NCBI GenBank assembly: GCA_011523395.1 | Contig: WTGW01000032.1 | Location: 1-61,880 of the forward strand | From: Acidimicrobiia bacterium | Lineage (GTDB): Bacteria; Actinomycetota; Acidimicrobiia; Spongiisociales; Spongiisociaceae | DNA: 61,880 nt | Reading direction: 5' to 3' | Shown: positions 1 to 61,880 of the stretch, in pieces | Layout: each line of letters opens with the position of its first letter | How positions within the stretch are numbered: position 1 is the stretch's first letter | The notes under the pieces: model-generated | Seen by the model: the letters and a program-made list of their open reading frames with translations, nothing else | Database searches by the model: none | Told to the model about the DNA's origin: nothing | Position numbers and translations under genes: made by a program

Positions 1-2
1 CC

Positions 3-599
3 ATGGCCGACGGCTCGTCCGCCACCGCTCTCGAACTCCAGTTCCGCTACCTCGAATGGCTGTCGAAGTACGCCGCCTCCAACCATCCGGAGCCGGTGTG
101 GGCGGATGTCATCACCGAGTGGAGTTCCATACTCAACGACCTGGAACAGGACGCGATGCTCACGTCGGACCGGATCGACTGGACTGCCAAGCTACGGATG
201 CTGAGCGCATTTCGCCGGCGGGACGAGCTGGAATGGCACGATCCCAAGCTGGCCATGGCCGCGCTCCAGTACCACGACACCGACCCCCGCAAGGGCTTGG
301 CATACCGGCTCGAGGAGCGTGGGCTGCTCCGGAGAATCTTCGATGAGGCCGAACTAAGGCGGGCCACCGTGGAACCGCCCCGCGAAACCCGCGCCTACTT
401 CCGCGGACGCTGTGTCAAGAAGTACCCTGACTCGCTCGTGGCCGCCAACTGGGATTCGCTGGTATTCGACGTGGGTGAGGACTCCCTCAAGCGGGTGCCT
501 ATGATGGAACCCTTGCGGGGTAACGAGTCACTGGTTGGCGACCTGCTCGATGCCTCTCCGGACGCGGCCACGCTCCTGGACGCTCTTGGAGGGTGCTGA
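3..599 (+). CDS. dop: Pup deamidase/depupylase Dop, C-terminal fragment (5' end lies outside the window)
   Basis: ORF is open to the window edge. The sequence is PafA/Dop-family C-terminal. It lies directly upstream of pup-prcB-prcA, the canonical dop position, and a separate pafA lies downstream. Confidence 0.8.
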   Translation: MADGSSATALELQFRYLEWLSKYAASNHPEPVWADVITEWSSILNDLEQDAMLTSDRIDWTAKLRMLSAFRRRDELEWHDPKLAMAALQYHDTDPRKGLAYRLEERGLLRRIFDEAELRRATVEPPRETRAYFRGRCVKKYPDSLVAANWDSLVFDVGEDSLKRVPMMEPLRGNESLVGDLLDASPDAATLLDALGGC

Positions 600-653
600 G
601 AAGATGTGGATGGGCAGGCCCCGCTATCACAGGCCTGAGATCATGCCATCGAC

Positions 654-708
654 CGACGGGAAGCCGGTGGCCGCCAGAGCACGCCTGGTTGTTTCGCAGA
701 TAGACCAC
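654..708 (+). repeat. Partial (right-end, 55 bp) copy of the TIR-bounded 165-bp element, abutting the full copy
   Basis: cgacgggaagccggtggccgccagagcacgcctggttgtttcgcagatagaccac matches the last ~55 nt of the copy at 710-874 with two or three mismatches. Confidence 0.85.
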
Positions 709-709
709 T

Positions 710-874
710 GTGGTCTGTCTGTGGAATGGCGGTGTGGTATGGCGTCGGCAGCGGTGTTCCTCGCAAGGCCCGCTGACGAAGGCGTGCCCGAGTGGTACGT
801 TGAGGAAGCGGAACGCAGCGACGGGACGCCGGTGGCCGCCAGAGCACGCCTGGTTGTTTCGCAGACAGACCACT
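710..874 (+). mobile_element. MITE-like non-autonomous element, copy 1 (165 bp, terminal inverted repeats GTGGTCTGTCTG / CAGACAGACCAC)
   Basis: Perfect 12-nt terminal inverted repeat. A second full copy in the same orientation is at 56207-56373. Translations through it in both strands look like noise. Confidence 0.8.
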
Positions 875-887
875 AGGAGGAGAAGAG

Positions 888-1076
888 ATGGCACAGGAAC
901 AAGAGCGGATCCGGCGCCGTCGCGGTGAGGATTCCGAGCCGGTTACCGCGTCCCCGCCCGTCGCCGGGCAGGGCGGGGTACACAAGATCGACGAGCTCCT
1001 GGACGAGATAGATTCGGTACTCGAGGAGAACGCCGAGGAGTTCGTCAAGAACTACGTTCAGAAGGGCGGCGAGTGA
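888..1076 (+). CDS. pup: Prokaryotic ubiquitin-like protein Pup (C-terminal GGE)
   Basis: 62-aa ORF ending ...YVQKGGE. Shine-Dalgarno aggagg at 875-880. GTGA overlap with prcB. Located between dop and prcB. Confidence 0.95.
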   Translation: MAQEQERIRRRRGEDSEPVTASPPVAGQGGVHKIDELLDEIDSVLEENAEEFVKNYVQKGGE

Positions 1077-1864
1077 CGGGCAGCCTGCTTCCCTTGGGGG
1101 CGCCCCTGCCGGGCGCCAGCTTCACCGAGCTGATCAGGTCGCTCGACCTGGCTCCCGAATGGTCTCTGGGTCCGGACGCCCCGCCTTCGGGCTTCCACCC
1201 GCCTGACGCCACCACGGTACTGGCCCTCCGCTACGACGGCGGAGTGGTGATGGTGGGAGACCGCCAGGCGACCGCCGGCTACGACATCGCTCATCGTCAC
1301 ATCCAGAAGGTCTTCCCGGCGGACTCCTACTCGGCCGTGGCCATCTCGGGGACGGCTGGGCTCGGAGTCGAGCTGATCCGCCTCTTCCAGACCGAGTTGG
1401 AACACTACGAGAAGCTCGAGGGCGTGCGCCTCAGCCTGGAGGGCAAGGCCACCTACCTGGCCCGCATGGTTCGTTCCCAGCTACCCATGGCCCTGCAGGG
1501 GTTCGTGGTGGTGCCGCTGTTCTGCGGGATCGAGCCTGAGAGCGGGACCGGGCACGTGTTCACCTTCGATGCGATCGGAGGGCGCTACGAGGAGAGGGAC
1601 TTCGGCGCCGCCGGGTCGGGGAGCCGGGAGGCGCGGGCATACCTGAGGACGGTGTACAACCCCGGATCCGACCATTCCGAAGCCATCGACCACAGCATCG
1701 CCGCCCTGGTGGCGGCGGCCGGCCAGGACCTGGCAACCGGAGGTCCCGACCTGCGCCGCGGGATCTACCCCAACGTGGTCACGGTCACCACCGACGGCGT
1801 GCAGGAAGTCGATCGGACCGAAGTGGCTGAGGCGGCAGAACGGGCTTTGGAGGTGGTCCGGTGA
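1073..1864 (+). CDS. prcB: 20S proteasome beta subunit
   Basis: 263 aa. A propeptide is followed by TTVLALRYDGGVVMVGDRQAT (N-terminal Thr active site after processing). Translationally coupled to pup and prcA. Confidence 0.95.
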   Translation: MTGSLLPLGAPLPGASFTELIRSLDLAPEWSLGPDAPPSGFHPPDATTVLALRYDGGVVMVGDRQATAGYDIAHRHIQKVFPADSYSAVAISGTAGLGVELIRLFQTELEHYEKLEGVRLSLEGKATYLARMVRSQLPMALQGFVVVPLFCGIEPESGTGHVFTFDAIGGRYEERDFGAAGSGSREARAYLRTVYNPGSDHSEAIDHSIAALVAAAGQDLATGGPDLRRGIYPNVVTVTTDGVQEVDRTEVAEAAERALEVVR

Positions 1865-2538
1865 CCCTTCCGTTCTACGTAGCTCCCGAACAGCTGGTCA
1901 AGGACCGCGCCGAGTACGCCCGCAAGGGCATCGCCCGGGGCCGGTCGATCGCCGCGCTCCAGGTCCGGGAGGGGGTCCTGCTGCTGGCGGAGAACCCCAG
2001 CCGCACCCTCACCAAGACCTCGGAGATCTACGACCGGATCGCCTTCGCCGGGGTCGGCAAGTACAACGAGTTCGAATCGTTGCGGGTGGCGGGAATCCGC
2101 TACGCCGACATCAAGGGATACCAGTACGGGCGCCGCGACGTCACCGCCAAGAGCCTCGCGTCCGCCTTCTCGCAGACGTTGGGAAACATATTCGTCCAGG
2201 GACCCAAGCCCTTCGAGGTGGAGGTGCTCGTGGCGGAAGTCGGCCGGACCGTGGCCGAGGACCGCCTGTTCAAGGTGACCTATGACGGCACCCTGTACGA
2301 CAAACGCGGCTACACGGCCATCGGTGGGCAGGCCGACGAGCTGTCCGACCGGCTGGGGGAGGACTACGAAGACACCCTCGGCCTGGCCGAGGCCCTGACC
2401 GTCACCGCCAACGCGTTCCGGGAGGTCGAGGGCCGCGCCATCGACGGCTGGGAGGGCGCCCTTCTCGCGCGCGACGGCCCGCCGCGCCGGTTCCGCCGCC
2501 TGACCAAGGAAGAACTCGGCGAGATAGCGAACTCCTGA
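1861..2538 (+). CDS. prcA: 20S proteasome alpha subunit
   Basis: 225 aa beginning MTLPFYVAPEQLVKDRAEYARKGIARG. GTGA overlap with the prcB stop. Confidence 0.95.
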   Translation: MTLPFYVAPEQLVKDRAEYARKGIARGRSIAALQVREGVLLLAENPSRTLTKTSEIYDRIAFAGVGKYNEFESLRVAGIRYADIKGYQYGRRDVTAKSLASAFSQTLGNIFVQGPKPFEVEVLVAEVGRTVAEDRLFKVTYDGTLYDKRGYTAIGGQADELSDRLGEDYEDTLGLAEALTVTANAFREVEGRAIDGWEGALLARDGPPRRFRRLTKEELGEIANS

Positions 2539-2575
2539 GGCGCTCCCGCTCCGGCGACCCCTACCCTATTGACTC

Positions 2576-3931
2576 ATGGAACGGCGCATCTTCGGTCTCG
2601 AGAACGAGTTCGGTATCACGTGCACGCTTCGAGGCCAGCGCCGCCTCAGTCCGGACGAGGTGGCCCGCATCCTCTTCCGGGGGGTCGTGACATGGGGCCG
2701 GTCGTCCAACGTGTTCCTGGAGAACGGAGCGCGGCTCTACCTGGACGTGGGTAGCCATCCGGAGTACGCCACACCGGAGTGCGACGACCTCCTCGACCTC
2801 GTGGCCCACGACAAGGCCGGGGAGCGGGTCCTGGAGGATCTCCAGCGTTCCGCCGAGCAGCGCCTCCGGAACGACGGCATCCGCGGGAACATCTTCCTCT
2901 ACAAGAACAACACCGACTCGGCCGGTAACTCCTACGGGTGCCACGAGAACTACCTGGTACTCCGCAAGGCGGACTTCCAGAAGATGCTGGACATCCTCAT
3001 ACCGTTCCTGGTCAGCCGCCAGATCTTCTCGGGGGCTGGGAAGCTCCTCCAGACCGCCAAGGGGCCTACCTTCTCGATCTCGCAACGCGCCGACCACATC
3101 TGGGAAGGGGTGTCCTCGGCCACCACGCGTTCACGCCCCATCATCAACACGCGTGACGAGCCCCATGCCGATGCCGAGCGGTTCCGGCGCCTCCACGTGA
3201 TCGCCGGCGACTCCAACATGAACGAGTACGCCACCTACGTCAAGGTGGGCGCCACCGTCGCGCTGCTCGAGATGATCGAAGCCGACGTGATGTTCAGAGA
3301 CCTCACCCTTGCCAACCCCATCCGCGCCATCCGGGAGATCAGCCAGGACCCGACCTGCCGGCAACCGGTACGCCTTGCCAACGGTCGGATGCTGTCGGCC
3401 CTCGACATCCAGTGGGAGTACCTGGACCGCATCATCCGGTACGCCCGGAACCCCGGATTCCCCGCCTCGGTGCAGCGAGCCGTCGAGATGTGGGAGCACC
3501 TCCTCACCGGCCTCGAGAAGGATCCCTTCTCGCTGGAACGCCAGGTCGATTGGGTCACGAAGTACCACCTCATCGAGCGGTACCGGGCCAAACACGGCCT
3601 GACCCTCTCCGACGCCCGGGTCCAGTTGCTGGACCTCAGCTACCACGATGTGACGGAGGAGCGCAGCCTCTACTACCTGCTGGCCCGGCGCGGTGTCGTG
3701 GAGCGCCTGGTAACCGACGCCGCCATCGCCATCGCCAAGGAAAAGCCTCCCCAGACCACCCGCGCCCGGCTCCGCGGTCAGTTCATCGCGGCCGCCAAGG
3801 CCCGCAACCGCGACTACACGGTGGACTGGGTCCACCTGAAGCTGAACGACCAGGCCCAGCGAACCGTGCTCTGCAAGGATCCCTTCAAGGCCTTCGACGA
3901 GCGGGTGGAACGCCTGATCGCCGGCCTGTGA
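2576..3931 (+). CDS. pafA: Pup-protein ligase PafA
   Basis: 451 aa starting [14 protein letters not shown] (carboxylate-amine ligase fold of the PafA/Dop family). Lies downstream of prcBA and upstream of pafBC. Confidence 0.93.
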
Positions 3932-3958
3932 GGTCCGCGGAGGACGGACCCCGGCATC

Positions 3959-4110
3959 CCTAGATCAGTGGTCAGTGGTCAGTGGCATGGTGTAACACGG
4001 AACGATACGTACCACCCCAAACAGGCTGGAGGGACAGCGGACACTCGATGCCTCCCGAGTTTCCACTGGCCACTGCCCACTGGAAACCGACCACTGGCAC
4101 TAGCCACCGG
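3959..4110 (+). repeat. Heptamer-armed hairpin element, copy 1 (pafA-pafB spacer)
   Basis: Layout: cctagat, then (CAGTGGT)x3, then ATGGTGTAAC core, then CCACTGG CCACTGC CCACTGG ... CCACTGG CACTAG CCACCGG. Same architecture as 12550-12700 and 20777-20986 (reverse). Confidence 0.85.
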
Positions 4111-4138
4111 CTGTCGAGATCGGTACATTTGGCAGACC

Positions 4139-5062
4139 ATGAGCACCGTAGTCGAGCGCCTGATCAACCTGCTTGCATATCTGGTCGACTCCACGCGTCC
4201 CGTCACCGCCGACCAGATCCGGAACACGGTGGCCGGGTACGAGAACCTCTCCGACCAGGCCTTTCACCGCAAGTTCGAGCGCGACAAGGCCAGCCTCCGC
4301 GAGCTGGGGATCGAGCTCGAGCAGGAAGCCACCGACGCCTGGGAGGTCGAGTGGGGTTACGTGGTCCCCGAGAGCAACTACCGGACCATCGAGCCGGGGC
4401 TCACCGACGAGGAACGGACCGCTCTGGTCCTCGCGGTCCACATGGTGCGTTCCGGCGGCTGGCCGTCGGGCGCCAACGGCCTGCTCAAGCTGGGAGGGGC
4501 GCGGCTGGCCGACACGGACACGCCGGTGGGCGCCGACCTGGGCCTGGGCAGCGAGCACCTGGGGCTGATCTTCCAGGCGGTGCTGGAGCGCCGCCTCATC
4601 CGGTTCCTCTATCGCGGCCGGTCGCGCAGCCTGTGCGCCTACGGCATGCACCATCGGCGGGGCCACTGGTACTTCGCGGGTGTCGAGCCGGAACAGGCCG
4701 GCACCATTCGGACCTACCGGCTCGATCGGGCGGACCGGCTCGAGTTGGTGGGAGAACCGGACGCGTTCCCGCGGCCCGAGGGCTACAGCGCCCGGGACAT
4801 CCTGTCCGCGCTGCCTTGGGAGCGACAGGCGCCGAAACGTGCCCTGATCGAGTGCGATGCCGGCATCGCCTGGTGGGTCGAGAACCGGTTCCCCGATGCC
4901 AGGACCGTGGGGCAGAGCGATACGGGTGGAACGATCCTGGAAGTCCCCTACACGAGCGACTCGCTGCTCGACATGGTCATACACCTCGATGACGGGGCGG
5001 TGATCCTCGACCCTCCGGAGCTTCGCGCCGAGATGGTCCGGCGGCTGGAGGCCGGCCGGTGA
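4139..5062 (+). CDS. pafB: PafB, HTH/WYL-domain transcriptional regulator
   Basis: Start moved to ATG 4139 (MSTVVERLINLLAYLV...) because the upstream part of the ORF runs through the repeat element. HTH N-terminus, WYL-type middle region, GTGA coupling to pafC. Confidence 0.85.
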   Translation: MSTVVERLINLLAYLVDSTRPVTADQIRNTVAGYENLSDQAFHRKFERDKASLRELGIELEQEATDAWEVEWGYVVPESNYRTIEPGLTDEERTALVLAVHMVRSGGWPSGANGLLKLGGARLADTDTPVGADLGLGSEHLGLIFQAVLERRLIRFLYRGRSRSLCAYGMHHRRGHWYFAGVEPEQAGTIRTYRLDRADRLELVGEPDAFPRPEGYSARDILSALPWERQAPKRALIECDAGIAWWVENRFPDARTVGQSDTGGTILEVPYTSDSLLDMVIHLDDGAVILDPPELRAEMVRRLEAGR

Positions 5063-6006
5063 CGGCCTCCCGGACCCAGCAGAGGCTGGCGCGGATCCTG
5101 GCCCTGGTTCCGTGGGCGCTGGCCAATCCGTATCCGACCGTCACCGAGGTCATGGAGCGGTTCGGATACGAGAGCCGTCGGCAACTCGCCGACGATCTCA
5201 ACCTGCTCTTCTGTTGCGGGCTACCGGGCTACGGCCCCGGTGACCTGATGGTGGCGTACATGGACGGGGACGAGGTGGTTCTCGACATGGCCGACTACTT
5301 CTCCCGGCCCCTCCGGCTCACACCCCATGAGGCCTTGGGCCTGCTGAGCGCCGGGCTGGCGGTGGCGGGCACCTCCCAGGGAAACGAGGCGCTGGCGAGG
5401 GCGGTGGAGAAGCTGACCGGCGCCCTCTTCCCGGAGGCCGCCACCGTCATCGCGGCCGAGTTGCCTCCCGAACCCGCCCATCTCGGCACCTTGCGCCGGG
5501 CCGCCCGTGACGGAACCGTGCTGACCATCACCTACCTTTCGCTGAGCACCAACCGGACCACGGTTCGGGCCATCGAACCGCTGATGGTCCATGCCTCGAT
5601 GGGAAGCTGGTACCTCCTGGCGCACTGCCGTCTGGCCGGTGACCGCCGCCTGTTCCGCGTGGACAGGATCCGGTCGGTGAACGCGTCGGGGGACGTCTTC
5701 GAACCGCCTGCCCGCCCGCTTGCTCCCACGAACGTCGACTACACCCCGTCCGCTGACGCGATCTACGCCCGGCTTGCCCTGGGGCCCGGCGCCAGGTGGG
5801 TGGCCGAGTACTACCCGGTCGAGGTCCTGGAGGACACGGGCGAGGAGATGGTCATCCGCTTCGCAATGTCCGACGCGCGGGTGGGAGCCCGCCTGCTGCT
5901 CCGGCTGGGAGACCAGGCTCGCTTGATCGAGGGCCGCGAAGTCCGGGAGGAGACCGAACGCCTGCGCGAGGCGATCCTGGCCCGATACGAGGTCTCCCGA
6001 GCCTGA
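5059..6006 (+). CDS. pafC: PafC, HTH/WYL-domain transcriptional regulator
   Basis: 315 aa paralog of pafB immediately downstream. Contains the WYLLAHCRLAGDRRLFRVDRI WYL-domain signature. Confidence 0.85.
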   Translation: MTASRTQQRLARILALVPWALANPYPTVTEVMERFGYESRRQLADDLNLLFCCGLPGYGPGDLMVAYMDGDEVVLDMADYFSRPLRLTPHEALGLLSAGLAVAGTSQGNEALARAVEKLTGALFPEAATVIAAELPPEPAHLGTLRRAARDGTVLTITYLSLSTNRTTVRAIEPLMVHASMGSWYLLAHCRLAGDRRLFRVDRIRSVNASGDVFEPPARPLAPTNVDYTPSADAIYARLALGPGARWVAEYYPVEVLEDTGEEMVIRFAMSDARVGARLLLRLGDQARLIEGREVREETERLREAILARYEVSRA

Positions 6007-6028
6007 GCCACGGTGGGGCGGGCGAGGC

Positions 6029-6628
6029 GTGCGCCGGTACCATGGGATCGTGTTCGACACGTTCAGCGGTCTCGAGATACTCACCATCGCCGTGGTGGCC
6101 CTGGTGGTCTTCGGACCGAACCGCCTGCCCGAGATAGCCCGCACCATCGGCAAGTACGTCCGCGAGCTCCGGGAGGCGGTGAGAGACCTTCGCGAGGGAA
6201 TCGAGCGGGAGGTCGCTCCGATGCGCGAGCCGATCAAGGACCTCCGCCAAGAACTCACCGAGGGGGCCAGCGACGTGAAGCGTACCCTGGCCGAGACCGC
6301 CGACGCAGCCGCCTCGGTGGAACGGGACATCCGGCGATCTGTGAAGGACGCCGGCCGACCCGCCCCGGACGATGCTACTTCCGTCCCCGAGGTGCCGGAG
6401 GCGCGATGGGTGGCCCCTGAACCCCAGGTAGGCGTGTCGCCGAGCGAAGTGTGGGAGGGCTTGGACGATCCGATGCCCGAGAATGTGGTGGCGCCAGAGG
6501 CGTCCGGCCCTCCTCCGGAGAACGGGCAGGATGTGTCGGCTGCGAACCCTCCGGCAGCGGAGGGCGACCAGGTCGCGGATACGCCGGCCGACCATGACGG
6601 GGACGAACCACCGGACAAGGGCGAATGA
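6029..6628 (+). CDS. tatA: Twin-arginine translocase TatA/TatB-family subunit with a long acidic tail
   Basis: N-terminus ...FSGLEILTIAVVALVVFGPNRLPEIARTIGKYVRELR (TM helix plus amphipathic helix). A GTG at 6050 is an alternative start. ATGA overlap with tatC. Confidence 0.8.
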   Translation: MRRYHGIVFDTFSGLEILTIAVVALVVFGPNRLPEIARTIGKYVRELREAVRDLREGIEREVAPMREPIKDLRQELTEGASDVKRTLAETADAAASVERDIRRSVKDAGRPAPDDATSVPEVPEARWVAPEPQVGVSPSEVWEGLDDPMPENVVAPEASGPPPENGQDVSAANPPAAEGDQVADTPADHDGDEPPDKGE

Positions 6629-7344
6629 CGGAAGGAGCCGATCCGTCCGGCCAGCCGTTGATGGGGCACCTGACGGAGCTCCGGTCACGCCTCGTCAAGA
6701 CCTTCATAGCGGTCGGAATCGGCACCGTGGTTGCCTTCTTCTTCCGCAACCAGATGCTCTACCTCCTGCAGAACTCCTACAGCGAGGTAGCGGGCCGGGA
6801 TCTGGTGGTGACCGGCCCCACCGACCAGTTCTCGATCGCCATGCGCATGGCGCTCTTCGGCGGTACGGTCCTGGCCAGCCCCGTGATCGCCTACCAGGCG
6901 TGGTGCTTCATCAACCCGGGCCTCACCCAGAGGGAACGCAAGTGGGCCTTCCCGGTGGTGGCGGCGCTGGTCACCCTGTTCTGCCTCGGCGTCGGATTCG
7001 CCTACTGGAGCCTTCCCCGGGCGGTCGCGTTCCTCGTGTCGATCTTCGAGGACCTGGAGAATCTCTGGACGGTCGAGCTCTACACCCGCTTCGTGATCCG
7101 CTTCCTGCTGCTGTTCGGCATCTCGTTCCAGTTCCCGGTGTTCCTGTACGGCGCCGCTGCGGCCGGCGTGGTGACCTCCGACAAGTTGGCTGCCGGTCGA
7201 CGCTGGGCGGTACTCATCATCGTGGTGGTGGGGGCCGCGGTCAGCCCCACCGGCGATCCGGTCACCCTCCTGCTGCTCTCGACCCCGCTCTACCTGTTCT
7301 ACGAGGCCACCATCTGGTTGATCCGCCTGACCCTGAAGAAATGA
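6625..7344 (+). CDS. tatC: Twin-arginine translocase subunit TatC
   Basis: 239 aa polytopic membrane protein starting ...MGHLTELRSRLVKTFIAVGIG. Follows tatA. Confidence 0.92.
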   Translation: MTEGADPSGQPLMGHLTELRSRLVKTFIAVGIGTVVAFFFRNQMLYLLQNSYSEVAGRDLVVTGPTDQFSIAMRMALFGGTVLASPVIAYQAWCFINPGLTQRERKWAFPVVAALVTLFCLGVGFAYWSLPRAVAFLVSIFEDLENLWTVELYTRFVIRFLLLFGISFQFPVFLYGAAAAGVVTSDKLAAGRRWAVLIIVVVGAAVSPTGDPVTLLLLSTPLYLFYEATIWLIRLTLKK

Positions 7345-9377
7345 GGGTTCGCACCTTCTTCGAGTCCCTTCCTTTCACGGCGGACCCCTATCAGGTGCTG
7401 GCCGCCGAGATGGTGGAGATGGGTCGGTCGGTGGTGGTGACGGCCCCCACCGGCGCCGGTAAGACCCTAATCGCCGAAGCGGCCATCCATCTCAGCCTGG
7501 CCAACCGGCGCCGCGTGTTCTACACGACGCCTCTCAAGGCGCTGTCCAACCAGAAGTTCCGGGATTTCGGCGCCATCCACGGAAGCGACCGGGTCGGGCT
7601 GCTGACCGGCGACAACACCATCAACCGCGACGCACCCGTTGTGGTGATGACCACTGAGGTGCTGCGCAACATGATCTACTCCGGATCGGATCTGTCCCAG
7701 GTGGACACGGTGGTCCTCGACGAGGTTCACTACCTCCAAGACCGGTTCCGCGGCGCGGTATGGGAGGAGGTGATCATCCACGCTCCGCCCCACATCCGGT
7801 TGGTGTGCCTGTCGGCGACGGTCTCCAACGCGGCCGAGTTCACCGACTGGTTGCGCACCCGCCGGGGACCCACCGAGTTGGTGGTCGAGGAGCACCGGCC
7901 GGTACGCCTCGAACGGTGGTGGTCGGTCTGGGACCGCTTCGAGCGGGAGGTCCATCTCCTGCCGCTCTACATGGAGACGTCAGGTGGGATGAAGCCCAAC
8001 GCCGCCATTCCCCGCCTCCTGGCCCGGCGAGGTGGCCGCCGCCGCCGCTTCTCGACCCCCAGACGGACATCGGTGGTGGAGCATCTCGCCTTCCTCGACC
8101 TGCTCCCGGCCATCTACTTCCTGTTCTCGAGAGCCGGGTGTGACGACGCTGCCGACCGGACGGTCGCCGCCGGTATCCGGCTCACCGATGACGCCGAACG
8201 GGACGAGATCCGGCGCCGGGCCGAGAAGGGAACCGCCCACCTCGACTGGTCCGACCTGCGCACCCTGGGACACGACCGGTGGCTGGCGAGGCTCGAGCGG
8301 GGAGTGGCGGCCCATCATGCCGGCCTCGTGCCCGCCTTCAAGGAGGTGGTCGAGGAACTCTTCTGCGATGGGCTGATCAAGGTGGTGTTCGCCACCGAGA
8401 CCCTGGCCCTGGGCATCAACATGCCCGCCCGGACCGTCGTGCTCGACCGCCTGTCGAGGTTCACCGGCGAGACTCACGAGCTGCTGCTCCCCGGGGAGTT
8501 CACCCAGTTGACCGGCCGGGCCGGACGCCGGGGCATCGACACGGTGGGCCACGGCGTGGTGCTGCATTCGCCCTTCGTGCCGTTCGAGCGGATGGCGTCG
8601 ATCGCCCGGCTCGGCAGCCATCCGCTGCGGTCCAGCTTCCGCCCGACCTACAACATGCTGGTCAACCTGGTGGCCAACTACTCCCGCCGCCAGGCCGAGC
8701 GGCTCCTCGCAGCATCGTTCGCGGAGTTCCAGGACCGGCGGCTGAAGGGCCGGCCACGCGGGAACGGGCCCGGCCGCAGGTCGCCTCGCCGGAGCACCCT
8801 GCTGGAGAGGTTCGACCGGTCCCGGCGGCTCCTGGAGCAACGAGGGCACATCCGGGACTGGACGCTCGAACCCGGAGGGGAGACGCTCCGCGTGGTCTAC
8901 AACGACTCGGGCCTGCTGCTCGTGGAGGCGATACGCAGCGGGATTCTCGACGAGCTGGGCGCGCCGGAACTGGCGGCCCTGCTATCGGCCTTCGTGTACG
9001 AGCCGCGACGCGACGCCGAGGAGCCGGAAGGATTGCCCACGGAGCCACTCGAGGATGCTTGGAGCCGGTTGGTGGAGCTGGCGGAGGACCTCGCCGCTGC
9101 CGAGGAACGCCTTCGCCTGCCGGTGACCCGCTTCCCCCATCCCGGGTTCGCGTGGCTCGCCTACGCCTGGGCGCTCCGGATCGACCTCGAGGAGCTCCTC
9201 GACGAGGGCTCGCTGGCCGCCGGGGACTTCGTCCGTACCACCCGGTCTGTTCTGGACCTCCTGCGCCAGGTGGGCGACGCGGCGCGTGTTCTGGGTAAGG
9301 GCGAGCTCGAGCGGGCGGCAGGCCGGGCCCGCTCCGGCATCGACCGGGGAATCGTCACCGCCGGAGGCGTGATATGA
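7341..9377 (+). CDS. helY: Ski2-like DEAD/DEAH-box RNA helicase (HelY-like)
   Basis: Start taken at ATG 7341 (ATGA overlap with tatC). Walker A TAPTGAGKT, DEVH box, and SAT motif within CLSATVSN. Same position as helY after tatC in mycobacteria. Confidence 0.8.
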   Translation: MRVRTFFESLPFTADPYQVLAAEMVEMGRSVVVTAPTGAGKTLIAEAAIHLSLANRRRVFYTTPLKALSNQKFRDFGAIHGSDRVGLLTGDNTINRDAPVVVMTTEVLRNMIYSGSDLSQVDTVVLDEVHYLQDRFRGAVWEEVIIHAPPHIRLVCLSATVSNAAEFTDWLRTRRGPTELVVEEHRPVRLERWWSVWDRFEREVHLLPLYMETSGGMKPNAAIPRLLARRGGRRRRFSTPRRTSVVEHLAFLDLLPAIYFLFSRAGCDDAADRTVAAGIRLTDDAERDEIRRRAEKGTAHLDWSDLRTLGHDRWLARLERGVAAHHAGLVPAFKEVVEELFCDGLIKVVFATETLALGINMPARTVVLDRLSRFTGETHELLLPGEFTQLTGRAGRRGIDTVGHGVVLHSPFVPFERMASIARLGSHPLRSSFRPTYNMLVNLVANYSRRQAERLLAASFAEFQDRRLKGRPRGNGPGRRSPRRSTLLERFDRSRRLLEQRGHIRDWTLEPGGETLRVVYNDSGLLLVEAIRSGILDELGAPELAALLSAFVYEPRRDAEEPEGLPTEPLEDAWSRLVELAEDLAAAEERLRLPVTRFPHPGFAWLAYAWALRIDLEELLDEGSLAAGDFVRTTRSVLDLLRQVGDAARVLGKGELERAAGRARSGIDRGIVTAGGVI

Positions 9378-10258
9378 CCCCCTGGCTGGCGCTGGTGAAC
9401 CCGCACGCCGGCCGCGGCCGCTCGGCCAAGGCCGACGCGCTGGCTGCCCTCAGGTCCCATTCGGTACCCGCCGAGGTACTGGAGGTGGATGGGCTGACCG
9501 CGCTCAGGGGCGCCGTCAGGGCCGCCGCCGCCGCCGACCGGCGGCGCCTGGTGGCGGTGGGGGGAGACGGGACGGTCAATGCACTGCTGAACGAGATCAT
9601 GGCTCACGGATGGAAGGCGGCGCCCCTACTGGGCATACTCCCGACCGGTACGGGCTGCGACCTGCTCCGCACCTTCGGGATCGGGCCCGGTCTCGACTCG
9701 GCCGCCGCCCGCCTGGTCGAGGGGACGCCCTATCCGGTGGACGTCGGTCTGGCGATAGGCGAGTGGGGCCGGAGGTACTTCCTCAACGTGGCCAGCGCCG
9801 GCGCCACGGCCCATGCCGCCAGGAGCGCCCAACGCATACCGGGCCGGTTGGGCTCGTTTCGTTACGTCGCGGCGGTTGCGGCATCCCTGCCCTCCTGGCG
9901 CAGGATCGACGCTCGCGTCGAGGCCGGCAGGCGGGAGTTCTCCGGCCCGGCCCTGACCGTGGTGGTGGCCAACGCCCAGTTCTTCGGAGGTGGCTTCAAC
10001 ATCGCCCCCCGGGCCTCCATGGTCGACGGGCTGCTCGACGTCCAGGTCATCACCAGTCGCAGGAGAGAGGTGGGGGCTCTGATGCGGAAGGCAAGAGGCG
10101 GAGATCACCTCGCCGACCCGGGTGTCCGGCGGTTCGTGGCCCCCGAGGCGCGGATAGAGACCGACCCACCCTGGCCGGTGGAAGTGGACGGGGAACCCAT
10201 CGGCCGGACGCCCCTCCTGGTCCGGCTTGAGGCCGGCGGCGTCCGATTGATGATCTGA
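9374..10258 (+). CDS. Diacylglycerol/lipid kinase family protein (YegS/DagK-like)
   Basis: 294 aa with the GGDGTVNALLNE catalytic-domain motif. ATGA overlap with the helY stop. Confidence 0.8.
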   Translation: MTPWLALVNPHAGRGRSAKADALAALRSHSVPAEVLEVDGLTALRGAVRAAAAADRRRLVAVGGDGTVNALLNEIMAHGWKAAPLLGILPTGTGCDLLRTFGIGPGLDSAAARLVEGTPYPVDVGLAIGEWGRRYFLNVASAGATAHAARSAQRIPGRLGSFRYVAAVAASLPSWRRIDARVEAGRREFSGPALTVVVANAQFFGGGFNIAPRASMVDGLLDVQVITSRRREVGALMRKARGGDHLADPGVRRFVAPEARIETDPPWPVEVDGEPIGRTPLLVRLEAGGVRLMI

Positions 10259-10288
10259 AACCACCGTCCGTTCGCAGACCGGGACCGG

Positions 10289-10678
10289 ATGCGTATACTC
10301 TCGCCGCGATCAGACAGCGGGAATCGAGGATTGGATGACGCCATCCGAGATCCGTTCGAAGGGGAAGGCGGCGACGACCTGGCTAACGAGAACCGCGGCC
10401 ACCATGCCGGCCACGAGGACAACGATGACGAGAACGGCAACGGCGCCGTCGAACTCGACGCCCTCGAGGCAGAGGAGTTGGAGACTGTCGAAGCTACCGA
10501 GTCGGCCACCATGCTCGTCGACGAGACCAGCGAGATCCGGGAAATCCGCCGCTCCGAGATGAACCTCGACATCGAGGCGGAGCAGATGCGGGGCGACGAG
10601 TTCGTCTGCCGCTCGTGCTTCCTGCGCCTCAAGAAGGTGCAGCTGGCTGCTGACGCCCTCTGTCGCGACTGCGCCTGA
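10289..10678 (+). CDS. DUF4193-family protein (acidic N-terminus, C-terminal CxxC...CxxC)
   Basis: The end DEFVCRSCFLRLKKVQLAADALCRDCA is typical of actinobacterial DUF4193. Start codon uncertain. Confidence 0.7.
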   Translation: MRILSPRSDSGNRGLDDAIRDPFEGEGGDDLANENRGHHAGHEDNDDENGNGAVELDALEAEELETVEATESATMLVDETSEIREIRRSEMNLDIEAEQMRGDEFVCRSCFLRLKKVQLAADALCRDCA

Positions 10679-10827
10679 TCGAGCACGCCTGAGCAGAGCC
10701 TTCCTGGTCCAGGCGCATGCTGAGAAAGGCAGGGATGGGTTAGCCCTCTGTCCTCGGACATGGGGTTCTCGGTCACCAGACGGGCCAACCGGATTTCTTG
10801 GGCACGTTCCTCGCTACCGTCTGTGGC

Positions 10828-11358
10828 ATGGACATCTCGGTCACCGCCCGGCGCGCCGATACCCAGGACGTGGTCTTCCTGGTCGACCTCTATCGCAAGC
10901 TGGAGACGGAGATGACCGCCATACACCCCATGTGGCCCAGAGCCGACGGCTTGGACGAGCCCGTCGATGAGTCGTTCCTGGCCTGCCTTGGCGACTCGGG
11001 CACCCGTATCTACCTCGGTGAGATAGACGGATACCCGCTCGGCTTCATCCTGGGCCGGTCGCGGGAACTGCTCGTCCATGAGGCGGGGGTGCGGGTGGCC
11101 GCCATACTCATGGTCTTCGTGGAGCAGGAGGCCCGCGGGGTCGGGGTGGGGGAGGTGATGCGCGACACTCTCATGGAGGAGTTCCGCAGCACCGGCCACC
11201 AACTCTTCGACTCCCATGTCCTACCCGGCCACCGCCTTGCCAAGAACTTCTTCGAAGCGGGGGGCTTCGCAGCCCGGTCGATCATCATGCATCACAGCGA
11301 CCTAGGTGACGGCGGGCGCCGCATCCGGGCCCAGTTCCTGCCCCCGTCCGAGTCGTGA
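10828..11358 (+). CDS. GNAT-family N-acetyltransferase
   Basis: The motif VEQEARGVGVGEVM resembles the acetyl-CoA binding Q/RxxGxG/A motif. Start taken at MDISVTARR; the ORF is open from 10798. Confidence 0.7.
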   Translation: MDISVTARRADTQDVVFLVDLYRKLETEMTAIHPMWPRADGLDEPVDESFLACLGDSGTRIYLGEIDGYPLGFILGRSRELLVHEAGVRVAAILMVFVEQEARGVGVGEVMRDTLMEEFRSTGHQLFDSHVLPGHRLAKNFFEAGGFAARSIIMHHSDLGDGGRRIRAQFLPPSES

Positions 11359-11762
11359 CCGACCGGCCATCACCGCTCGTCGGTGTGGGTGTGGTGGTGA
11401 TCGAGCAGGGCCGGATGCTGCTCGTGGAGCGGGGCAGGGGCATCCTGGCCGGCTCGTGGGCCATACCCGGGGGCAAGGTCCGCTACGGCGAGCGCCTCAC
11501 CGACGCCGCGGTCCGCGAGGTGATGGAGGAGACCGGCCTCGAGGTGGCGCTGGGCGATGTGGTCTGGACCGGAGAGTCCCTCGGCGCCTCGGAACCTCCC
11601 GAGCACCACGTCGTCCTGGTGGACTTCACCGCCAAAGTGACCGGCGGGGAACTCCGGGCCGGAGACGACGCCGCCGACGTCGCCTTCGTGCCGCTGGAGG
11701 ACCTGAGGTCGTGGCCGCTCACCCCGACCATGTACGACCTGCTGGCCCGGCTGGGCCTCTGA
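11355..11762 (+). CDS. NUDIX hydrolase
   Basis: Nudix box GGKVRYGERLTDAAVREVMEETGLEV. GTGA overlap with the upstream gene. Confidence 0.88.
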   Translation: MTDRPSPLVGVGVVVIEQGRMLLVERGRGILAGSWAIPGGKVRYGERLTDAAVREVMEETGLEVALGDVVWTGESLGASEPPEHHVVLVDFTAKVTGGELRAGDDAADVAFVPLEDLRSWPLTPTMYDLLARLGL

Positions 11763-11765
11763 CCC

Positions 11766-12503
11766 TCAGGCGAAGCCGGCCTCGTCTCTCCTCTCGGCCA
11801 GGCGGGCGGTCAGGCCCCGCCGGAACAACAGCGTCGCCACCATCCCGAAGAGGAAGCCCGCCACGTGGGCTTCCCAGGCGATTGCCGATGTACCCCCGGC
11901 CAGGAGGAACTGGGCCCCCAGCCAGAGCAGCAGGAACAGGGCGGCCGGCATGCGGAAGGGGATGAAGATCGGCGGGATGATGCTCAGTACCCGCGCTCCG
12001 GGGAACAACACGAAGTAGGCCCCCATCACCCCGGCGATAGCGCCGGAGGCGCCGACCAGGGGGGCCGTGGAGTCCGGATTCAGCACCACGAAGCCGAAGG
12101 TGGCCACGACGCCCGATAGCAGGTAGAGCAACAGGTAGCCACCCCGACCGTAGGCGTCCTCGACGTTGTTGCCGAACAGCCAGAGGCTCCAGACGTTGCC
12201 GATCAGATGGGCCAGACCGCCGTGCAGGAAAATGGATACCAGCACGCTGAGGGGCACGGACTTCTCCGGGAAGACCGGATTTCCATCTCCCGCGACGCAC
12301 AGCTCGGATCGGATCTCCTCCAGAGAGACGGCCTCGTTGGTGCTGATCTCGCACCCGATGGCCGCCTGCTCTACCAGGAACTCGTACTCGTCGACCGGGT
12401 CCGCCGGTTGGATCAGGAAATAGACCGCCACCACGGATGCGATCAACAACAGGGAGACCACGGGCCGCCTGAGACCGGGGTTCAGATCGCGGATCGGGAT
12501 CAT
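11766..12503 (-). CDS. Rhomboid-family intramembrane serine protease
   Basis: 245 aa, polytopic, with GASGAIAGVMGAY catalytic Ser motif and downstream His (WEAHVAGFLFG). Confidence 0.88.
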   Translation of the reverse strand: MIPIRDLNPGLRRPVVSLLLIASVVAVYFLIQPADPVDEYEFLVEQAAIGCEISTNEAVSLEEIRSELCVAGDGNPVFPEKSVPLSVLVSIFLHGGLAHLIGNVWSLWLFGNNVEDAYGRGGYLLLYLLSGVVATFGFVVLNPDSTAPLVGASGAIAGVMGAYFVLFPGARVLSIIPPIFIPFRMPAALFLLLWLGAQFLLAGGTSAIAWEAHVAGFLFGMVATLLFRRGLTARLAERRDEAGFA

Positions 12504-12549
12504 CCGGTCGGCTTCCGATTGGGTGTGCCTGACTGCATGCGCATCCCAC

Positions 12550-12700
12550 CCTAGATGAGTGGTCAGTGGTCAGTGGTCAGTGGTCAGTGGATGTTGTAAC
12601 CCGAGGACGAAGCGGACACCCGACAGTCCTGGGGGCCACAAGAAACTTGACCGCTTCCGAGTCGCCCACTGGCCACCGGCCACTAGCCACCGGCCACTAA
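12550..12700 (+). repeat. Heptamer-armed hairpin element, copy 2 (divergent rhomboid / tlyA-block spacer)
   Basis: Layout: cctagatg, then (CAGTGGT)x5, then ATGTTGTAACCC core, then CCCACTGG CCACCGG CCACTAG CCACCGG CCACTAA. The core is near-identical to copy 3. Confidence 0.9.
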
Positions 12701-12750
12701 GACCGGCTGCCGGGGTAGCAATCCCGGCGTGACGCGCAATAATTAGGAGC

Positions 12751-12996
12751 ATGAGCCGAGCTCGCGAGCAGCCCACCCATCCGCGGCCGGAGGACCAACC
12801 GCCCACCGACGCCACCATCGAGGCCTACGTGCGCGCGGTAGAGGGGTTGGAGGCCGACCGGCTGGCAGGTCCGGCCGCCGCGCTGGCCGAGCTCCTAGAG
12901 GCCCGTTTGGGGGGTAACGACGCTCCGGAGGCTCGCCGGGTGCTCGACGATCTGCTGGCCGACTCCGGCCACGCGACCCACCAGACCGGGGAATGA
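12751..12996 (+). CDS. Small hypothetical protein upstream of tlyA
   Basis: 81-aa ORF with ATGA overlap to tlyA. The aggag motif lies only 1 nt before the ATG, so the start is uncertain. No recognisable domain. Confidence 0.45.
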   Translation: MSRAREQPTHPRPEDQPPTDATIEAYVRAVEGLEADRLAGPAAALAELLEARLGGNDAPEARRVLDDLLADSGHATHQTGE

Positions 12997-13766
12997 TGCA
13001 GCGACTGGACGTCGAGATGGTCCGGCGCCGGCTGGTCGGCTCGCGGAGCGCGGCCGCCCGGGCGATCCGAGAGGGGAGGGTGATCGTGGCCGGCATACCG
13101 CTGCCGAAGCCTGCCACCCTGGTGAGCAAGGGCACCCCGCTGCGCTGGGCTGCGTCCCCGCCACGCTACGTCAGCCGGGGCGGGCTCAAGCTGGAGGCTG
13201 CCCTGGAGGAGTTCGATGTGGACGTTGCGGGGCTCGACGCCGTCGACGTGGGTGCTTCCACCGGGGGCTTCACCCAGTGCCTGCTGGAACACGGCGCAGC
13301 TCGGGTGGTGGCGGTCGATGTCGGATACGGGCAGCTGCACGAGTATCTCCGCGATGACCCCCGGGTCACGGTCGTGGAACGGACCAACATTCGTCACGCC
13401 GACCCCGAGCACCTCGGAGCGCCCTTCGGTGTGGTCGTCGCCGACGTCTCCTTCATCTCGCTGCTGACGATCGCTCCGGCACTGGTGGGTCTGGGGAACA
13501 CCGGCAGCCACTACATCCTGCTGGTCAAGCCCCAGTTCGAGGCCGGGCCCGGCTCGGTCGACCGGCGGGGCGTGCTGCGCGACCCGGCACTGTGGGACCG
13601 GACGGTCGCCGCCACCGTCACCGGACTGTCCGCACGCGGCCTGGGAGCGGTCGGCCTCCTCCGTTCGCCCCTCGAGGGGGCCAACGGGAACCGAGAGGTC
13701 CTGGGATGGTTCCGCCAGGGTCCCATGGTCATCGACCTGGAGAGGGCCGTGGAGGGTCTCCGATGA
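12993..13766 (+). CDS. tlyA: 16S/23S rRNA (cytidine-2'-O)-methyltransferase TlyA
   Basis: S4-like N-terminus (RLDVEMVRRRLVGSRSAAARAIREGRV), FtsJ-type SAM motif DVGASTGGFTQ, and tlyA-nadK-recN synteny. Confidence 0.9.
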   Translation: MMQRLDVEMVRRRLVGSRSAAARAIREGRVIVAGIPLPKPATLVSKGTPLRWAASPPRYVSRGGLKLEAALEEFDVDVAGLDAVDVGASTGGFTQCLLEHGAARVVAVDVGYGQLHEYLRDDPRVTVVERTNIRHADPEHLGAPFGVVVADVSFISLLTIAPALVGLGNTGSHYILLVKPQFEAGPGSVDRRGVLRDPALWDRTVAATVTGLSARGLGAVGLLRSPLEGANGNREVLGWFRQGPMVIDLERAVEGLR

Positions 13767-14584
13767 GGATCGCGCTGGTCCCTCACATCCGCCAGGGCCG
13801 CACGGTGGCCTGGACGAGGGCCCTCGTGGCCGCCCTCGGGGACCGGGGAGTCGAGGTGGTGGCGGCGCCGGACGCCGCCGACCTAGTGGGCGTGGCCTCG
13901 ACCTCCTTCGGCCAGAGGGACGGCCTGGACCTCGTGGTGGCCATCGGAGGGGACGGAACGGTTCTGAAGGCGGTACGGCTGGGGAGGGGCAGCGGGGCAC
14001 CCGTCTGCGGGATCAACGACGGGCGCCTGGGCTACCTGGCGGAAGCCCTACCCGACGATCTTCCGGCATTCCTGGACCGGATGGCGGCCGGCGAGTGGCT
14101 CACGTCGGAGCGGATGCTGCTGGCCGCCTCCATCAACGGCGCCCCTCCCACGATCGGCCTCAACGACGTGGTGGTGGAGAAGGTCGAGAACCAGCGGACC
14201 GTCCGCCTCGCCATCTCGATAGACGGGGAGCCCTTCATCAACTACCCGGCCGACGGGGTGGTGGTGGCGACCGCAACCGGCTCCACCGCCTACAACCTCT
14301 CCGCCGGGGGGCCGCTCATCGACCCGGCGCTCGACGTGATGGTGATGACACCGGTCGCACCCCACTACCTCTTCTCCCGAGCCATGGTGTTCCCGCCGCA
14401 TCACAGGCTCCGTTTCGAGGTCATGGAGGACCGCCCGGCGGGGGTGGGCGTTGACGGCAGGGAGGTGGCCATCATGCGTCCGGGTGACTGGATCGAGGTC
14501 GAGGGCGCCGGTCACGTGACGTTCGCCCGTTTCGCCGAGCGCTCCTTCCCGGCATCCGTGAAGCAGAAGTTCTCGCTGGCCTGA
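13763..14584 (+). CDS. nadK: NAD+ kinase
   Basis: Start at ATG 13763 (overlaps the tlyA stop). Contains GGDGTVLKA and TGSTAYNLSAGGP motifs. Confidence 0.92.
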   Translation: MRIALVPHIRQGRTVAWTRALVAALGDRGVEVVAAPDAADLVGVASTSFGQRDGLDLVVAIGGDGTVLKAVRLGRGSGAPVCGINDGRLGYLAEALPDDLPAFLDRMAAGEWLTSERMLLAASINGAPPTIGLNDVVVEKVENQRTVRLAISIDGEPFINYPADGVVVATATGSTAYNLSAGGPLIDPALDVMVMTPVAPHYLFSRAMVFPPHHRLRFEVMEDRPAGVGVDGREVAIMRPGDWIEVEGAGHVTFARFAERSFPASVKQKFSLA

Positions 14585-14587
14585 CCC

Positions 14588-16195
14588 GTGCTTGACGAGC
14601 TGTCGGTCCAAAACCTCGGGATCATCGACACGGCCCGGGTGGGGTTCACGCCCGGGATGGTGGTGGTGAGCGGCGAGACCGGAGCAGGCAAGACCCTGAT
14701 GCTGGGCGCCCTCCGGATGCTCACCGGGGCTCCCGCCCGTTCCGCGCTCATCGGGCCGCACGGTGAGGAGACACGGGTCGAGGGCAGGTTCTTCCTCGAC
14801 GGGGAGGAGGTGGTCGTCACCCGCTCCATACACCCGGGAGGAAGCCGCGCATACCTCGACGGCCGCATGGTCCCGGCCCGAGCACTGGCTGAGAGGCTCG
14901 GAGGGGAAGTGGAGATCGTGGGCCAGCACGATCCGATCTCTCTCACCCGTTCACGGGCGGTCCGCGCTCTGATCGACCTCCGGCTCCGGTCCGGCCTCGT
15001 CCTGGACGACTACCGGGACGCCTGGCAGGCGCTCCGCGAAGTGCAGGCCCTCCGGGCGGAGCTGGGTGGGGGCACGCGGGCGCTGGCACGCGAGATGGAT
15101 CTGCTGGCCTACCAGGTGGGCGAGATCGATCGGGCCGACTTCCGGCCCGGCGAGGACGAAGAGTTGGAGATGGAGTCGAAGAGGCTCGGAAACGCCGAGG
15201 AGGTGGCCGAGCTCCTCGCGGAGGCACACCGGGACCTGAGCGCGGCCCGCGACCGTGTCGGCCCGGTGGTGGATGCGGCCCGGCGGGTTCGAGATCTCGA
15301 TCCGGCCCGGGGCCCTCTCGCCGAGCTCGTAGAGAGCCTCGAGGCCACCCTCACCGACACCCTGAGCGTCACGCGGGAGGCATGGGAAGTGACCGAGCCG
15401 GACCCCGGGGCGCTGGCCCGCGTCAACCAGCGCCTGAACCTGCTGGGCGACCTGCGCCGCAAGTACGGATCGGACATCGAGGAGATACTCACCTTCCGGC
15501 GCCGGGCTCAGACCCGCCTGGCGGAGATCGAGGGCCTGGTGGAGCGGGCGTCCCAGCTGGACGCGGAACATGCCACGGCCAGTGGCCACCTGTTCGAGGC
15601 CGGGAGAGAACTCCGGCAGGCTCGCCGTGACGCCTCCGCCCGGATCGCCGAGAGCGCCTGCGGGCACTTGCGTGAGCTCGGGATCAGCGATCCGGTGCTG
15701 CGGGTCGAGATCGGGGAGGCCGAGCCACGGGCGTTCGGGGCCGACACCGTGGAGTTGCTGTTCGCATCCGACTCCCGGCTCGCCCCAGGCCCGGTGGGCA
15801 AGGTTGCATCGGGGGGAGAGTTGAGCCGCCTGGTCCTGGCTCTTCGGCTGGCTTCCGGGACCGGCGCCGCCCGGGTCGTGGCCTTCGACGAGATCGACTC
15901 CGGGGTTGGAGGGACGACCGCCCTGGCAATGGGTTCCAAGCTGGCCCGCTTGTCCGAGGACCGCCAGACCCTCTGCGTCAGCCACCTCCCCCAGGTGGCG
16001 GCCTTTGCCGATACGCACATCGTGGTGGAACGGGAAGGCCCCCGCGCCGGGGTGCGGCTGGTCGAGGAGGATGCCCGACTCCGCGAGCTGTCCCGGATGC
16101 TCTCCGGGCTGGCCGACTCGGAGCGGGGCCACCATCATGCCCGCGAGCTCCGTTCGCTCGCCATGGCGAGGCGAGCGCCGGTCCCGACCGCGTGA
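14588..16195 (+). CDS. recN: DNA repair protein RecN
   Basis: 535 aa. N-terminal Walker A GETGAGKT, long coiled-coil middle, C-terminal SGGELSRLVLAL signature and FDEIDSG Walker B. Confidence 0.92.
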   Translation: MLDELSVQNLGIIDTARVGFTPGMVVVSGETGAGKTLMLGALRMLTGAPARSALIGPHGEETRVEGRFFLDGEEVVVTRSIHPGGSRAYLDGRMVPARALAERLGGEVEIVGQHDPISLTRSRAVRALIDLRLRSGLVLDDYRDAWQALREVQALRAELGGGTRALAREMDLLAYQVGEIDRADFRPGEDEELEMESKRLGNAEEVAELLAEAHRDLSAARDRVGPVVDAARRVRDLDPARGPLAELVESLEATLTDTLSVTREAWEVTEPDPGALARVNQRLNLLGDLRRKYGSDIEEILTFRRRAQTRLAEIEGLVERASQLDAEHATASGHLFEAGRELRQARRDASARIAESACGHLRELGISDPVLRVEIGEAEPRAFGADTVELLFASDSRLAPGPVGKVASGGELSRLVLALRLASGTGAARVVAFDEIDSGVGGTTALAMGSKLARLSEDRQTLCVSHLPQVAAFADTHIVVEREGPRAGVRLVEEDARLRELSRMLSGLADSERGHHHARELRSLAMARRAPVPTA

Positions 16196-16219
16196 GTGCG
16201 GCCCGCACGGCCCGGATGA

Positions 16220-17932
<1,713 letters not shown>

Positions 17933-18286
17933 GGGATACTGCACCCGACATCCCGGATGGCGAGTCCGGCCAACCGGTTGACGGTCGATCTTTGTCGCAT
18001 AGCGTCACTCCGGCCGCAAGGTGTCGCATTTCTGGGGTGTGTGGGTGTCGACCGGCACCGCGGTGGTGAGCAACCGAAACGTCATCGGCCTCGTCGCGGG
18101 TTTTTTGAATGAACGGGTTCGGCCTGGTTGCCCTGGGCAAGATGGGCGCCCTCGGTTTAGTCTCCTGCCGAGGCATCAAAGTGGTCGGTCGGGTCCGTCG
18201 GGGTTACCGCACGATAGGGCTGGTCACCTTGAGTGGCCGCACGCGGAAGGATTCCGGGCGGGAGCTAGCAGACCTGGGTAGCAGGC

Positions 18287-19294
18287 ATGGATCGCACTTC
18301 GGTAGGTAGCGAGGACTGGGTTGCGAAGGTCCGGTCGACAAGACAATTCAGCGATGGAGACAGACGGGCGCCGTACAAACCCTTGTTGCTGCTCTGGGCG
18401 ATCGGCCGGCTGGCCGCAGGTCACCCGGCGCGCGTCTCGTTCTGCGATGCCGAGGAGGAATTGACAAGGCTGATGGAGGGCCATCGGCTAGGCGAGACGC
18501 TGCGTGTGTCTTATCCCTTTGTGTATCTGGGAACCAACCGAGATCTCTGGAGGGTGGAGGCTGCCGATGGATCGGATATCGCCGCAATGCCCCAGCGGGT
18601 CCGGGAGAGTAGGCCGTTCCTATTGGGGGAGGCCACAGGGGAACTGGCTCCCGATTTCGTGGTAGCACTGGAGAACCCGCGAGTGCGTTCCCGGGTGGTC
18701 AACACTCTTCTGGACATGGAGTTCCCGGAGTCACTGCACGCGGAGCTACTCGAGGAAGTAGGTCTGGGACATCTGGTTGCTCCTAGACCTCCCCAACGGG
18801 ATCCTCGGTTCAGGAGGATCGTTCTGCTCGCCTACGAGCACCGGTGTGCCTTCTGTGGCTTTGACGGGATCCTCAGGAACTCACCCGTGGCGATCGACGC
18901 TGCCCACGTACAGATGCGATCGCACAGGGGACCCGACCACATCACCAACGGTGTGGCGCTATGTACCTTCCATCATCGACTCTTCGACCAGGGTGCCCTC
19001 GGTCTCGATTCTGATCGCCGGATACTCGTCAGCCAGCACATGATCGTCCGGGCGAGAGAGGCGAACAATGCTCTGATGCGGCTGGCGGGCATGCCGATGC
19101 TGGAGCCCCAACGCGGATACGAGCCACCCGCCATCCCGCATGTGAAATGGCACTACCGGAACCTCTTCGTCCGGCCTGCCCGCAGACCCTCCTCTCCGGG
19201 TAGCCCCGGTCTCATGCCGGGCCGCCACCCTATTGACCAGACACCTGAGGCTCCCGCACCGAGCATGCGTGTCTCTGGTCGGCGGCGAACGTAA
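18287..19294 (+). CDS. HNH endonuclease, probable phosphorothioated-DNA-binding (SBD-HNH, ScoMcrA/SprMcrA-like) Type IV restriction enzyme
   Basis: C-terminal HNH motif: YEHRCAFCGF ... IDAAHV ... NGVALCTFHHRLFDQGALG. N-terminal RAPYKPLLLLWAIGRL... block matches my memory of the PT-DNA restriction family. GC is visibly lower than the flanks. Confidence 0.7.
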   Translation: MDRTSVGSEDWVAKVRSTRQFSDGDRRAPYKPLLLLWAIGRLAAGHPARVSFCDAEEELTRLMEGHRLGETLRVSYPFVYLGTNRDLWRVEAADGSDIAAMPQRVRESRPFLLGEATGELAPDFVVALENPRVRSRVVNTLLDMEFPESLHAELLEEVGLGHLVAPRPPQRDPRFRRIVLLAYEHRCAFCGFDGILRNSPVAIDAAHVQMRSHRGPDHITNGVALCTFHHRLFDQGALGLDSDRRILVSQHMIVRAREANNALMRLAGMPMLEPQRGYEPPAIPHVKWHYRNLFVRPARRPSSPGSPGLMPGRHPIDQTPEAPAPSMRVSGRRRT

Positions 19295-19337
19295 CATCCG
19301 ACTGCGCGTCGCATTGTCTCACGCGGTGCCTGGGCAT

Positions 19338-20243
19338 ATGAGCAAAGCACTTGAACCGGATTCACTCGCAATCCAGGTCGATGGCTACCTGGCTGTTCTG
19401 TCGGTGGAGCGGGGTCTCAGCGACAACACCATCACCGCCTACCGGCGCGACCTGGATCATTACCTTGACTTCCTGGGTGACCGGACCGCCGCGCCGGAAC
19501 TGGTGGACGAATTCCTGGCCTGCCTCCATCAGGATGGCATGCGTTCCACCACCATCGCTCGGAAGCTGGCCGCGGTGCGAGGCTTTCACCGGTTCCTGGT
19601 GGCTGAGGACCAGGCACAGGAAGACCCCACCCGGTTCACCGAGACACCAAGGACCCGGATGGGCTTCCCCAAGGCCCTCGATGTCCACGAGGCTATCCGG
19701 CTGGTGGAGGCGCCACCGTCGGACACGGCGCTCGGAAGGCGCGACCGGGCACTACTGGAGACCCTGTACGGCACCGCTGTCCGGGTCAGCGAGCTGGTCG
19801 ACCTCGATCTGACCGATCTGGACATCGACACGCTGAGCGCGATGGTCACCGGCAAGGGCGGCAAGCAACGACTCGTACTCCTGGGCAAGCCGGCCGGCCG
19901 GGCCATAGGCGCCTACCTGCCCGACCGGCTCGAGATGTGCCGGAGCCGGAGGGATCATGACGCCTTGTTCGTGAACGCCCGCGGCGGGCGGCTGACCCGC
20001 CAGGGCGTCTTCGGGATCGTTCGCGCCCATGCCGAGGCGGTGGGCATACCCCGGACCCGCATCTCGCCCCACGTGCTCCGCCACTCGGCCGCGACCCACA
20101 TGGTGGAGAGGGGCGCCGATCTCCGCACCGTGCAGGAAATGCTCGGGCACGCCAGCCTCTCCACCACCCAGGTCTACACCCGGATGTCACTCCAGCACCT
20201 GCACGAGGTGTACGTGGAGGCCCATCCCAGAGCCCTGCGGTAG
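19338..20243 (+). CDS. xerD: Site-specific tyrosine recombinase XerD
   Basis: Start at ATG 19338. Contains the SAM-like N-terminal domain and the catalytic region ISPHVLRHSAATHMVERGADLRTVQEMLGHASLSTTQVYT. Position after pyrG matches mycobacterial xerD. Confidence 0.85.
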   Translation: MSKALEPDSLAIQVDGYLAVLSVERGLSDNTITAYRRDLDHYLDFLGDRTAAPELVDEFLACLHQDGMRSTTIARKLAAVRGFHRFLVAEDQAQEDPTRFTETPRTRMGFPKALDVHEAIRLVEAPPSDTALGRRDRALLETLYGTAVRVSELVDLDLTDLDIDTLSAMVTGKGGKQRLVLLGKPAGRAIGAYLPDRLEMCRSRRDHDALFVNARGGRLTRQGVFGIVRAHAEAVGIPRTRISPHVLRHSAATHMVERGADLRTVQEMLGHASLSTTQVYTRMSLQHLHEVYVEAHPRALR

Positions 20244-20256
20244 GGGAGCACCCAGG

Positions 20257-20793
20257 ATGTCCGGCAGCCCCGGAACGCCACGGGTGAAGGGACCGAGGAT
20301 GCGCCCCCTCCACCTGGCGGGCCGCCTGCTCGACGTCACTCTCTCCCGGTCGCTGAGACCGGGGGAGCAGACCGAGGTGGCGACGTTGTTGACGACCGAT
20401 GCGGAACGGTCGATGTACTGGGACCAGCCGCGGGCCGATCAGCGCCACGGGTTGGCCGCGGCTCGGCTGGTCCGGTCAGCCCGGCCCGGCCGGACCGACC
20501 TGGTTCGGGCGGCGTTGCTGCACGACGTGGGAAAGCGCCACTCCCGGCTGGGACCGATGGGACGGTCCATGGCGACCGTCCTGGGCCGGCTCGGCAACAG
20601 GGGGTCGGCAAGGTTCGCCGACTACCTGGACCACGGCCGGATCGCCGCCCTGGAGCTGGGTCGGTCGGGCGCCGAACCGCTGGTGGTCGCCTTCGCGCTC
20701 CATCACCACCGCGACCGTCCCGAGGAGATCTCTCGCGAGGACTGGGAACTGCTCCAGGCGGCCGATCGCGCTGTTTTAGTTTCTAGTTCCTAG
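20257..20793 (+). CDS. HD-domain protein (metal-dependent phosphohydrolase-like)
   Basis: Contains RHGLAAARLV ... AALLHDVGK. Start is ATG 20257 or 20299. The stop codon lies inside the TAGTTNN heptamer array. Confidence 0.6.
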   Translation: MSGSPGTPRVKGPRMRPLHLAGRLLDVTLSRSLRPGEQTEVATLLTTDAERSMYWDQPRADQRHGLAAARLVRSARPGRTDLVRAALLHDVGKRHSRLGPMGRSMATVLGRLGNRGSARFADYLDHGRIAALELGRSGAEPLVVAFALHHHRDRPEEISREDWELLQAADRAVLVSSS

Positions 20794-20986
20794 TTGTTAG
20801 TTGCTAGTTTGTATTGAATTATGCTGATAACTGTGTAGTGCCAGTGGCCGGTGACCAGTGGCCAGTGGCGACTCGGGGAACGGTCAAGTTCCTTGTGGCC
20901 CTTAAGGCTGTTGGTTGTCCGTCCTCCTCCCTGGGTTACAACATTCACTGACCACTGCCCACTGCCCACTGGACTGAGCATCTAGG
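20777..20986 (-). repeat. Heptamer-armed hairpin element, copy 3 (inverted orientation, with an extra TAGTTNN x5 array)
   Basis: The reverse complement reads cctagatg, CAGTGGG CAGTGGG CAGTGGT CAGTGA, ATGTTGTAACCC core, then GCCACTG GCCACTG GTCACCG GCCACTG. On the + strand, TAGTTTC TAGTTCC TAGTTGT TAGTTGC TAGTTTG lies at 20777-20811. Confidence 0.9.
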
Positions 20987-21084
20987 AGGGAGTTGAGAAC
21001 GCATCGCCCCACCGGATCGGTGTTCCTCGGTTTCCGCGAGACCGGCGCCTACCATCAGCGTATGACGAGTCGAGGCGTGCCGGC

Positions 21085-21843
21085 ATGACGTACGAGGTGG
21101 AGACTCCCGTCTTCGTGGGTCCTCTCGAACTGCTCCTCAAGTTGGTCAGCCGCCGTCATGTCGACGTCATGGAGGTCAACATCTCCCGCGTCATCGAGGA
21201 TTACCTGGCCTCCATCGAGGAGAAGGAGGTCAACCTCGAACTGGCCTCCAGTTTCGTCCTGATGGCGGCGATGCTCATCCACCTCAAGGCCCGTTTCCTG
21301 TTGCCGGAGCCCGACCAGTTGGACCTCGAGGACGAGATGGACCTGCTCGACCAGCGGGACCGGCTGCTGGCCCGTCTGCTCGGCTTCCTTACCTACCAGG
21401 GCGTCGCGACGGTCCTCCGTGAGCGCTTGAGGCAGGGTGCGCAGTACGTGGGCCGCTCCGTCGGCATCGACCAGGATCTCGGCACCCGGCACCCGCCGTC
21501 CCTACCGGAAGGGGTGACACCGGCCGCGCTGGCCGAGATCATGACCTCGCTCGGCGAGGAAGTACGCGCCGAGGTTGAGATCCCGATGGACCACTTCGAT
21601 CTCGATCTCCCGTCGGTCGAGGACGCCATCGCCGCGATCCGGAGGAGGGTGGCCGCGGAGCTGGAGTCCACCTTCGAGCGGCTGGTGGCTCACTGCTCGA
21701 ACAGGGCGGAGGTGGCGGCGTACTTCCTGGCGATCCTGGAGCTGGCCCGATGGGGATTGGTATCCGTGTCCCAGGAGGATCCGGAGGACATCTCGGTCCG
21801 TCACTCCGACGCCAGCCCCGCCGGTGGCCGGGTCGGCCTGTGA
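21085..21843 (+). CDS. scpA: Segregation and condensation protein A
   Basis: 252 aa, FVGPLELLLKLVSRRHVDVMEVNISRVIEDYL N-terminus. Followed by an overlapping scpB. Confidence 0.9.
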   Translation: MTYEVETPVFVGPLELLLKLVSRRHVDVMEVNISRVIEDYLASIEEKEVNLELASSFVLMAAMLIHLKARFLLPEPDQLDLEDEMDLLDQRDRLLARLLGFLTYQGVATVLRERLRQGAQYVGRSVGIDQDLGTRHPPSLPEGVTPAALAEIMTSLGEEVRAEVEIPMDHFDLDLPSVEDAIAAIRRRVAAELESTFERLVAHCSNRAEVAAYFLAILELARWGLVSVSQEDPEDISVRHSDASPAGGRVGL

Positions 21844-22418
21844 ACACTCCCGCCGCCCTCGAAGCGATCCTCTTCGTCGCCGAGCATCCCGTTCCGGAGT
21901 CCGAGCTGGCCCAGGTCCTGGAGACACCGCTGACCACGGTCAGGGACGTTTTGAACAACTGGGCGCGCGAGTTGGAGGCCGATGACCGCGGTATCGCGCT
22001 CCGCCACGTGGCGGGCGGGTGGCGCCTCTACACCAAACCGGAGGCACTGCCGTACCTGGAGCGTTTCGCCACCACCGACGACGGAGCCCGGCTGTCGCCG
22101 GCCGCCCTCGAGGTGCTGGCCGTGGTGGCGTACCGCCAACCTGTCACCCGCGGCCAGATCTCCGAGCTGCGCGGGGTCGACTCCGCCTCCGCCCTCCGGA
22201 CCCTGGTACGCCGCGGCCTGGTCGCCGAGGAGGGCCGGCTCTCCACGCCCGGCAATCCAGCCATCTACGGCACCACCGGACGCTTCCTCGAAGCCCTGGG
22301 CATGGCGTCCCTGGCCGATCTGCCGCCCCTCACGGACCACATGCCCGCGCCCGAGATGGCGGAGGCGCTGGACCGCCCGCCGACCCGTTCCGGTGAGCTC
22401 CCGACCACCGAGGGCTGA
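21840..22418 (+). CDS. scpB: Segregation and condensation protein B
   Basis: GTG 21840 overlaps the scpA stop. Contains ALEAILFVAEHPV and EVLAVVAYRQPVTRGQISELRGV winged-helix motifs. Confidence 0.88.
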   Translation: MNTPAALEAILFVAEHPVPESELAQVLETPLTTVRDVLNNWARELEADDRGIALRHVAGGWRLYTKPEALPYLERFATTDDGARLSPAALEVLAVVAYRQPVTRGQISELRGVDSASALRTLVRRGLVAEEGRLSTPGNPAIYGTTGRFLEALGMASLADLPPLTDHMPAPEMAEALDRPPTRSGELPTTEG

Positions 22419-23160
22419 ACGCCTTCAGAAGGTGATCGCCAGGAGCGGTCTGGCCTCCCGCCGGGTGGCCGATTCGATGATCCTGGACGGTCGGGTGCGC
22501 GTGGACGGGCAGACCGCCGTCCCCGGCCAGAGGGTGGATCCCGGCCGGGCCCAGGTGGTGGTCGACGGGGTCCCGCTCCCGGTCGATCCCGACCTGGTCT
22601 ACTACCTGCTGCACAAGCCGTTGGGGGTGATCAGCACCACCAGCGACCCCCACGGCCGGACGCCGGTGGTCGACCTGGTTCCGTCCCATCCCAAGGTGTA
22701 CCCCGTCGGACGCCTCGATGCGGACTCGACCGGGCTCCTGCTCCTGACCAACGACGGCTCCTTCGCCAACCTCGTCGCCCATCCGCGCTCAGGCATCACC
22801 AAGACCTACGAGGTGCTGGTTCGGGGGAATCCATCCCAGGCCGACCTGACCCGGCTCCGCGATGGCATCGAGTTGGCCGACGGGATGGCCGTGCCGGTGG
22901 CGGTGCGTAGGATCGGTGCGGCAGGAGGACGCTCCCATCTCGAGTTGATCATGGCCGAAGGACGCAACCGGGAGGTTCGCCGGCTGTGCGCGGCGGCCGG
23001 TTACCCGGTGGTACGCCTCCACAGGGTGGCCATCGGCCCCCTCCGCGACCGGGCGCTCAAGCCCGGGGATTGGCGGAACCTCGACGTGAACGAGGTGCGG
23101 GCGTTCCATCGGGACGCAAGCAAGGGACTACGGGTCCATCACGGCGGGACGCCCGGATGA
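22393..23160 (+). CDS. rluB: Pseudouridine synthase, RluB/RsuA family
   Basis: S4 domain (RLQKVIARSGLASRRVADSMILDGRVRVDG) and catalytic GRLDADSTGLLLLTNDG. There is no ATG, so GTG 22393 is proposed as the start. Confidence 0.82.
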   Translation: MSSRPPRAERLQKVIARSGLASRRVADSMILDGRVRVDGQTAVPGQRVDPGRAQVVVDGVPLPVDPDLVYYLLHKPLGVISTTSDPHGRTPVVDLVPSHPKVYPVGRLDADSTGLLLLTNDGSFANLVAHPRSGITKTYEVLVRGNPSQADLTRLRDGIELADGMAVPVAVRRIGAAGGRSHLELIMAEGRNREVRRLCAAAGYPVVRLHRVAIGPLRDRALKPGDWRNLDVNEVRAFHRDASKGLRVHHGGTPG

Positions 23161-24410
23161 ACACCTATGAAGTGAGGCCTCGAACGGTTGCCGACCGCAC
23201 GGTCAGGCCGCCGGGCTCCAAGAGCATCACCAACCGAGCCCTGATAGCCGCCGCCCTCGCCGCGGGTGAATCCGGCCTCGCCAACCCGCTCCGGAGCGAC
23301 GACACCGCCGCCATGATCGGATGCCTCCGGAATCTTGGTGTCCATGTCTCGGAAGCGGGTGATGGGTTGATGGTGCGATCCGACGGTGTGCTCCGGGGCG
23401 GAGGGCGCCTGGACGCGCGAGCCTCCGGAACGACCGCCCGCTTCGTCACCGCCGCCGCCGCGCTCGCCGACGGTCCGAGCGTCATCGACGGGACTGCCCG
23501 GATGCGGGAGCGACCCATCGGGCCCCTCGTGGCGGCGCTCCGGGGTCTCGGCGCGGAAGTCGACGCCGACCGGGACGGCTCGTACCCGCCGGTCCGGACA
23601 TCCGGAGGGGGTATCCGGGGCGGCCGGATCACGATCGACGGGACCGTTTCCAGCCAGTTCATCTCGGCCGTGCTGCTCAGCTCACCGCGCGCGGCGCGGA
23701 CCGTGACGATCGGGCTGTCCGAGGGGACGGTGTCCCGCCCCTACCTGACCACCACGTTGGAGGTCATGGCCTCCTTCGGGGCCGATGCCCGCTGGATCGA
23801 CCCCGACACGATCACCGTCGCTCCCACCGGCTACCGGCCGGCCTCATTCGAGGTGGAGGCCGACGCGTCCGCCGCCGTCTACCCTTGGGCGGCCGCCGCC
23901 GTCACCGGCGCCACCATCACGGTGGCCGGCATCCACCCCCGCAGTACCCAGGCCGACATGGCCGCCCTGGGCGTGCTGGAGGGCATGGGATCGGTGGTGA
24001 CCACCTCCGGCCGGGGGATCGCGGTGACCGGCCCTCCGCGCCTGGAGGGCGTCGACGCCGACCTCAACCATTGCCCGGACGCGGCACTCGGCCTGGCGGT
24101 GGTCGCCACGTTCGCGCGCTCGTCCACACGGTTCACCAACATCGCCAACCTCCGTGTGAAGGAGACCGACCGGCTGGCCGCCCTCGAGGCCGAGCTCACC
24201 AGGCTGGGCGCCCGGGTGGAGACAGGGGCTGACTGGATCGAGATCCATCCCGGTCCACCCCGCCCGGCGCGCATCCGCACCTACGACGACCACCGGATGG
24301 CCATGTCCTTCGCTATCGCGGGCCTGGTCCGGCCCGGAATCGTCATCGAGGACCCGGACTGCGTGGCCAAGACCTGGCCCGGGTTCTTCGACATGCTCGA
24401 GAGCCTGTGA
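23157..24410 (+). CDS. aroA: 3-phosphoshikimate 1-carboxyvinyltransferase (EPSP synthase)
   Basis: ATG 23157 overlaps the rluB stop. Contains PPGSKSITNRALIAAAL and NLRVKETDRLAALEAEL motifs. Confidence 0.92.
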   Translation: MNTYEVRPRTVADRTVRPPGSKSITNRALIAAALAAGESGLANPLRSDDTAAMIGCLRNLGVHVSEAGDGLMVRSDGVLRGGGRLDARASGTTARFVTAAAALADGPSVIDGTARMRERPIGPLVAALRGLGAEVDADRDGSYPPVRTSGGGIRGGRITIDGTVSSQFISAVLLSSPRAARTVTIGLSEGTVSRPYLTTTLEVMASFGADARWIDPDTITVAPTGYRPASFEVEADASAAVYPWAAAAVTGATITVAGIHPRSTQADMAALGVLEGMGSVVTTSGRGIAVTGPPRLEGVDADLNHCPDAALGLAVVATFARSSTRFTNIANLRVKETDRLAALEAELTRLGARVETGADWIEIHPGPPRPARIRTYDDHRMAMSFAIAGLVRPGIVIEDPDCVAKTWPGFFDMLESL

Positions 24411-25087
24411 ACGCCGCCGCGGAGCCGGTGGTGGCCATCGACGGGCCCGGCGGGGTCGGCAAGACCACGGTCTCCCGAGGGGTGGCGCGGGCACTCGGCT
24501 ACCAGAGCCTCGACACCGGTGCCTTCTACCGGGCCGCAGCCCTGCTGGTGAGACTCCACCGGACCGATCCGGAGGACGAGGCCGCGGTCGCGGCGGTGCT
24601 GGCCGGCGCCGATCTCGACTATCGGGACGGCGTCATGCTCGTCGAAGGCGTCGACGTCAGCACAGCCATTCGCACGGAGAGCATCACCGCCGCATCGTCC
24701 CGCCTGGCGCGGCTTCCGGGTCTCCGGCTGGTGCTCGTGGAGCGCCAGCGGGCCTGGGTGGCGGTACGGGGGGGTCGAGCGGTCGTCGAGGGGCGCGACA
24801 TCGGAACCGTCGTCTTCCCGGGCGCAGCCGTCAAGGTCTATCTCGACGCCCCGCCCGACGTGAGGGCTCGCCGCAGGGCCGGACAGACCTCGGCCAGGCT
24901 CCCGGAAGTCGCCACGCAACTGGGGAGGCGGGACCGGCTCGACTCGACTCGGGCCACTTCCCCTCTTGCCCCGGCGCAGGACGCGGTGGCCATCGACACC
25001 CACGCCCTAACCGCCGACCAGGTCATAGCCCGGGTGCTGGACCTCTGCCGCGGTCGGGGCATCGAGCCCGCCGGCCACCCCGCCTAA
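24407..25087 (+). CDS. cmk: Cytidylate kinase
   Basis: P-loop IDGPGGVGKTT. GTGA overlap with aroA. cmk-der synteny. Confidence 0.9.
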   Translation: MNAAAEPVVAIDGPGGVGKTTVSRGVARALGYQSLDTGAFYRAAALLVRLHRTDPEDEAAVAAVLAGADLDYRDGVMLVEGVDVSTAIRTESITAASSRLARLPGLRLVLVERQRAWVAVRGGRAVVEGRDIGTVVFPGAAVKVYLDAPPDVRARRRAGQTSARLPEVATQLGRRDRLDSTRATSPLAPAQDAVAIDTHALTADQVIARVLDLCRGRGIEPAGHPA

Positions 25088-25125
25088 GGACGGCCCCGGC
25101 CCCGGGACTAGAATCCGCGGCACGG

Positions 25126-26496
25126 GTGCATATTCATAGCCGGCATCCGCAAGACGCACGGCGGTTCCTCTTGTCCCTTCCCAAACCTCTCGTCGCCATC
25201 GTGGGCCGACCGAACGTTGGAAAGTCGACCCTGGCCAACCGCATCGTGGGTCGCCGAGCGGCGGTAGTGCAGGAGAAGCCGGGGGTCACCCGGGACCGGC
25301 GCGAGTTCCCGGCAGAGTGGAACGCCCGGAGCTTCACGGTGGTCGACACCGGCGGGTGGCAGCAGGGCAAGGATGCCGATCTGATCGAGGACATCTGCCT
25401 CCAGGCCGAGATGGCCATCTCCGCCGCCGATCTGATCCTGTTCGTGGTCGACGCCCAGGGGGAGATCACTTCCGACGACGCGGCGGTCGCCCGGCTGCTG
25501 CGACCCGCGACCGGTCGTGTGGTGATGGTGGCCAACAAGGCCGACAACGACGCCCTGTCCAGGGAGTCGGCGGCCTTCACCCGGCTGGGCCTGGGGGAAC
25601 CCATGCCGGTGTCGGCCATCCACGGCCATGGAGTGGCCGACCTGCTGGACGTCCTGGTCCGGCGCCTACCGGACCCTCCGGACGGCGACTTGGTAGAGGA
25701 CGCCGTGCCCGACGTGGCGGTGATAGGACGCCCCAACGTGGGGAAGTCCACCCTGCTCAACCGGCTGGTCGGGGACGAGCGCGTGCTGGTCTCGCCCGTA
25801 CCCGGCACCACCCGGGACCCGATCGACGTGATGGTCGAACTGGACGGTGCCGCCTACCGGCTCATCGACACCGCCGGCATGCGCCGCAAGCCGAAGATGT
25901 CGGAGGACGTCGAGTTCTTCTCGGTGCTGAGGGCGCGGGAGGTGCTACGGCGCGCTCACGCCGCCCTCCTGATGGTGGACGCGACAGACGGTGTCACCCA
26001 CCAGGACCAGCGAATAGCCCGCCTGGCCGCAGACTCGGGCGCGGCGTTGGTGATCCTGGCCAACAAGTGGGACGCGGCCGACCTCGAGCAGAGGGAGCAG
26101 ACCACGTACGAGCTGGGCGCCAGGCTGGGTTTCGCCGGCTGGGCCCCGGTTCTCCGCATCTCGGCCCTCACCGGGGCGCGCCTGCACCGGCTGGGTCCAG
26201 CGCTCGAGACGGTGCTCGAGAACCGATCCCGCCGTATTCCGACCGGCGTACTCAACCGGCTCATCACCGAGATGGCGGCCGAGCACCCTCCTCCCGTGAG
26301 GAGAGGCCGGCGCCCCAGGATCCTCTTCGCCGCGCAATCCCGGTCGGTCCCTCCCACCATCGCCTTGTTCGCCAAGGGAAAGCTCGACCGCCCATACCTG
26401 CGATTCATCGAGAGGCGGCTCCGCCAGGCCTACGACTTCACGGGCACACCGGTTCGGATAGTGGTGCGGCGGGGAGGTGGGCGCGGCGGCCGATGA
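25126..26496 (+). CDS. der: Ribosome-associated GTPase Der (EngA)
   Basis: Two tandem GTPase domains (GRPNVGKST twice, DTGG/DTAG) plus a KH-like C-terminus. TTG 25171 is a possible alternative start. Confidence 0.93.
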   Translation: MHIHSRHPQDARRFLLSLPKPLVAIVGRPNVGKSTLANRIVGRRAAVVQEKPGVTRDRREFPAEWNARSFTVVDTGGWQQGKDADLIEDICLQAEMAISAADLILFVVDAQGEITSDDAAVARLLRPATGRVVMVANKADNDALSRESAAFTRLGLGEPMPVSAIHGHGVADLLDVLVRRLPDPPDGDLVEDAVPDVAVIGRPNVGKSTLLNRLVGDERVLVSPVPGTTRDPIDVMVELDGAAYRLIDTAGMRRKPKMSEDVEFFSVLRAREVLRRAHAALLMVDATDGVTHQDQRIARLAADSGAALVILANKWDAADLEQREQTTYELGARLGFAGWAPVLRISALTGARLHRLGPALETVLENRSRRIPTGVLNRLITEMAAEHPPPVRRGRRPRILFAAQSRSVPPTIALFAKGKLDRPYLRFIERRLRQAYDFTGTPVRIVVRRGGGRGGR

Positions 26497-26636
26497 CCAA
26501 TCCGACCGGCCCCGACCCGGACCGCCGTCCCCCCGGCGCGCCGCTCAGCTTCAAGCTGATGGTGGCGCTGGCAGCGCTGTACCTGGGCTGGCGTCTGGTC
26601 GAGGGAGTGATCGCCCTCTACCGGTGGGTCTTCTGA
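26493..26636 (+). CDS. Small hypothetical membrane protein (47 aa)
   Basis: ATGA overlap with the der stop. One hydrophobic helix (FKLMVALAALYLGWRLVEGVIALY). No homology is recognisable by eye. Confidence 0.4.
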   Translation: MTNPTGPDPDRRPPGAPLSFKLMVALAALYLGWRLVEGVIALYRWVF

Positions 26637-26649
26637 GAGCGGAAACGGA

Positions 26650-26726
26650 TGGTCGGGCTGGCGGGATTTGAACCCACGACCTCTTGACCCCCAGTCAAGC
26701 GCGCTACCAAGCTGCGCCACAGCCCG
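26650..26726 (-). tRNA. tRNA-Pro (anticodon GGG), CCA encoded
   Basis: The reverse complement folds as a cloverleaf: acceptor CGGGCTG/CAGCCCG, anticodon arm CTTGA-CTGGGGG-TCAAG, T-arm GTGGG-TTCAAAT-CCCGC, 3' ACCA. Confidence 0.93.
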
Positions 26727-26893
26727 TATTCGCAGAGTGTATCACCCGGCCTCCCGGCTTTGTGGGCCCGTGGTCTGTCAACGAAACAGCCACGCGTGTC
26801 ATGGCGGTCGTCGGCGCCCCGGCGCTGCCTAGGCCAAGCCACACCGCCATCCCACTAGCCTCCCAGCCGACGCCGAAAGGGGAGACCAGGGCC

Positions 26894-28924
26894 ATGCCGG
26901 TCAGGGGGAAGTTCCAAGCATCCATCCGGCCGGTCATAGCGGCGGTGCTGCTGGCGATGGCTGCTTACGCGTGCGGGGGCCCGGGCAGTCCGGGTGAGAC
27001 GGCCGCTACGACTCCGGCGACCACCCAGGCGCCGGCGACTGACGGCCAGACCACGTCGACATCCGCCCCTCCCTCCACGGGAGCCGGGGAGACATCCGGG
27101 CCACCGGACACCGCGGCGCCGCCGGCCGGCTTCACCTACAAGGTCGCCATCTTCAGCAACCCGACCACCGACAATCCGTGGGCCTACTTCGACACGGAGC
27201 CGGACGTGTGGAACCAGTACACCCTGGCCGGCACCCTCCCGTCCCTGTACGGGTCCGCCTTCCCGACTTTCACCATCGTTCCCGTTCTGGCTGCGGAGGT
27301 AGAGCCCCCGCAGGGCGCCGCTGACGGCGACCGCTGGGTGATCGATGTGACCATGCGCCCCGGGGCCGAATGGAGCGACAGAACACCGGTCACAGCCCAC
27401 GACGTCGCCTTCACGTTCAATGCCGTGAAGGACCTGGAGATGGGTGGCAACTGGCTCGCCGCCCTTCCCATGGCCCGCCCGGACGATCCCCAGACCGAAG
27501 AGGACGACACCTACGACGGCCTGATCTCGGTGGAGGCGCTGGACGACCGCACGGTGCGTTACACGTGGAGCGCCCGGCCCGGGCTGGCGCAGTGGCAGTT
27601 CGGAGCTGCCCAGTCCCCGATCTTCCCGGAGTCGTTCTGGGGCCCGCACGTCGAGGCCGCCGACGAGGCCGCCGATCTCTACGCCGTATCGGGAATAGCG
27701 GCGCCCTCGGGCGGGCCGATGATCTACGACCGCCGGGAGCCGGGCGCCTTCGTCCGAACCGAGGCCAATCATGCCGTGTTCGGCAGGGGCGACGTCGTGA
27801 CCAGCTACTCGACCGGAGGCGCCACCAGTGAAGGCGCGGCCTCCTGGGAAGTGGGGGACACGTCAGGAGAGGTACTGGCGCGGTGGACGGCAGGGCCGCA
27901 CGCCGCCGCCGCCATCTACTCGGTCTACGACACGCAGGATGCAGCGGTCCTCGCCCTGCGGGACGCCGAGGTGGACTTCATGCTGAACCCCCTCGGTCTC
28001 CAGCGCGGCCTGCAGTCCACCGTCATCGAGGCGGGTGATCTCGACGTGATCGCCAACTCACCCAACGGCTTCCGCTACGTGGCGTTCAACACCCGCCGCT
28101 TCCCCGGATCCGAGCCCTCCTTCCGGCAGGCCATCGCCTGCATCATCGACAAGGAGTTCATGGCCACCAACGTTCTCCAGGGCGTGGCGACGCCGCTCAA
28201 CTCGTTGATCCCGCCCGGCAACACCTACTGGGCCAACCCGGACGTGTTCGTCTGGTGCGGCGGGTTGAGCATGGACGAGCGTGTCAGCATGGCGGTTCAG
28301 ATCCTCAAGGAGGCTGGGTGGACCTGGGAGGTAGAGCCGCAGTGGGACGCGGACAACCAGGACGTTATACCTCAAGGTGAAGGATTGCGCGGTCCTGACG
28401 GCACGGAATTGGAGCCCATGGAACTGCTGGCGCCGGGTCCGGGATACGATCCCTTGCGGGCTACCTACAGCCTGTTCATCGCCGATTGGGCGAACGACCT
28501 GGGCGTCCCCTTGCGGGCGCAGCCGACCGGGTTCTCCGTGATCGTGGACAGAGTGTTCGGTCCGGTCGACTGGGACATGTACATGCTCGGATGGTCCACC
28601 ACCATCTTTCCGGACCACCTGGCCGACTTCTTCGAGACGAGGGCTGATTCGGCAACGACCGGAGGGTTCAACATCCCCGGCTATTCGAATCCCGAGTACG
28701 ACCGGCTGGCACAGGATCTGAAGTCGTCTACCGACCTGGAGGAAGCCGCCGGCATCGCCAGGAGAATGGACGGCATCATCGCTCGCGACGTGCCCTACGT
28801 AGTGCTCTTCGACACCCCGATCCTGGAGGCCTATCGCGACACGCTCGCCTATCCGTCCACGACCGTGCTGAACGGCTTGCAAGGGTTCTCCGGGCTCCCC
28901 GGCTCGGTAAACCTGGCCGAGTAA
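26894..28924 (+). CDS. ABC transporter substrate-binding lipoprotein, family 5 (peptide/nickel type), paralog 1
   Basis: Start at ATG 26894. Lipobox LLAMAAYAC followed by a Pro/Thr-rich linker. The body is roughly two-thirds identical (by eye) to the downstream paralog. Confidence 0.85.
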   Translation: MPVRGKFQASIRPVIAAVLLAMAAYACGGPGSPGETAATTPATTQAPATDGQTTSTSAPPSTGAGETSGPPDTAAPPAGFTYKVAIFSNPTTDNPWAYFDTEPDVWNQYTLAGTLPSLYGSAFPTFTIVPVLAAEVEPPQGAADGDRWVIDVTMRPGAEWSDRTPVTAHDVAFTFNAVKDLEMGGNWLAALPMARPDDPQTEEDDTYDGLISVEALDDRTVRYTWSARPGLAQWQFGAAQSPIFPESFWGPHVEAADEAADLYAVSGIAAPSGGPMIYDRREPGAFVRTEANHAVFGRGDVVTSYSTGGATSEGAASWEVGDTSGEVLARWTAGPHAAAAIYSVYDTQDAAVLALRDAEVDFMLNPLGLQRGLQSTVIEAGDLDVIANSPNGFRYVAFNTRRFPGSEPSFRQAIACIIDKEFMATNVLQGVATPLNSLIPPGNTYWANPDVFVWCGGLSMDERVSMAVQILKEAGWTWEVEPQWDADNQDVIPQGEGLRGPDGTELEPMELLAPGPGYDPLRATYSLFIADWANDLGVPLRAQPTGFSVIVDRVFGPVDWDMYMLGWSTTIFPDHLADFFETRADSATTGGFNIPGYSNPEYDRLAQDLKSSTDLEEAAGIARRMDGIIARDVPYVVLFDTPILEAYRDTLAYPSTTVLNGLQGFSGLPGSVNLAE

Positions 28925-28943
28925 CCACCCCCAGGCCGGGTAG

Positions 28944-29008
28944 TCAAGTCCCCTGGGAAACCGACGTAATTCAATTGTAGAAGTCCCACAATATTGACGT
29001 AATCAATG
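28944..29008. promoter_or_regulatory. Tandem imperfect direct repeat AAGTCCC-N(8-10)-GACGTAAT(T)CAAT, candidate operator pair
   Basis: The two units are aagtcccctgggaaaccgacgtaattcaattg and aagtcccacaatattgacgtaatcaatgg. The second contains the inverted repeat ATTGAcgtaaTCAAT. They sit in an AT-rich island between the two binding-protein genes. Confidence 0.4.
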
Positions 29009-29211
29009 GGAATCGACCAGCCGAAACCGGCGCGTTTCGTGCGCCGCCCCTTGCAGGCTTACCGACCTTTGAGCCGCTACCGGTCCGGCGGCCCGATTTG
29101 CGCAGTTCAGGGAAAAAGTAACCGGGCTTCCAGTCCGGTTATCGGCCCATCAAAGTAGACTTTGAGTCATCTGCACCGAAGCAGACGAGCCCATAACCGG
29201 GGGAGGATTCC

Positions 29212-31452
29212 ATGAGGGCTTCATCGATGCACAAATCCCTGCGATGGCTGGCGGTCGCGGCCGTTCTGGCCCTGCTCGCCACGGCCTGCGGGGCAGAAGA
29301 CGACACGGACGACGCAGCAGCGGCGCAGGCACAGGCACAGGCCGCCGCAGCGCAGGCGGAGGCAGACGCAGCGCAGGCGGAGGCGGACGCGGCAGAGGCC
29401 GCGCTGACCCAGGCACAGGCCGATCTGGAAGCCGCCCAGGCGGCTGCGGCCGAGGCCATGGAGGGCGACGATGCCGCCCAGGCCGAACTCGCCGCAGCGC
29501 TCGCCGACGCCGAGGCAGCTCTGGCAGATGCCGAGATGGCAGCCGAGGAGGCCATGGAGGCGGCCGCGGCGGCCGAGGAGGCCATGGAGGCGGCCGCGGC
29601 GGAGGAAGCCGCGGCGACCACCGCGGCGGAAGAAGACGCCATGACGGAAGCCGGTCCGTTCACCTACAAGCTGGCCATCTTCAGCGACCCGACCACCGAC
29701 AACCCGTGGGCCTACCTCGACACGGAGGCGGACGTGTGGAACCAGTACGTGCTGTCACCTGCCATCCCGACCCTGTACGGATCGACGTTCCCGAGTTACA
29801 CGGTGGTGCCGAACCTCGCGGCCGACGTCGAGCCCCCGCTGGGCGCCGCCTCAGGCGACAACTGGGTGATCGACGTAAACATGAGGCAGGGTCTGGTCTG
29901 GAGCGACGGCTCACCGATCACCGCCAACGACGTGGCCTTCACCTTCAACGCGGTCAAGGGTCTCCAGATGGGCGGCAACTGGTTCTCCCTGCTACCGCTG
30001 GCCAGGGAGGACGATCCGGACACAGAGGAGAACGAAGGAGCCGAGGGCCTGATCTCCGTCGAGGCTCTCGACGACTACACCGTCCGGTACACGTGGAGTT
30101 CGCAGCCGGGCCTGGCCCAGTGGCAGTTCGGCGCGGCCCAGGCCGCGGTCTTCTCCGAGGCCCACTGGGGCCCGCACGTGGCCGCATCCGGCGACGCCGG
30201 CGAGCTCTACGCCGTGTCCGGCGAGGGTGCGCTATCCGGCGGGAGCATGGTCTTCGACCGCCGCGAGCCCGGCGCCTTCGCCCGGAGCGTGGCGAACGCG
30301 AACGCTAACGACCAGGGAGCGCAGACCACCAGTTACTCGTCCGGAGGCGTCACCTTCTCGGGCGACGTGAGCTGGCAGGTGGGCGACACGTCCGGAGACG
30401 TCATCGCCGACTCGGTCGGCGGGCCTCACGCGGGCGACGCCATCTACTCGGTGTACGACACCCAGGATGCGGCGGTCCTGGCCCTGCGCGACGGGGAGGT
30501 GGACTTCCTGCTCAACCCGCTGGGTCTCCAGCGCGGTCTCCAGTCCACGGTCCTGGAAGCGGGTGACCTCGACGTGATCGCCAACGCTTCCAACGGCTTC
30601 CGCTACCTGGCCTTCAACACCCGGAGTTTCCCCGGTTCGGACGTGGCCTTCCGCCAGGCGATGGCGTGCATGATCGACAAGGAGTTCATGGCGACCAACG
30701 TCCTGCAGGGCGTGGCCATCCCCCTGAACTCCATGGTGCCTCCCGGCAACGCCTTCTGGGCCAACCCGGAACTGGATGCCTGGTGCGCGGGCCAGAGCCA
30801 GGAGGAGCGGGTCAATTCAGCCGTTCAGATCCTGAAGGACGCCGGGTGGACATGGGACGTCGAACCCCAATGGAACCCCGACAACCGGGACGTGATCCCC
30901 AAGGGTGAAGGCCTGCGGGGTCCGGACGGCACGCTGGTCGGCGATCTCGAGTTGCTGGCCCCCGGGCCCGGATACGACCCGCTACGGGCAACGTACAGCC
31001 TGTTCATCGCCGACTGGGCCAACGACCTCGGCATACCGCTGACGGCGGAGCCCACCGGTTTCTCCGTGATCGTGGACAAGGTGTTCGGGCCGGTGGACTG
31101 GGACATGTACATCCTCGGATGGGGTCTCACCATCTTCCCCGACTACGTTGCCGACTTCTTCGACTCGCGCGCCGACTCGGCCACCGCCGGCGGGTTCAAC
31201 ATCCCCGGCTACGCCAACCCGGAGTTCGACGCGATGGCGGATCGGTTGAAGGCGGAGACCGACATCAACGAGGCGGCCTCCATCGTGCGCCAGATGGACG
31301 CGGTGCTCGCCCAGGACGTCCCGTACGTGGTCCTGTTCACGACGCCCGTACTCGAGGCATTCCGGAATACCCTGGAGTTCCCCAGCACCACCACTCTCGA
31401 CGGCTTGCAGAACTTCCAAGGGCTGCCCGGAGCGGTGAACCTGGCGCAGTAG
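29212..31452 (+). CDS. ABC transporter substrate-binding lipoprotein, family 5, paralog 2, with an Ala/Glu/Gln-rich N-terminal linker
   Basis: Lipobox LALLATAC. A ~130-aa low-complexity helical linker is built from in-frame DNA tandem repeats. The body is paralogous to 26894-28924. Confidence 0.85.
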   Translation: MRASSMHKSLRWLAVAAVLALLATACGAEDDTDDAAAAQAQAQAAAAQAEADAAQAEADAAEAALTQAQADLEAAQAAAAEAMEGDDAAQAELAAALADAEAALADAEMAAEEAMEAAAAAEEAMEAAAAEEAAATTAAEEDAMTEAGPFTYKLAIFSDPTTDNPWAYLDTEADVWNQYVLSPAIPTLYGSTFPSYTVVPNLAADVEPPLGAASGDNWVIDVNMRQGLVWSDGSPITANDVAFTFNAVKGLQMGGNWFSLLPLAREDDPDTEENEGAEGLISVEALDDYTVRYTWSSQPGLAQWQFGAAQAAVFSEAHWGPHVAASGDAGELYAVSGEGALSGGSMVFDRREPGAFARSVANANANDQGAQTTSYSSGGVTFSGDVSWQVGDTSGDVIADSVGGPHAGDAIYSVYDTQDAAVLALRDGEVDFLLNPLGLQRGLQSTVLEAGDLDVIANASNGFRYLAFNTRSFPGSDVAFRQAMACMIDKEFMATNVLQGVAIPLNSMVPPGNAFWANPELDAWCAGQSQEERVNSAVQILKDAGWTWDVEPQWNPDNRDVIPKGEGLRGPDGTLVGDLELLAPGPGYDPLRATYSLFIADWANDLGIPLTAEPTGFSVIVDKVFGPVDWDMYILGWGLTIFPDYVADFFDSRADSATAGGFNIPGYANPEFDAMADRLKAETDINEAASIVRQMDAVLAQDVPYVVLFTTPVLEAFRNTLEFPSTTTLDGLQNFQGLPGAVNLAQ

Positions 31453-31557
31453 CGATCGCCAGAGGACAGAGCGGTGGGACAGGCCTGACGGCCATCCCAC
31501 CGCCTCGCCCGACCGCCCGGAGCAAGACGGGAGCAGCGAGGGGAAGGCTGCGATGAG

Positions 31558-32733
31558 ATGATTCGATACATTGCGCGGCGCACCGTGCAGATGTTCGTGC
31601 TGTTCATCATCTTCCTGACGCTCACCTTCCTGCTTCTCACCGCCCTGCCCGGCGATACCGTCAAGCAGCGGTTCGCCACCAATCCCAACATCCCGCCGGA
31701 GGCTGCGCAGTTGGCCATCGAGCGTCTCGGCCTCGACAAGCCGCTGTGGGAGCAATACACCAGCTACGTGTGGAACTTCTTCCGCGGAGACTTCGGGTTC
31801 TCCTTCCTCCAGTACCCGCGCCCGGTGTCCGACATCATCCTGGAGCGACTGCCGCGGACCCTGGTGCTGTTCCTCACGGTGCTGGTGAGCTACTACATCC
31901 TCGGGTTCGTGGCCGGTAAGTTCATCGCCTGGAGGCGGGGCCGGAGGGGCGAGCATGCCATAACCATCGGCAGCGTGTTCCTCTACACGGTGTTCTACCC
32001 CTGGTTCGCGCTGATGCTGATCTGGTTCTTCGCCTTCTACGCCGACGTGGTGCCGATAAACAAGTTCCTCGATCCGCAGGAGTGGGTGGACGCTCCCTTC
32101 AGTTCCAACCATGTGTTCATGGTGATCTTCGGGGTGATGCTGGTGAGCGGGATTGCCGCGCTCACGCTGTGGATAGTGTCCCGCCGCATCAGGGACTCCG
32201 CCCTGCGGACGAGGACCGTCTGGGTGGGTTATGGCGCGCTGGCCGTGGTGATGCTCTGGTTCTGGTACCTGAGCGACTTCGGGTCGGCCCGGCGGCTGTA
32301 CGCCGGGGACATTCTGCACCACATGATCCTCCCGGTTGTCACGATCACGCTGATCAGCTTCGCCGGGATCATGCTCCTGACCCGGAGTTCCATGCTGGAG
32401 ACCATGCGGGAGGACTTCATCCTGACCGCCCGGGCCAAGGGCCTGGCGGAGAAGACGGTGCGCGACCGCCATGCGGCCCGGACCGCCCTGCTCCCGGTCA
32501 CCACCAGCCTGGTGATCGCAGTGGCGACCGTCATCGACGGGGGCATCATCACCGAGACCGTCTACTCGTGGCCCGGCATGGGAGAGCTCCTGTTCACGTC
32601 GGTCGTCGGGCAGGACACGAACCTGGCCATCGCCGCCTTCTCGTTCGTGGGCGTCATGGCCATGGTCGGGCACCTGGTGGTGGACATCCTCTACATGTTC
32701 CTCGACCCCCGCATCAGGGTCACGGGGGAGTGA
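31558..32733 (+). CDS. ABC transporter permease (DppB/OppB-like)
   Basis: 391 aa starting MIRYIARRTVQMFVLFIIFLTLTF, with a binding-protein-dependent transport inner-membrane signature region. Confidence 0.85.
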   Translation: MIRYIARRTVQMFVLFIIFLTLTFLLLTALPGDTVKQRFATNPNIPPEAAQLAIERLGLDKPLWEQYTSYVWNFFRGDFGFSFLQYPRPVSDIILERLPRTLVLFLTVLVSYYILGFVAGKFIAWRRGRRGEHAITIGSVFLYTVFYPWFALMLIWFFAFYADVVPINKFLDPQEWVDAPFSSNHVFMVIFGVMLVSGIAALTLWIVSRRIRDSALRTRTVWVGYGALAVVMLWFWYLSDFGSARRLYAGDILHHMILPVVTITLISFAGIMLLTRSSMLETMREDFILTARAKGLAEKTVRDRHAARTALLPVTTSLVIAVATVIDGGIITETVYSWPGMGELLFTSVVGQDTNLAIAAFSFVGVMAMVGHLVVDILYMFLDPRIRVTGE

Positions 32734-32752
32734 CGATGCCGGAACCCGTGCG

Positions 32753-34012
32753 ATGACGGATCTGCTGGAGGCCCGGCCGGCGACCCCCGTGGCCGCGAAG
32801 GGTTCGCTGTGGAGGATCCGGGCCAACCTGGTGTGGGCCGGCGTGACCAACAACTGGAACCTGTTCCGGACGAACCGGGTCGGCCTGGTGGGGCTGGCCA
32901 TCATCCTGTTCTTCGCGCTGATGGCCCTGATACATCCCGTCCTGATGTCCGGCATGCGTTGGTACTCCGGCACCGCCCTGTTCCTGGTGGTGTGGCCGAT
33001 CGTGGCATGGGTGGTCTGGCCGTTGCTGGGGCGGCTGCGCCACGAGCGGAGGGTCACCCTCCCGTTGACGGTCGGACTCACAGCCGCCCTGCTGGTAGTG
33101 ATCGGGGTGACGCTCGGCGGAGTGTGGGACGCCTCCACCTACCACCCCGTGGTGGGAAACGAGGCGAACCCGCCGGTCCTCCACAAGACGGTCGTCAACG
33201 AGGTCTCGGACCCGGCGACGGAGATGTCGATACGCGAGGCGCTGCTCTACTCGAACCCTGACGGATCTCCCCTGCTCCTCGGAGACGTCGCCGAGATCCG
33301 GGAGCAACCCACAGGTCCCTACGGGCGGCACCTGCTCGGAACCGACCCGCTGGGGCGCGACATCCTGTCCCAACTCATGAAAGGCGCCCAGGGAGCGTTC
33401 CTGCTCGGAATGGTGGCGGCCCTGGTCACCGTCCTCTTCGCCACCTCGGTCGGCGCAGTGGCCGCCTATCTGGGCGGCTGGATCGACTCGTTCTTCATGC
33501 GCCTGGCCGATCTGTTGCTGATGCTCCCCGCGCTGGCCATCTTCATCGTGATGAGCTCGGTGTTTCGCTTCGAGCTGTGGCACCTGGCCATCCTGATCGG
33601 GGTGCTGTCGGGTTTCGGCGGAGTGGCCATCGTCCTCAAGTCGCAGGCCCTGGCGGTGAAGGTCAAGCCCTTCATCGAGGCTGCGCGGGTGGCGGGTGGC
33701 TCCACGTTCCGTGTCATAGCCGTCCACGTGATACCCAACGTGATGCCGCTCAGCTTCCTGTACATGATGTTCACCGTCACCGCGGCCATCCAGACCGAGG
33801 CGGTTCTCTCCTTCCTCGGCCTGCTCAACATCGACATGAGCTGGGGGTTGATGATCGAACTGGCCAGGAACCAGGGGTACTTCCTCACCGGCATGCGCTT
33901 CTGGTGGCTGGTGTTCCCGGCCGGGATGTGCGTGTCCCTCCTCGCCGCCGCGTTCTTCCTGGTCGGCCGGGCCATGGACGAGGTGGTCAATCCCAGGCTG
34001 AGGAAGCGATGA
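32753..34012 (+). CDS. ABC transporter permease (DppC/OppC-like) with a ~150-aa insertion carrying two extra hydrophobic helices
   Basis: The conserved HLLGTDPLGRDILSQL block appears only at about residue 200. Extra helices (FLVVWPIVAWVVWPLLG, LTVGLTAALLVVIGVTLGGV) lie between TM1 and that block. Confidence 0.8.
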   Translation: MTDLLEARPATPVAAKGSLWRIRANLVWAGVTNNWNLFRTNRVGLVGLAIILFFALMALIHPVLMSGMRWYSGTALFLVVWPIVAWVVWPLLGRLRHERRVTLPLTVGLTAALLVVIGVTLGGVWDASTYHPVVGNEANPPVLHKTVVNEVSDPATEMSIREALLYSNPDGSPLLLGDVAEIREQPTGPYGRHLLGTDPLGRDILSQLMKGAQGAFLLGMVAALVTVLFATSVGAVAAYLGGWIDSFFMRLADLLLMLPALAIFIVMSSVFRFELWHLAILIGVLSGFGGVAIVLKSQALAVKVKPFIEAARVAGGSTFRVIAVHVIPNVMPLSFLYMMFTVTAAIQTEAVLSFLGLLNIDMSWGLMIELARNQGYFLTGMRFWWLVFPAGMCVSLLAAAFFLVGRAMDEVVNPRLRKR

Positions 34013-34088
34013 CCGCGGCTGACACGAGGACCATGGCGTATCCGGCCTGCCACGGCCCCGGAGGCACACCGATGCTGCGGGGGAACGG

Positions 34089-35522
34089 ATGAGCGCGACC
34101 CCGGCGTCCCGTCCGCCCCGGCTGAACCTGCCGGCGATCGTCCTCGGGGTCGCCGTCATCGCGTTGCTCAACTTGTGGTTGGGAGCGTGGATAACCCCCG
34201 CGGAGGGCCAGTACCGGCCCGGGTACCTGGTGATCCTGGTGGCCTTGCTGCTGCCCGGATTCCTCGGCGCCCTCGTATCCGGTCTGGCCGCCCGTCATCG
34301 GTTCCCCACCCACGGGCTGATGGCCGGGCTGGGTATGTTCTTGGTCGAGCTCATCTGGGGCGCGGTCGGGGGCGAGCTGGCCATCGGTACGGTCATCGTG
34401 CGTGCTCTGGGATTCGCCTCAGGAGCGGCACTGGGCGGGCAAGCGGCAGGCCGGATGGCGAGCTACCTACGTTCCGCCCGGGCCGAGGCCGCGGACCGGG
34501 TCGCCGGTGCCTCGGACACCGCCCCGCTCCTGGAGGTGGACGGCCTCAGCATGCATTACCGGACCAGCATCGGATGGGTATCCGCGGTCGACGGGGTTAG
34601 CTTCGAGCTGCGCAAGGGCGAGGCACTGGGACTGGTGGGGGAGTCCGGCTGTGGCAAGACCTCGGTGGCGATGTCGCTCCTGCGATTGCTACCCGAGAAC
34701 GCCGAGTTCCGAGGCGGATCTGTCCGTCTCAACGGGGTCGATCTCCTCGACATGACCGAGGACGAGATGAGAAGCCGCCGCTGGTCGGACATCGCCATGG
34801 TCTTCCAGGGCGCCATGAACGCATGGAACCCCGTGTACACCGTCTACGAGCAGATCCGGGAGGCGATGGTCACCCATTTCGGGGGCGAACTGACAGAGGA
34901 ACAGATCCGGGACCGGGTCGGCGAGTTGTTCGATCTGGTCGGCTTGAACCGGGCGATGGTGGATCGTTACCCGCACGAGTTCTCGGGGGGAATGCGGCAG
35001 CGGGCGGTCATCGCGATGGCCCTATCGTGCGACCCCCAGGTGATCATCGCGGACGAGCCGACCACCGCCCTCGACGTCATAGTGCAGGACCAGATCCTCC
35101 AGGAGTTGAAGCAGGTCCAGACCGCGCTGGGAATGAGCATCATCTACATCTCCCACGACATCGCGGTCATCGCCGAGGTGACCGAGGTGATGGGCGTGAT
35201 GTACGCGGGCCGCCTCGTGGAGCTGGGCCCGACCGCGGAGGTGTTCTCCCGGCCTCGCCATCCCTACACCTACCTGCTGCTGCGGTCCACCCCGTCGGTG
35301 ACCGGGCCCCGCCGCGTGCTGGCGCCGCTCGAGGGCGAGCCGCCCAACCTGGTCGATCCGCCCACGGGATGCCGGTTCCATCCCCGTTGCCCTTACGCCG
35401 ACCAGCGCTGCCGGGAGGAGAACCCGGCCATCGAGGTCATCGACCCGCAGTCCGGCCATGGCGTGGCCTGCTGGAACTGGGGGAGCGTACCGGTCCGGAT
35501 TAGCAAGGGCGTAGAGGCATGA
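34089..35522 (+). CDS. ABC transporter ATP-binding protein (DppD/OppD-like) fused to a ~145-aa N-terminal hydrophobic domain
   Basis: Walker [10 protein letters not shown], signature FSGGMRQR, Walker [12 protein letters not shown], and an oligopeptide C-terminal CRFHPRCP motif. Preceded in frame by about four predicted TM helices. Confidence 0.85.
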
Positions 35523-36523
35523 CGCGGCCACTGGTCAGGGTGGAGAACCTGACCAAGCGGTTCCCGATCGCCCGCAATGCCTTCAGCCGGGCAACCGAGT
35601 ACGTCCACGCGGTGGACGGGATCAGCTTCGACATCGCCCCGGGCGAGACCCTCGGCCTGGTGGGGGAGTCGGGCTGCGGCAAGAGCACCACCGGGAAGCT
35701 GATGGTGAAGCTGCTCGAGGCCGGCTCCGGACGGATCATGATCGAGCAGGACGGCGAGATGGTCGACATGGCCGGCATCACCGACAAGGAGGACCTGCGA
35801 CGCTTCCGGCGCCGGGTGCAGATGATCTTCCAGGATCCCTTCGAGTCGCTCAACCCGCGGCGCACCGTGTACGACACGATCGCGGAACCCCTGACCGTGC
35901 AGCGGATCGGGAGCGTGAGGGAACGCGAGGAACGGGCGATGCGGCTCCTGGAGCTGGTAGGGCTGACGCCGCCATCGACCTTCCTGTTCCGCTACCCGCA
36001 CGAGCTGTCGGGAGGGCAGAGGCAGCGGATCGCCATCGCCCGGGCGTTGGTGGTCGACCCGGCCTTCGTGGTCGCCGACGAACCCACCTCCATGCTCGAC
36101 GTCTCGATCCGGATCTCGATCATGGACCTGATGCTGAAGCTGGCTGAGCAACTGGACGTCTCCTACCTCTACATAACCCATGACCTGGCGGTGGCGCGTT
36201 ACATGTGCGACCGGATCGCGGTCATGTATCTCGGCAAGATCGTGGAGATGGGGGAGACGGAGGAGATCCTCGGCAACCCGCAGCATCCCTACACCAGGGC
36301 ATTGCTGGCTTCCGTGCCGGTTCCCGATCCCGCCCACCACCGGGAGGGAGCTGACATCCGCGGCGGGATATCCAAGGCGATCAACCCGCCGCCCAGGTGC
36401 CGCTTCATCGATCGGTGTCCAATGGCAGCCGACATCTGCCGCTCCAGCGACCATCCACCCCTCGAGGAGGCCAACCCCGGCCATTTGGTAGCTTGCTACC
36501 GATGGGAGGACGCGCCGGTGTGA
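35519..36523 (+). CDS. ABC transporter ATP-binding protein (DppF/OppF-like)
   Basis: Walker A GESGCGKST, signature LSGGQRQR, Walker B VVADEPTSMLD, C-terminal CRFIDRCP. Confidence 0.9.
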   Translation: MTRPLVRVENLTKRFPIARNAFSRATEYVHAVDGISFDIAPGETLGLVGESGCGKSTTGKLMVKLLEAGSGRIMIEQDGEMVDMAGITDKEDLRRFRRRVQMIFQDPFESLNPRRTVYDTIAEPLTVQRIGSVREREERAMRLLELVGLTPPSTFLFRYPHELSGGQRQRIAIARALVVDPAFVVADEPTSMLDVSIRISIMDLMLKLAEQLDVSYLYITHDLAVARYMCDRIAVMYLGKIVEMGETEEILGNPQHPYTRALLASVPVPDPAHHREGADIRGGISKAINPPPRCRFIDRCPMAADICRSSDHPPLEEANPGHLVACYRWEDAPV

Positions 36524-37101
36524 GCGAGGCAACAACCGACCAGCCGGCTACCCAGGATGCCGGACTCTGGACCTGGCCCAACCTGATCTCCGTCCTGAGG
36601 ATCCTGGCCCTGCCCGTCTTCCTGTGGGTGTTGCTGGGTCTCGACCGCCCGTTCCTGGCCGCCGTTCTCCTCGGATTGATATCGGTGACCGACCTGCTCG
36701 ACGGCATGCTGGCCCGTCGTCTGGACCAGGTGTCCGAGATCGGCAAGATGCTCGATCCGGTGGCGGACCGGCTGGTGGTCTTCGCAGGCGTGGTGGGCGG
36801 AATGGTGGCAGGTCTGGTCCCGCTGTGGCTGGGGGGGTCCCTGATCGTCCGGGAGGCGATCATCGGACCCACGACCATCTACTACCTTGTACGCCGCAAC
36901 ATCCGGGTGCCGGTCCGGCGGATGGGTAAGACGGCCACCGCGCTCATCTTCTTCGCGGTGCCCTTCTACTACCTGACCGCTACCAGCTTCATGCCCCTCT
37001 TCTGGGAGGTCGTGGCCACGATCCTCGGTGTGCTGGGCCTGATCCTGTACCTCATCGTGACCTGGCGCTACCTGGGCGATCTCCGCCGTGCTCGGGGCTG
37101 A
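36520..37101 (+). CDS. CDP-alcohol phosphatidyltransferase (PgsA-type)
   Basis: GTG 36520 overlaps the upstream stop. Motif DLLDGMLARRLDQVSEIGKMLDPVADR, i.e. D(x)2DG(x)2AR...G(x)3D(x)3D. Confidence 0.82.
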   Translation: MSEATTDQPATQDAGLWTWPNLISVLRILALPVFLWVLLGLDRPFLAAVLLGLISVTDLLDGMLARRLDQVSEIGKMLDPVADRLVVFAGVVGGMVAGLVPLWLGGSLIVREAIIGPTTIYYLVRRNIRVPVRRMGKTATALIFFAVPFYYLTATSFMPLFWEVVATILGVLGLILYLIVTWRYLGDLRRARG

Positions 37102-37222
37102 GTCCATCCACCCAAAGGTTCTAGCTAAACTTTAATGACGAGCCACGGATGTGAAATCGTTGCTCGACAATGCCCGACTGTTTGAGCACCTGTAAACAGT
37201 TCCAAAGAAAGCGTCCCCGGTC

Positions 37223-37693
37223 GTGGGTCTCTACAACTACACTCGCGGTATGGATGACTCGCACCCGGCGCCGGACGTGACCGGCCGCCAGCCCGGTGAG
37301 GATGCCACCTCTCCTGGGGACGTGACCGAGGTCCTCGATCTCTTCGATGACGAGGGGAATCCCATCGGGACCGGCCAGCCCGGGTCGGATGAGGGCGGCC
37401 CGTCCTACAAGCTGATAGTACGAAGCGGCCAGCAGGCCGGCCGGTCGTGGCGGGTACCGTCCGGCGACACCCGGATCGGGCGCCATCCGTACAACGACAT
37501 CGCCCTCGACCACATCACCGTCTCCCGGAGCCACTGCCTGCTAACGCTCGATGACACGGGAATGACCCTCACCGATCTGGGATCCACCAACGGGACCTAC
37601 GTGAACGGCAGGCGGGCGGAGAGCACCACCATCCTTCCCGGCGACGAGCTGATGATCGGGATGTTCCGGCTCCTGCTGGCCCGGGGACGATGA
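37223..37693 (+). CDS. FHA-domain protein (GarA/OdhI-like)
   Basis: C-terminal FHA fold: RIGRHPYNDIALDHITVSRSHCLL...GSTNGTYVNG. ATG 37250 is an alternative start. ATGA coupling to the MerR gene. Confidence 0.85.
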   Translation: MGLYNYTRGMDDSHPAPDVTGRQPGEDATSPGDVTEVLDLFDDEGNPIGTGQPGSDEGGPSYKLIVRSGQQAGRSWRVPSGDTRIGRHPYNDIALDHITVSRSHCLLTLDDTGMTLTDLGSTNGTYVNGRRAESTTILPGDELMIGMFRLLLARGR

Positions 37694-38382
37694 CGGATTC
37701 TCCGACCCTCACCATCGGCCGGGTCCGGAAGCTGCTCAACGACGAGTTCCCCGACGTGACCACCTCCAAGATCCGATTCCTCGAGACCAATGGCCTCGTC
37801 CACCCGGCCAGGTCGCCGTCCGGATACCGGCATTTCCGCCAGTCCGACGTCGACCGGCTCCGCTTCATCCTTCGCCAGCAGCGTGACCACTTCCTTCCCC
37901 TCAAGGTCATCAAGTCGCAGCTGACCCGGCTCGAGAGGGGCGAGATACCGGCCGGAGGGGTGGACACCGAGGAGCCGTTACCGGTCCCCGAGATCGCCGA
38001 CGAGACATTCAGCCTGAACGAACTGGCCCGACGGTCCGACCTGACCCCCGCCCAGGTTCGCCAACTCCTCGACCACGGTCTGCTGGCCCCGCTTAACGAC
38101 GAGGGCCCCCACCAGTTCACCACCGGGGACGTGGCCGTGGCCCGCCAGTGCGGGGTGCTGCTCGCGGAGGGTCTAGAACCCCGGCACATCCGCCAGGTTC
38201 GCCAGGCCGTCTCCCGCCAGGTCGAACTGCTCGACAGGCTCACCCTCGCTATGCGCCTGAGCCCGAGCCAGGCCAGCCGGCGCCAGGCCGCCAGGACGTT
38301 GAGCCGGGGGGCCGAGGCGATCCGGCTGCTCTCCCAGTCCTTCCTCCAGGCGGACGTAAAGGCGCTCCTCGGCGAGGACTGA
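37690..38382 (+). CDS. MerR-family transcriptional regulator (two MerR-like HTH regions)
   Basis: LTIGRVRKLLNDEFPDVTTSKIRFLETNGLVHPARSPSGYRHF is a MerR HTH. Positioned after the FHA gene, as in mycobacterial Rv1827-Rv1828. Confidence 0.82.
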   Translation: MTDSPTLTIGRVRKLLNDEFPDVTTSKIRFLETNGLVHPARSPSGYRHFRQSDVDRLRFILRQQRDHFLPLKVIKSQLTRLERGEIPAGGVDTEEPLPVPEIADETFSLNELARRSDLTPAQVRQLLDHGLLAPLNDEGPHQFTTGDVAVARQCGVLLAEGLEPRHIRQVRQAVSRQVELLDRLTLAMRLSPSQASRRQAARTLSRGAEAIRLLSQSFLQADVKALLGED

Positions 38383-38389
38383 CCTCCAC

Positions 38390-39544
38390 ATGCGAAGACT
38401 CCGGGCAGGTGCTCTGCTCGCAGCAACCAGCCTGGCGGTCCTGCTCGTGGCGGCCCCGCCCGGCCGGGCCCACCATCCGACGGACCTGGGGCTGCTCGCA
38501 CCGGATCCTCCGGAGGTCACGGCCGAGGCATGGATCGTGTACGACGACACGTACGGGCAGGTACTGGCCGAGATGGACGCCGACTCCCTCCGCTCGGTCG
38601 CCTCGGTCACCAAGATACTGACCGCTCTGGTGGTGCTCGAGACCGTGGGCGCGGACGACCTCGTCACCATCACCCACACGGCGGCCTCGGTGGGCGAGTC
38701 GGAGATCGGCCTGGTGGCAGGAGAGGCGGCCTGGACGGTCGAGGAGCTCCTGGCGGCCCTGATCCTCCGTAGCGCCAACGATGCGGCTGTGGCGCTTGCC
38801 CAGCACGTGGGCGGGTCGGTAGCGGGGTTTGCGGAGATGATGAACCGGGAGGCCAACCGGCTCGGCCTCACCGACTCCAACTTCGTCAACCCGCACGGCC
38901 TCGATCATGCCGACCACTACAGCTCGGCCCGCGACATTCTCCGCATCTCGGTCGCCGCGATGCAGAACCCGGCGTTCTCCCGGATCGCCGCCACCCGGAG
39001 CTTCAGCCTCCCGCCCACACCCGAAGGGGAGTCACGGGTGGCCGTCAACCGCAACGACCTGCTCGCCACCTATCCGGGCACGCTCGGCATCAAGACCGGT
39101 TACACCGGCCGCGCCCTCCAGACGCTCTCGGCGGTGGCCCAGCGGGATCAACGCGAGATCTACGTGGTGGTGTTGGGCTCCCAGGACCATTTCGCCGACG
39201 TCACCCTGCTGCTCGACTACGGCTTCGACGGCTTCGGGCCGTTGACCCTGGTCCCGGCCACATCCGACCTGAGACGGCCGCTGGCAGGCGGTGTCGCCGC
39301 ACAGCCCGGTACCGACTTCGAGGTCTTCCCGGCTCGGGCGGAGCAGCCTCCGCCGGATACCGTGGAGCCTGTGGCCGCCGATGCGCCGGGGACCGGAGCC
39401 AGCCCGTCCGCTGTCGACCCCGAAGCCGAGGTTCCCGCCGCTCCCGTGACCCAACGCATTGAACGTCAGGTAGAGCTTCCGGGTATCCGCGACGCGCTGG
39501 CGTGGGTATGGAAGTACTGGCAAGGACTGAGGGGCGAACAATGA
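38390..39544 (+). CDS. D-alanyl-D-alanine carboxypeptidase (serine peptidase S11, PBP5-like)
   Basis: Signal peptide, SxxK (SVTKIL), SxN (SANDAA) and KTG (IKTGYT) motifs. Confidence 0.88.
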   Translation: MRRLRAGALLAATSLAVLLVAAPPGRAHHPTDLGLLAPDPPEVTAEAWIVYDDTYGQVLAEMDADSLRSVASVTKILTALVVLETVGADDLVTITHTAASVGESEIGLVAGEAAWTVEELLAALILRSANDAAVALAQHVGGSVAGFAEMMNREANRLGLTDSNFVNPHGLDHADHYSSARDILRISVAAMQNPAFSRIAATRSFSLPPTPEGESRVAVNRNDLLATYPGTLGIKTGYTGRALQTLSAVAQRDQREIYVVVLGSQDHFADVTLLLDYGFDGFGPLTLVPATSDLRRPLAGGVAAQPGTDFEVFPARAEQPPPDTVEPVAADAPGTGASPSAVDPEAEVPAAPVTQRIERQVELPGIRDALAWVWKYWQGLRGEQ

Positions 39545-40107
39545 TCGCTGCGGAGGCGATAAGCGAAGCCGACATCACCGAGCGGATCGCGGAGTTGGGA
39601 GAGCGCATCGCCCACGACTACCGGGGCCTGCGGCCCGTGCTGGTGTGCGTGCTGTCGGGGTCCCTGGTGTTCCTGGCAGATCTGATCCGCCGGATCCCCA
39701 TCGAGTGCGAGGCCGACTTTCTCGGGCTGACCAAGTTCGGGGAGGGTGGCCGGGTGCGCGTGGCCATGGACACCGCCACCAACCTCGCCGCCCGTCACGT
39801 GCTCATCGTGGAGGACATCGTGGACACCGGCCTCACGCTCCGCCTGCTCCGCCAGATGATGGAGGAACGCGATTGCGCCAGCCTCCAGACGGTATCGCTG
39901 CTGGACCGGACCACCCGGCGCATCGTTGACGTACCCATCGAGTACCGGGGCTTCGAGGTCGGGGATGAGTTCCTGGTGGGATACGGTCTCGACTGGAAGG
40001 GCGAGTTCCGCAACCTGCGGTCTTTGTGGGCCATCCTCGACTTTGCCTCCTTCGCGGCCGACCCGTCCGCACTGGTGCCCATTGCAGAGCCGGCTCGTGG
40101 TGAATAG
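39541..40107 (+). CDS. hpt: Hypoxanthine phosphoribosyltransferase
   Basis: ATG 39541 overlaps the upstream stop. PRPP motif VLIVEDIVDTGLTL. Confidence 0.9.
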   Translation: MIAAEAISEADITERIAELGERIAHDYRGLRPVLVCVLSGSLVFLADLIRRIPIECEADFLGLTKFGEGGRVRVAMDTATNLAARHVLIVEDIVDTGLTLRLLRQMMEERDCASLQTVSLLDRTTRRIVDVPIEYRGFEVGDEFLVGYGLDWKGEFRNLRSLWAILDFASFAADPSALVPIAEPARGE

Positions 40108-40116
40108 GCTCGCACC

Positions 40117-40605
40117 ATGAGCGAGTCGGTTCCCATGGATCTCATCGGGGTCAGGATCGAGTACCCGACCAACCAGCCGATAGTCCTGCTGCGCGAGTCG
40201 CACGGCAAGCGCTTTCTCGCCATCTGGATCGGGGCCATGGAAGCCACCGCCATCGCCTACGCCCTCGAGGGCGTCGACACCCCCCGCCCGTTCACCCACG
40301 ACCTGCTGCGGATCACGACCGAGGTCTTGGGGGGACAGGTGACCCGGGTGACGGTGACCGAGCTGCGGGACAGCGTCTACTACGCAGACCTGGTTCTCTC
40401 GCGGGACGGTGAGGAGATCCATGTCAGCTCCCGCCCCTCCGACGCCATCGCCCTCGCCGCCCGTACCGGAGCGCCGGTATTCGCCACTCCGGAGGTCCTT
40501 GACGACGCCGGCATCGAGATCAAGGACGATCACCAGGAGGCGGAAGTGGAGGCGTTCCGGGAGTTCCTCGAAGATCTCTCGCCCGAGGACTTCAGAACCG
40601 GCTAG
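40117..40605 (+). CDS. Bifunctional nuclease family protein (DUF151/BFN)
   Basis: 162 aa with IVLLRESHGKRFLAIWIGAMEATAIAYALEGVDTPRPFTHDLL, typical of the BFN domain. Confidence 0.8.
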   Translation: MSESVPMDLIGVRIEYPTNQPIVLLRESHGKRFLAIWIGAMEATAIAYALEGVDTPRPFTHDLLRITTEVLGGQVTRVTVTELRDSVYYADLVLSRDGEEIHVSSRPSDAIALAARTGAPVFATPEVLDDAGIEIKDDHQEAEVEAFREFLEDLSPEDFRTG

Positions 40606-40700
40606 TCATCCCGACCCGGGAAACCTGCGCCCGGGCTGCCGGTATCCCCTCGGAAACCGTTGGAACACGGCTCCCGATGGTCTATCGTACGGCTCGCAAA

Positions 40701-40736
40701 CAGGTAATTACCTGGCTGTAATGACCAGGTAATTAC
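40701..40736. promoter_or_regulatory. Candidate MerR-type operator: perfect palindrome CAGGTAATTACCTG plus a half-repeat CAGGTAATTAC
   Basis: The 14-bp perfect palindrome at 40701-40714 and an 11-nt repeat at 40726-40736 lie 40-75 nt upstream of the MerR-family gene at 40776. The motif is AT-rich in a GC-rich genome. Confidence 0.5.
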
Positions 40737-40775
40737 GGGTCGGCGTCGACCCACCGGGGAGGGAGTCCCGTTCCG

Positions 40776-41303
40776 ATGGACCGAGATACCAACACCGAGA
40801 ACCCGACCGTGGGGATGGAGGGCTACCGGGCGCCCCAGGTATGCAAGCTGGCCGGCATCACCTATCGCCAGCTCGACTACTGGGACCGCACCGAGTTGCT
40901 GCAGCCTTCATTGATAGCGGCGCAGGGATCCGGGACCCAGCGGCTCTACTCCTTCTCCGACCTCGTCCGGCTACGGGTTATCAAGGGTCTCCTCGACACA
41001 GGCCTCCACCTCAACCGGATCCGGCAGGCGGTCGAATGGCTCCGCGAGCAGGAGATCGACCAGCCCCTCTCCGAAGCCAACCTGATCAGCGACGGCGCCA
41101 CCATTCTGGCCAGCTTCGACCGCGAGGGAACCCAGGAGTACCTGATGGACGCTCTCCAGCGCGGTCAGGGAGTGTTCGCCATCGCCGTGGGGCGGATTCA
41201 ACGAGACCTCGAGGGTGAGTTGCTGGACTTCGCTCCGAGCGCGGTGCAGGCCGAGCTCCCTTTTGCTGAACTCCAATCCGATCCCGAGGCGGCCACCAGC
41301 TGA
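40776..41303 (+). CDS. MerR-family transcriptional regulator
   Basis: HTH YRAPQVCKLAGITYRQLDYWDRTELLQPS ... RLYSFSDLVRLRVIKGL. Confidence 0.85.
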   Translation: MDRDTNTENPTVGMEGYRAPQVCKLAGITYRQLDYWDRTELLQPSLIAAQGSGTQRLYSFSDLVRLRVIKGLLDTGLHLNRIRQAVEWLREQEIDQPLSEANLISDGATILASFDREGTQEYLMDALQRGQGVFAIAVGRIQRDLEGELLDFAPSAVQAELPFAELQSDPEAATS

Positions 41304-41401
41304 CCTCCTCCGGCCCGAGTCCGGTCACATCTTCCCCTAGAGGCGTCGCCTTCGCCCACCACAGCGAGATCCAGTTCGCCCGGCTGCTCGATTTCTACCA
41401 C

Positions 41402-41752
41402 GTGCGCTGGGAGTACGAGCCCCGGTCGTTCCCCATCCAATGGGACGAAGATGGTCGGCCCACCAAGAGCTTCACCCCTGACTTCTACCTGCCGGACGAG
41501 GACGTCTTCGTGGAGATCACCACCATGAAGCAGAGCCTGGTCACCAAGAAGAAGCGCAAGGTCCGCCTGTTCCGGGCCCGGTATCCCGACGTGGACATCC
41601 GGCTGCTGTACCGGCGGGACTACCTGCACCTGGTCTACAAGTACGGCCTCGACTCCGCGCCACCGTCCGGATCCGCGCTGGTCCCGACCCGTCACACCGG
41701 GCCACCGCTCGTGACCCGGCTGACCGATAGGGCGCGGAGCATGTCCGGGTAG
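41402..41752 (+). CDS. Conserved hypothetical protein, possible PD-(D/E)xK-fold; true start probably upstream
   Basis: The ORF table starts at GTG 41402, but in-frame protein-like sequence (GVAFAHHSEIQFARLLDFYH) continues upstream without a canonical start. FTPDFYLP...VFVEITTMK resembles a nuclease core. Confidence 0.5.
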   Translation: MRWEYEPRSFPIQWDEDGRPTKSFTPDFYLPDEDVFVEITTMKQSLVTKKKRKVRLFRARYPDVDIRLLYRRDYLHLVYKYGLDSAPPSGSALVPTRHTGPPLVTRLTDRARSMSG

Positions 41753-41879
41753 AGGGAGCCCCACGCTCCAGGTGGTCTTCCGCCTGACAACCTGGCGCCG
41801 CTTCACGGACAGACCGTTAGAGTGGCGGCCAGATTCGTGGCCACGGACCACTCCGGCTCCCAGGCAAGGTTTCTTTCGA

Positions 41880-42710
41880 ATGACCGCCCCGCCCGCCACC
41901 AGCATGGAGATCGTCACCACCCGCGGCGGTGTCACCGAGTTGCGCCGCCGGTGGGAGGCTGAGGATCCATGGGCCTCCCTCCTGATCGTCCACGGCTTGG
42001 CAGAGCACTCGGGGCGCTACCGGAACGTCGGCGCCCGGTTGGCGGCAGCCGGTATCGACACTCACGCCTTCGACCTCATGGGCTTCGGAGCGTCCGGGGG
42101 GACCCGGGCCGACATAGCGCACTGGCACACCTACCTGTTCCAGCTGTCGGACAACCTGGCCCGGTTGCCGGACCGTGGCCTTCCGAGAGTGGTGCTGGGC
42201 CACTCCGTCGGGGGCCTGCTCACCATCGACTATGCCATGTCGCGCCATCGCCAACCCGATCTGGTGGTCCTCAATGCGCCCGCCGTGGACGCCGTGGTGC
42301 CGACCTGGAAACGGAGGGCCTCCCCGATCCTGGCCGGGCTGGTTCCCACCTTGACCCTCGCCAACCCGATCAACCCCCACCAGATATTCAGCGACCCCGC
42401 CACAGTCGCCGGCTACCTCGCCGACCCACTGCTGGAACGCGGCACCACTGTCCGGCTGGGCGCCCATCTGCTCAACACCATGGACCGGGTCACCGCATCG
42501 GTCGACCGCTTCACCGCCCCCTGCCTGCTGACGCACGGCGCGGACGACACTCTGGTGCCACCGGCAACGACCGTCGCTCTGGGCCGGCTTCCCAACGTCG
42601 AGCGGCGACTGTACCCGGGCGCCCGCCACGCCTCCCTTCAGGAGCCGGCGGGCGGGATGATCCTTGATGACATCGTGGTCTGGATCCGGGCCATGACCGG
42701 GAACTTCTAG
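41880..42710 (+). CDS. Alpha/beta hydrolase (lysophospholipase/monoacylglycerol lipase-like)
   Basis: HGLAEHSGRY oxyanion region and GHSVGG nucleophile elbow. Start ATG 41880 is preferred over GTG 41772. Confidence 0.82.
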   Translation: MTAPPATSMEIVTTRGGVTELRRRWEAEDPWASLLIVHGLAEHSGRYRNVGARLAAAGIDTHAFDLMGFGASGGTRADIAHWHTYLFQLSDNLARLPDRGLPRVVLGHSVGGLLTIDYAMSRHRQPDLVVLNAPAVDAVVPTWKRRASPILAGLVPTLTLANPINPHQIFSDPATVAGYLADPLLERGTTVRLGAHLLNTMDRVTASVDRFTAPCLLTHGADDTLVPPATTVALGRLPNVERRLYPGARHASLQEPAGGMILDDIVVWIRAMTGNF

Positions 42711-42722
42711 AAGCCCGCCAGC

Positions 42723-43700
42723 ATGATGCGCCGGACAGCCACCGTATTGCCCGCCCGCGCCAGAGGAATCCTGCTGGTGGCCGCCGCCGGGACCCTGTGG
42801 AGCACCCTCGGTCTCGGGGTTCGGATCATGGACACCGCCACCACCTGGCAGATCCTGTTCTATCGGGCCATCGCCCAGGTCTTGGTGATAGGCGCCTGGG
42901 TGGCCATGCGGCGGGGACGCGGGTTCGTCCGCTCGTTCGCGGACATAGGCGCCGACGGGGTCATCGCCGGCGCCTCCATCTCCATGTCCTCGATCGCGTT
43001 CGTGTACGCCCTCAGGCTCACCACGGTGGCGGAGGTGGTGTTCCTCTTCAGCATGGCGCCCGTGCTGGCGGGGCTGCTGGGATGGGTGGTGTTGAGAGAA
43101 CCCATCACCCGGATCACCTGGCTGGCGATGGCGTTGGTGCTGGCCGGGATCGCCGTGATGAACGGCCCGGCCGGGTCGGAGGGGGTCTCGATGGGGACCT
43201 TCCTGGCCTTCCTGGCTGCACTCGGATTCGCCGTGTTCACGGTGCTGCAGCGCCGCCGCAGGCATGTCGACATGTTGCCGGCCATCGCGGTGTCGGGCCT
43301 GATCACGGCGGCGGCCACGGCATGGCTGATCGGCGGCACCGTCCCGGCCCCCCGCGACCTGGCGGTCGCCTTCTGGCTGGGAGGAGTCGCCCTGGCCGGC
43401 GGGTTGGCGGTGTACACGGTCGGGGCGCGCTACGTGAGGCCTGCCGAGTCGGTGCTCATATCGATGACCGAGATCGTGCTGGCGCCGCTCTGGGTGTGGT
43501 GGATATTCGACGAGACGGCGAGCATCGCCACCGTGGTAGGCGGCGCTGTCGTGCTCACCGGCGTGCTGACCCAGGCGCTGGGCCGCGAGTCCAACTCCCG
43601 GCGCCGGCGGGGGCAGCCGGGAGACACGCCGGAACGGGCTACCCCTCGACGTCGCCTTCGCCGACGTCCGGAGCCGGCCGCATCTCCTCCGCCGCCGTAG
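42723..43700 (+). CDS. EamA/DMT-family transporter
   Basis: About ten hydrophobic helices in two EamA-like halves. The Arg/Pro-rich C-terminal tail overlaps the 3' end of the convergent gene. Confidence 0.8.
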   Translation: MMRRTATVLPARARGILLVAAAGTLWSTLGLGVRIMDTATTWQILFYRAIAQVLVIGAWVAMRRGRGFVRSFADIGADGVIAGASISMSSIAFVYALRLTTVAEVVFLFSMAPVLAGLLGWVVLREPITRITWLAMALVLAGIAVMNGPAGSEGVSMGTFLAFLAALGFAVFTVLQRRRRHVDMLPAIAVSGLITAAATAWLIGGTVPAPRDLAVAFWLGGVALAGGLAVYTVGARYVRPAESVLISMTEIVLAPLWVWWIFDETASIATVVGGAVVLTGVLTQALGRESNSRRRRGQPGDTPERATPRRRLRRRPEPAASPPPP

Positions 43701-44394
43701 CCACTTGGCCGACGAGAAGACCGAACTCGAAGGCAGCCGTCTCGAAGGCCAGCAGGCCGGCGCGACGGGTCTCCCCGGTGTCGGTCGACTCCAGGCCCTC
43801 CTGCATGGTCTCGGCCGCCGAGACGAGGGCGGCGACGGAGCCGGCCAGACCCTGCTGGAGTCGGGTATTGATCCCCGGTGGCGTAGCCACCCGAGCCAGC
43901 CGGGCGGGAAGGACGCTCACCCGGGAGACCAGGGTGCTCATCTGCTGGACCGCCGCGTCGTATTCGAGGCTACCGCTGTCCCAACCGTCGTTGATCTGCC
44001 GCCCGGTGTCCATCGCATCCGCCACGTCCAGGGCCAGCAGCGAGATCTCATCTGCGTACAACTGCAGAGCGGCCGCGTCGCGCTCCACGGATGTGGTCTC
44101 GACAACAGGCTCCGGGGCCTCCGAGGAGTCACGGCTGGTCAGGGTCCGGAGCCCGAGCACCAGGGCGACCACCACCGCGAGGACCAGGCCGATCCGCCGC
44201 ATGGAGCCCGGGCCGGTAGCGAACCGTCCCGTCCGGGCGGAGGGTTCGAGCCGCCCGATCCGGTGACGGCACGACCGGCAGACGGAGGTATCGGGCACCC
44301 ACTGCTGGCCGCATTGGGGACAGAATCGGGGTTCGCCCTCCCGAGAGCCCGCACCAGCCCGAGTCTCGCCGGACTCCGATCGGGGCGTGACCAT
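43639..44394 (-). CDS. Zinc-ribbon membrane protein (CxxC...CxxC, one TM helix, helical extracytoplasmic domain)
   Basis: FCPQCGQQWVPDTSVCRSCRH followed by RRIGLVLAVVVALVLGL. Start set at ATG 44394 (MVTPRSE...). Confidence 0.6.
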   Translation of the reverse strand: MVTPRSESGETRAGAGSREGEPRFCPQCGQQWVPDTSVCRSCRHRIGRLEPSARTGRFATGPGSMRRIGLVLAVVVALVLGLRTLTSRDSSEAPEPVVETTSVERDAAALQLYADEISLLALDVADAMDTGRQINDGWDSGSLEYDAAVQQMSTLVSRVSVLPARLARVATPPGINTRLQQGLAGSVAALVSAAETMQEGLESTDTGETRRAGLLAFETAAFEFGLLVGQVATAAEEMRPAPDVGEGDVEG

Positions 44395-44555
44395 CGCATC
44401 GGTAACCGGCACCTGCTCGGCTCGGCGGACTCCCGACCAGCGGGAGTCTCCCGGACGGCGGGTACCCTCCGGCGGCTTCCGATCGTCCGACCAGGTCACG
44501 GCACTAACCCTCCGACGCCAACTCTCCCGGAGGATAGTTGTACCCTCGGGCGCCA

Positions 44556-45437
44556 ATGGAGGTAAGTCCCGCTTCGCCCGGCGAACTCGGAGTCCAGTTG
44601 GCAAACCTCATCGCCACGGTCACCGAGAAGCAGGGGGCCCCGCCTTTCGGAGAGGTCCTGCGAGCAGCCATGAGCGACCCCGACGGGGGAGGCCTCGGCT
44701 ACGCCGCGCGGTCACACGGAAGGCTCGTCTCGTACGCCTTCGCCGCCCCCAACCCCGACGGACGGGTCTGGACGCTGGAGGTGGCCGACGGCTCCGGGCA
44801 GCAGGATCGGTTCCTGAATGACGTGGCCCGCGGCCTGGATGCCGCCGGGATCGAGGAAACAGTCCTATGGCTCCACGCCCCGGACATCGAGCCGCCGGCG
44901 CTCTTCACCCACGAACGGGACCTGTACCGGATGGCGGTGAGGCTTCCCGTTCCCGGCACCGTCCGGCCCCCGGCGGGCGTCCGCTTCGCCGGCTTCGACG
45001 TCCGGCGGGATGCCCGGGCCCTGATCGAGGTCAACAACCGGGCCTTCGACGGTCATCCCGAGCAGGGCGAATGGTCGCTGCAGGACCTGGAGCGGCGCAC
45101 CTCGCTGCCGTGGTTCGATGCGCGCGGAGTACGCACCGGCTGGGTCGATCACCGGCTGGTCGCATTTCACTGGACCAAGGTCCACGACACGCCGGCGCCT
45201 GACGGGGGCGCCCTGGGCGAGATCTACGTGCTGGCGGTGGATCCCGCCTTCCTCGGCCGGGGACTGGGCCGCGCCATCGCACTTGAAGGGCTCGACTACC
45301 TCTCGCGCCACAGGAGAGCCACCAGAGCGATCCTCTACGTGGACTCGGCCAACATCGCCGCCGTGAAGCTCTACCGGCGCCTCGGCTTCGCAACCGAACA
45401 CACCGACCGCGCCTACCGAAGGACTCGAAGTGGTTGA
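44556..45437 (+). CDS. mshD: Mycothiol synthase-like tandem GNAT acetyltransferase
   Basis: Two GNAT halves. C-terminal IYVLAVDPAFLGRGLGRAIALEGL ... LYVDSANIAAVKLYRRLGF resembles MshD. TTG 44538 is an alternative start. Confidence 0.62.
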   Translation: MEVSPASPGELGVQLANLIATVTEKQGAPPFGEVLRAAMSDPDGGGLGYAARSHGRLVSYAFAAPNPDGRVWTLEVADGSGQQDRFLNDVARGLDAAGIEETVLWLHAPDIEPPALFTHERDLYRMAVRLPVPGTVRPPAGVRFAGFDVRRDARALIEVNNRAFDGHPEQGEWSLQDLERRTSLPWFDARGVRTGWVDHRLVAFHWTKVHDTPAPDGGALGEIYVLAVDPAFLGRGLGRAIALEGLDYLSRHRRATRAILYVDSANIAAVKLYRRLGFATEHTDRAYRRTRSG

Positions 45438-45497
45438 CTCCGGGTGCGTGGCGGATTACCGGATTACGATGGCGCCGCCACCTGCCCGGACCCGGCT

Positions 45498-47432
45498 ATG
45501 ACTATTGAACTGATTCTCCCCGACCAAACCCTGATCCGCCACGAGGCCGGAGTGACCGGACTCCGGGTGGCCGGAACGATCGGCCCGCGCCTGGCCGCCG
45601 CGGCCGTCGCGGTGTCGGTCGACGGCGTCCTGATGGACCTGGAGCAGCCGATCCATGCCGGGGGACGGTTCGCGGTAATCACCCCGGAGTCGGAGGAGGG
45701 CCGCCATGTCCTCCGTCACTCGGCCGCCCACATAATGGCCCAGGCGGTCCTCGAACTCTTCGAGGGCGCCACCTTCGCCATCGGACCCGCCATCACCGAC
45801 GGCTTCTACTACGACTTCGACATCGGAAGGCCGTTCACGCCCGACGACTTGGACGCCATCGAAGAGGAGATGGAGCGCATCGTCGCGGCCGATCAGCCCT
45901 TCGTCCGGGAGGAGATGTCGCGGGCCGAGGGACTGGACCTGTTCAGCGAGCACCCCTACAAGCTCGAGATAATCCGCTCGGTGGACGAGTCGGAGGTCGA
46001 ATCCGGGGATGTGGTGTCCGTTTACCGGAACGAGGGGTTCGTGGACCTGTGCCGGGGCCCACACTTACCTTCAACCGGAAGGTTGAAGGCCTTCAAGCTG
46101 ACCCGTACAGCGGGGGCATATTGGCGGGGGAACGAGAAACGTCCCCAACTCCAGCGCATCTACGGGACCGCCTGGGAGTCGGGCAAGGCGCTGCGGACCT
46201 ATCTCCACCGGATCGAGGAAGCGGCACGCCGGGACCACCGCAAGCTGGGCCGCGAACTCGACCTGTTCTCGTTCCCGGACGGCCTCGGCCCGGGCCTGGC
46301 GGTATGGCACCCGAAGGGCGGGATGCTGAGGCGCCTCGCAGAGGACTACAGCCGGCGCATCCACGAGACCTACGGCTTCGACTTCGTGTTCTCGCCCCAT
46401 CTGGCCAGGGCCGATCTCTGGCAGACGTCAGGCCACCTGGACTTCTATGCGGAGAACATGTACCCCGGCCTGGAGATGGACCAGGGTGACGAGTACCGCG
46501 TGAAGCCCATGAACTGCCCTTTCCACGTGATGATCTACCGCTCGGACGCCCGTTCATACCGGGACCTGCCCATACGGCTCTCCGAGTTGGGCGCCGTGTA
46601 CCGCTACGAGCGGTCGGGCGTGGTACACGGCCTGCTCCGCGCGCGCGGGTTCACCCAGGACGACTCCCACACCTTCTGCACCCGCGGCCAGGTGCCGTCC
46701 GAGCTGCAGCTCCACCTCGACTTCGTGCTCCGCCTCCTTCGGGACTTCGGTTTCGACGAATTCCAGGCCGAGCTCGCGACCCGTCCGGAAGAGAAGTGGG
46801 TCGGCGAGCCGGAGTTGTGGGAGTTGGCCGAGGAGTCGCTCGCCCAAGCCCTCGCCACTGCCGGCATCCCGCACCGCGTGGCGGAGGGCGAGGGCGCCTT
46901 CTACGGCCCCAAGATCGACGTGCATGTCGAAGACGCCATCGGGCGCCGCTGGCAGATGTCCACCATCCAGGTGGACTTCTCCCTCCCCGAGCGGTTCGGC
47001 CTCGAGTACGTCACCCCCGCCGACACGAGGGAGCGGCCCGTCATGATCCACGCCGCCAAGTTCGGCTCGGTGGAGCGCTTCCTGGGCGTGCTGGTGGAGC
47101 ACTACGCCGGCGCCATGCCGATGTGGCTGGCGCCCGTCCAAGCCGTGGTCGTGCCGGTCGCCGACCGTCACGACGGCTACGCCGGCCGGGTTGCGGGCAA
47201 GCTCCGGGACGGGGGCCTACGGGTCGAGTCCGCCTCGGGACCGGGCAAGCTGGGGGAGAAGATCCGCTCGGCCATCACGGGAAAGGTTCCGGCGATCCTG
47301 GTGGTGGGCAACCAGGACGCTGCTAACGACACGGTCGGTCTTCGCCTCCGGTCGGAGAAGAGAGAGCGGCGGGGCGTTCCGATGGATGAGGCGCTGGCCG
47401 AGCTGGTCGATGCCGCCCGGCCTCCCGGCTGA
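45498..47432 (+). CDS. thrS: Threonine-tRNA ligase
   Basis: TGS N-terminal domain, editing-domain HSAAHIM, class II core (FRDLPIRLSELGAVYRYERSG) and anticodon-binding C-terminus. The ORF is open from 45444. Confidence 0.95.
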   Translation: MTIELILPDQTLIRHEAGVTGLRVAGTIGPRLAAAAVAVSVDGVLMDLEQPIHAGGRFAVITPESEEGRHVLRHSAAHIMAQAVLELFEGATFAIGPAITDGFYYDFDIGRPFTPDDLDAIEEEMERIVAADQPFVREEMSRAEGLDLFSEHPYKLEIIRSVDESEVESGDVVSVYRNEGFVDLCRGPHLPSTGRLKAFKLTRTAGAYWRGNEKRPQLQRIYGTAWESGKALRTYLHRIEEAARRDHRKLGRELDLFSFPDGLGPGLAVWHPKGGMLRRLAEDYSRRIHETYGFDFVFSPHLARADLWQTSGHLDFYAENMYPGLEMDQGDEYRVKPMNCPFHVMIYRSDARSYRDLPIRLSELGAVYRYERSGVVHGLLRARGFTQDDSHTFCTRGQVPSELQLHLDFVLRLLRDFGFDEFQAELATRPEEKWVGEPELWELAEESLAQALATAGIPHRVAEGEGAFYGPKIDVHVEDAIGRRWQMSTIQVDFSLPERFGLEYVTPADTRERPVMIHAAKFGSVERFLGVLVEHYAGAMPMWLAPVQAVVVPVADRHDGYAGRVAGKLRDGGLRVESASGPGKLGEKIRSAITGKVPAILVVGNQDAANDTVGLRLRSEKRERRGVPMDEALAELVDAARPPG

Positions 47433-47458
47433 ACGTAGCCCTCGAGCCCCCGGCGGGA

Positions 47459-47938
47459 TCAGTCGGGTTGCTGCAGTTGCTCCGTGTAAACCTCGTCGAC
47501 CCTGTGCCCGCTGACTGCGTCGATCCGTACCAGTGCCCGCGCCAGCGGTGGGTCCTCCGCCGAGTACAGGATGAGGTTCCAGACCGGGCGGGACCGACCT
47601 CCCACGAACCCCAGGGCCGCCGAGGCGTGGCCCACCGGGAACGGCGCCACGGCTGCAGCCATGTCCAGCGCCCGCTCCTGGCCTATCACCAGCGGCCAGG
47701 CCGTGCGGTAATGAACGTAGGCGAGTGCCAGCAGCCCGATCGCGACCACCCACAGGCCGGCGCCGAGGTTGGCCAGCGCACCGAACACGGCCAGTAGCCC
47801 CGCGGCCAGGTAGATGCGGGCGCCGATCCGGCGGCGAGACGGGGACGGGAACCGGTACGGGCCCAACTGCCCGGAGTCGAGGTCGTCCGGGACACCCGCT
47901 TCCCTGGCCACCTCGGCGGGAATGCGGATTCCCTCCAT
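47459..47938 (-). CDS. Small hypothetical membrane protein (two TM helices)
   Basis: 159 aa. Its ATG shares one nucleotide with the gltA stop codon. Contains IYLAAGLLAVFGALANLGAGLWVVAIGLLALAYV. Confidence 0.6.
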   Translation of the reverse strand: MEGIRIPAEVAREAGVPDDLDSGQLGPYRFPSPSRRRIGARIYLAAGLLAVFGALANLGAGLWVVAIGLLALAYVHYRTAWPLVIGQERALDMAAAVAPFPVGHASAALGFVGGRSRPVWNLILYSAEDPPLARALVRIDAVSGHRVDEVYTEQLQQPD

Positions 47939-49218
47939 CAACGCTCCGCCTGAGGCACGTAGTCTCGTTGTGAGTAGCCGGTGTATATCTGGCGCGGGCG
48001 CTTGAGCGGGGCGCTCGAGGACTCCCTCATCTCCCGCAACTGCGCCAGCCATCCCGGTAGCCGGCCCAGGGCGAACAGCACGGTGAACATCTCGCTGGGG
48101 AAGCCCATGGCCTGGTAGATGATGCCCGAGTAGTAGTCCACGTTGGGGTAGATGCGCCGCCGGATGAAGAAGTCGTCCGCCAAGGCCTCCTGCTCCAGCT
48201 TCAACGCCAGGTCCAGGAGGGGATTGCTCTGGTTGTCGAGCAGGGCGCGGGCGTGCCGCTTGATGATCAGCGCCCGGGGATCGAAGTTCCTGTAGACCCG
48301 GTGTCCGAAGCCCATGAGCCGGAAGGGGTCGCTCCGGTCCTTCGCCCGGTCCAGGAACAGCGTGGTGTCCCCGCCGGCGGCCCTGATGTCCTCCAGCATC
48401 TCGATGACCCGCTGGTTGGCGCCGCCGTGGAGGGGACCCGACAGCGCCAGAACGCCGGCGCATATCGAGGAGAACAGGTCGGTCTGACCCGACCCGACCA
48501 GCCGGACCGCCGAGGTGGAGAGGTTCTGGCCGTGGTCGGCGTGGAGGATCAGCAACGCCTCCATCGCCTGGACATGGGCCGGGTTGAGCTCGTACCCCGC
48601 GCCGCCGGGGTTGAAGGTCATGTTGAGGAAGTCGGCCGCGTAGCCGAGTCCCGGGTCGGGATCGATATAGACCCGGTCCCGGTCGCTGCGGTGCGACCAG
48701 GCCACCAGCGCAGGCATCATCGCCACCAGGCGGGTAGCAGCCAGCCGGTTGGCCTCCACCTCTTCGGAACCTCCCGTTCCCGGGTAGTAGGCGCCCAGGA
48801 GGGCGATCGCGGTGGCGATCTTCTGCATCGGATGGGTGCCGGCCGGGAACGCCTCCAAGACCTTCTCGAACCCGTCGGGCAGGGCTCGGTACTCCGCGAT
48901 ACGACTCTCGAAGGCCGCCATCTGATCGGGGGTGGGAAGCTCGCCCCGGTCCAGCAGGTAGGCCACCTCCAGGAACGTGGAGTTCCCGACCAACTGGTCC
49001 ACCGGATAGCCGCGGTAGCGGAGGATCCCTGCTTCGCCGTCGATGAACGAGACCTCGCTGGAGGTCTCGGCGGTGTTCCCGTATCCCGGATCGAGGGTGA
49101 CCATCCCGGTGGCGGCGCGGAGACCCCGGATGTCGAGCGCCCGCTCGCCCTCCGTTCCCGATGCGATCCGTAGGTCGATCGCGTCCTCACCATCGACGCG
49201 GATTGTCGCCTTCTCCAT
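47938..49218 (-). CDS. gltA: Citrate synthase
   Basis: 426 aa with GPLHGGANQ and GFGHRVYRNFDPRA active-site motifs. RBS aggaggga upstream. Confidence 0.93.
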   Translation of the reverse strand: MEKATIRVDGEDAIDLRIASGTEGERALDIRGLRAATGMVTLDPGYGNTAETSSEVSFIDGEAGILRYRGYPVDQLVGNSTFLEVAYLLDRGELPTPDQMAAFESRIAEYRALPDGFEKVLEAFPAGTHPMQKIATAIALLGAYYPGTGGSEEVEANRLAATRLVAMMPALVAWSHRSDRDRVYIDPDPGLGYAADFLNMTFNPGGAGYELNPAHVQAMEALLILHADHGQNLSTSAVRLVGSGQTDLFSSICAGVLALSGPLHGGANQRVIEMLEDIRAAGGDTTLFLDRAKDRSDPFRLMGFGHRVYRNFDPRALIIKRHARALLDNQSNPLLDLALKLEQEALADDFFIRRRIYPNVDYYSGIIYQAMGFPSEMFTVLFALGRLPGWLAQLREMRESSSAPLKRPRQIYTGYSQRDYVPQAER

Positions 49219-49236
49219 GAGCTGCGCTCGTCCCTC

Positions 49237-51285
49237 CTACTCGGCCGCGGCCTTGGCCGCCGCCACCACCCGCTGCACTTCCTGCGGGGGAGCGGGCTCG
49301 TAGCGGGCGAACTCGATGTCGAAGGATCCACGTCCTCCGGTCATCGACCGCAGATCCACGGAGTAGCGCTGCACCTCGGCCATCGGGACCTCCACCTTCA
49401 GGACCCGGCTCCGTCCGTCGGCGTCCATCCCGAGCACCCGTCCCCGCTTGGCGTTGATGTCACCGATCACGTCACCCATGTAGTCCTCGGGCACCCGGAT
49501 GGTGACCACGGCGATGGGTTCGAGGATGGTAGCCCGCAGGTCGGAGGCCGCCGCCCGGACGGCCATGATCCCCGCCATCCGGAAGCTGAGCTCATCGGAG
49601 TCGACCGAGTGGTACTTGCCGTCATAGACGGTGGCCCGGACATCGATGACGGGGTACCCTGCCAGGATGCCCCGCTCGAGGGCCTCCCGGATCCCCTTGT
49701 CGACCGCCGGGATGAGGCTCCGGGGGATGGATCCGCCCTTGATCTGATCGACGAACTCGTAGCCCTCGCCTCGCTGGTTGGGCTCGAACCGCACGTAGGC
49801 CACGCCGAACTGGCCCCGCCCGCCCGACTGCTTCTTGTGCTTGCCCTCCGCGTCGGCCCGCCCCTGGATGGTCTCCCGGTAGGGAATGCGCGGCACGCCC
49901 GTGTCGACCTCGACCCCGAAGAGCCGCGCCACCTTGGCCAGCGTGACGCTGACATGGGCCTCCCCGAGGCCGGAGAGGACCGTCTCGCTGGTCTCGGCGC
50001 GTCGCTCCACCATGATGGTGGGATCCTCCTCCTGGATGCGGGCCAGGGCGGTCGAGAGCTTGTCCTCGTCCTGGGTGGAGCGGGGCGATACCGTCACCTC
50101 GTGTACCGGGCGGGGCACCCGGACCGGTGCGATCTCGGTAACGCATCCGGGGGCCCTCAGGGTGTCGCCGACCCGCAGGCGGTCGAGCTTGGCCACCGAT
50201 CCGATGGACCCGACCGTCGCTTCCGGCAGCCCGGTGTGCTCCTTACCCTGGAGCGAGAAGAGGCTGGACATCTTGAGCTTGTCCCCGCCGCGGTTCTCGA
50301 GCACGGTGTCGGGCTTGAACGAGCCCGAGAAGACCCGGAAGGTGTTGACCCGGCCCACGTACTGATCCCCTGACGTCTTGAACGTGTAGGCCACCGCCGG
50401 GCCGTCCGCATCGGGAGCCAGCTCGCCGGTCAAGGTCGCGGGCATGGTCCGCTCCAGGGGATCGGGGCCGAAGTCGACCACGAACTCGGCCAGGGTGTCG
50501 ATTCCCACCAGCGAGCCCGCGGAACCCACCAGGACCGGGAAGATGTCTCCCGCCAGCATCCCGTCGTGGATGACCTCCACCATCCGGTCCGCAGACGGCT
50601 CCTCGCCCTCGAAGTAGGCCTCGAGCAGGTCGTCGTCGGTCTCCACCACCGATTCCACGAGCGCTGACCGGGTCTCTTCGAAAGCCTCGGCAACCTCGGG
50701 AGGAACGTCGGTGGCCGCGCCCTCCGTCCGGCCCGATTCGTAGCGGTAGGCGCGACCCGACACCAGCCTGACCACCCCGCTCAGGCTCTGCTCCTCGCCG
50801 ATCGGTATCTGGATGGGAGCGATGCGCTTGCCGAAGGCCTCCACGAGTTCGTCCAGGGTGCGGGAGAACGAGGCGCGGTCCCGGTCGAGCTTGTTGACGA
50901 ACACCACCCGGGGAATGCCCTCCAGGCGGGCGGCCTCCCAGAGGATCTCGGTCTGCACCTCGACTCCGTCCACGGCGGAGACCACGAACACGGCCAGGTC
51001 CACGGCTCGCAGCGCCGCCAGCGCCTCACCCACGAAGTCGGCATACCCGGGGGTGTCGATGAGGTTGACCCGGGTCCCGTTGTGATCGAAGGACGCCACC
51101 CCGAGCCCCAGCGAACTCTGGCGCTCGATCTCCTCGGGCTCGTGATCCATGACCGTGTTGCCGGCATCTACGGAACCGATGCGGTTGATCTCGCCGGCGT
51201 TGAAGAGGAGGGCCTCGGCGAGGGAGGTCTTACCGGAACCTCCGTGGCCGAACAGGCCCACGTTTCGAATGTTCTCCGGTCGCAT
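49237..51285 (-). CDS. Elongation factor G-like GTPase (EF-G paralog)
   Basis: G domain IRNVGLFGHGGSGKTSL, DTPGYADF, NKLD. Five-domain EF-G architecture with a divergent P-loop, as in actinobacterial EF-G-like paralogs. Start set at ATG 51285. Confidence 0.85.
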   Translation of the reverse strand: MRPENIRNVGLFGHGGSGKTSLAEALLFNAGEINRIGSVDAGNTVMDHEPEEIERQSSLGLGVASFDHNGTRVNLIDTPGYADFVGEALAALRAVDLAVFVVSAVDGVEVQTEILWEAARLEGIPRVVFVNKLDRDRASFSRTLDELVEAFGKRIAPIQIPIGEEQSLSGVVRLVSGRAYRYESGRTEGAATDVPPEVAEAFEETRSALVESVVETDDDLLEAYFEGEEPSADRMVEVIHDGMLAGDIFPVLVGSAGSLVGIDTLAEFVVDFGPDPLERTMPATLTGELAPDADGPAVAYTFKTSGDQYVGRVNTFRVFSGSFKPDTVLENRGGDKLKMSSLFSLQGKEHTGLPEATVGSIGSVAKLDRLRVGDTLRAPGCVTEIAPVRVPRPVHEVTVSPRSTQDEDKLSTALARIQEEDPTIMVERRAETSETVLSGLGEAHVSVTLAKVARLFGVEVDTGVPRIPYRETIQGRADAEGKHKKQSGGRGQFGVAYVRFEPNQRGEGYEFVDQIKGGSIPRSLIPAVDKGIREALERGILAGYPVIDVRATVYDGKYHSVDSDELSFRMAGIMAVRAAASDLRATILEPIAVVTIRVPEDYMGDVIGDINAKRGRVLGMDADGRSRVLKVEVPMAEVQRYSVDLRSMTGGRGSFDIEFARYEPAPPQEVQRVVAAAKAAAE

Positions 51286-51344
51286 CCTCCTCCGCTTCCT
51301 TGTGGGGCATCCGAGTGTAGGCAATCATACGATGCTTCCCGTCT

Positions 51345-51974
51345 GTGGTAGCTTCCCGAGCGGAAGGAGCCACCGTGATCGAAGTCTGGGCCCGCGAGCA
51401 TGTCGAGAAAGTGGTGGCGCCTATCGGACGTGGCCTGGCCCGCCTCGGGGTGCGACCCGCCCACCTGACCGTGACGGGGCTGGTGGTCACCCTGGTCGGA
51501 TCGACCCTGCTGGCCACCGGCAGCGTGGTCATCGGCGCCCTGGTCATCCTGGGCGGCTCGGCTCTCGACGGGTTGGACGGGTCGGTTGCCCGGGCGTCGG
51601 GATCGGACTCACCCCGGGGTGCGCTGCTCGACTCCGTATTCGATCGTATCGGCGAGACGGCCATGTTCGCGGCCTGCTCCTTCTGGCTTACCTCCCGACT
51701 CTCGCCCGACGAGGGCGACCCTGCCCTCGTCGTGCTCTGCGTCCTGAGCCTGGGCGCATCTCTGGTCATCTCCTACCTCCGGGCCAAGGCCGACATCGGG
51801 CGGGTGGAGGGTCGGGGCGGCTTGATGGGCCGGGCGGAGCGGGTCATCCTCTTCGCGGCCGGGTTCATCTTCGATCAGGTCACGGTCATGCTGTGGCTGA
51901 TGGCCATCCTCACCTGGCTAACCGTCTTCCAGCGGTTCTTCAAGACCTGGCGGCAGCTGTCAGCGGGTGACTGA
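51345..51974 (+). CDS. pgsA1: CDP-alcohol phosphatidyltransferase, probable phosphatidylinositol-phosphate synthase
   Basis: Motif DGLDGSVARASGSDSPRGALLDSVFDR. Heads a pgsA1-acyltransferase-pimA cluster as in mycobacteria. Confidence 0.75.
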   Translation: MVASRAEGATVIEVWAREHVEKVVAPIGRGLARLGVRPAHLTVTGLVVTLVGSTLLATGSVVIGALVILGGSALDGLDGSVARASGSDSPRGALLDSVFDRIGETAMFAACSFWLTSRLSPDEGDPALVVLCVLSLGASLVISYLRAKADIGRVEGRGGLMGRAERVILFAAGFIFDQVTVMLWLMAILTWLTVFQRFFKTWRQLSAGD

Positions 51975-52872
51975 CCTGCTCACCTACCTGACCTACCGGG
52001 CAGGCGCGGGGATCTTCGGAGCTCTACCCGAACCGATCGTCCGCCACCTGGGTCGCTGGGCAGGCCGGCTCTGCTGGCTCTGGGCGGGGGAGCGCAAGGC
52101 CATGGCGATCCGGCACATGGGAAGGGTGTTCGGCCGGAGCGATGGGCCGGCGGTGGAGCGAGCGGCCCGGGAGGTGTTCAGCGCCTACGGTCGCTACTGG
52201 GCGGAGACGCTCTGGTTCCGCCCGCGGCGGGCCGAGGTGGTGAGGTCGCGGGTGACACTGATCGGGCTGGAACACGTCCGGGCGGCCCAGGAGTCCGGGA
52301 GGCCGATCGTGGCGGCGCTTCCCCACGTGGGCAACTGGGAGTTGGCGGGCACCTTGGCAGGGGATGCGGGAGTCCGGATCACCGCCGTGGCGGAGGCGCT
52401 GGCCAACCGCCGCCTGGCCCGGTGGTTCACCGGCATGCGGGCCCAACTCGGCATCCGGGTGGTGCTGGCGGAAGGCCTGTCCACGATGCGGGCACTGCGC
52501 AAGGACCTATTGGAGGGACGGGTGATCGCTCTGGTCGCCGACCGTAACATCGGCGGGCGCGGCGTGGAAGTGGACTTCTTCGGCGAGAAGACCACCCTGC
52601 CGGCCGGTCCGGCCGCCCTGGCGATCCGCAACGCTGCGGTCCTGCTCCCCGTGGTCTCGTACTTCAAACGGGGTGCTGGTCACCGGGTGGTCGTGCACGC
52701 TCCCATCGAGGATCCCGGTCCGGAGGACCCCGACCGGATGGGCAGCATCACCCAGCAGCTGGCGCACCGGTACGAGGACATGATCCGGGAAGCCCCCACC
52801 CAGTGGCACCTGGTGCAACCCAACTGGCCGTCCGACCATGACTTACTCGAACGGCGCCGGGGGGATGCTTGA
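51967..52872 (+). CDS. Lipid A biosynthesis-type (HtrB/PatA-like) acyltransferase, probable PIM acyltransferase
   Basis: 301 aa with PHVGNWE (HX4D/E-like acyltransferase region). Overlaps both neighbours. Confidence 0.75.
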   Translation: MTDLLTYLTYRAGAGIFGALPEPIVRHLGRWAGRLCWLWAGERKAMAIRHMGRVFGRSDGPAVERAAREVFSAYGRYWAETLWFRPRRAEVVRSRVTLIGLEHVRAAQESGRPIVAALPHVGNWELAGTLAGDAGVRITAVAEALANRRLARWFTGMRAQLGIRVVLAEGLSTMRALRKDLLEGRVIALVADRNIGGRGVEVDFFGEKTTLPAGPAALAIRNAAVLLPVVSYFKRGAGHRVVVHAPIEDPGPEDPDRMGSITQQLAHRYEDMIREAPTQWHLVQPNWPSDHDLLERRRGDA

Positions 52873-53900
52873 GGGTCGCCGTAGTCTCCCCGTACGCCCT
52901 CGACATCCCGGGGGGCGTCCAGCAGCAGGTGCTCGGGCTGGTCGAGCATCTCCGGCGGCTGGGCCAGGAAGCCTTCGCGGTGGGCCCGGCAGCCGGCGCC
53001 GCGGGCGCCAGTGCGGGCCGCCCGGTCATGTTTCCGGTGAACCGCTCCCGCGCGCCCATCGCCCTGTCGCCGATGGCGGTCCGCCGGGTTCGGGCCGCCG
53101 TGGCCGGGGCCGACGTGATCCACGTACACGAGCCGATGGTCCCCCTGGTCGGCTGGGCGGCGCTCCGGACCGGACGACCCACCGTGGTCACCTTCCACGC
53201 CGACCCGTCGCCCATGTTCCGCGCCGCGTACCGATGGGGGAGGGGTCTGGTGCGGCTGTTGCTGGGGGATGTGCTGGCCACGACGGTGAGCCGGACCGCC
53301 CGGCGCGCCGTCGAGCCGCTCGGTCTCGACGTGGTGGAGATCCCCAACGCCGTCGATGTGGGCTCCTTCAGGGTCGAGGCGCAGCGCGATCCTCGCCGGG
53401 TGGCCTTCGTGGGCCGGCCCGACCCTCGCAAGGGCCGGGACCTGCTGCTGTCCGCATGGCCGGCCGTGCGCTCCGAGGTACCGGACGCCCGGCTGGTGAT
53501 AGTGGGTGGCGGGGAGTCACGCCCGGTCGAGGGCGTCGAGTACCTGGGGCGGGTGTCCGAGGCGGAGAAGCGCTCCGTCCTGGCCGGTAGCGGCGTGTTC
53601 TGCGCGCCCAACCGGGGCGGTGAGAGCTTCGGGATAACCGTTGCCGAGGGCATGGCGGCCGGGTGTGCCGTGGTGGCCAGCGACCTCCCCGCATTCGGGG
53701 ACGTCCTCGGCGGGACGGGCCTCGTGTTCAGGAACGGCGACCCGCACGGCCTGGCCGGCGCCCTCAAGGCGGTGCTGGCCGACCCGGGGCTGAGGGAGCG
53801 ACTGGCGGCGGGTTCTTCGGCCCGGGTGGAACGGTACGACTGGGGGAAGGTGATCTCCCGGTACACCGAGCTGTACCGCCTGGCCACCCGCGCTGGATAG
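52869..53900 (+). CDS. pimA: GT4 glycosyltransferase, probable phosphatidylinositol alpha-mannosyltransferase
   Basis: MRVAVVSPYALDIPGGVQQQV N-terminus and C-terminal ESFGITVAEGMAAG (EX7E region). Synteny with pgsA1. Confidence 0.78.
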   Translation: MRVAVVSPYALDIPGGVQQQVLGLVEHLRRLGQEAFAVGPAAGAAGASAGRPVMFPVNRSRAPIALSPMAVRRVRAAVAGADVIHVHEPMVPLVGWAALRTGRPTVVTFHADPSPMFRAAYRWGRGLVRLLLGDVLATTVSRTARRAVEPLGLDVVEIPNAVDVGSFRVEAQRDPRRVAFVGRPDPRKGRDLLLSAWPAVRSEVPDARLVIVGGGESRPVEGVEYLGRVSEAEKRSVLAGSGVFCAPNRGGESFGITVAEGMAAGCAVVASDLPAFGDVLGGTGLVFRNGDPHGLAGALKAVLADPGLRERLAAGSSARVERYDWGKVISRYTELYRLATRAG

Positions 53901-53934
53901 CGCCCTTAAGGGTTGCGCTGAGGCTTGGACACGG

Positions 53935-53940
53935 TAGAAT
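53935..53940 (+). promoter_or_regulatory. Candidate -10 hexamer TAGAAT upstream of pdxS
   Basis: TAGAAT lies 40 nt upstream of the pdxS ATG in an AT-enriched spacer. Confidence 0.3.
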
Positions 53941-53979
53941 ATTCCTGACAACTGGTACTATTGAAAGGACGAATTCGCC

Positions 53980-54882
53980 ATGGAACAGGGCACCAAGGCG
54001 GAGACGACCGGCACGCTGAGGGTCAAGCGTGGCCTGGCCGAGATGCTCAAGGGTGGCGTGATCATGGATGTCGTCAACGCCGACCAGGCGAGCATCGCCG
54101 AGGAATCCGGGGCGGTGGCGGTCATGGCGCTGGAGCGGGTTCCCGCCGATATCCGGGCGCACGGGGGAGTGGCCCGGATGGCCGATCCCAGCAAGGTCCA
54201 GGAGATCATGGAGGCGGTCTCGATTCCGGTCATGGCCAAGGCCCGGATCGGCCACTTCGTGGAGGCGCAGGTGCTCCAGAGCCTAGGTGTCGACTACATC
54301 GACGAGTCCGAGGTCCTCACCCCCGCCGACAACAACCACCACATCGACAAGTGGGCCTTCACCACGCCCTTCGTGTGCGGCGCCCGCAACCTCGGGGAGG
54401 CGCTGCGCCGCATCGCCGAGGGCGCGGCCATGATCCGCACCAAGGGGGAGCCGGGTACGGGCAACGTGGTCGAGGCCGTCACCCATATGCGGCGGATGAA
54501 CCGGGAGATCGCCCAGGCGGCCGCCGCCGGCGACGACCAGATGATGGCCCTGGCCCGCGACATGGGGGCACCGGTCGAACTGCTGCGAGAGGTGGCCGGG
54601 GCGGGCGGCCTACCGGTGGTCAACTTCGCCGCCGGTGGCATCGCCACGCCCTCGGACGCCGCCATGATGATGCAGCTGGGATGCGACGGCATCTTCGTGG
54701 GCTCGGGAATCTTCAAGAGCGGCGATCCCGCTGTCCGGGCCCGGGCGATCGTGGAGGCCACCACCTTCTACCGCGATCCCGAGATCGTGGCCAAGGTGTC
54801 CCGCAATCTGGGCGAGGCCATGGTCGGGATCGAGATCGACGACATACCGGCCGGCCAGCGGATGCAGGAGCGAGGCTGGTAG
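53980..54882 (+). CDS. pdxS: Pyridoxal 5'-phosphate synthase lyase subunit PdxS
   Basis: 300 aa, highly conserved [37 protein letters not shown]. Confidence 0.96.
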
Positions 54883-54902
54883 AGACCGCGCCCGGGGCGC
54901 CG

Positions 54903-55463
54903 GTGGTCGGGGTGCTCGCCCTCCAGGGAGACGTCCGCGAGCACGCCCGGATGGTGGCCGCCTCCGGTGGCGTTCCCCGGGAGATCCGGACGGCCGCCGA
55001 CCTGGAGGGCATCGACGCCCTCATCATCCCGGGAGGAGAGTCGACCACGATCGGGCGGCTCGCCACCCTCTACGGACTGGTCGATCCCCTCCGTAACCGC
55101 ATCGCGGACGGGCTCCCCACCCTCGGCACCTGCGCCGGGATGATCTTCCTGTCCACGGCGGTGACCGGAGGAGACCAGCCCCTGCTGGGAGCGCTCGACA
55201 TGGTGGTGGAGCGGAACGCCTTCGGCCGCCAGAACGAGTCGTTCGAATGCGATCTCGCCGTGGAGGGCTGGAAGGATGCGTTCCCTGCGGTCTTCATCCG
55301 GGCGCCCGTGGTGGAGCGGACCGCCCCCGACATCGAGGTGCTGGCCAGCCACGAGGGCCGGCCCGTGCTGGTAAGAAAGGACCATGTCATGGCGTGCGCC
55401 TTCCACCCCGAGCTCACGGGCGACCAGCGTGTCCACCGGATGCTCATCGACCTAGTGGCCTGA
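54903..55463 (+). CDS. pdxT: Pyridoxal 5'-phosphate synthase glutaminase subunit PdxT
   Basis: VGVLALQGDVREH N-terminus, GTCAGMI catalytic Cys, FHPE. GTG 54903 is proposed as the start. Confidence 0.9.
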   Translation: MVGVLALQGDVREHARMVAASGGVPREIRTAADLEGIDALIIPGGESTTIGRLATLYGLVDPLRNRIADGLPTLGTCAGMIFLSTAVTGGDQPLLGALDMVVERNAFGRQNESFECDLAVEGWKDAFPAVFIRAPVVERTAPDIEVLASHEGRPVLVRKDHVMACAFHPELTGDQRVHRMLIDLVA

Positions 55464-55467
55464 AGTA

Positions 55468-56208
55468 ATGGCCGGTCATTCCAAGTGGGCGAACATCAAG
55501 CACCGCAAGGGCCGGCAGGACGCCGCCCGTGGCAACCTGTTCGCCAAGCTGTGCCGCGCCGTGGAGGCCGCGGCTCGTCAGGGTGGGGGCGATCCGGCGG
55601 GCAACGCCGTGCTGGCCACCGCCATCGACAAGGCCAGGTCCGCCTCGGTGCCCAAGGACAACATCGAGCGGGCCATCAAGCGCGGCACCGGAGAGCTGGT
55701 CGGCGAACGCCTCGACACGTTCTTCTACGAAGGCTACGCGCCAGGGGGAGTGGCGTTGCTGGTGCAGGCGCTCACCGACAACCGGAACCGGGCCGCCTCC
55801 GATATCCGATCAGCCTTCACGAGGAACGGGGGCAACCTCGGCGAGCCGGGTTCCGTCGCCTACCTGTTCGACCAGAAGGGTTACCTTCTAGTAGAAGGTG
55901 ATGAAGACGAGATCTTGATGGCTGCCCTGGAGTCGGGCGCCGAGGACGTACGGCAGAGCGGGGATCAATTCGAGGTGATCACGGCGCCCACCGACTTCCC
56001 GACCGTCCGGGATGCCCTGGCGAGCGCCGAGTTGTCCGTACAGACCGCCGAGATCACCCAGATCCCCTCCGCGACCATTCCGCTGGACGCTTCGGGCGCC
56101 GCCAGGGTCCTGCGCCTGGTGGACACGCTGGACGACCTGGCCGACGTGCAAGGCGTCTACGGCAACTTCGACATCCCCGACGACTACCTGGCCGCTCTGG
56201 CCGAGTAG
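55468..56208 (+). CDS. yebC: YebC/PmpR-family DNA-binding transcriptional regulator
   Basis: MAGHSKWANIKHRKGRQDA N-terminus. The stop codon TAG is contiguous with the left end of the MITE-like element. Confidence 0.93.
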   Translation: MAGHSKWANIKHRKGRQDAARGNLFAKLCRAVEAAARQGGGDPAGNAVLATAIDKARSASVPKDNIERAIKRGTGELVGERLDTFFYEGYAPGGVALLVQALTDNRNRAASDIRSAFTRNGGNLGEPGSVAYLFDQKGYLLVEGDEDEILMAALESGAEDVRQSGDQFEVITAPTDFPTVRDALASAELSVQTAEITQIPSATIPLDASGAARVLRLVDTLDDLADVQGVYGNFDIPDDYLAALAE

Positions 56209-56373
56209 TGGTCTGTCTGTGGAACGGCGGCGTGGTATGGCGTCGGCAGCGGTGTTCCTCGCAAGTTCCGCTGACGAAGGCGTACCCGCAGCGGTACGTC
56301 AAGGCAGCGGAACGCAGCGACGGGACGCCGATGACCGCCAGACCACGCCAGGTTGTTTCGCAGACAGACCACT
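56207..56373 (+). mobile_element. MITE-like non-autonomous element, copy 2
   Basis: Roughly nine in ten positions identical (by eye) to 710-874, with the same terminal inverted repeats and TA on both flanks. Confidence 0.85.
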
Positions 56374-56390
56374 AGAAGGTCCCCGCCGGA

Positions 56391-58133
56391 TCAGACCACT
56401 ACCACCTGGACAGTGTGGTAGCCGGTGGCCCCGTCAGGCCGCGGCGGGACTATCTCGGAGGTCTGGGTGTACCCGGTCCGGTCCGTGGCCCGCACCGCAA
56501 TTGTGTGGGGACCCGGCGTGAAGTCGTACTCGACGTGCCACTGGCGCCAGGTGTCGATGGCCAACTCCTCGGGCAGGATGGCCTCCATCCACGGCCCGCC
56601 ATCGACCTGAACCTCGACCATGTCGATGCCTCGATTCTGCGCCCAGGCCACCCCGGCGATGGCGGTTGTACCGGCGTCGAGGGTGCCAGGGCGGGGCGTG
56701 TCGATGCGGGACTGGGTCTTGATTGGGGCCTCCTTGGCCCAACCTCGCGGTATCCAGTAGGCGTCGAAGTCCTCCCAGCGGGCGAATTCGACCTCGGACA
56801 GCCACTTGGTGGCGGAGACGTACCCGTACAGGCCGGAGACCACCAGCCGGGCGGGGAAGCCGTGCTTGACCGGAAGGGGCTCTCCGTTCATGCCGATCGC
56901 CAGCAGGGCCTCCCGTCCGTCGAACACCGCCTCGGTGGGGAAGCCGACCGTGAAACGATCGACCGAACGGCCGATCAACTGCGTGCCTTCGGGCTGGACC
57001 CCGGCCCGCTCCACCAGGTCCCTCAGGGGCACGCCGAGCCACTTGGCGTTGCCGATCAAGTCGCCTCCCACGGAATTGGAGACGCAGCAGATCGTGATGT
57101 AGCGCTCCACCATGGGAAGGGCCACCAGCTCGTCATAGGTGAGGCTGAAGGGTGAGTCCACCAGGCCGGTGAAGCTGACCTCCCAGGTGTCCAGGTCGAC
57201 GCTGGGAAAACTGAGAGCAGTGTCGATCCGGTAGAACTCATCGTTGGGCGTGATCAGCTCCGATACCCCCTCCACCCGCGCGATCTGGGCGGGCGTCGGA
57301 TCGGCCACGGTGCGTAGCACCTCCTCGGCCGCCGTGGTGGTGGTCGTCGTGGCCTGGGTGATCGGGGCGTCCTCGACCGGAGTCGTGGTGGCGGCCGCCG
57401 CCGTGGTGTTCGGGGAGGCGGCCGTGGTGTTCGAGGAGGCGGCGGTGGTCGAGGGCGAGGCGGCCACCGTGGGAAGGGTGACCTGTTCGCGGGCCGCCAC
57501 CGCCGACTGCGTCCGGCCGGAGGCGAGGCGCCCGATCACCACCTGGCCGACCGCCAGCACCACTGCGGCGCCCGAAGCGGTCATGAACGCCCGCCGGGAG
57601 TCCGCAGACGGGGCGCCGATCGGATCGGCGGCCTCGGTCGCAGGACCATGGAGGAGGCGGCGGAGCAGTACCAGGACCGCGATTCCGCTCCCGGCCGCCG
57701 CTATGGCCGGAATGAGGGTGGCGCCCGCGGTGGCGAGCGGATCGGTGACTCCCAGGGCGTAGCCGAGCACGCCGAAGGCCACGAAGCCGATCGCCGCCAA
57801 CTCCATGCGCTTGCGGGCCACCACACCCAGCAGGCCGCCGATGATGATCGTCACCACCACGATCCCGCCGATCAGGACCGCCTTGTCGTTGGTTCCGAAG
57901 ACGGCGATGGCCCAGTCCTTGAGGGCGGCCGGGGTGATGTCGATGAACCGCTGACCGATCGTCAGCACCAGCGACGGCGCCGACACGAAGAAGGAGGCGA
58001 GCATCTCGGAAAAGGCCACGGCGAAGCCGCTCGCCACCAGCCCGGCGAGGAAGTAGTCCCTGGTCGATCTCCACCCGCTCGGGGGCGGGTTGCCCGAGGA
58101 GATAGCGTCCGGGCCCACGGGTTCAGCCGCCAT
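56391..58133 (-). CDS. Molybdopterin-dependent oxidoreductase (sulfite-oxidase/YedY fold) with N-terminal polytopic membrane domain and Thr/Ala-rich linker
   Basis: Mo-cofactor domain (ITICCVSNSVGGDLIGNAKWLGVPL, HGFPARLVVSGLYGYVSATKWL) plus a C-terminal Ig-like domain. About five to six N-terminal TM helices. Confidence 0.82.
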   Translation of the reverse strand: MAAEPVGPDAISSGNPPPSGWRSTRDYFLAGLVASGFAVAFSEMLASFFVSAPSLVLTIGQRFIDITPAALKDWAIAVFGTNDKAVLIGGIVVVTIIIGGLLGVVARKRMELAAIGFVAFGVLGYALGVTDPLATAGATLIPAIAAAGSGIAVLVLLRRLLHGPATEAADPIGAPSADSRRAFMTASGAAVVLAVGQVVIGRLASGRTQSAVAAREQVTLPTVAASPSTTAASSNTTAASPNTTAAAATTTPVEDAPITQATTTTTTAAEEVLRTVADPTPAQIARVEGVSELITPNDEFYRIDTALSFPSVDLDTWEVSFTGLVDSPFSLTYDELVALPMVERYITICCVSNSVGGDLIGNAKWLGVPLRDLVERAGVQPEGTQLIGRSVDRFTVGFPTEAVFDGREALLAIGMNGEPLPVKHGFPARLVVSGLYGYVSATKWLSEVEFARWEDFDAYWIPRGWAKEAPIKTQSRIDTPRPGTLDAGTTAIAGVAWAQNRGIDMVEVQVDGGPWMEAILPEELAIDTWRQWHVEYDFTPGPHTIAVRATDRTGYTQTSEIVPPRPDGATGYHTVQVVVV

Positions 58134-58143
58134 GGGACAGGGT

Positions 58144-58230
58144 TAGGATCATCGTGACGGGGACTCTGTGTGTAGCCCCGACTGGGTGTGCTTGTTCAGT
58201 TGCCATGGCATAAGGATAGGATCCTTGTGA
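58144..58230. promoter_or_regulatory. Direct repeat TAGGATCNTNGTGA (x2, 73 bp apart) in the divergent Mo-oxidoreductase / msrB promoter region; the second unit is embedded in the palindrome AAGGATaggATCCTT
   Basis: taggatcatcgtga at 58144-58157 and taggatccttgtga at 58217-58230. Confidence 0.4.
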
Positions 58231-58327
58231 TCGCTATTGCAGGGGTCCTGGCACCGACTCCCTGGTCGGTTGCGCGGAGCTTGTCTGCCGCGTCGGAACC
58301 AGCGCCACCAAGGGAAGGAACCGGAGA

Positions 58328-58741
58328 ATGACCCCGACCCCTAGCGAAGCAGCCGCCATCCCGCAGACCGAGGAGGAGTGGCGGGAGAAGCTGACCCCGA
58401 TGCAGTACCACGTGGCTCGCGAAGCCGGTACCGAGCGGGCCTTCAGCGGCGAGTACTGGAACACCAAGGACGCCGGCACCTACATGTGCATCGGCTGCGG
58501 TATCCCGCTGTTCCGCAGCGAGACCAAGTACGACTCCGGGACAGGGTGGCCCAGCTTCTACGAATCGGTCGAAGGAGCGCCGGTGGAGGAGCGCCACGAC
58601 TACAGCTACGGAATGGTGCGCACCGAGGTGGTGTGTGGCAGTTGCGACTCCCACCTGGGGCATGTCTTCCCCGACGGCCCTCAGCCGACCGGCCTGCGCT
58701 ACTGCATGAACTCGGCCTCGCTCGACCTCAAACCCGACTGA
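58328..58741 (+). CDS. msrB: Peptide-methionine (R)-S-oxide reductase MsrB
   Basis: CIGCGIPLF ... GWPSF ... [16 protein letters not shown], with two CxxC zinc motifs and the conserved RYC (catalytic Cys). Confidence 0.95.
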
Positions 58742-59013
58742 CCCGGCCGATTCTCGGACAACCCGCGGCGGTCACCTTCTCACAGAGGGGGTTGAACGTG
58801 TCACTAGGACGTTGTATGTTGTTGGCTAACCGTAATTACCAACGGCCCGGTACGGACGTCTACCAGGCCGCTCGAGGGATCAAATCGTTCGGGGCAGCCC
58901 CCACTAGGGCATAGCACAACGCGCCCCGAACCCAGGTGGTGGCGGTGGGGGAGGGCCCAACGGGCGAAGCCCGCTCGCCGCGATTTTCGCGTTCTTGGCC
59001 CAGCTAGCGGCCG

Positions 59014-59763
59014 CTAGCCGCTGTTGCCGGGCGTTGGGATGTAACGGATCACCTCGTCGACCAGCTTGCTGAAGGGGAGCGACTGCAACCAGACCCGTCC
59101 GGTGCCTTCCAGCGTCGCCAGGAACAGCCCCTCGCCGCCCAGGAACATGGTCGACGACCGCCCGGCCCGCTCGATCGAGAACTCGATCTGCGGCTCGAAT
59201 GCCACGATGCAACCGGTATCGATCCGGAGTTTCTCGGCTACCAAGCGCTTCTCGGTGATGGTGCCGCCAGCGTGCAAGAACGCCATTCCGTCACCCGAGA
59301 TGTCCTGGAGGATGAATCCCTCGCCGCCGAAGAACCCGGCGCCGAGTTTCCGGTTGAGGGAGATGTCGAGTTTGGTGCCCCGCGCCGCGCAGAGAAACGC
59401 CTTCTGCTGGGCGCGGATCCGGCCACCGAGTTGCGCGAGGTCGAGCGGCACGATCTTTCCCGGATACGGAGATGCGAACGCAACCTTGCGCCGGCCGCCG
59501 CCCTGGTTGGTGTAGTGGCCCAGAAAGGCCGACTCGCCCGCCAGCGCCCGCTTGCCGGCCGACTTGAGCTTCCCCCACGCCCCCTGGTTGGGCTCCGACC
59601 CGTCGCCCATCTTGACCTCGAACGTGATGCCATCCTCGATGTACATCATCGCGCCGGCCTCGGCCACCACCGTCTCCTGCGGGTCCAGTTCCACCTCCAC
59701 GAACTGCAGGTCATCGCCCACAATCCGGTAGTCGACCTCGTGACTCCTCACACCCACCTCCAT
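59014..59763 (-). CDS. AIM24/TIGR00266-family protein (DUF124)
   Basis: 249 aa with [39 protein letters not shown], typical of this family. Confidence 0.8.
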
Positions 59764-59886
59764 TAACGCCGATACCGATGGATCACCCCAGAACCTACCA
59801 CCGCGCCCCGTACCTGCCGCGCCAATCCGTGGTAACCGAGATTCATCAATCGGTTCATGTCATAGAAGGTTGATATAGTGTTACAC

Positions 59887-61167
59887 ATGTTTAACAGTGT
59901 CCCTCGGGTCGCTATCCGGTCTTCGATGCTTGAACCGGTGCGGGTGAACCGCGCCGTCCGGGCGGCCGTGATCATCGGCCTTCTACTCGGACTCCTCGCT
60001 CCGGGATACCCGGTCGAGGCTGCCGGCGAGCCACGGACAGACACCGCTCCATTCGGCACGATGGTCGTGAACGGATTCCTGGTGCCGATCCCGCGCCCGA
60101 AGAACGACCAACTCGTTATGCACCCGGTGGCCCGGATCCACGGCGACCTCGCTCCCAAGTCGGTCGTGGCTTCAGGAACGGGGCTGTACCTGGCTCAGAA
60201 CATGATGTACCGGCACACGATCTCCGTCCTCGACCACACGAAGCGCATCGTCAAGACCATCGACGATTCCGTCAGCCTCCGGGAGTTCGGACATGACGCG
60301 TCCGGAGATGTCTACCGGGGAGCACCGGTGGAGGCGGCCTTCACGTCGGACGGATCGTTCGCATTCGTATCCAACTACCGCATGTACGGCCCGGGATACG
60401 ACCCGCAGGCCGGCGGCGACAGCTGCGGTAAGGACCAGGGACAGGACAGCTTCGTCTACCGCATAGACACCACGGCGCTCGAGATCGACCGTGTCTATCC
60501 GGTCGGTCCCGTGCCCAAACACCTGGCCGTGACGCCGGACGACCGTCTTCTCGTGGTCTCGAACTGGTGCGGGTTCGATGTCACTGTCATCGACCTGGTC
60601 ACACATGAGACGCTTGCGGAAATCGATGTCGGTCGCCACCCGAGAGGTGTTGCCATCACGGGCGACGGCAGGACAGCCTACGTGGCCGTGATGGGGTCCA
60701 CCGGCATAGCCGCCATCGACCTCTCAGCATTCTCGCCCGAGAGTGGCGATAGCGGGACAGCAGGCCCACCCGCGCCGACATACATACGCGACGTCGGAAT
60801 CTCGCCGCGCCATCTGGTGCTGAGCCCGGACGGCAGGACCCTGTACGCGACGCTCAACGGAGAGGACGCGGTGGTAGCAGTCGACCTCGACTCGGGACAG
60901 GTTATCCGCCGGGTCCGGACCGGCCAGGCGCCCCGCACCATGGATATCTCCTCCGACGGCACGGCCCTCTACGTCGTCAACTACAAGTCGCACACCGTGA
61001 GCAAGATACGGACCCGTGACTTCACGATCCTCCAGGAACTCGACACGACTCCCAGGCCCATCGGGATCACCTACGACCGCTTCAACAACGAGGTCTGGGT
61101 CTCGACCTATTCGGGCACGATCCACGTATTCGCCGAGCAGGCTACGGGGCAGGCTTACGGCACCTGA
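59887..61167 (+). CDS. Secreted YncE/YVTN-type beta-propeller repeat protein
   Basis: Signal-like segment AVIIGLLLGLLAPGYPVEAA. Repeated PRGVAITGDGRTAYVA / PRHLVLSPDGRTLYAT / PRTMDISSDGTALYVV blades. Possible starts are 59878, 59887 or 59926. Confidence 0.78.
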   Translation: MFNSVPRVAIRSSMLEPVRVNRAVRAAVIIGLLLGLLAPGYPVEAAGEPRTDTAPFGTMVVNGFLVPIPRPKNDQLVMHPVARIHGDLAPKSVVASGTGLYLAQNMMYRHTISVLDHTKRIVKTIDDSVSLREFGHDASGDVYRGAPVEAAFTSDGSFAFVSNYRMYGPGYDPQAGGDSCGKDQGQDSFVYRIDTTALEIDRVYPVGPVPKHLAVTPDDRLLVVSNWCGFDVTVIDLVTHETLAEIDVGRHPRGVAITGDGRTAYVAVMGSTGIAAIDLSAFSPESGDSGTAGPPAPTYIRDVGISPRHLVLSPDGRTLYATLNGEDAVVAVDLDSGQVIRRVRTGQAPRTMDISSDGTALYVVNYKSHTVSKIRTRDFTILQELDTTPRPIGITYDRFNNEVWVSTYSGTIHVFAEQATGQAYGT

Positions 61168-61728
61168 CCGTCCCGCAGAAAGCGCGGTACCTGAATCGAA
61201 GTCCTTCTCTTGGGGCTGTCGATCACAGCGGTGGGGCCACCGGCGACGTGCATCACTAACTCCTCGACCAAGTTACCGTCGTTCCCATGGGAGCCATCCT
61301 GATGGCGGGAAGCGTCTTTCGAGTCCCAGCCGCCGAACGGGGTGCCTCACGGCGGCGGAGGCTTCACGCTCGGGAATTCTCTTCGGCCGGAGGCTGGCGA
61401 TCAGGGGGATCAGTTACCGGATTTCGGTGTCGGGGGAGTGACGCGGAGGGTAACCCCTCAGCCGGAAGACACCGACACCACCGGCATCGGCGTCAAGGTC
61501 ACCAACCCGAGAGTGAGAGTTGGGACCGATCCACCACTCCCACCGTCCTCTCACGAAGCCTCGCTGGCCTGCTCCGGCCGGGGAGCGGCAGCGTGTCATT
61601 GAGCCACCAACCACTTGGCCGCCCTGTCCCCGTGTCTGGGGTCCTCACCTCTGCGGGATTCCCGGTGCGAGTGCCAGTTCGGCCGGAACCTGAATTGGCT
61701 ATGCGCGACCTCTGAAAGGAGGTGAGAG

Positions 61729-61880
61729 ATGACCGGAGAAAAGGAGTCATCCAGCAGCAAGACGGAGTCTGGCACCGTCGCCATAACAGTGGCAGGCTTC
61801 ACGGTGCTGACGACAGTCGCACTGCTCACTGCCTGGCCGACCCCGGCCCTCGCCGTTGTTCCTGATCCCACCCCCGTATG
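61729..61880 (+). CDS. Hypothetical secreted/membrane protein, N-terminal fragment (runs off the window)
   Basis: Not in the ORF table (under 60 codons within the window). Very strong RBS aaaggaggtgagag directly before ATG 61729. Signal-peptide-like VAITVAGFTVLTTVALLTAWPTPALA. Confidence 0.5.
   Translation, partial: MTGEKESSSSKTESGTVAITVAGFTVLTTVALLTAWPTPALAVVPDPTPV

Follow-up and report, generated by a model that had tools for sequence, protein, structure and literature searches.

Some small mobile repeats of bacteria with TA at their ends have been linked to IS630. RUP of pneumococcus, the classical bacterial example of a non-autonomous DNA transposon (MITE), was assigned to an IS630 member on evidence similar to that presented here (PMC2170065, PMC2229807). 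IS630/Tc1-mariner elements insert at the dinucleotide TA and duplicate it (PMC2170065), and the statement in that article that cites Tenzen and Ohtsubo (1991) gives for IS630 a preference for TA within CTAG (PMC2170065). A different kind of intergenic repeat is the long SSR; according to a published statement, heptamers are the most abundant class of long SSR in most of the SSR-rich prokaryotic genomes surveyed, some Actinobacteria included (PMC4679880). The family described below has to be compared with both kinds of repeat. In 2008, Elhai et al. reportedly described short dispersed repeats of cyanobacteria that had inserted into hairpins and into heptamer repeats.

Here, we analyzed an intergenic repeat that occurs three times in the window, meaning the whole 61,880-nt stretch of DNA under study. 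We estimate a probability of about 0.6 that it represents a family of non-autonomous DNA transposons (MITEs) of Acidimicrobiia. What is new is then a MITE with a foldback-like microsatellite arm, and neither a new structured RNA nor a new class of element. As far as can be told, the family is undescribed.

Results

Three copies with heptamer arms and a shared core

The three copies are found at about 3958-4110 (+), 12549-12700 (+), and 20838-20988 (-); their parts are listed in Table 1, and the genes beside them were identified with Pfam. Each copy consists, in order, of TA, a left array of three to five CAGTGGN units, the block ATGKTGTAAC, about 66 nt more of core, a right CCACYRG array, and a second TA. 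The core measures about 76 nt when the ATGKTGTAAC block is included, and the span of a copy is about 130-150 nt. The earlier note on this DNA had claimed three copies of a core framed by heptamer arms, and this is borne out: the window has 13 matches to the heptamer pattern CAGTGGNCAGTGG, with 0.49 expected, and all 13 are at the three copy loci. The only period-7 array of this kind elsewhere in the window is the TAGTTNC array adjoining copy 3.

The complementarity of the arms was likewise confirmed. Copy 2 folds with -79.5 kcal/mol (z = -6.6), and the z values of copies 1 and 3 are -2.3 and -2.6. The cores of copies 2 and 3, said before to match almost base for base, do match well, but their 78% identity falls short of that wording; copy 1 is 65% identical to either of them. 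The motif CCTAGAT precedes all three copies, as had been noticed, and the 8-mer CCTAGATG is found at copies 2 and 3 only. Rather than a signature internal to the element, CCTAGAT is best read as a target half-site (CC), the TA, and the element terminus (GAT). The left arm of copy 2 is a terminal inverted repeat expanded to a heptamer array.

Table 1 Positions in the window of the heptamer element, of its parts and of the related repeat MITE-170
Feature	Positions	Strand	Description
Copy 1	3963-4100	+	Flanked by pafA (2576-3931) and a pafB-like WYL gene (4139-5062)
Copy 1, left array	3966-3985		
Copy 1, core	3986-4062		
Copy 1, right arm	from 4063		
Copy 1, flanking TA	3961-3962 and 4101-4102		
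Copy 2	12554-12697	+	Between a rhomboid gene (-) and the 81-aa ORF/tlyA operon (+)
Copy 2, left flanking TA	12552-12553		Candidate target dinucleotide, within CCCTAG
Copy 2, left arm	12554-12590	+	GAT + GAGTGGT + (CAGTGGT)3 + CAGTGG; period 7, 100% matches
Copy 2, core (76 nt)	12591-12666	+	Nearly invariant ATGYTGTAAC start; AAGGGCC and CTTGAY blocks; GAGTCGCC end
Copy 2, right arm	12665-12697	+	Degenerate CCACTGG CCACCGG CCACTAG CCACCGG CCAC; complements the left arm
Copy 2, right flanking TA	12698-12699		Context CCAC-TA-AGACC
Copy 3	20838-20982	-	Inverted; between a 254-aa ORF (20029-20793) and scpA (21085-21843)
Copy 3, left array	20945-20971		
Copy 3, core	20869-20944		
Copy 3, flanking TA	20983-20984 and 20836-20837		
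Second heptamer array, (TAGTTNC)5	20774-20809	+	Adjoins copy 3; provides the stop codon of the upstream ORF
Copy 3 block	20779-20982		TAGTTNC array, 57-nt spacer and copy 3; TA at 20777-20778 and 20983-20984
MITE-170	56208-56372	+	TA-GTGGTCTGTCTGTGGAAC...GTTTCGCAGACAGACCAC-TA; first 8 bases are those of the heptamer element
MITE-170, partial copy	654-709	+	Immediately precedes the full copy
MITE-170, full copy	710-875	+	Adjacent to the partial copy

The family in related genomes

We scanned one genome per species (GTDB) with the pattern AGTGGNCAGTG-N1-2-ATGNTGTAAC and obtained 22 stretches, 20 of which are true copies. Nine exact-pattern copies lie on OZ241858.1 (L252), the complete 3.67-Mb chromosome of a 'Candidatus Spongiisocius sp.' MAG of the class Acidimicrobiia; eight are in the Acidimicrobiia MAG p16x65bins.30 (JAJEIM01), where nhmmer revealed two additional copies, and three other MAGs have one each. 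The proposal of a family had been staked on whether further copies exist in the genome or its relatives, and about 20 more were found in these five related Acidimicrobiia MAGs. The copy number is modest, at about 10 per genome by exact pattern. An ENA metagenome contig matches the window at 99.96% identity, and a second strain does so at about 98%. The host lineage is related to 'Ca. Spongiisocius', a name that points to sponge symbionts.

The pattern of the GTDB scan gave four matches in JGI metagenomes, all of them due to chance; a shorter pattern of array plus core gave chance matches only in IMG/VR; and BLAST of copy 2 against phages and plasmids returned nothing beyond Streptomyces-type plasmids with bare GGTCAGT arrays. 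Coreless heptamer hairpins are common in IMG/VR contigs (more than 120 contig stretches), where they are positioned directly after stop codons.

In several genomes, the copies lie between genes, and each of the four possible arrangements with the flanking genes is represented among them, which bears out the view that they form a dispersed family rather than a gene-specific leader. Where the upstream gene is co-oriented, the distance between its stop codon and the start of the array is -2 to 13 nt, and the TAG of the stop often belongs to the element itself, as its opening bases. Conservation across species was seen for some copies, at the orthologous sites L256/L264, L260/L266, and window/L281/L268.

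The arms behave differently from one another

Family members are about 100-250 bp long, with terminal inverted repeats TAGTGGYCAGTGG...CCACTGRCCACTA. In the left arm, the unit of (GGTCAGT)n is repeated almost perfectly 0-18 times, and more often at truncated contigs; the right arm has 1-8 units. The two lengths are uncorrelated (r = 0.02), and the left array is frequently far longer than the right arm with which it could pair. Strains also differ in array length where they share a site. Counted strictly, canonical units make up 70% of the left arm and 26% of the right arm, which carries a degenerate pattern common to different genomes (CAACTGG CCACTGG CAACCGG CCACTGG CCACTAC AAG CCACCGG). The left arm thus behaves as a heptamer microsatellite that changes length freely, and the dismissal of STRR-like heptamer repeats in the earlier note was too quick.

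The core is not a structured RNA

The core comprises conserved blocks (ATGYTGTAAC, AAGGGCC, CTTGAY, and GGTCGC) separated by variable stretches with indels of 1-5 nt; its conservation among copies is 65-95%. The earlier proposal was of a structured core, RNA or DNA, containing a selected helix; it pointed to the inner stem gaagcgg/ccgcttc, in which a base-pair difference between copies 2 and 3 seemed compensatory. In an alignment of 22 family members, this stem was paired in 39% of the cells, and the paired percentage of the whole structure was reached by 494 of 500 shuffles. Among copy 3 orthologues, L281 has CTGTTCC and L268 has CTGCTCC on the 3' side of the stem, and the 5' side shows no matching change. 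RNAalifold recovered only the arm helix from the 22 sequences and, when the core was folded alone, zero pairs on either strand; the folding energy of the core did not indicate excess stability relative to dinucleotide shuffles (mean z of +0.19 and -0.34). The arm helix beside the core was paired in 97.7% of the cells, with no pair changed on both sides, and covariation was absent from both core and arms of this alignment. Lacking a consensus fold, excess stability and covariation, the core is not a structured RNA, and the selected helix does not survive the comparison.

Rfam 15 gave no match on the elements, whether with the gathering threshold on the window, at E <=10 on copy 2, or at E <=1 on eight copy-bearing loci. 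To this extent, the earlier statement that no known family is matched stands; it does not extend to mobile elements, as the anatomy and behavior of the repeat fit a MITE with TA/CTAG ends. Scans for promoter and terminator consensus sequences returned no matches in or beside copy 2 or within copy 3, and their sole hit, a terminator-like hairpin, lies upstream, at 20756-20776.

A conserved ORF in the core was also considered and was rejected because the core varies by indels of 1-5 nt, which are not multiples of three. It should be noted that the start of the core can be read as a two-codon mini-ORF (ATG-YTG-TAA), for which the context gives no support.

Filled and empty sites

For each copy in the window, there are two or more relatives that have no element at the corresponding site. 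Copy 1 is identical in L122-L125; the pafA-pafB spacer is short and elementless in L278, L279, and L280, relatives with 95%, 94%, and 86% PafA identity. In L121 and L126, which are about 98-99% identical to the window, a coreless (CTAGTTN)n/(AACTAGN)n hairpin takes the place of copy 1, and it has only the right junction in common with the window copy.

The copy 2 site is empty in five relatives (L121/L281, L282, L283, and L278), where it reads CCCACCC-TA-GGAGGGTG, with a single CTAG; relative to this empty site, the window is also short of about 29 nt on the right-hand side of the CTAG. On the more distant chromosome OZ241858.1 (L252), an element with a different core subtype occupies the same CCCTAG site, and this site is best explained by two independent insertions, one in the window and one in OZ241858.1. 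L251 and L254 also have different cores at a common site.

Orthologues of copy 3 are present in L281 and L268, and the copy 3 block is missing from L282 and L283. The window reads GTTT-TA-(block)-TA-GGAGGGAG at this place, versus GTCC-TG-GGAGGGAG in L283. Where relatives lack copies 2 and 3, the sites consist of a CTAG/CTGG palindrome only and have no heptamer array. With presence and absence between 98%-identical strains and with reuse of sites, the mobility that had been put forward as possible becomes very probable.

Element ends, MITE-170 and IS630 elements

Most untruncated copies have the ends C-TA-GTGG...CCAC-TA-G. TA is found at both ends of most intact copies, and about a third of the copies are without TA at one end. 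It is important to note that CTAG is palindromic, so that a duplication is indistinguishable from a terminal repeat starting with CTAG; a 4-bp YTAR duplication (IS5 type) fits equally well as a TA duplication. Among the sites compared, no exact filled/empty pair with a clean TA duplication was found for the heptamer family.

Such a pair was found for a sister repeat, MITE-170, which also resides in the window (Table 1). In L122:2723-2891, the filled site CGC-TA-(165 bp)-TA-GGCTTG corresponds to the empty site CAC-TA-GGCTTG in L123 and L121, that is, to a clean TA target duplication in CTAG. At the site 654-875, L121 and L126 have the partial copy only; the full MITE-170 copy is therefore an insertion at the terminal TA of the partial copy. 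The ends of MITE-170 are TA-GTGGTCTGTCTGTG(G/T)AAC, and both repeats have the TAGTGGTC terminus and a TGTAAC block, which in MITE-170 lies within the terminal repeat. In the heptamer element, the left GTTGTAACC and the right GGTCGCAAC are largely complementary, and MITE-170 is arranged likewise. MITE-170-like sequence directly abuts heptamer elements in L260 and L266. A generic finder of inverted repeats (TA plus a 14-mer) recovered MITE-170 and a 100-bp MITE; the heptamer family, with its imperfect arms, escaped it for that reason.

We also inspected the ends of IS630-family elements (HTH + DDE_3) in related genomes. The set comprised two copies in L280 and, from other relatives, four further transposase variants that occur at ten places. 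Each has the form C-TA-GTGTCCTG...CAGGACAC-TA-G, and one IS630-family element is inserted in a CTAG heptamer array. These IS630 copies, like MITE-170, have inserted at TA with duplication of the TA. Their ends agree with the heptamer terminus in 5 of 8 positions and with MITE-170 in 9 of 13. For the partner search, an IS630 transposase was compared with the collected loci by tblastn, and a homologue search gave 7993 proteins. Among the IS630 elements inspected, all of which start with TA-GTGTCCTG, there was no autonomous element with TA-GTGGTC ends.

Discussion

Small size, the lack of coding capacity, terminal inverted repeats, dispersed copies, and filled and empty sites are among the hallmarks of a MITE, and the heptamer element has each of these; an autonomous element with matching ends was not among the IS630 elements inspected. 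We propose that the element would move in trans, by the cut-and-paste activity of a DDE transposase that, from the resemblance of the ends, is probably of the IS630/Tc1-mariner type. Insertion would occur at TA within CTAG-type palindromes, for example CCC-TA-GGAGGG or CCTAGG-like sequences, which would explain both the CCTAGAT start and the TAG stop codons that abut the element. We infer the transposase family and, for the heptamer family, the TA duplication from this resemblance and from MITE-170. The core would be an unstructured internal sequence, the edges of which, ATGYTGTAAC on the left and GGTCGCAAC on the right, would be the inner part of the terminal repeats; these conserved edges are presumably the sequence bound by the transposase. 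Conservation at orthologous sites across species counts against a MITE, as an element useful to its host would also show it.

The two arms can be understood as terminal inverted repeats built on GTGGTCAGTGG/CCACTGRCCAC. We infer that replication slippage gave rise to the array, because the terminus GTGG-TCA-GTGG already holds a direct repeat with a 7-bp period, from which a one-sided heptamer microsatellite could have grown. The right arm would have kept a fixed degenerate heptamer pattern inherited from a master copy. Of note, the expansion is confined to the left arm, and slippage alone gives no account of this one-sidedness.

The repeat might also be a hairpin-forming intergenic sequence that spreads without a cut-and-paste DDE transposase, either by homologous recombination or gene conversion between heptamer arrays already present in many spacers or through a single-strand hairpin enzyme of the REP/RAYT or IS200/IS605 type, the core being a cassette. 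Gene conversion predicts different cores at orthologous sites, as seen in L251/L254 and in the window and L252, and coreless heptamer hairpins occupy the copy 1 spacer in L121/L126 and are common elsewhere. The junctions of copies 1 and 2 are not simple insertions, and a matching transposase was not found among the inspected elements, which also agrees with such a route. However, the degenerate right-arm pattern and the heptamer type are common to all copies, and therefore arms and core move as one unit; relatives that lack copies 2 and 3 offer no heptamer array for recombination at these sites; and the termini match those of MITE-170, for which the TA duplication is demonstrated. The arms are tandem heptamers, not the short palindromes with a 5' GTAG of the REP type. 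On this evidence, we consider spread without a DDE transposase unlikely. A bolder idea is that the heptamer arm is more than a product of passive slippage and that (CAGTNNN)n/(NNNACTG)n hairpins form a widespread and undescribed intergenic class, in which heptamers are made or maintained by a dedicated activity and are used by hosts or phages as length-tunable terminators or protein-binding arrays. Such sequences are seen in Acidimicrobiia (with a core), in IMG/VR (coreless), and in Streptomyces (bare arrays), but we regard the idea as improbable. The dedicated activity could be, for example, a transposase or polymerase adding heptamers at one terminus. If this idea were true, the Acidimicrobiia element would be the first such hairpin coupled to a mobile core.

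Irrespective of its origin, the element could be retained for the function of an RNA hairpin, as a terminator or insulator, a stabilizer of mRNA 3' ends, or an RNase III site, with the variable array tuning the expression of the neighbors. The high degree of pairing of the arms next to the core (97.7% of cells) would be expected of such a hairpin, and so would the T that stands opposite G in each heptamer, giving G-U on the shown strand and A-C on the other. The short distance between array and co-directional upstream stop (-2 to 13 nt), repeated in the bare hairpins of IMG/VR, and the conservation of some copies across species point the same way, and a role of this kind is established for Correia and ERIC elements (PMC10969869). 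On the other hand, arm pairs never change on both sides, so that conservation may reflect inheritance only; the orientation to transcription is inconsistent, the arm lengths are uncorrelated with a left arm often far beyond pairing capacity, the scans detected no T-tract or consensus terminator, and at every site there are close relatives that do without the element, with no replacement seen. Retention for this function thus appears quite unlikely as the main explanation, although a secondary use by the host, for example as a terminator-like or RNase III hairpin as in Correia and ERIC elements, is possible and would be compatible with a MITE origin. The earlier reading, a structured non-coding RNA or single-stranded DNA in which a core helix is under purifying selection, had in its favor that a short inner stem is possible in copy 2 and in copy 3, in nearly matching positions, and that the core is 65-95% conserved. 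It is largely refuted by the folding results: there is no Rfam match even at E = 10, core pairs are absent from RNAalifold on both strands, the folding energy of the core does not surpass that of dinucleotide shuffles (mean z of +0.19 and -0.34), the proposed stem is no better paired than in shuffles, and the core has indels of 1-5 nt and lies in both orientations relative to genes. We therefore hold it to be very improbable.

If the element is a MITE, the finding has value for annotation, as these hairpins in Acidimicrobiia MAGs would otherwise be called candidate sRNAs or riboswitches, and the copies, which differ between 98%-identical genomes, could serve as strain markers. The element would also be a natural case of a transposon terminus becoming a microsatellite, a bacterial parallel to the eukaryotic foldback architecture, with a bearing on the origin of heptamer repeats in prokaryotes. 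The long perfect arrays break short-read assemblies. Neither a new mechanism nor a new class of RNA is opened up.

An architecture like that of the heptamer element is found in the foldback (FB) transposons of Drosophila, in which inverted arms of short tandem repeats, variable and unequal in length, surround a unique middle. FB transposons are eukaryotic and kilobase-scale, have units of 10-31 bp, and depend on another transposase family, so that only the architecture is comparable. Among bacterial repeats, RUP-type MITEs of the IS630/Tc1-mariner group are alike in being non-coding, intergenic, and about 100-200 bp long, with terminal inverted repeats and TA at both ends; their termini resemble those of IS630 elements of the same lineage, and insertion into or beside one another is seen in both cases (PMC2229807). 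The heptamer element is unlike them in that tandem heptamers, in arrays that vary in length, make up its terminal repeat, with unequal arms, in that the TA duplication is seen in the sister MITE-170 only, and in that the transposase is putative. Correia/NEMIS elements of Neisseria are also flanked by TA, about 100-155 bp long, and transcribed into long hairpins; they too have subtypes that differ in an internal segment, lie at gene ends and promoters, and have an unknown transposase partner (PMC2229807, PMC10969869). In contrast, Correia elements have fixed terminal repeats of 24-26 bp, an IHF site, and promoters, none of which was detected in the heptamer element, and they are without a microsatellite arm.

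REP/REPIN sequences (RAYT) resemble the heptamer element as short, dispersed, intergenic hairpin repeats with within-genome evolution and turnover of sites (PMC3116915). A REPIN, however, consists of two inverted palindromic REPs of about 25 nt with a conserved 5' tetranucleotide, whereas the heptamer arms are tandem and non-palindromic, with TA/CTAG ends. Finally, heptanucleotide SSRs (STRR, the Beggiatoaceae/cyanobacterial TAACTGA repeats, and 'long SSRs') share with the element intergenic tandem heptamers of the CAGT/ACTG type and a copy number that varies between strains, and the GGTCAGT array occurs alone in Streptomyces plasmids and IMG/VR contigs. These SSRs are plain, mostly direct arrays with no unique core, no degenerate partner arm, and no dispersal as a whole unit. 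The variable heptamer array that defines them corresponds to the left arm only of the element, which, with its 76-nt core and fixed right arm, is more than an array.

Further repeats in the window and related loci

A second dispersed repeat family, MITE-170, was found at two places in the window (table below), and its sequence contains internal self-complementarity. At 654-875, a partial copy is followed by a directly adjoining full copy; at this site, the close strains L121 and L126 carry the partial copy only. Set against the empty sites in L123 (~2530) and L121 (~2810), the filled locus L122:2723-2891 makes a clean pair for MITE-170, in which the target TA, part of a CTAG, has been duplicated exactly. 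The copies of a third MITE found in the related Acidimicrobiia locus L280 are nested against IS630 copies. In another relative, L286 (~520 and ~1695), an IS630-family element has inserted into a CTAG of a heptamer array (…CAACTAG/IS/CCACTAGCCACTAAAATCACTGG), so heptamer arrays bearing CTAG act as landing sites for TA-targeting elements.

Beside copy 3 of the heptamer element, the upstream ORF 20029-20793 ends at a TAG (20791-20793) that belongs to the (TAGTTNC)5 array (window 20774-20809). The counterpart of this ORF has a different end in L282 and L283, two relatives that lack the block formed by this array, a spacer, and copy 3, and the TAGTTNC pattern is kept in L281 and L268.

Heptamer arrays outside the element

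In IMG/VR viral contigs, core-less hairpins made of (CAGTGGN)n, a short loop and (NCCACTG)n are frequent: the matches listed (loci L001-L120) include more than 120 such stretches. One contig, L008, has 11 heptamer arrays within 10 kb, some of which begin directly 3' of a stop codon. The same hairpin type is also built from further CAGTNNN units in IMG/VR, namely CAGTAAT and CAGTGAT. In two Streptomyces plasmids, GGTCAGT arrays occur without an inverted partner and without the core, so the same heptamer expands independently in other Actinomycetota.

Coordinates of repeats and other features in the window and in the compared loci.
Feature	Location	Strand	Remarks
MITE-170, ~165 bp	window 654-875; 56208-56372		TA on both sides; ends TA/GTGGTCTGTCTGTG
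Third MITE, ~100 bp	L280:17606-17710; L258:623-727; L280:1533-1640		related Acidimicrobiia; TA-flanked; ends GGAGGATGCTGAAC
Core-less heptamer hairpins (examples)	L008:838-930; L008:1310-1391; L037:7800-7945		IMG/VR
Perfect direct (GGTCAGT)4-5 arrays	L290:401-430; L291:380-428		Streptomyces sp. NBC_01340 plasmid; S. cattleyicolor pSCAT
335-aa gene	window 18287-19294		ScoMcrA-type DNA-binding and HNH nuclease domains; between pyrG and xerD
tRNA gene	window 26653-26726	-	Rfam, 65 bits
Overlapping 15-30-nt tandem repeats	window 29312-29602		cluster; GCAG/GAGG-rich

Other features of the window

The tRNA gene was the sole Rfam family match across the window, and the tandem-repeat cluster is probably a repetitive coding segment. 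The 335-aa gene is strain-variable: L273-L277 carry it, L281 and L282 lack it, and in the latter two pyrG directly adjoins xerD. Its pairing of a ScoMcrA-type domain with an HNH domain is a type IV restriction-like combination.

What the first reader, a model, noticed from the sequence alone, without database searches (positions are those of the whole stretch)
20777..20986. Copy 3 of the hairpin element is inverted, carries an extra TAGTTNN x5 array, and supplies the stop codon of the upstream HD-domain gene
On the + strand the element ends with TAGTTTC TAGTTCC TAGTTGT TAGTTGC TAGTTTG (20777-20811). Because the period is 7, the TAGs fall in all three forward frames, and the HD-domain gene stops at the third one (20791). 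The complementary strand reads ...cTAGcaacTAAcaacTAGgaacTAGaaacTAA, which gives stops in all three reverse frames. The (CAGTGGT)n arms of copies 1 and 2 likewise read CCACTGA CCACTGA ... on the opposite strand, giving TGA in all three frames. These arrays therefore act as bidirectional, frame-independent translation stops placed between genes. This may be incidental to the heptamer period, or it may be part of how the elements are tolerated or selected. The last residues of the HD protein (...AVLVSSS) are encoded by element sequence, so the insertion has probably remodelled the gene's 3' end.
Basis: partly seen in the sequence, partly recalled or inferred. Interest (0 to 1): 0.65.

Follow-up and report, generated by a model that had tools for sequence, protein, structure and literature searches.

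The report
Two small mobile hairpin elements in a gene's end
The TAG-rich 7-base array is real. It is the arm of a tiny mobile DNA element sitting next to an inverted copy of a larger hairpin element; both landed in the last codons of an HD-domain gene of a sponge-symbiont bacterium and gave it a new four-residue tail and stop codon, an ordinary kind of transposon event by a repeat family that seems undescribed.

Summary
TAGTTNN x5 sits at 20777-20811, with stops in all three frames on both strands. The HD ORF ends at the third TAG (20791). Copy 3 of the hairpin element is inverted.

Orthologous empty sites (83-nt HD-scpA spacer) and empty alleles in related sponge metagenomes show about 206 bp of inserted DNA. 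The old tail and stop survive beyond it as a relic: CTA GGA GGG AGT TGA at 20982-20996. The native end ...AVL-GGS* became ...AVL-VSSS*.

Three NTAG tetranucleotides delimit two elements:
- a 55-nt type-B mini-element whose arm is the TAGTT array;
- the type-A (CAGTGGT)n hairpin copy.

Other copies are bounded in the same way: CTAG/CTAG, CTAG/CTAA, TTAG/CTAG. This fits serial insertion into CTAG, a strongly avoided tetranucleotide (33 in 62 kb) that here lies mostly between genes or in stop codons.

The idea of bidirectional, frame-independent stop modules is not supported as a family property. The sense strand of type-A arms has no stops, and all three sense frames are closed in only 4 of 13 copies. 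All-frame stops follow arithmetically from a 7-nt unit containing YTAG.

The family was found only in sponge-associated Acidimicrobiia and is very abundant there. It matches no Rfam family and my literature searches found nothing. Its transposase is unknown.

The parts
20299..20793 (+). HD-domain phosphohydrolase gene (alternative start 20257). The last four sense codons GTT TCT AGT TCC and the stop TAG (20779-20793) are inserted DNA.
   Evidence: Pfam HD, E 9e-5. 641 homologs, mostly unnamed metagenome proteins; the few named ones are Acidimicrobiia or Actinomycetota MAGs. C-terminal alignment A2.
20776..20779 (.). Left boundary tetranucleotide TTAG (YTAR); overlaps the Leu codon TTA.
   Evidence: Empty alleles have GTC CTC / GTC CTG here.
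20777..20811 (+). TAGTTNN x5 array: the arm of the type-B mini-element. TAG in all three forward frames and TAG/TAA in all three reverse frames.
   Evidence: The same 32-34 nt recur on 4-6 other contigs of similar depth in metagenomes X1-X4. Similar to the arms of the L002 type-B element.
20812..20834 (+). Remainder of the type-B mini-element (TATTGAATTATGCTGATAACTGTG-like). GCTGATAACTG pairs back onto the array.
   Evidence: Fold. CAGTTATC is shared with the right end of the L002 element.
20835..20838 (.). Middle boundary tetranucleotide GTAG (CTAG in sister contig L003); separates type B from type A.
   Evidence: Alignment A3.
20839..20981 (-). Type-A hairpin element, copy 3, inverted. 3' arm 20839-20869; core 20870-20944; 5' arm (CAGTGGN)x4 20945-20971; leader ATGCTCAGTC 20972-20981.
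   Evidence: Alignment with copies 1 and 2. Pattern hit on the minus strand. nhmmer E 3e-25. Long hairpin, z -3.3 and -2.8.
20982..20996 (+). Right boundary CTAG (20982-85) plus the relic of the former HD tail and stop: CTA GGA GGG AGT TGA (L G G S stop), now out of frame.
   Evidence: 13 of 15 bases identical to the empty allele CTG GGA GGG GGT TGA in run X5. Ortholog P0011 ends AVLGGS.
21085..21843 (+). scpA, the downstream gene. The spacer to the HD gene grew from 83 nt to 291 nt.
   Evidence: Pfam SMC_ScpA. Gene tables of L001 and L002.
3964..4099 (+). Type-A copy 1, flanked by CTAG (3960-63) and CTAG (4100-03), between pafA (Pup ligase) and a WYL/WCX regulator gene.
   Evidence: Alleles lacking it join 3931 to 4099 with 61 nt between.
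12555..12696 (+). Type-A copy 2, flanked by CTAG (12551-54) and CTAA (12697-12700), between divergent rhomboid and 81-aa genes.
   Evidence: Empty sites in L002, L003 and run X13.

Best explanation
The region 20776-20985 holds two adjacent non-autonomous, MITE-like hairpin elements inserted into a CTAG four codons before the stop of the HD gene.

The inner element (20839-20981, minus orientation) is a copy of a type-A family with this layout: leader, (CAGTGGT)n arm, a variable core of about 75 nt that begins ATGTTGTAAC, then a (GCCACTG/GCCACCG)n arm.

The outer element (20780-20834, plus orientation) is a 55-nt type-B relative. Its arm is the TAGTTNN array.

Shown:
- The DNA is an insertion, absent from orthologous sites.
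- It displaced the native tail, which survives as a relic.
- The HD ORF now reads four codons into the type-B arm and stops at the first in-frame TAG.
- Element boundaries coincide with (C/T)TAG or CTAA.

Inferred: a transposase that targets CTAG and duplicates either TA or the whole tetranucleotide mobilises both types. Known examples are IS630/Tc1 (TA within CTAG) and IS5 (YTAR). The second element entered one of the duplicated CTAGs left by the first.

CTAG is strongly avoided in this 68% G+C genome and occurs mostly between genes or in TAG stop codons. The family therefore ends up at gene ends.

The all-frame stops on both strands are a by-product of a 7-nt unit (7 mod 3 = 1) that contains the near-palindromic YTAG motif. 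They did limit the damage here to a swap of a non-conserved 3-4-residue tail, but there is no evidence that they were selected for that.
For: Insertion and relic tail:
- Empty sites L001 and L002 have an 83-nt HD-scpA spacer; the window has 291 nt and L003 about 300 nt.
- Empty alleles occur in related metagenome populations. X5 joins 20771 to 21010 through CGTCCTGGGAGGGGGTTGAACACG; X10 and X13 join 20765 to 21014.
- The relic CTA GGA GGG AGT TGA sits at 20982-96, and the ortholog tails are GGS/GGG.

Boundaries:
- Here: TTAG 20776 | GTAG 20835 (CTAG in L003) | CTAG 20982.
- Copy 1 CTAG/CTAG; copy 2 CTAG/CTAA; L037 TTAG/CTAG.
- The copy-2 empty site already has CTAG exactly at the junction.
- The flank of alleles lacking copy 1 resumes at 4099, one base before the CTAG at 4100.

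CTAG avoidance: 33 observed against 185 (independent bases) or 70 (Markov) expected; 8 of the 33 lie in or directly flanking the three element sites. The rest are mostly intergenic or stop codons.

Real genes whose stop is at or near a boundary CTAG:
- L096: 343-codon ORF, GC3 0.86, stop at the boundary.
- L037: 488-codon ORF with a GlmM-like C-terminus, stop at the boundary.
- L046/L065: RseP-like ORFs, stop in a CTAG 4-7 nt outside.

Family and mobility:
- 13 type-A copies, found only in Ca. Spongiisocius, another Acidimicrobiia MAG and close relatives of the window.
- Presence/absence polymorphism at all three window sites.
- Summed depth of (CAGTGGT)n is about 61,000 against about 50 for flanks, on 162-533 contigs per run.

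Type B is a repeat in its own right:
- The 32-34-nt array recurs on 4-6 other contigs of about the same depth, with unrelated flanks.
- One such array follows a CTAGATCA leader like that of type A.
- L002 16236-16458 has TAGTT-like and AACTA-like inverted arms, 22/24 identity to the array.

IS630 preference for TA within CTAG: Tenzen & Ohtsubo 1991, as cited in PMC2170065.
Against: - No transposase or autonomous partner with matching ends was found or searched for genome-wide.
- The closest empty alleles have CTG GGA or CTC CGA, not CTA GGA, at the insertion point. A pre-existing CTAG at this particular site is therefore inferred, not seen.
- L003 has CTGG rather than CTAG at the right boundary.
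- At copy 2 the element replaces about 30 nt of the empty-site sequence rather than simply being added. The L002 type-B element likewise replaces about 99 nt.
- Several older type-A copies end in CCACTAC rather than CTAG, so part of the tetranucleotide may belong to the element end rather than to a target duplication.
- The similarity between the array and the L002 arms is between low-complexity sequences (E 0.002-0.007 in a small database).
Confidence: 0.72

Rival explanations
1. One reading: the heptamer arrays are selected as bidirectional, frame-independent translation stops (insulators) that make the elements tolerable or useful between genes.
For: - The TAGTT array closes all six frames within 35 nt and does terminate the HD ORF after four foreign codons.
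- The antisense strand of type-A elements closes all three frames in 11 of 13 copies.
- All five units carry a pyrimidine before TAG, which is what creates the reverse-strand stops.
Against: - The sense strand of type-A 5' arms has no stops (10 of 13 arms have none).
- The 3' arms are essentially stop-free on both strands.
- Only 4 of 13 elements close all three sense frames.
- Copy 1 leaves the pafB frame open across its entire length.
- Chance expectation for a heptamer is already 15% per strand.
- At the other gene ends checked (L096, L037, L046/L065), the flanking gene stops in a single CTAG at the boundary or 4-7 nt outside it, not in an array.
- The pyrimidine before TAG is equally explained by YTAG being the family's boundary motif.
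Confidence: 0.1
2. The elements move as single-stranded hairpins through an HUH/Y1 tyrosine transposase (IS200/IS605-type or RAYT/REPIN-type). They insert next to a conserved (C/G)TAG tetranucleotide without target duplication.
For: - Against the nearest empty allele (X5), the L003 filled site shows insertion exactly between GTC and CTG, with no duplicated bases and no TA in the target.
- Many type-A 3' ends read CCACTAC, whose reverse complement GTAG is the tag of GTAG-type REPs (PMC3733652).
- The elements are long hairpins with G-T-compatible arm asymmetry.
- They lie downstream of genes, as REPs do.
Against: - Each arm is not itself a small palindrome, which defines a REP unit; the arms pair only with each other.
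- Copies 1, 2 and 3 and L037 have YTAR on both sides, as expected for a duplication.
- The three-NTAG arrangement around two elements is what serial duplication predicts.
- No Y1/RAYT gene was looked for or seen.
Confidence: 0.13
3. Not mobile DNA: the array and hairpin arose in place by slippage, or they are host regulatory sequence (terminator, RNA-stability hairpin, protein-binding iterons) that is conserved rather than inserted.
For: - Heptamer number is hypervariable at orthologous loci (16 vs 2 units in L065/L046; 19 vs at least 12 in L075/L118), which shows active slippage.
- Two loci are shared between two different MAGs.
- A weak terminator-like site overlaps 20756-20776.
Against: - The same 32-34-nt array, with the same order of variable positions, recurs at unrelated loci. 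Independent slippage would not produce that.
- Empty alleles are clean.
- Cores differ between copies while leaders and arms are shared.
- No U-run follows the big hairpin on either strand and no promoter-like site was found.
- No Rfam family matches.
- The cores have no conserved fold.
Confidence: 0.05

Closest known systems
Bacterial MITEs derived from IS630/Tc1-mariner or IS5-family insertion sequences (for example RUP and Nezha)
   Same: - Small (55-250 bp), non-coding, with inverted-repeat arms that form a stable hairpin.
- Many dispersed copies, mostly intergenic, with presence/absence polymorphism between close relatives.
- Boundaries at CTAG/YTAR, as for IS630 (TA within CTAG; cited in PMC2170065). 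The IS5 target (YTAR) is from my own knowledge.
   Different: - The arms are tandem arrays of a heptamer whose copy number ranges from 2 to at least 19, rather than unique terminal inverted repeats.
- No cognate transposase has been identified.
- Some sites show replacement of flanking DNA rather than simple addition.
Foldback (FB-type) transposons of eukaryotes (from my own knowledge, not tested)
   Same: Long inverted arms built from short tandem repeats, arm length highly variable between copies, and a central non-repetitive loop.
   Different: Those are eukaryotic and kilobase-sized, and some carry genes. Here the elements are bacterial, 55-250 bp and non-coding. The resemblance is architectural only.
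BrickBuilt MITE of Porphyromonas gingivalis (PMC4596501)
   Same: A bacterial MITE that contains a tandem repeat, has leader and tail subunits, is intergenic and occurs in many copies.
   Different: BrickBuilt has a single internal 23-nt minisatellite, not two complementary heptamer arrays forming the hairpin. It comes from a different phylum and its sequence is unrelated.
GTAG-tagged REPs, REP dimers and REPINs mobilised by RAYTs (PMC3733652)
   Same: A tetranucleotide tag ((C/G)TAG) at the outer ends, inverted pairs that fold into a larger hairpin, a preference for positions downstream of ORFs, and G-T pairs suggesting RNA-level folding.
   Different: A REP unit is itself a 20-40-bp palindrome with a 6-13-bp stem; here the arms are not self-complementary. 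The taxon is different and no RAYT was identified.
MITE-ORF fusions (Rickettsia RPEs, ERIC, Anabaena MITEs, QMITE1; review PMC10969869)
   Same: A small repeat inserted within a coding region changes the protein sequence without destroying the gene.
   Different: Those are mostly in-frame internal insertions that add a peptide. Here the insertion replaces the last 3 residues and supplies a new stop.
Cyanobacterial STRR heptanucleotide repeats (from my own knowledge, not tested)
   Same: Tandem 7-nt units in intergenic DNA.
   Different: Different sequences and phylum. STRRs are not organised as two complementary arms around a core, as far as I know.

Membership tests
MITE (generic) | Short (under about 300 bp), no coding capacity | tested here: met
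   Elements are 55-250 nt. Only spurious repeat-encoded ORFs run through them.
MITE (generic) | Terminal inverted repeats | tested here: met
   The arms pair over about 30 bp or more. Hairpin -72 to -84 kcal/mol, z about -3. The alifold consensus keeps only the arm pairing.
MITE (generic) | Multiple dispersed copies and filled/empty polymorphism at orthologous sites | tested here: met
   13 copies across 11 sequence sources (window, L003 and nine genome loci), plus very high depth in metagenomes. Empty sites for all three window copies.
MITE (generic) | Target-site duplication | tested here: inconclusive
   YTAR on both sides in copies 1, 2 and 3 and in L037. However, the nearest empty alleles of the HD site lack TA/CTAG, copy 2 shows a 30-nt replacement, and older copies end in CTAC.
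MITE (generic) | A cognate autonomous IS with the same ends | not tested
No transposase was seen in the genes examined.
IS630/Tc1-mariner-derived MITE | Insertion into TA (CTAG preferred) with TA duplication | tested here: inconclusive
   All clean boundaries can be read as C-TA-[G...C]-TA-G. A 4-bp CTAG duplication (IS5-like) fits equally well.
REP / REPIN (RAYT-mobilised) | Each unit is a 20-40-bp imperfect palindrome with an unpaired GTAG tag | tested here: not met
   Arms are tandem CAGTGGT or GCCACTG units with no self-complementarity. Only the tag-like (C/G)TAG is present.
IS200/IS605-derived PATE | Separate subterminal hairpins at each end; insertion 3' of a fixed tetra- or pentanucleotide; no duplication | tested here: inconclusive
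   The 5' flank ends in C(T/C)AG in every informative case. The two ends pair with each other rather than forming separate hairpins.
Any Rfam RNA family | Match at or above the gathering score | tested here: not met
   The only hit in the window is a tRNA at 26653-26726. The permissive scan of 20700-21100 gave only a chance miRNA hit, 18.8 bits against a threshold of 128.
Intrinsic (Rho-independent) terminator | G+C-rich hairpin followed by a U-run | tested here: not met
   No T-run follows the large hairpin on either strand. The only consensus hit is a weak 7-bp stem at 20756-20776.

The most novel reading that the evidence does not exclude
The heptamer-armed hairpins may be more than selfish DNA. 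Their hypervariable arrays (2 to at least 19 units at the same locus) and stop-rich terminal units could serve as gene-end cassettes that the host exploits. They would cap ORFs in any frame and, through slippage, tune the length of 3' UTR or promoter spacers in a symbiont lineage. Alternatively, they may be mobilised by a mechanism not yet described for bacteria: a foldback-type element whose arms grow by repeated copying of the transposase site.
Probability: 0.1. Interest if true: 0.7.

Novelty: new variant of a known kind. Interest (0 to 1): 0.4.

Why it matters
This is a clean, datable case of a small mobile element rewriting a gene's C-terminus and stop codon. The old tail is still readable next to it, and empty alleles coexist in related populations.

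More broadly, it points to an apparently undescribed repeat family in sponge-associated Acidimicrobiia (Ca. Spongiisocius and relatives). The family is very abundant, and its arms are heptamer microsatellites. Three practical consequences follow:
- The repeats break metagenome assemblies.
- They lead gene callers to predict spurious QWSVVSG-repeat ORFs.
- They could serve as strain markers.

The link to CTAG, a tetranucleotide the genome otherwise avoids, gives a simple mechanistic reason why the elements accumulate at stop codons and gene ends.

Tried and rejected
- Rfam, gathering and permissive thresholds: no family matched.
- Conserved RNA fold of the core: alifold on 13 copies keeps only the arm pairing, so I dropped the idea of a structured sRNA.
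- Genome-contig scan with a 17-base core pattern: 115 or more loci, nearly all chance matches. Nine are real copies, six in Ca. Spongiisocius and three in one Acidimicrobiia MAG.
- Metagenome-contig scan with a 21-base pattern: one hit, a chance match inside a coding region.
- nhmmer and blastn for further type-A or type-B copies in the window and related loci: none beyond the known 13 and the L002 element.
- RNA evidence: no run is clearly RNA; the three 'rna' candidates are of unknown kind and are held only as contigs. Transcription was therefore not assessed.
- Promoter scan of the AT-rich tail: no sigma-70-like site.
- Simple TA-duplication model at the HD site against the X5 empty allele: it does not fit without assuming a CTA allele. 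I kept it as inferred only.
- Literature searches (heptanucleotide repeats plus MITE, Nezha, IS630 plus CTAG, Spongiisocius, CAGTGGT, PATE): nothing describes this family.
Full report

Yes. The plus strand at 20777-20811 reads TAGTTTC TAGTTCC TAGTTGT TAGTTGC TAGTTTG. TRF calls a period-7 array of 4.7 copies. A three-unit version of the pattern occurs nowhere else in 61.9 kb and never in 100 shuffles.

The ORF that ends at TAG 20791-93 is a genuine gene. It matches Pfam HD and has 641 homologs. Most are unnamed metagenome proteins, and the few named ones are Acidimicrobiia or Actinomycetota MAGs. Its likely start is 20299 (MRPLHLAG...) or 20257.

The minus strand reads CAAACTAGCAACTAACAACTAGGAACTAGAAACTAA, so five TAG/TAA codons at 7-nt spacing cover all three reverse frames.

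The hairpin element occurs three times in the window. Its core signature CAGTG(N)ATGKTGTAACMC is on the plus strand at 3980 and 12585 and on the minus strand at 20933-20950, so copy 3 is inverted.

**2. What the orthologous sites show**

The 28 close and distant HD orthologs that I aligned (A2) share ...LLQAADRAVL. After that come 2-4 variable residues in the close orthologs (RGG, RRS, GRN, GGG, GGS...) and longer tails in the more distant ones. Only the window and protein P0001 end AVL-VSSS.

- L001 (93% identical HD) and L002 have an 83-nt HD-scpA spacer and no element.
- L003, which encodes P0001, has about 300 nt with the same array and the same inverted element.
- The window comes from a sponge metagenome: run X1 holds 100% of the sampled words. 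Related populations in other runs carry empty alleles. X5 joins 20771 to 21010 through CGTCCTGGGAGGGGGTTGAACACG, that is ...GCC GTC CTG GGA GGG GGT TGA. X10 and X13 join 20765 to 21014.

The window's own right flank, CTA GGA GGG AGT TGA at 20982-20996, is 13/15 identical to the X5 tail and encodes L-G-G-S-stop. Ortholog P0011 ends AVLGGS. The former C-terminus and stop codon are therefore still present, pushed about 206 nt downstream and out of frame.

The native end ...AVL-GGS* has become ...AVL-VSSS*. Only VSSS and the stop are foreign. The replaced residues lie in the non-conserved tail, so the protein is probably unharmed (inference).

**3. Anatomy: two elements, three NTAGs**

On the plus strand the region reads:

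- TTAG (20776-79)
- 55 nt, consisting of the TAGTT array plus TATTGAATTATGCTGATAACTGTG
- GTAG (20835-38); this is CTAG in L003
- the 143-nt inverted type-A element
- CTAG (20982-85)
- the relic tail

The other window copies are bounded in the same way. Copy 1 is 3964-4099 between CTAG and CTAG. Copy 2 is 12555-12696 between CTAG and CTAA.

The copy-2 empty sites (L002, L003, X13) already carry CTAG exactly at the junction. Alleles lacking copy 1 resume at 4099, one base before the CTAG at 4100. L037 is bounded by TTAG and CTAG.

CTAG is strongly avoided in the window: 33 observed against 185 expected from base composition or 70 from a Markov estimate. Eight of the 33 lie in or directly flank the three element sites. 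The rest are mostly intergenic or are stop codons.

In the related genomes, real genes stop at or next to these boundaries. Two stop exactly in the boundary CTAG:
- L096: 343 codons, GC3 0.86.
- L037: 488 codons, with a GlmM-like C-terminus.

Two more stop in a CTAG 4-7 nt outside the element:
- L046 and L065, both RseP-like.

The simplest reading is serial insertion into CTAG with duplication of TA or of the whole tetranucleotide. This is the behaviour of IS630 (TA within CTAG; Tenzen & Ohtsubo 1991, cited in PMC2170065) and, from my own knowledge, of IS5 (YTAR). The second element would have entered a CTAG duplicated by the first.

**4. The TAGTT array is a repeat family of its own**

In runs X1-X4, the 32-34 nt at 20775/7-20808/9 recur with 1-3 mismatches on 4-6 other contigs. 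Their depth is close to that of the window's genome (about 40x) and their flanks are unrelated.

In X10, one such array follows the leader CTAGATCA, the same leader that precedes (CAGTGGT)n in copies 1 and 2.

L002 16236-16458, next to a tRNA gene, carries an AT-rich hairpin element. Its left arm is TAGTT-like, and its right end reads CAGTTATC TAGTACC TAGCAAT TAGCAAC TAGGAAC TAA. That is 22/24 identical to the window array. The window's orthologous spot lacks it.

TAGTTNN differs from CAGTGGN at two positions. Type-A 3' arms already include GCAACCG and GCAACTA units. I therefore read type B as an AT-shifted relative of type A.

**5. The type-A family**

I recovered thirteen copies: three in the window, one in L003, six in Ca. 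Spongiisocius sp. OZ241858.1 and three in Acidimicrobiia MAG JAJEIM01.

The leader, the 5' arm and ATGTTGTAAC are conserved. The remaining core of about 65 nt varies and shows no conserved fold.

The number of arm units is hypervariable even at orthologous loci: 16 vs 2, 19 vs at least 12, and 4 vs 5.

In the metagenomes, the summed depth of the (CAGTGGT)n arm is about 61,000 against about 50 for the flanks, and 162-533 contigs per run match the 601-nt stretch around copy 2. The family is therefore very abundant.

It matches nothing in Rfam, and I found no description in the literature I could search.

**6. Are the arrays translation stops by design?**

The arithmetic is correct. Any 7-nt unit containing a stop triplet closes all three frames after three units.

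As a property of the family it fails:
- (CAGTGGT)n has no stop on its own strand; 10 of 13 arms have none.
- The GCCACTG, GCCACCG and GCAACCG units have none on either strand.
- Only 4 of 13 whole elements close all three sense frames, against 11 of 13 on the antisense strand.
- In copy 1, one frame is open from the pafA stop (3931) through the whole element to the pafB ATG at 4139.

At this base composition, a random heptamer array has a 15% chance of a stop on a given strand and 5% on both, so there is no excess to explain.

The two-strand stops of TAGTTNN arise because every unit is preceded by a pyrimidine. That makes YTAG, the family's near-palindromic boundary motif.

The array did keep the HD read-through to four codons. 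That may have helped this particular insertion survive, but it is a single case.

**7. Mechanism, with its weak points**

Shown:
- It is an insertion.
- The tail and stop were displaced.
- The stop now lies in the array.
- Boundaries fall at YTAR.
- The copies are dispersed and polymorphic.

Inferred:
- A CTAG-targeting DDE transposase.
- The order of the two insertions.

Against the model:
- The nearest empty alleles have CTG or CTC rather than CTA at the HD site.
- L003 has CTGG at the right boundary.
- Copy 2 and the L002 element replace 30-99 nt of flank.
- Older copies end in CCACTAC, whose reverse complement GTAG recalls REP tags (PMC3733652).

An HUH/Y1 single-strand mechanism therefore remains a live alternative. 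The arms, however, are not the small self-palindromes that define REPs.

**8. Verdict**

The remodelled C-terminus is confirmed and now documented by the relic tail. The "bidirectional stop module" idea is not supported as a family property.

What is there is an ordinary kind of event, a MITE inserting at a gene end. The family responsible has an unusual foldback-like, heptamer-array architecture and appears to be undescribed.

Noticed in passing
window 3929-4141: The pafA (Pup ligase) stop TGA at 3929-31 and the ATG of the downstream WYL/WCX regulator (4139) are in the same frame. That frame has no stop across the whole of element copy 1, so read-through of a single TGA would fuse the two proteins through 69 element-encoded residues. 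ORF finders also extend the regulator back to a GTG at 3968, inside the element.
   Followed up: partly
window 18287-19294: A 335-aa ORF with an HNH_2 endonuclease domain lies between pyrG and xerD. In L002 and L003 those two genes abut or overlap, so this is a roughly 1.2-1.5-kb insertion specific to the window's lineage. A CTAG sits just upstream at 18265.
   Followed up: partly
window 58800-58910: A lower-G+C intergenic stretch is bounded by two CACTAG motifs exactly 100 nt apart (58804, 58904), with a third CTAG at 59004. It contains TGTATGTTGTTGG, reminiscent of the ATGTTGTAAC core start. It may be a decayed relative of the hairpin elements. Overall, 9 of the 33 CTAGs in the window occur as CACTAG/CTAGTG.
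   Followed up: no
window 21010-21084: The 75 nt upstream of scpA (CACCGGATCGGTGTTCCTCGGTTTCCGCGAGACCGGCGCCTACCATCAGCGTATGACGAGTCGAGGCGTGCCGGC) are almost invariant across the window, L001, L002 and L003, while the sequence just upstream varies. This suggests a conserved leader or regulatory region for scpA-scpB.
   Followed up: no
L002 16236-16458; window 26756-26854: L002 has an AT-rich type-B hairpin element next to a tRNA gene. At the same place the window has an unrelated 99-nt sequence, and the shared flank resumes exactly at a CTAG.
   Followed up: partly
window 12555-12700 vs L003 3853-3881 / run X13: At the copy-2 site the element replaces about 30 nt (GAGGGTGAGGTCTCGTACGCGGGCCGGCG) that are present in all empty alleles, so the event was not a simple addition.
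   Followed up: partly
L065 2797-2907 vs L046 6490-6503; L075 6417-6549 vs L118: The same locus in two different MAGs carries 16 vs 2, and 19 vs at least 12, CAGTGGT units. The arms behave as hypervariable microsatellites. They sit at contig ends (L118 starts inside one), which suggests they break assemblies.
   Followed up: partly
window, whole: CTAG is depleted about 5-fold relative to base composition (33 observed, 185 expected) and TA about 1.8-fold.
   Followed up: yes
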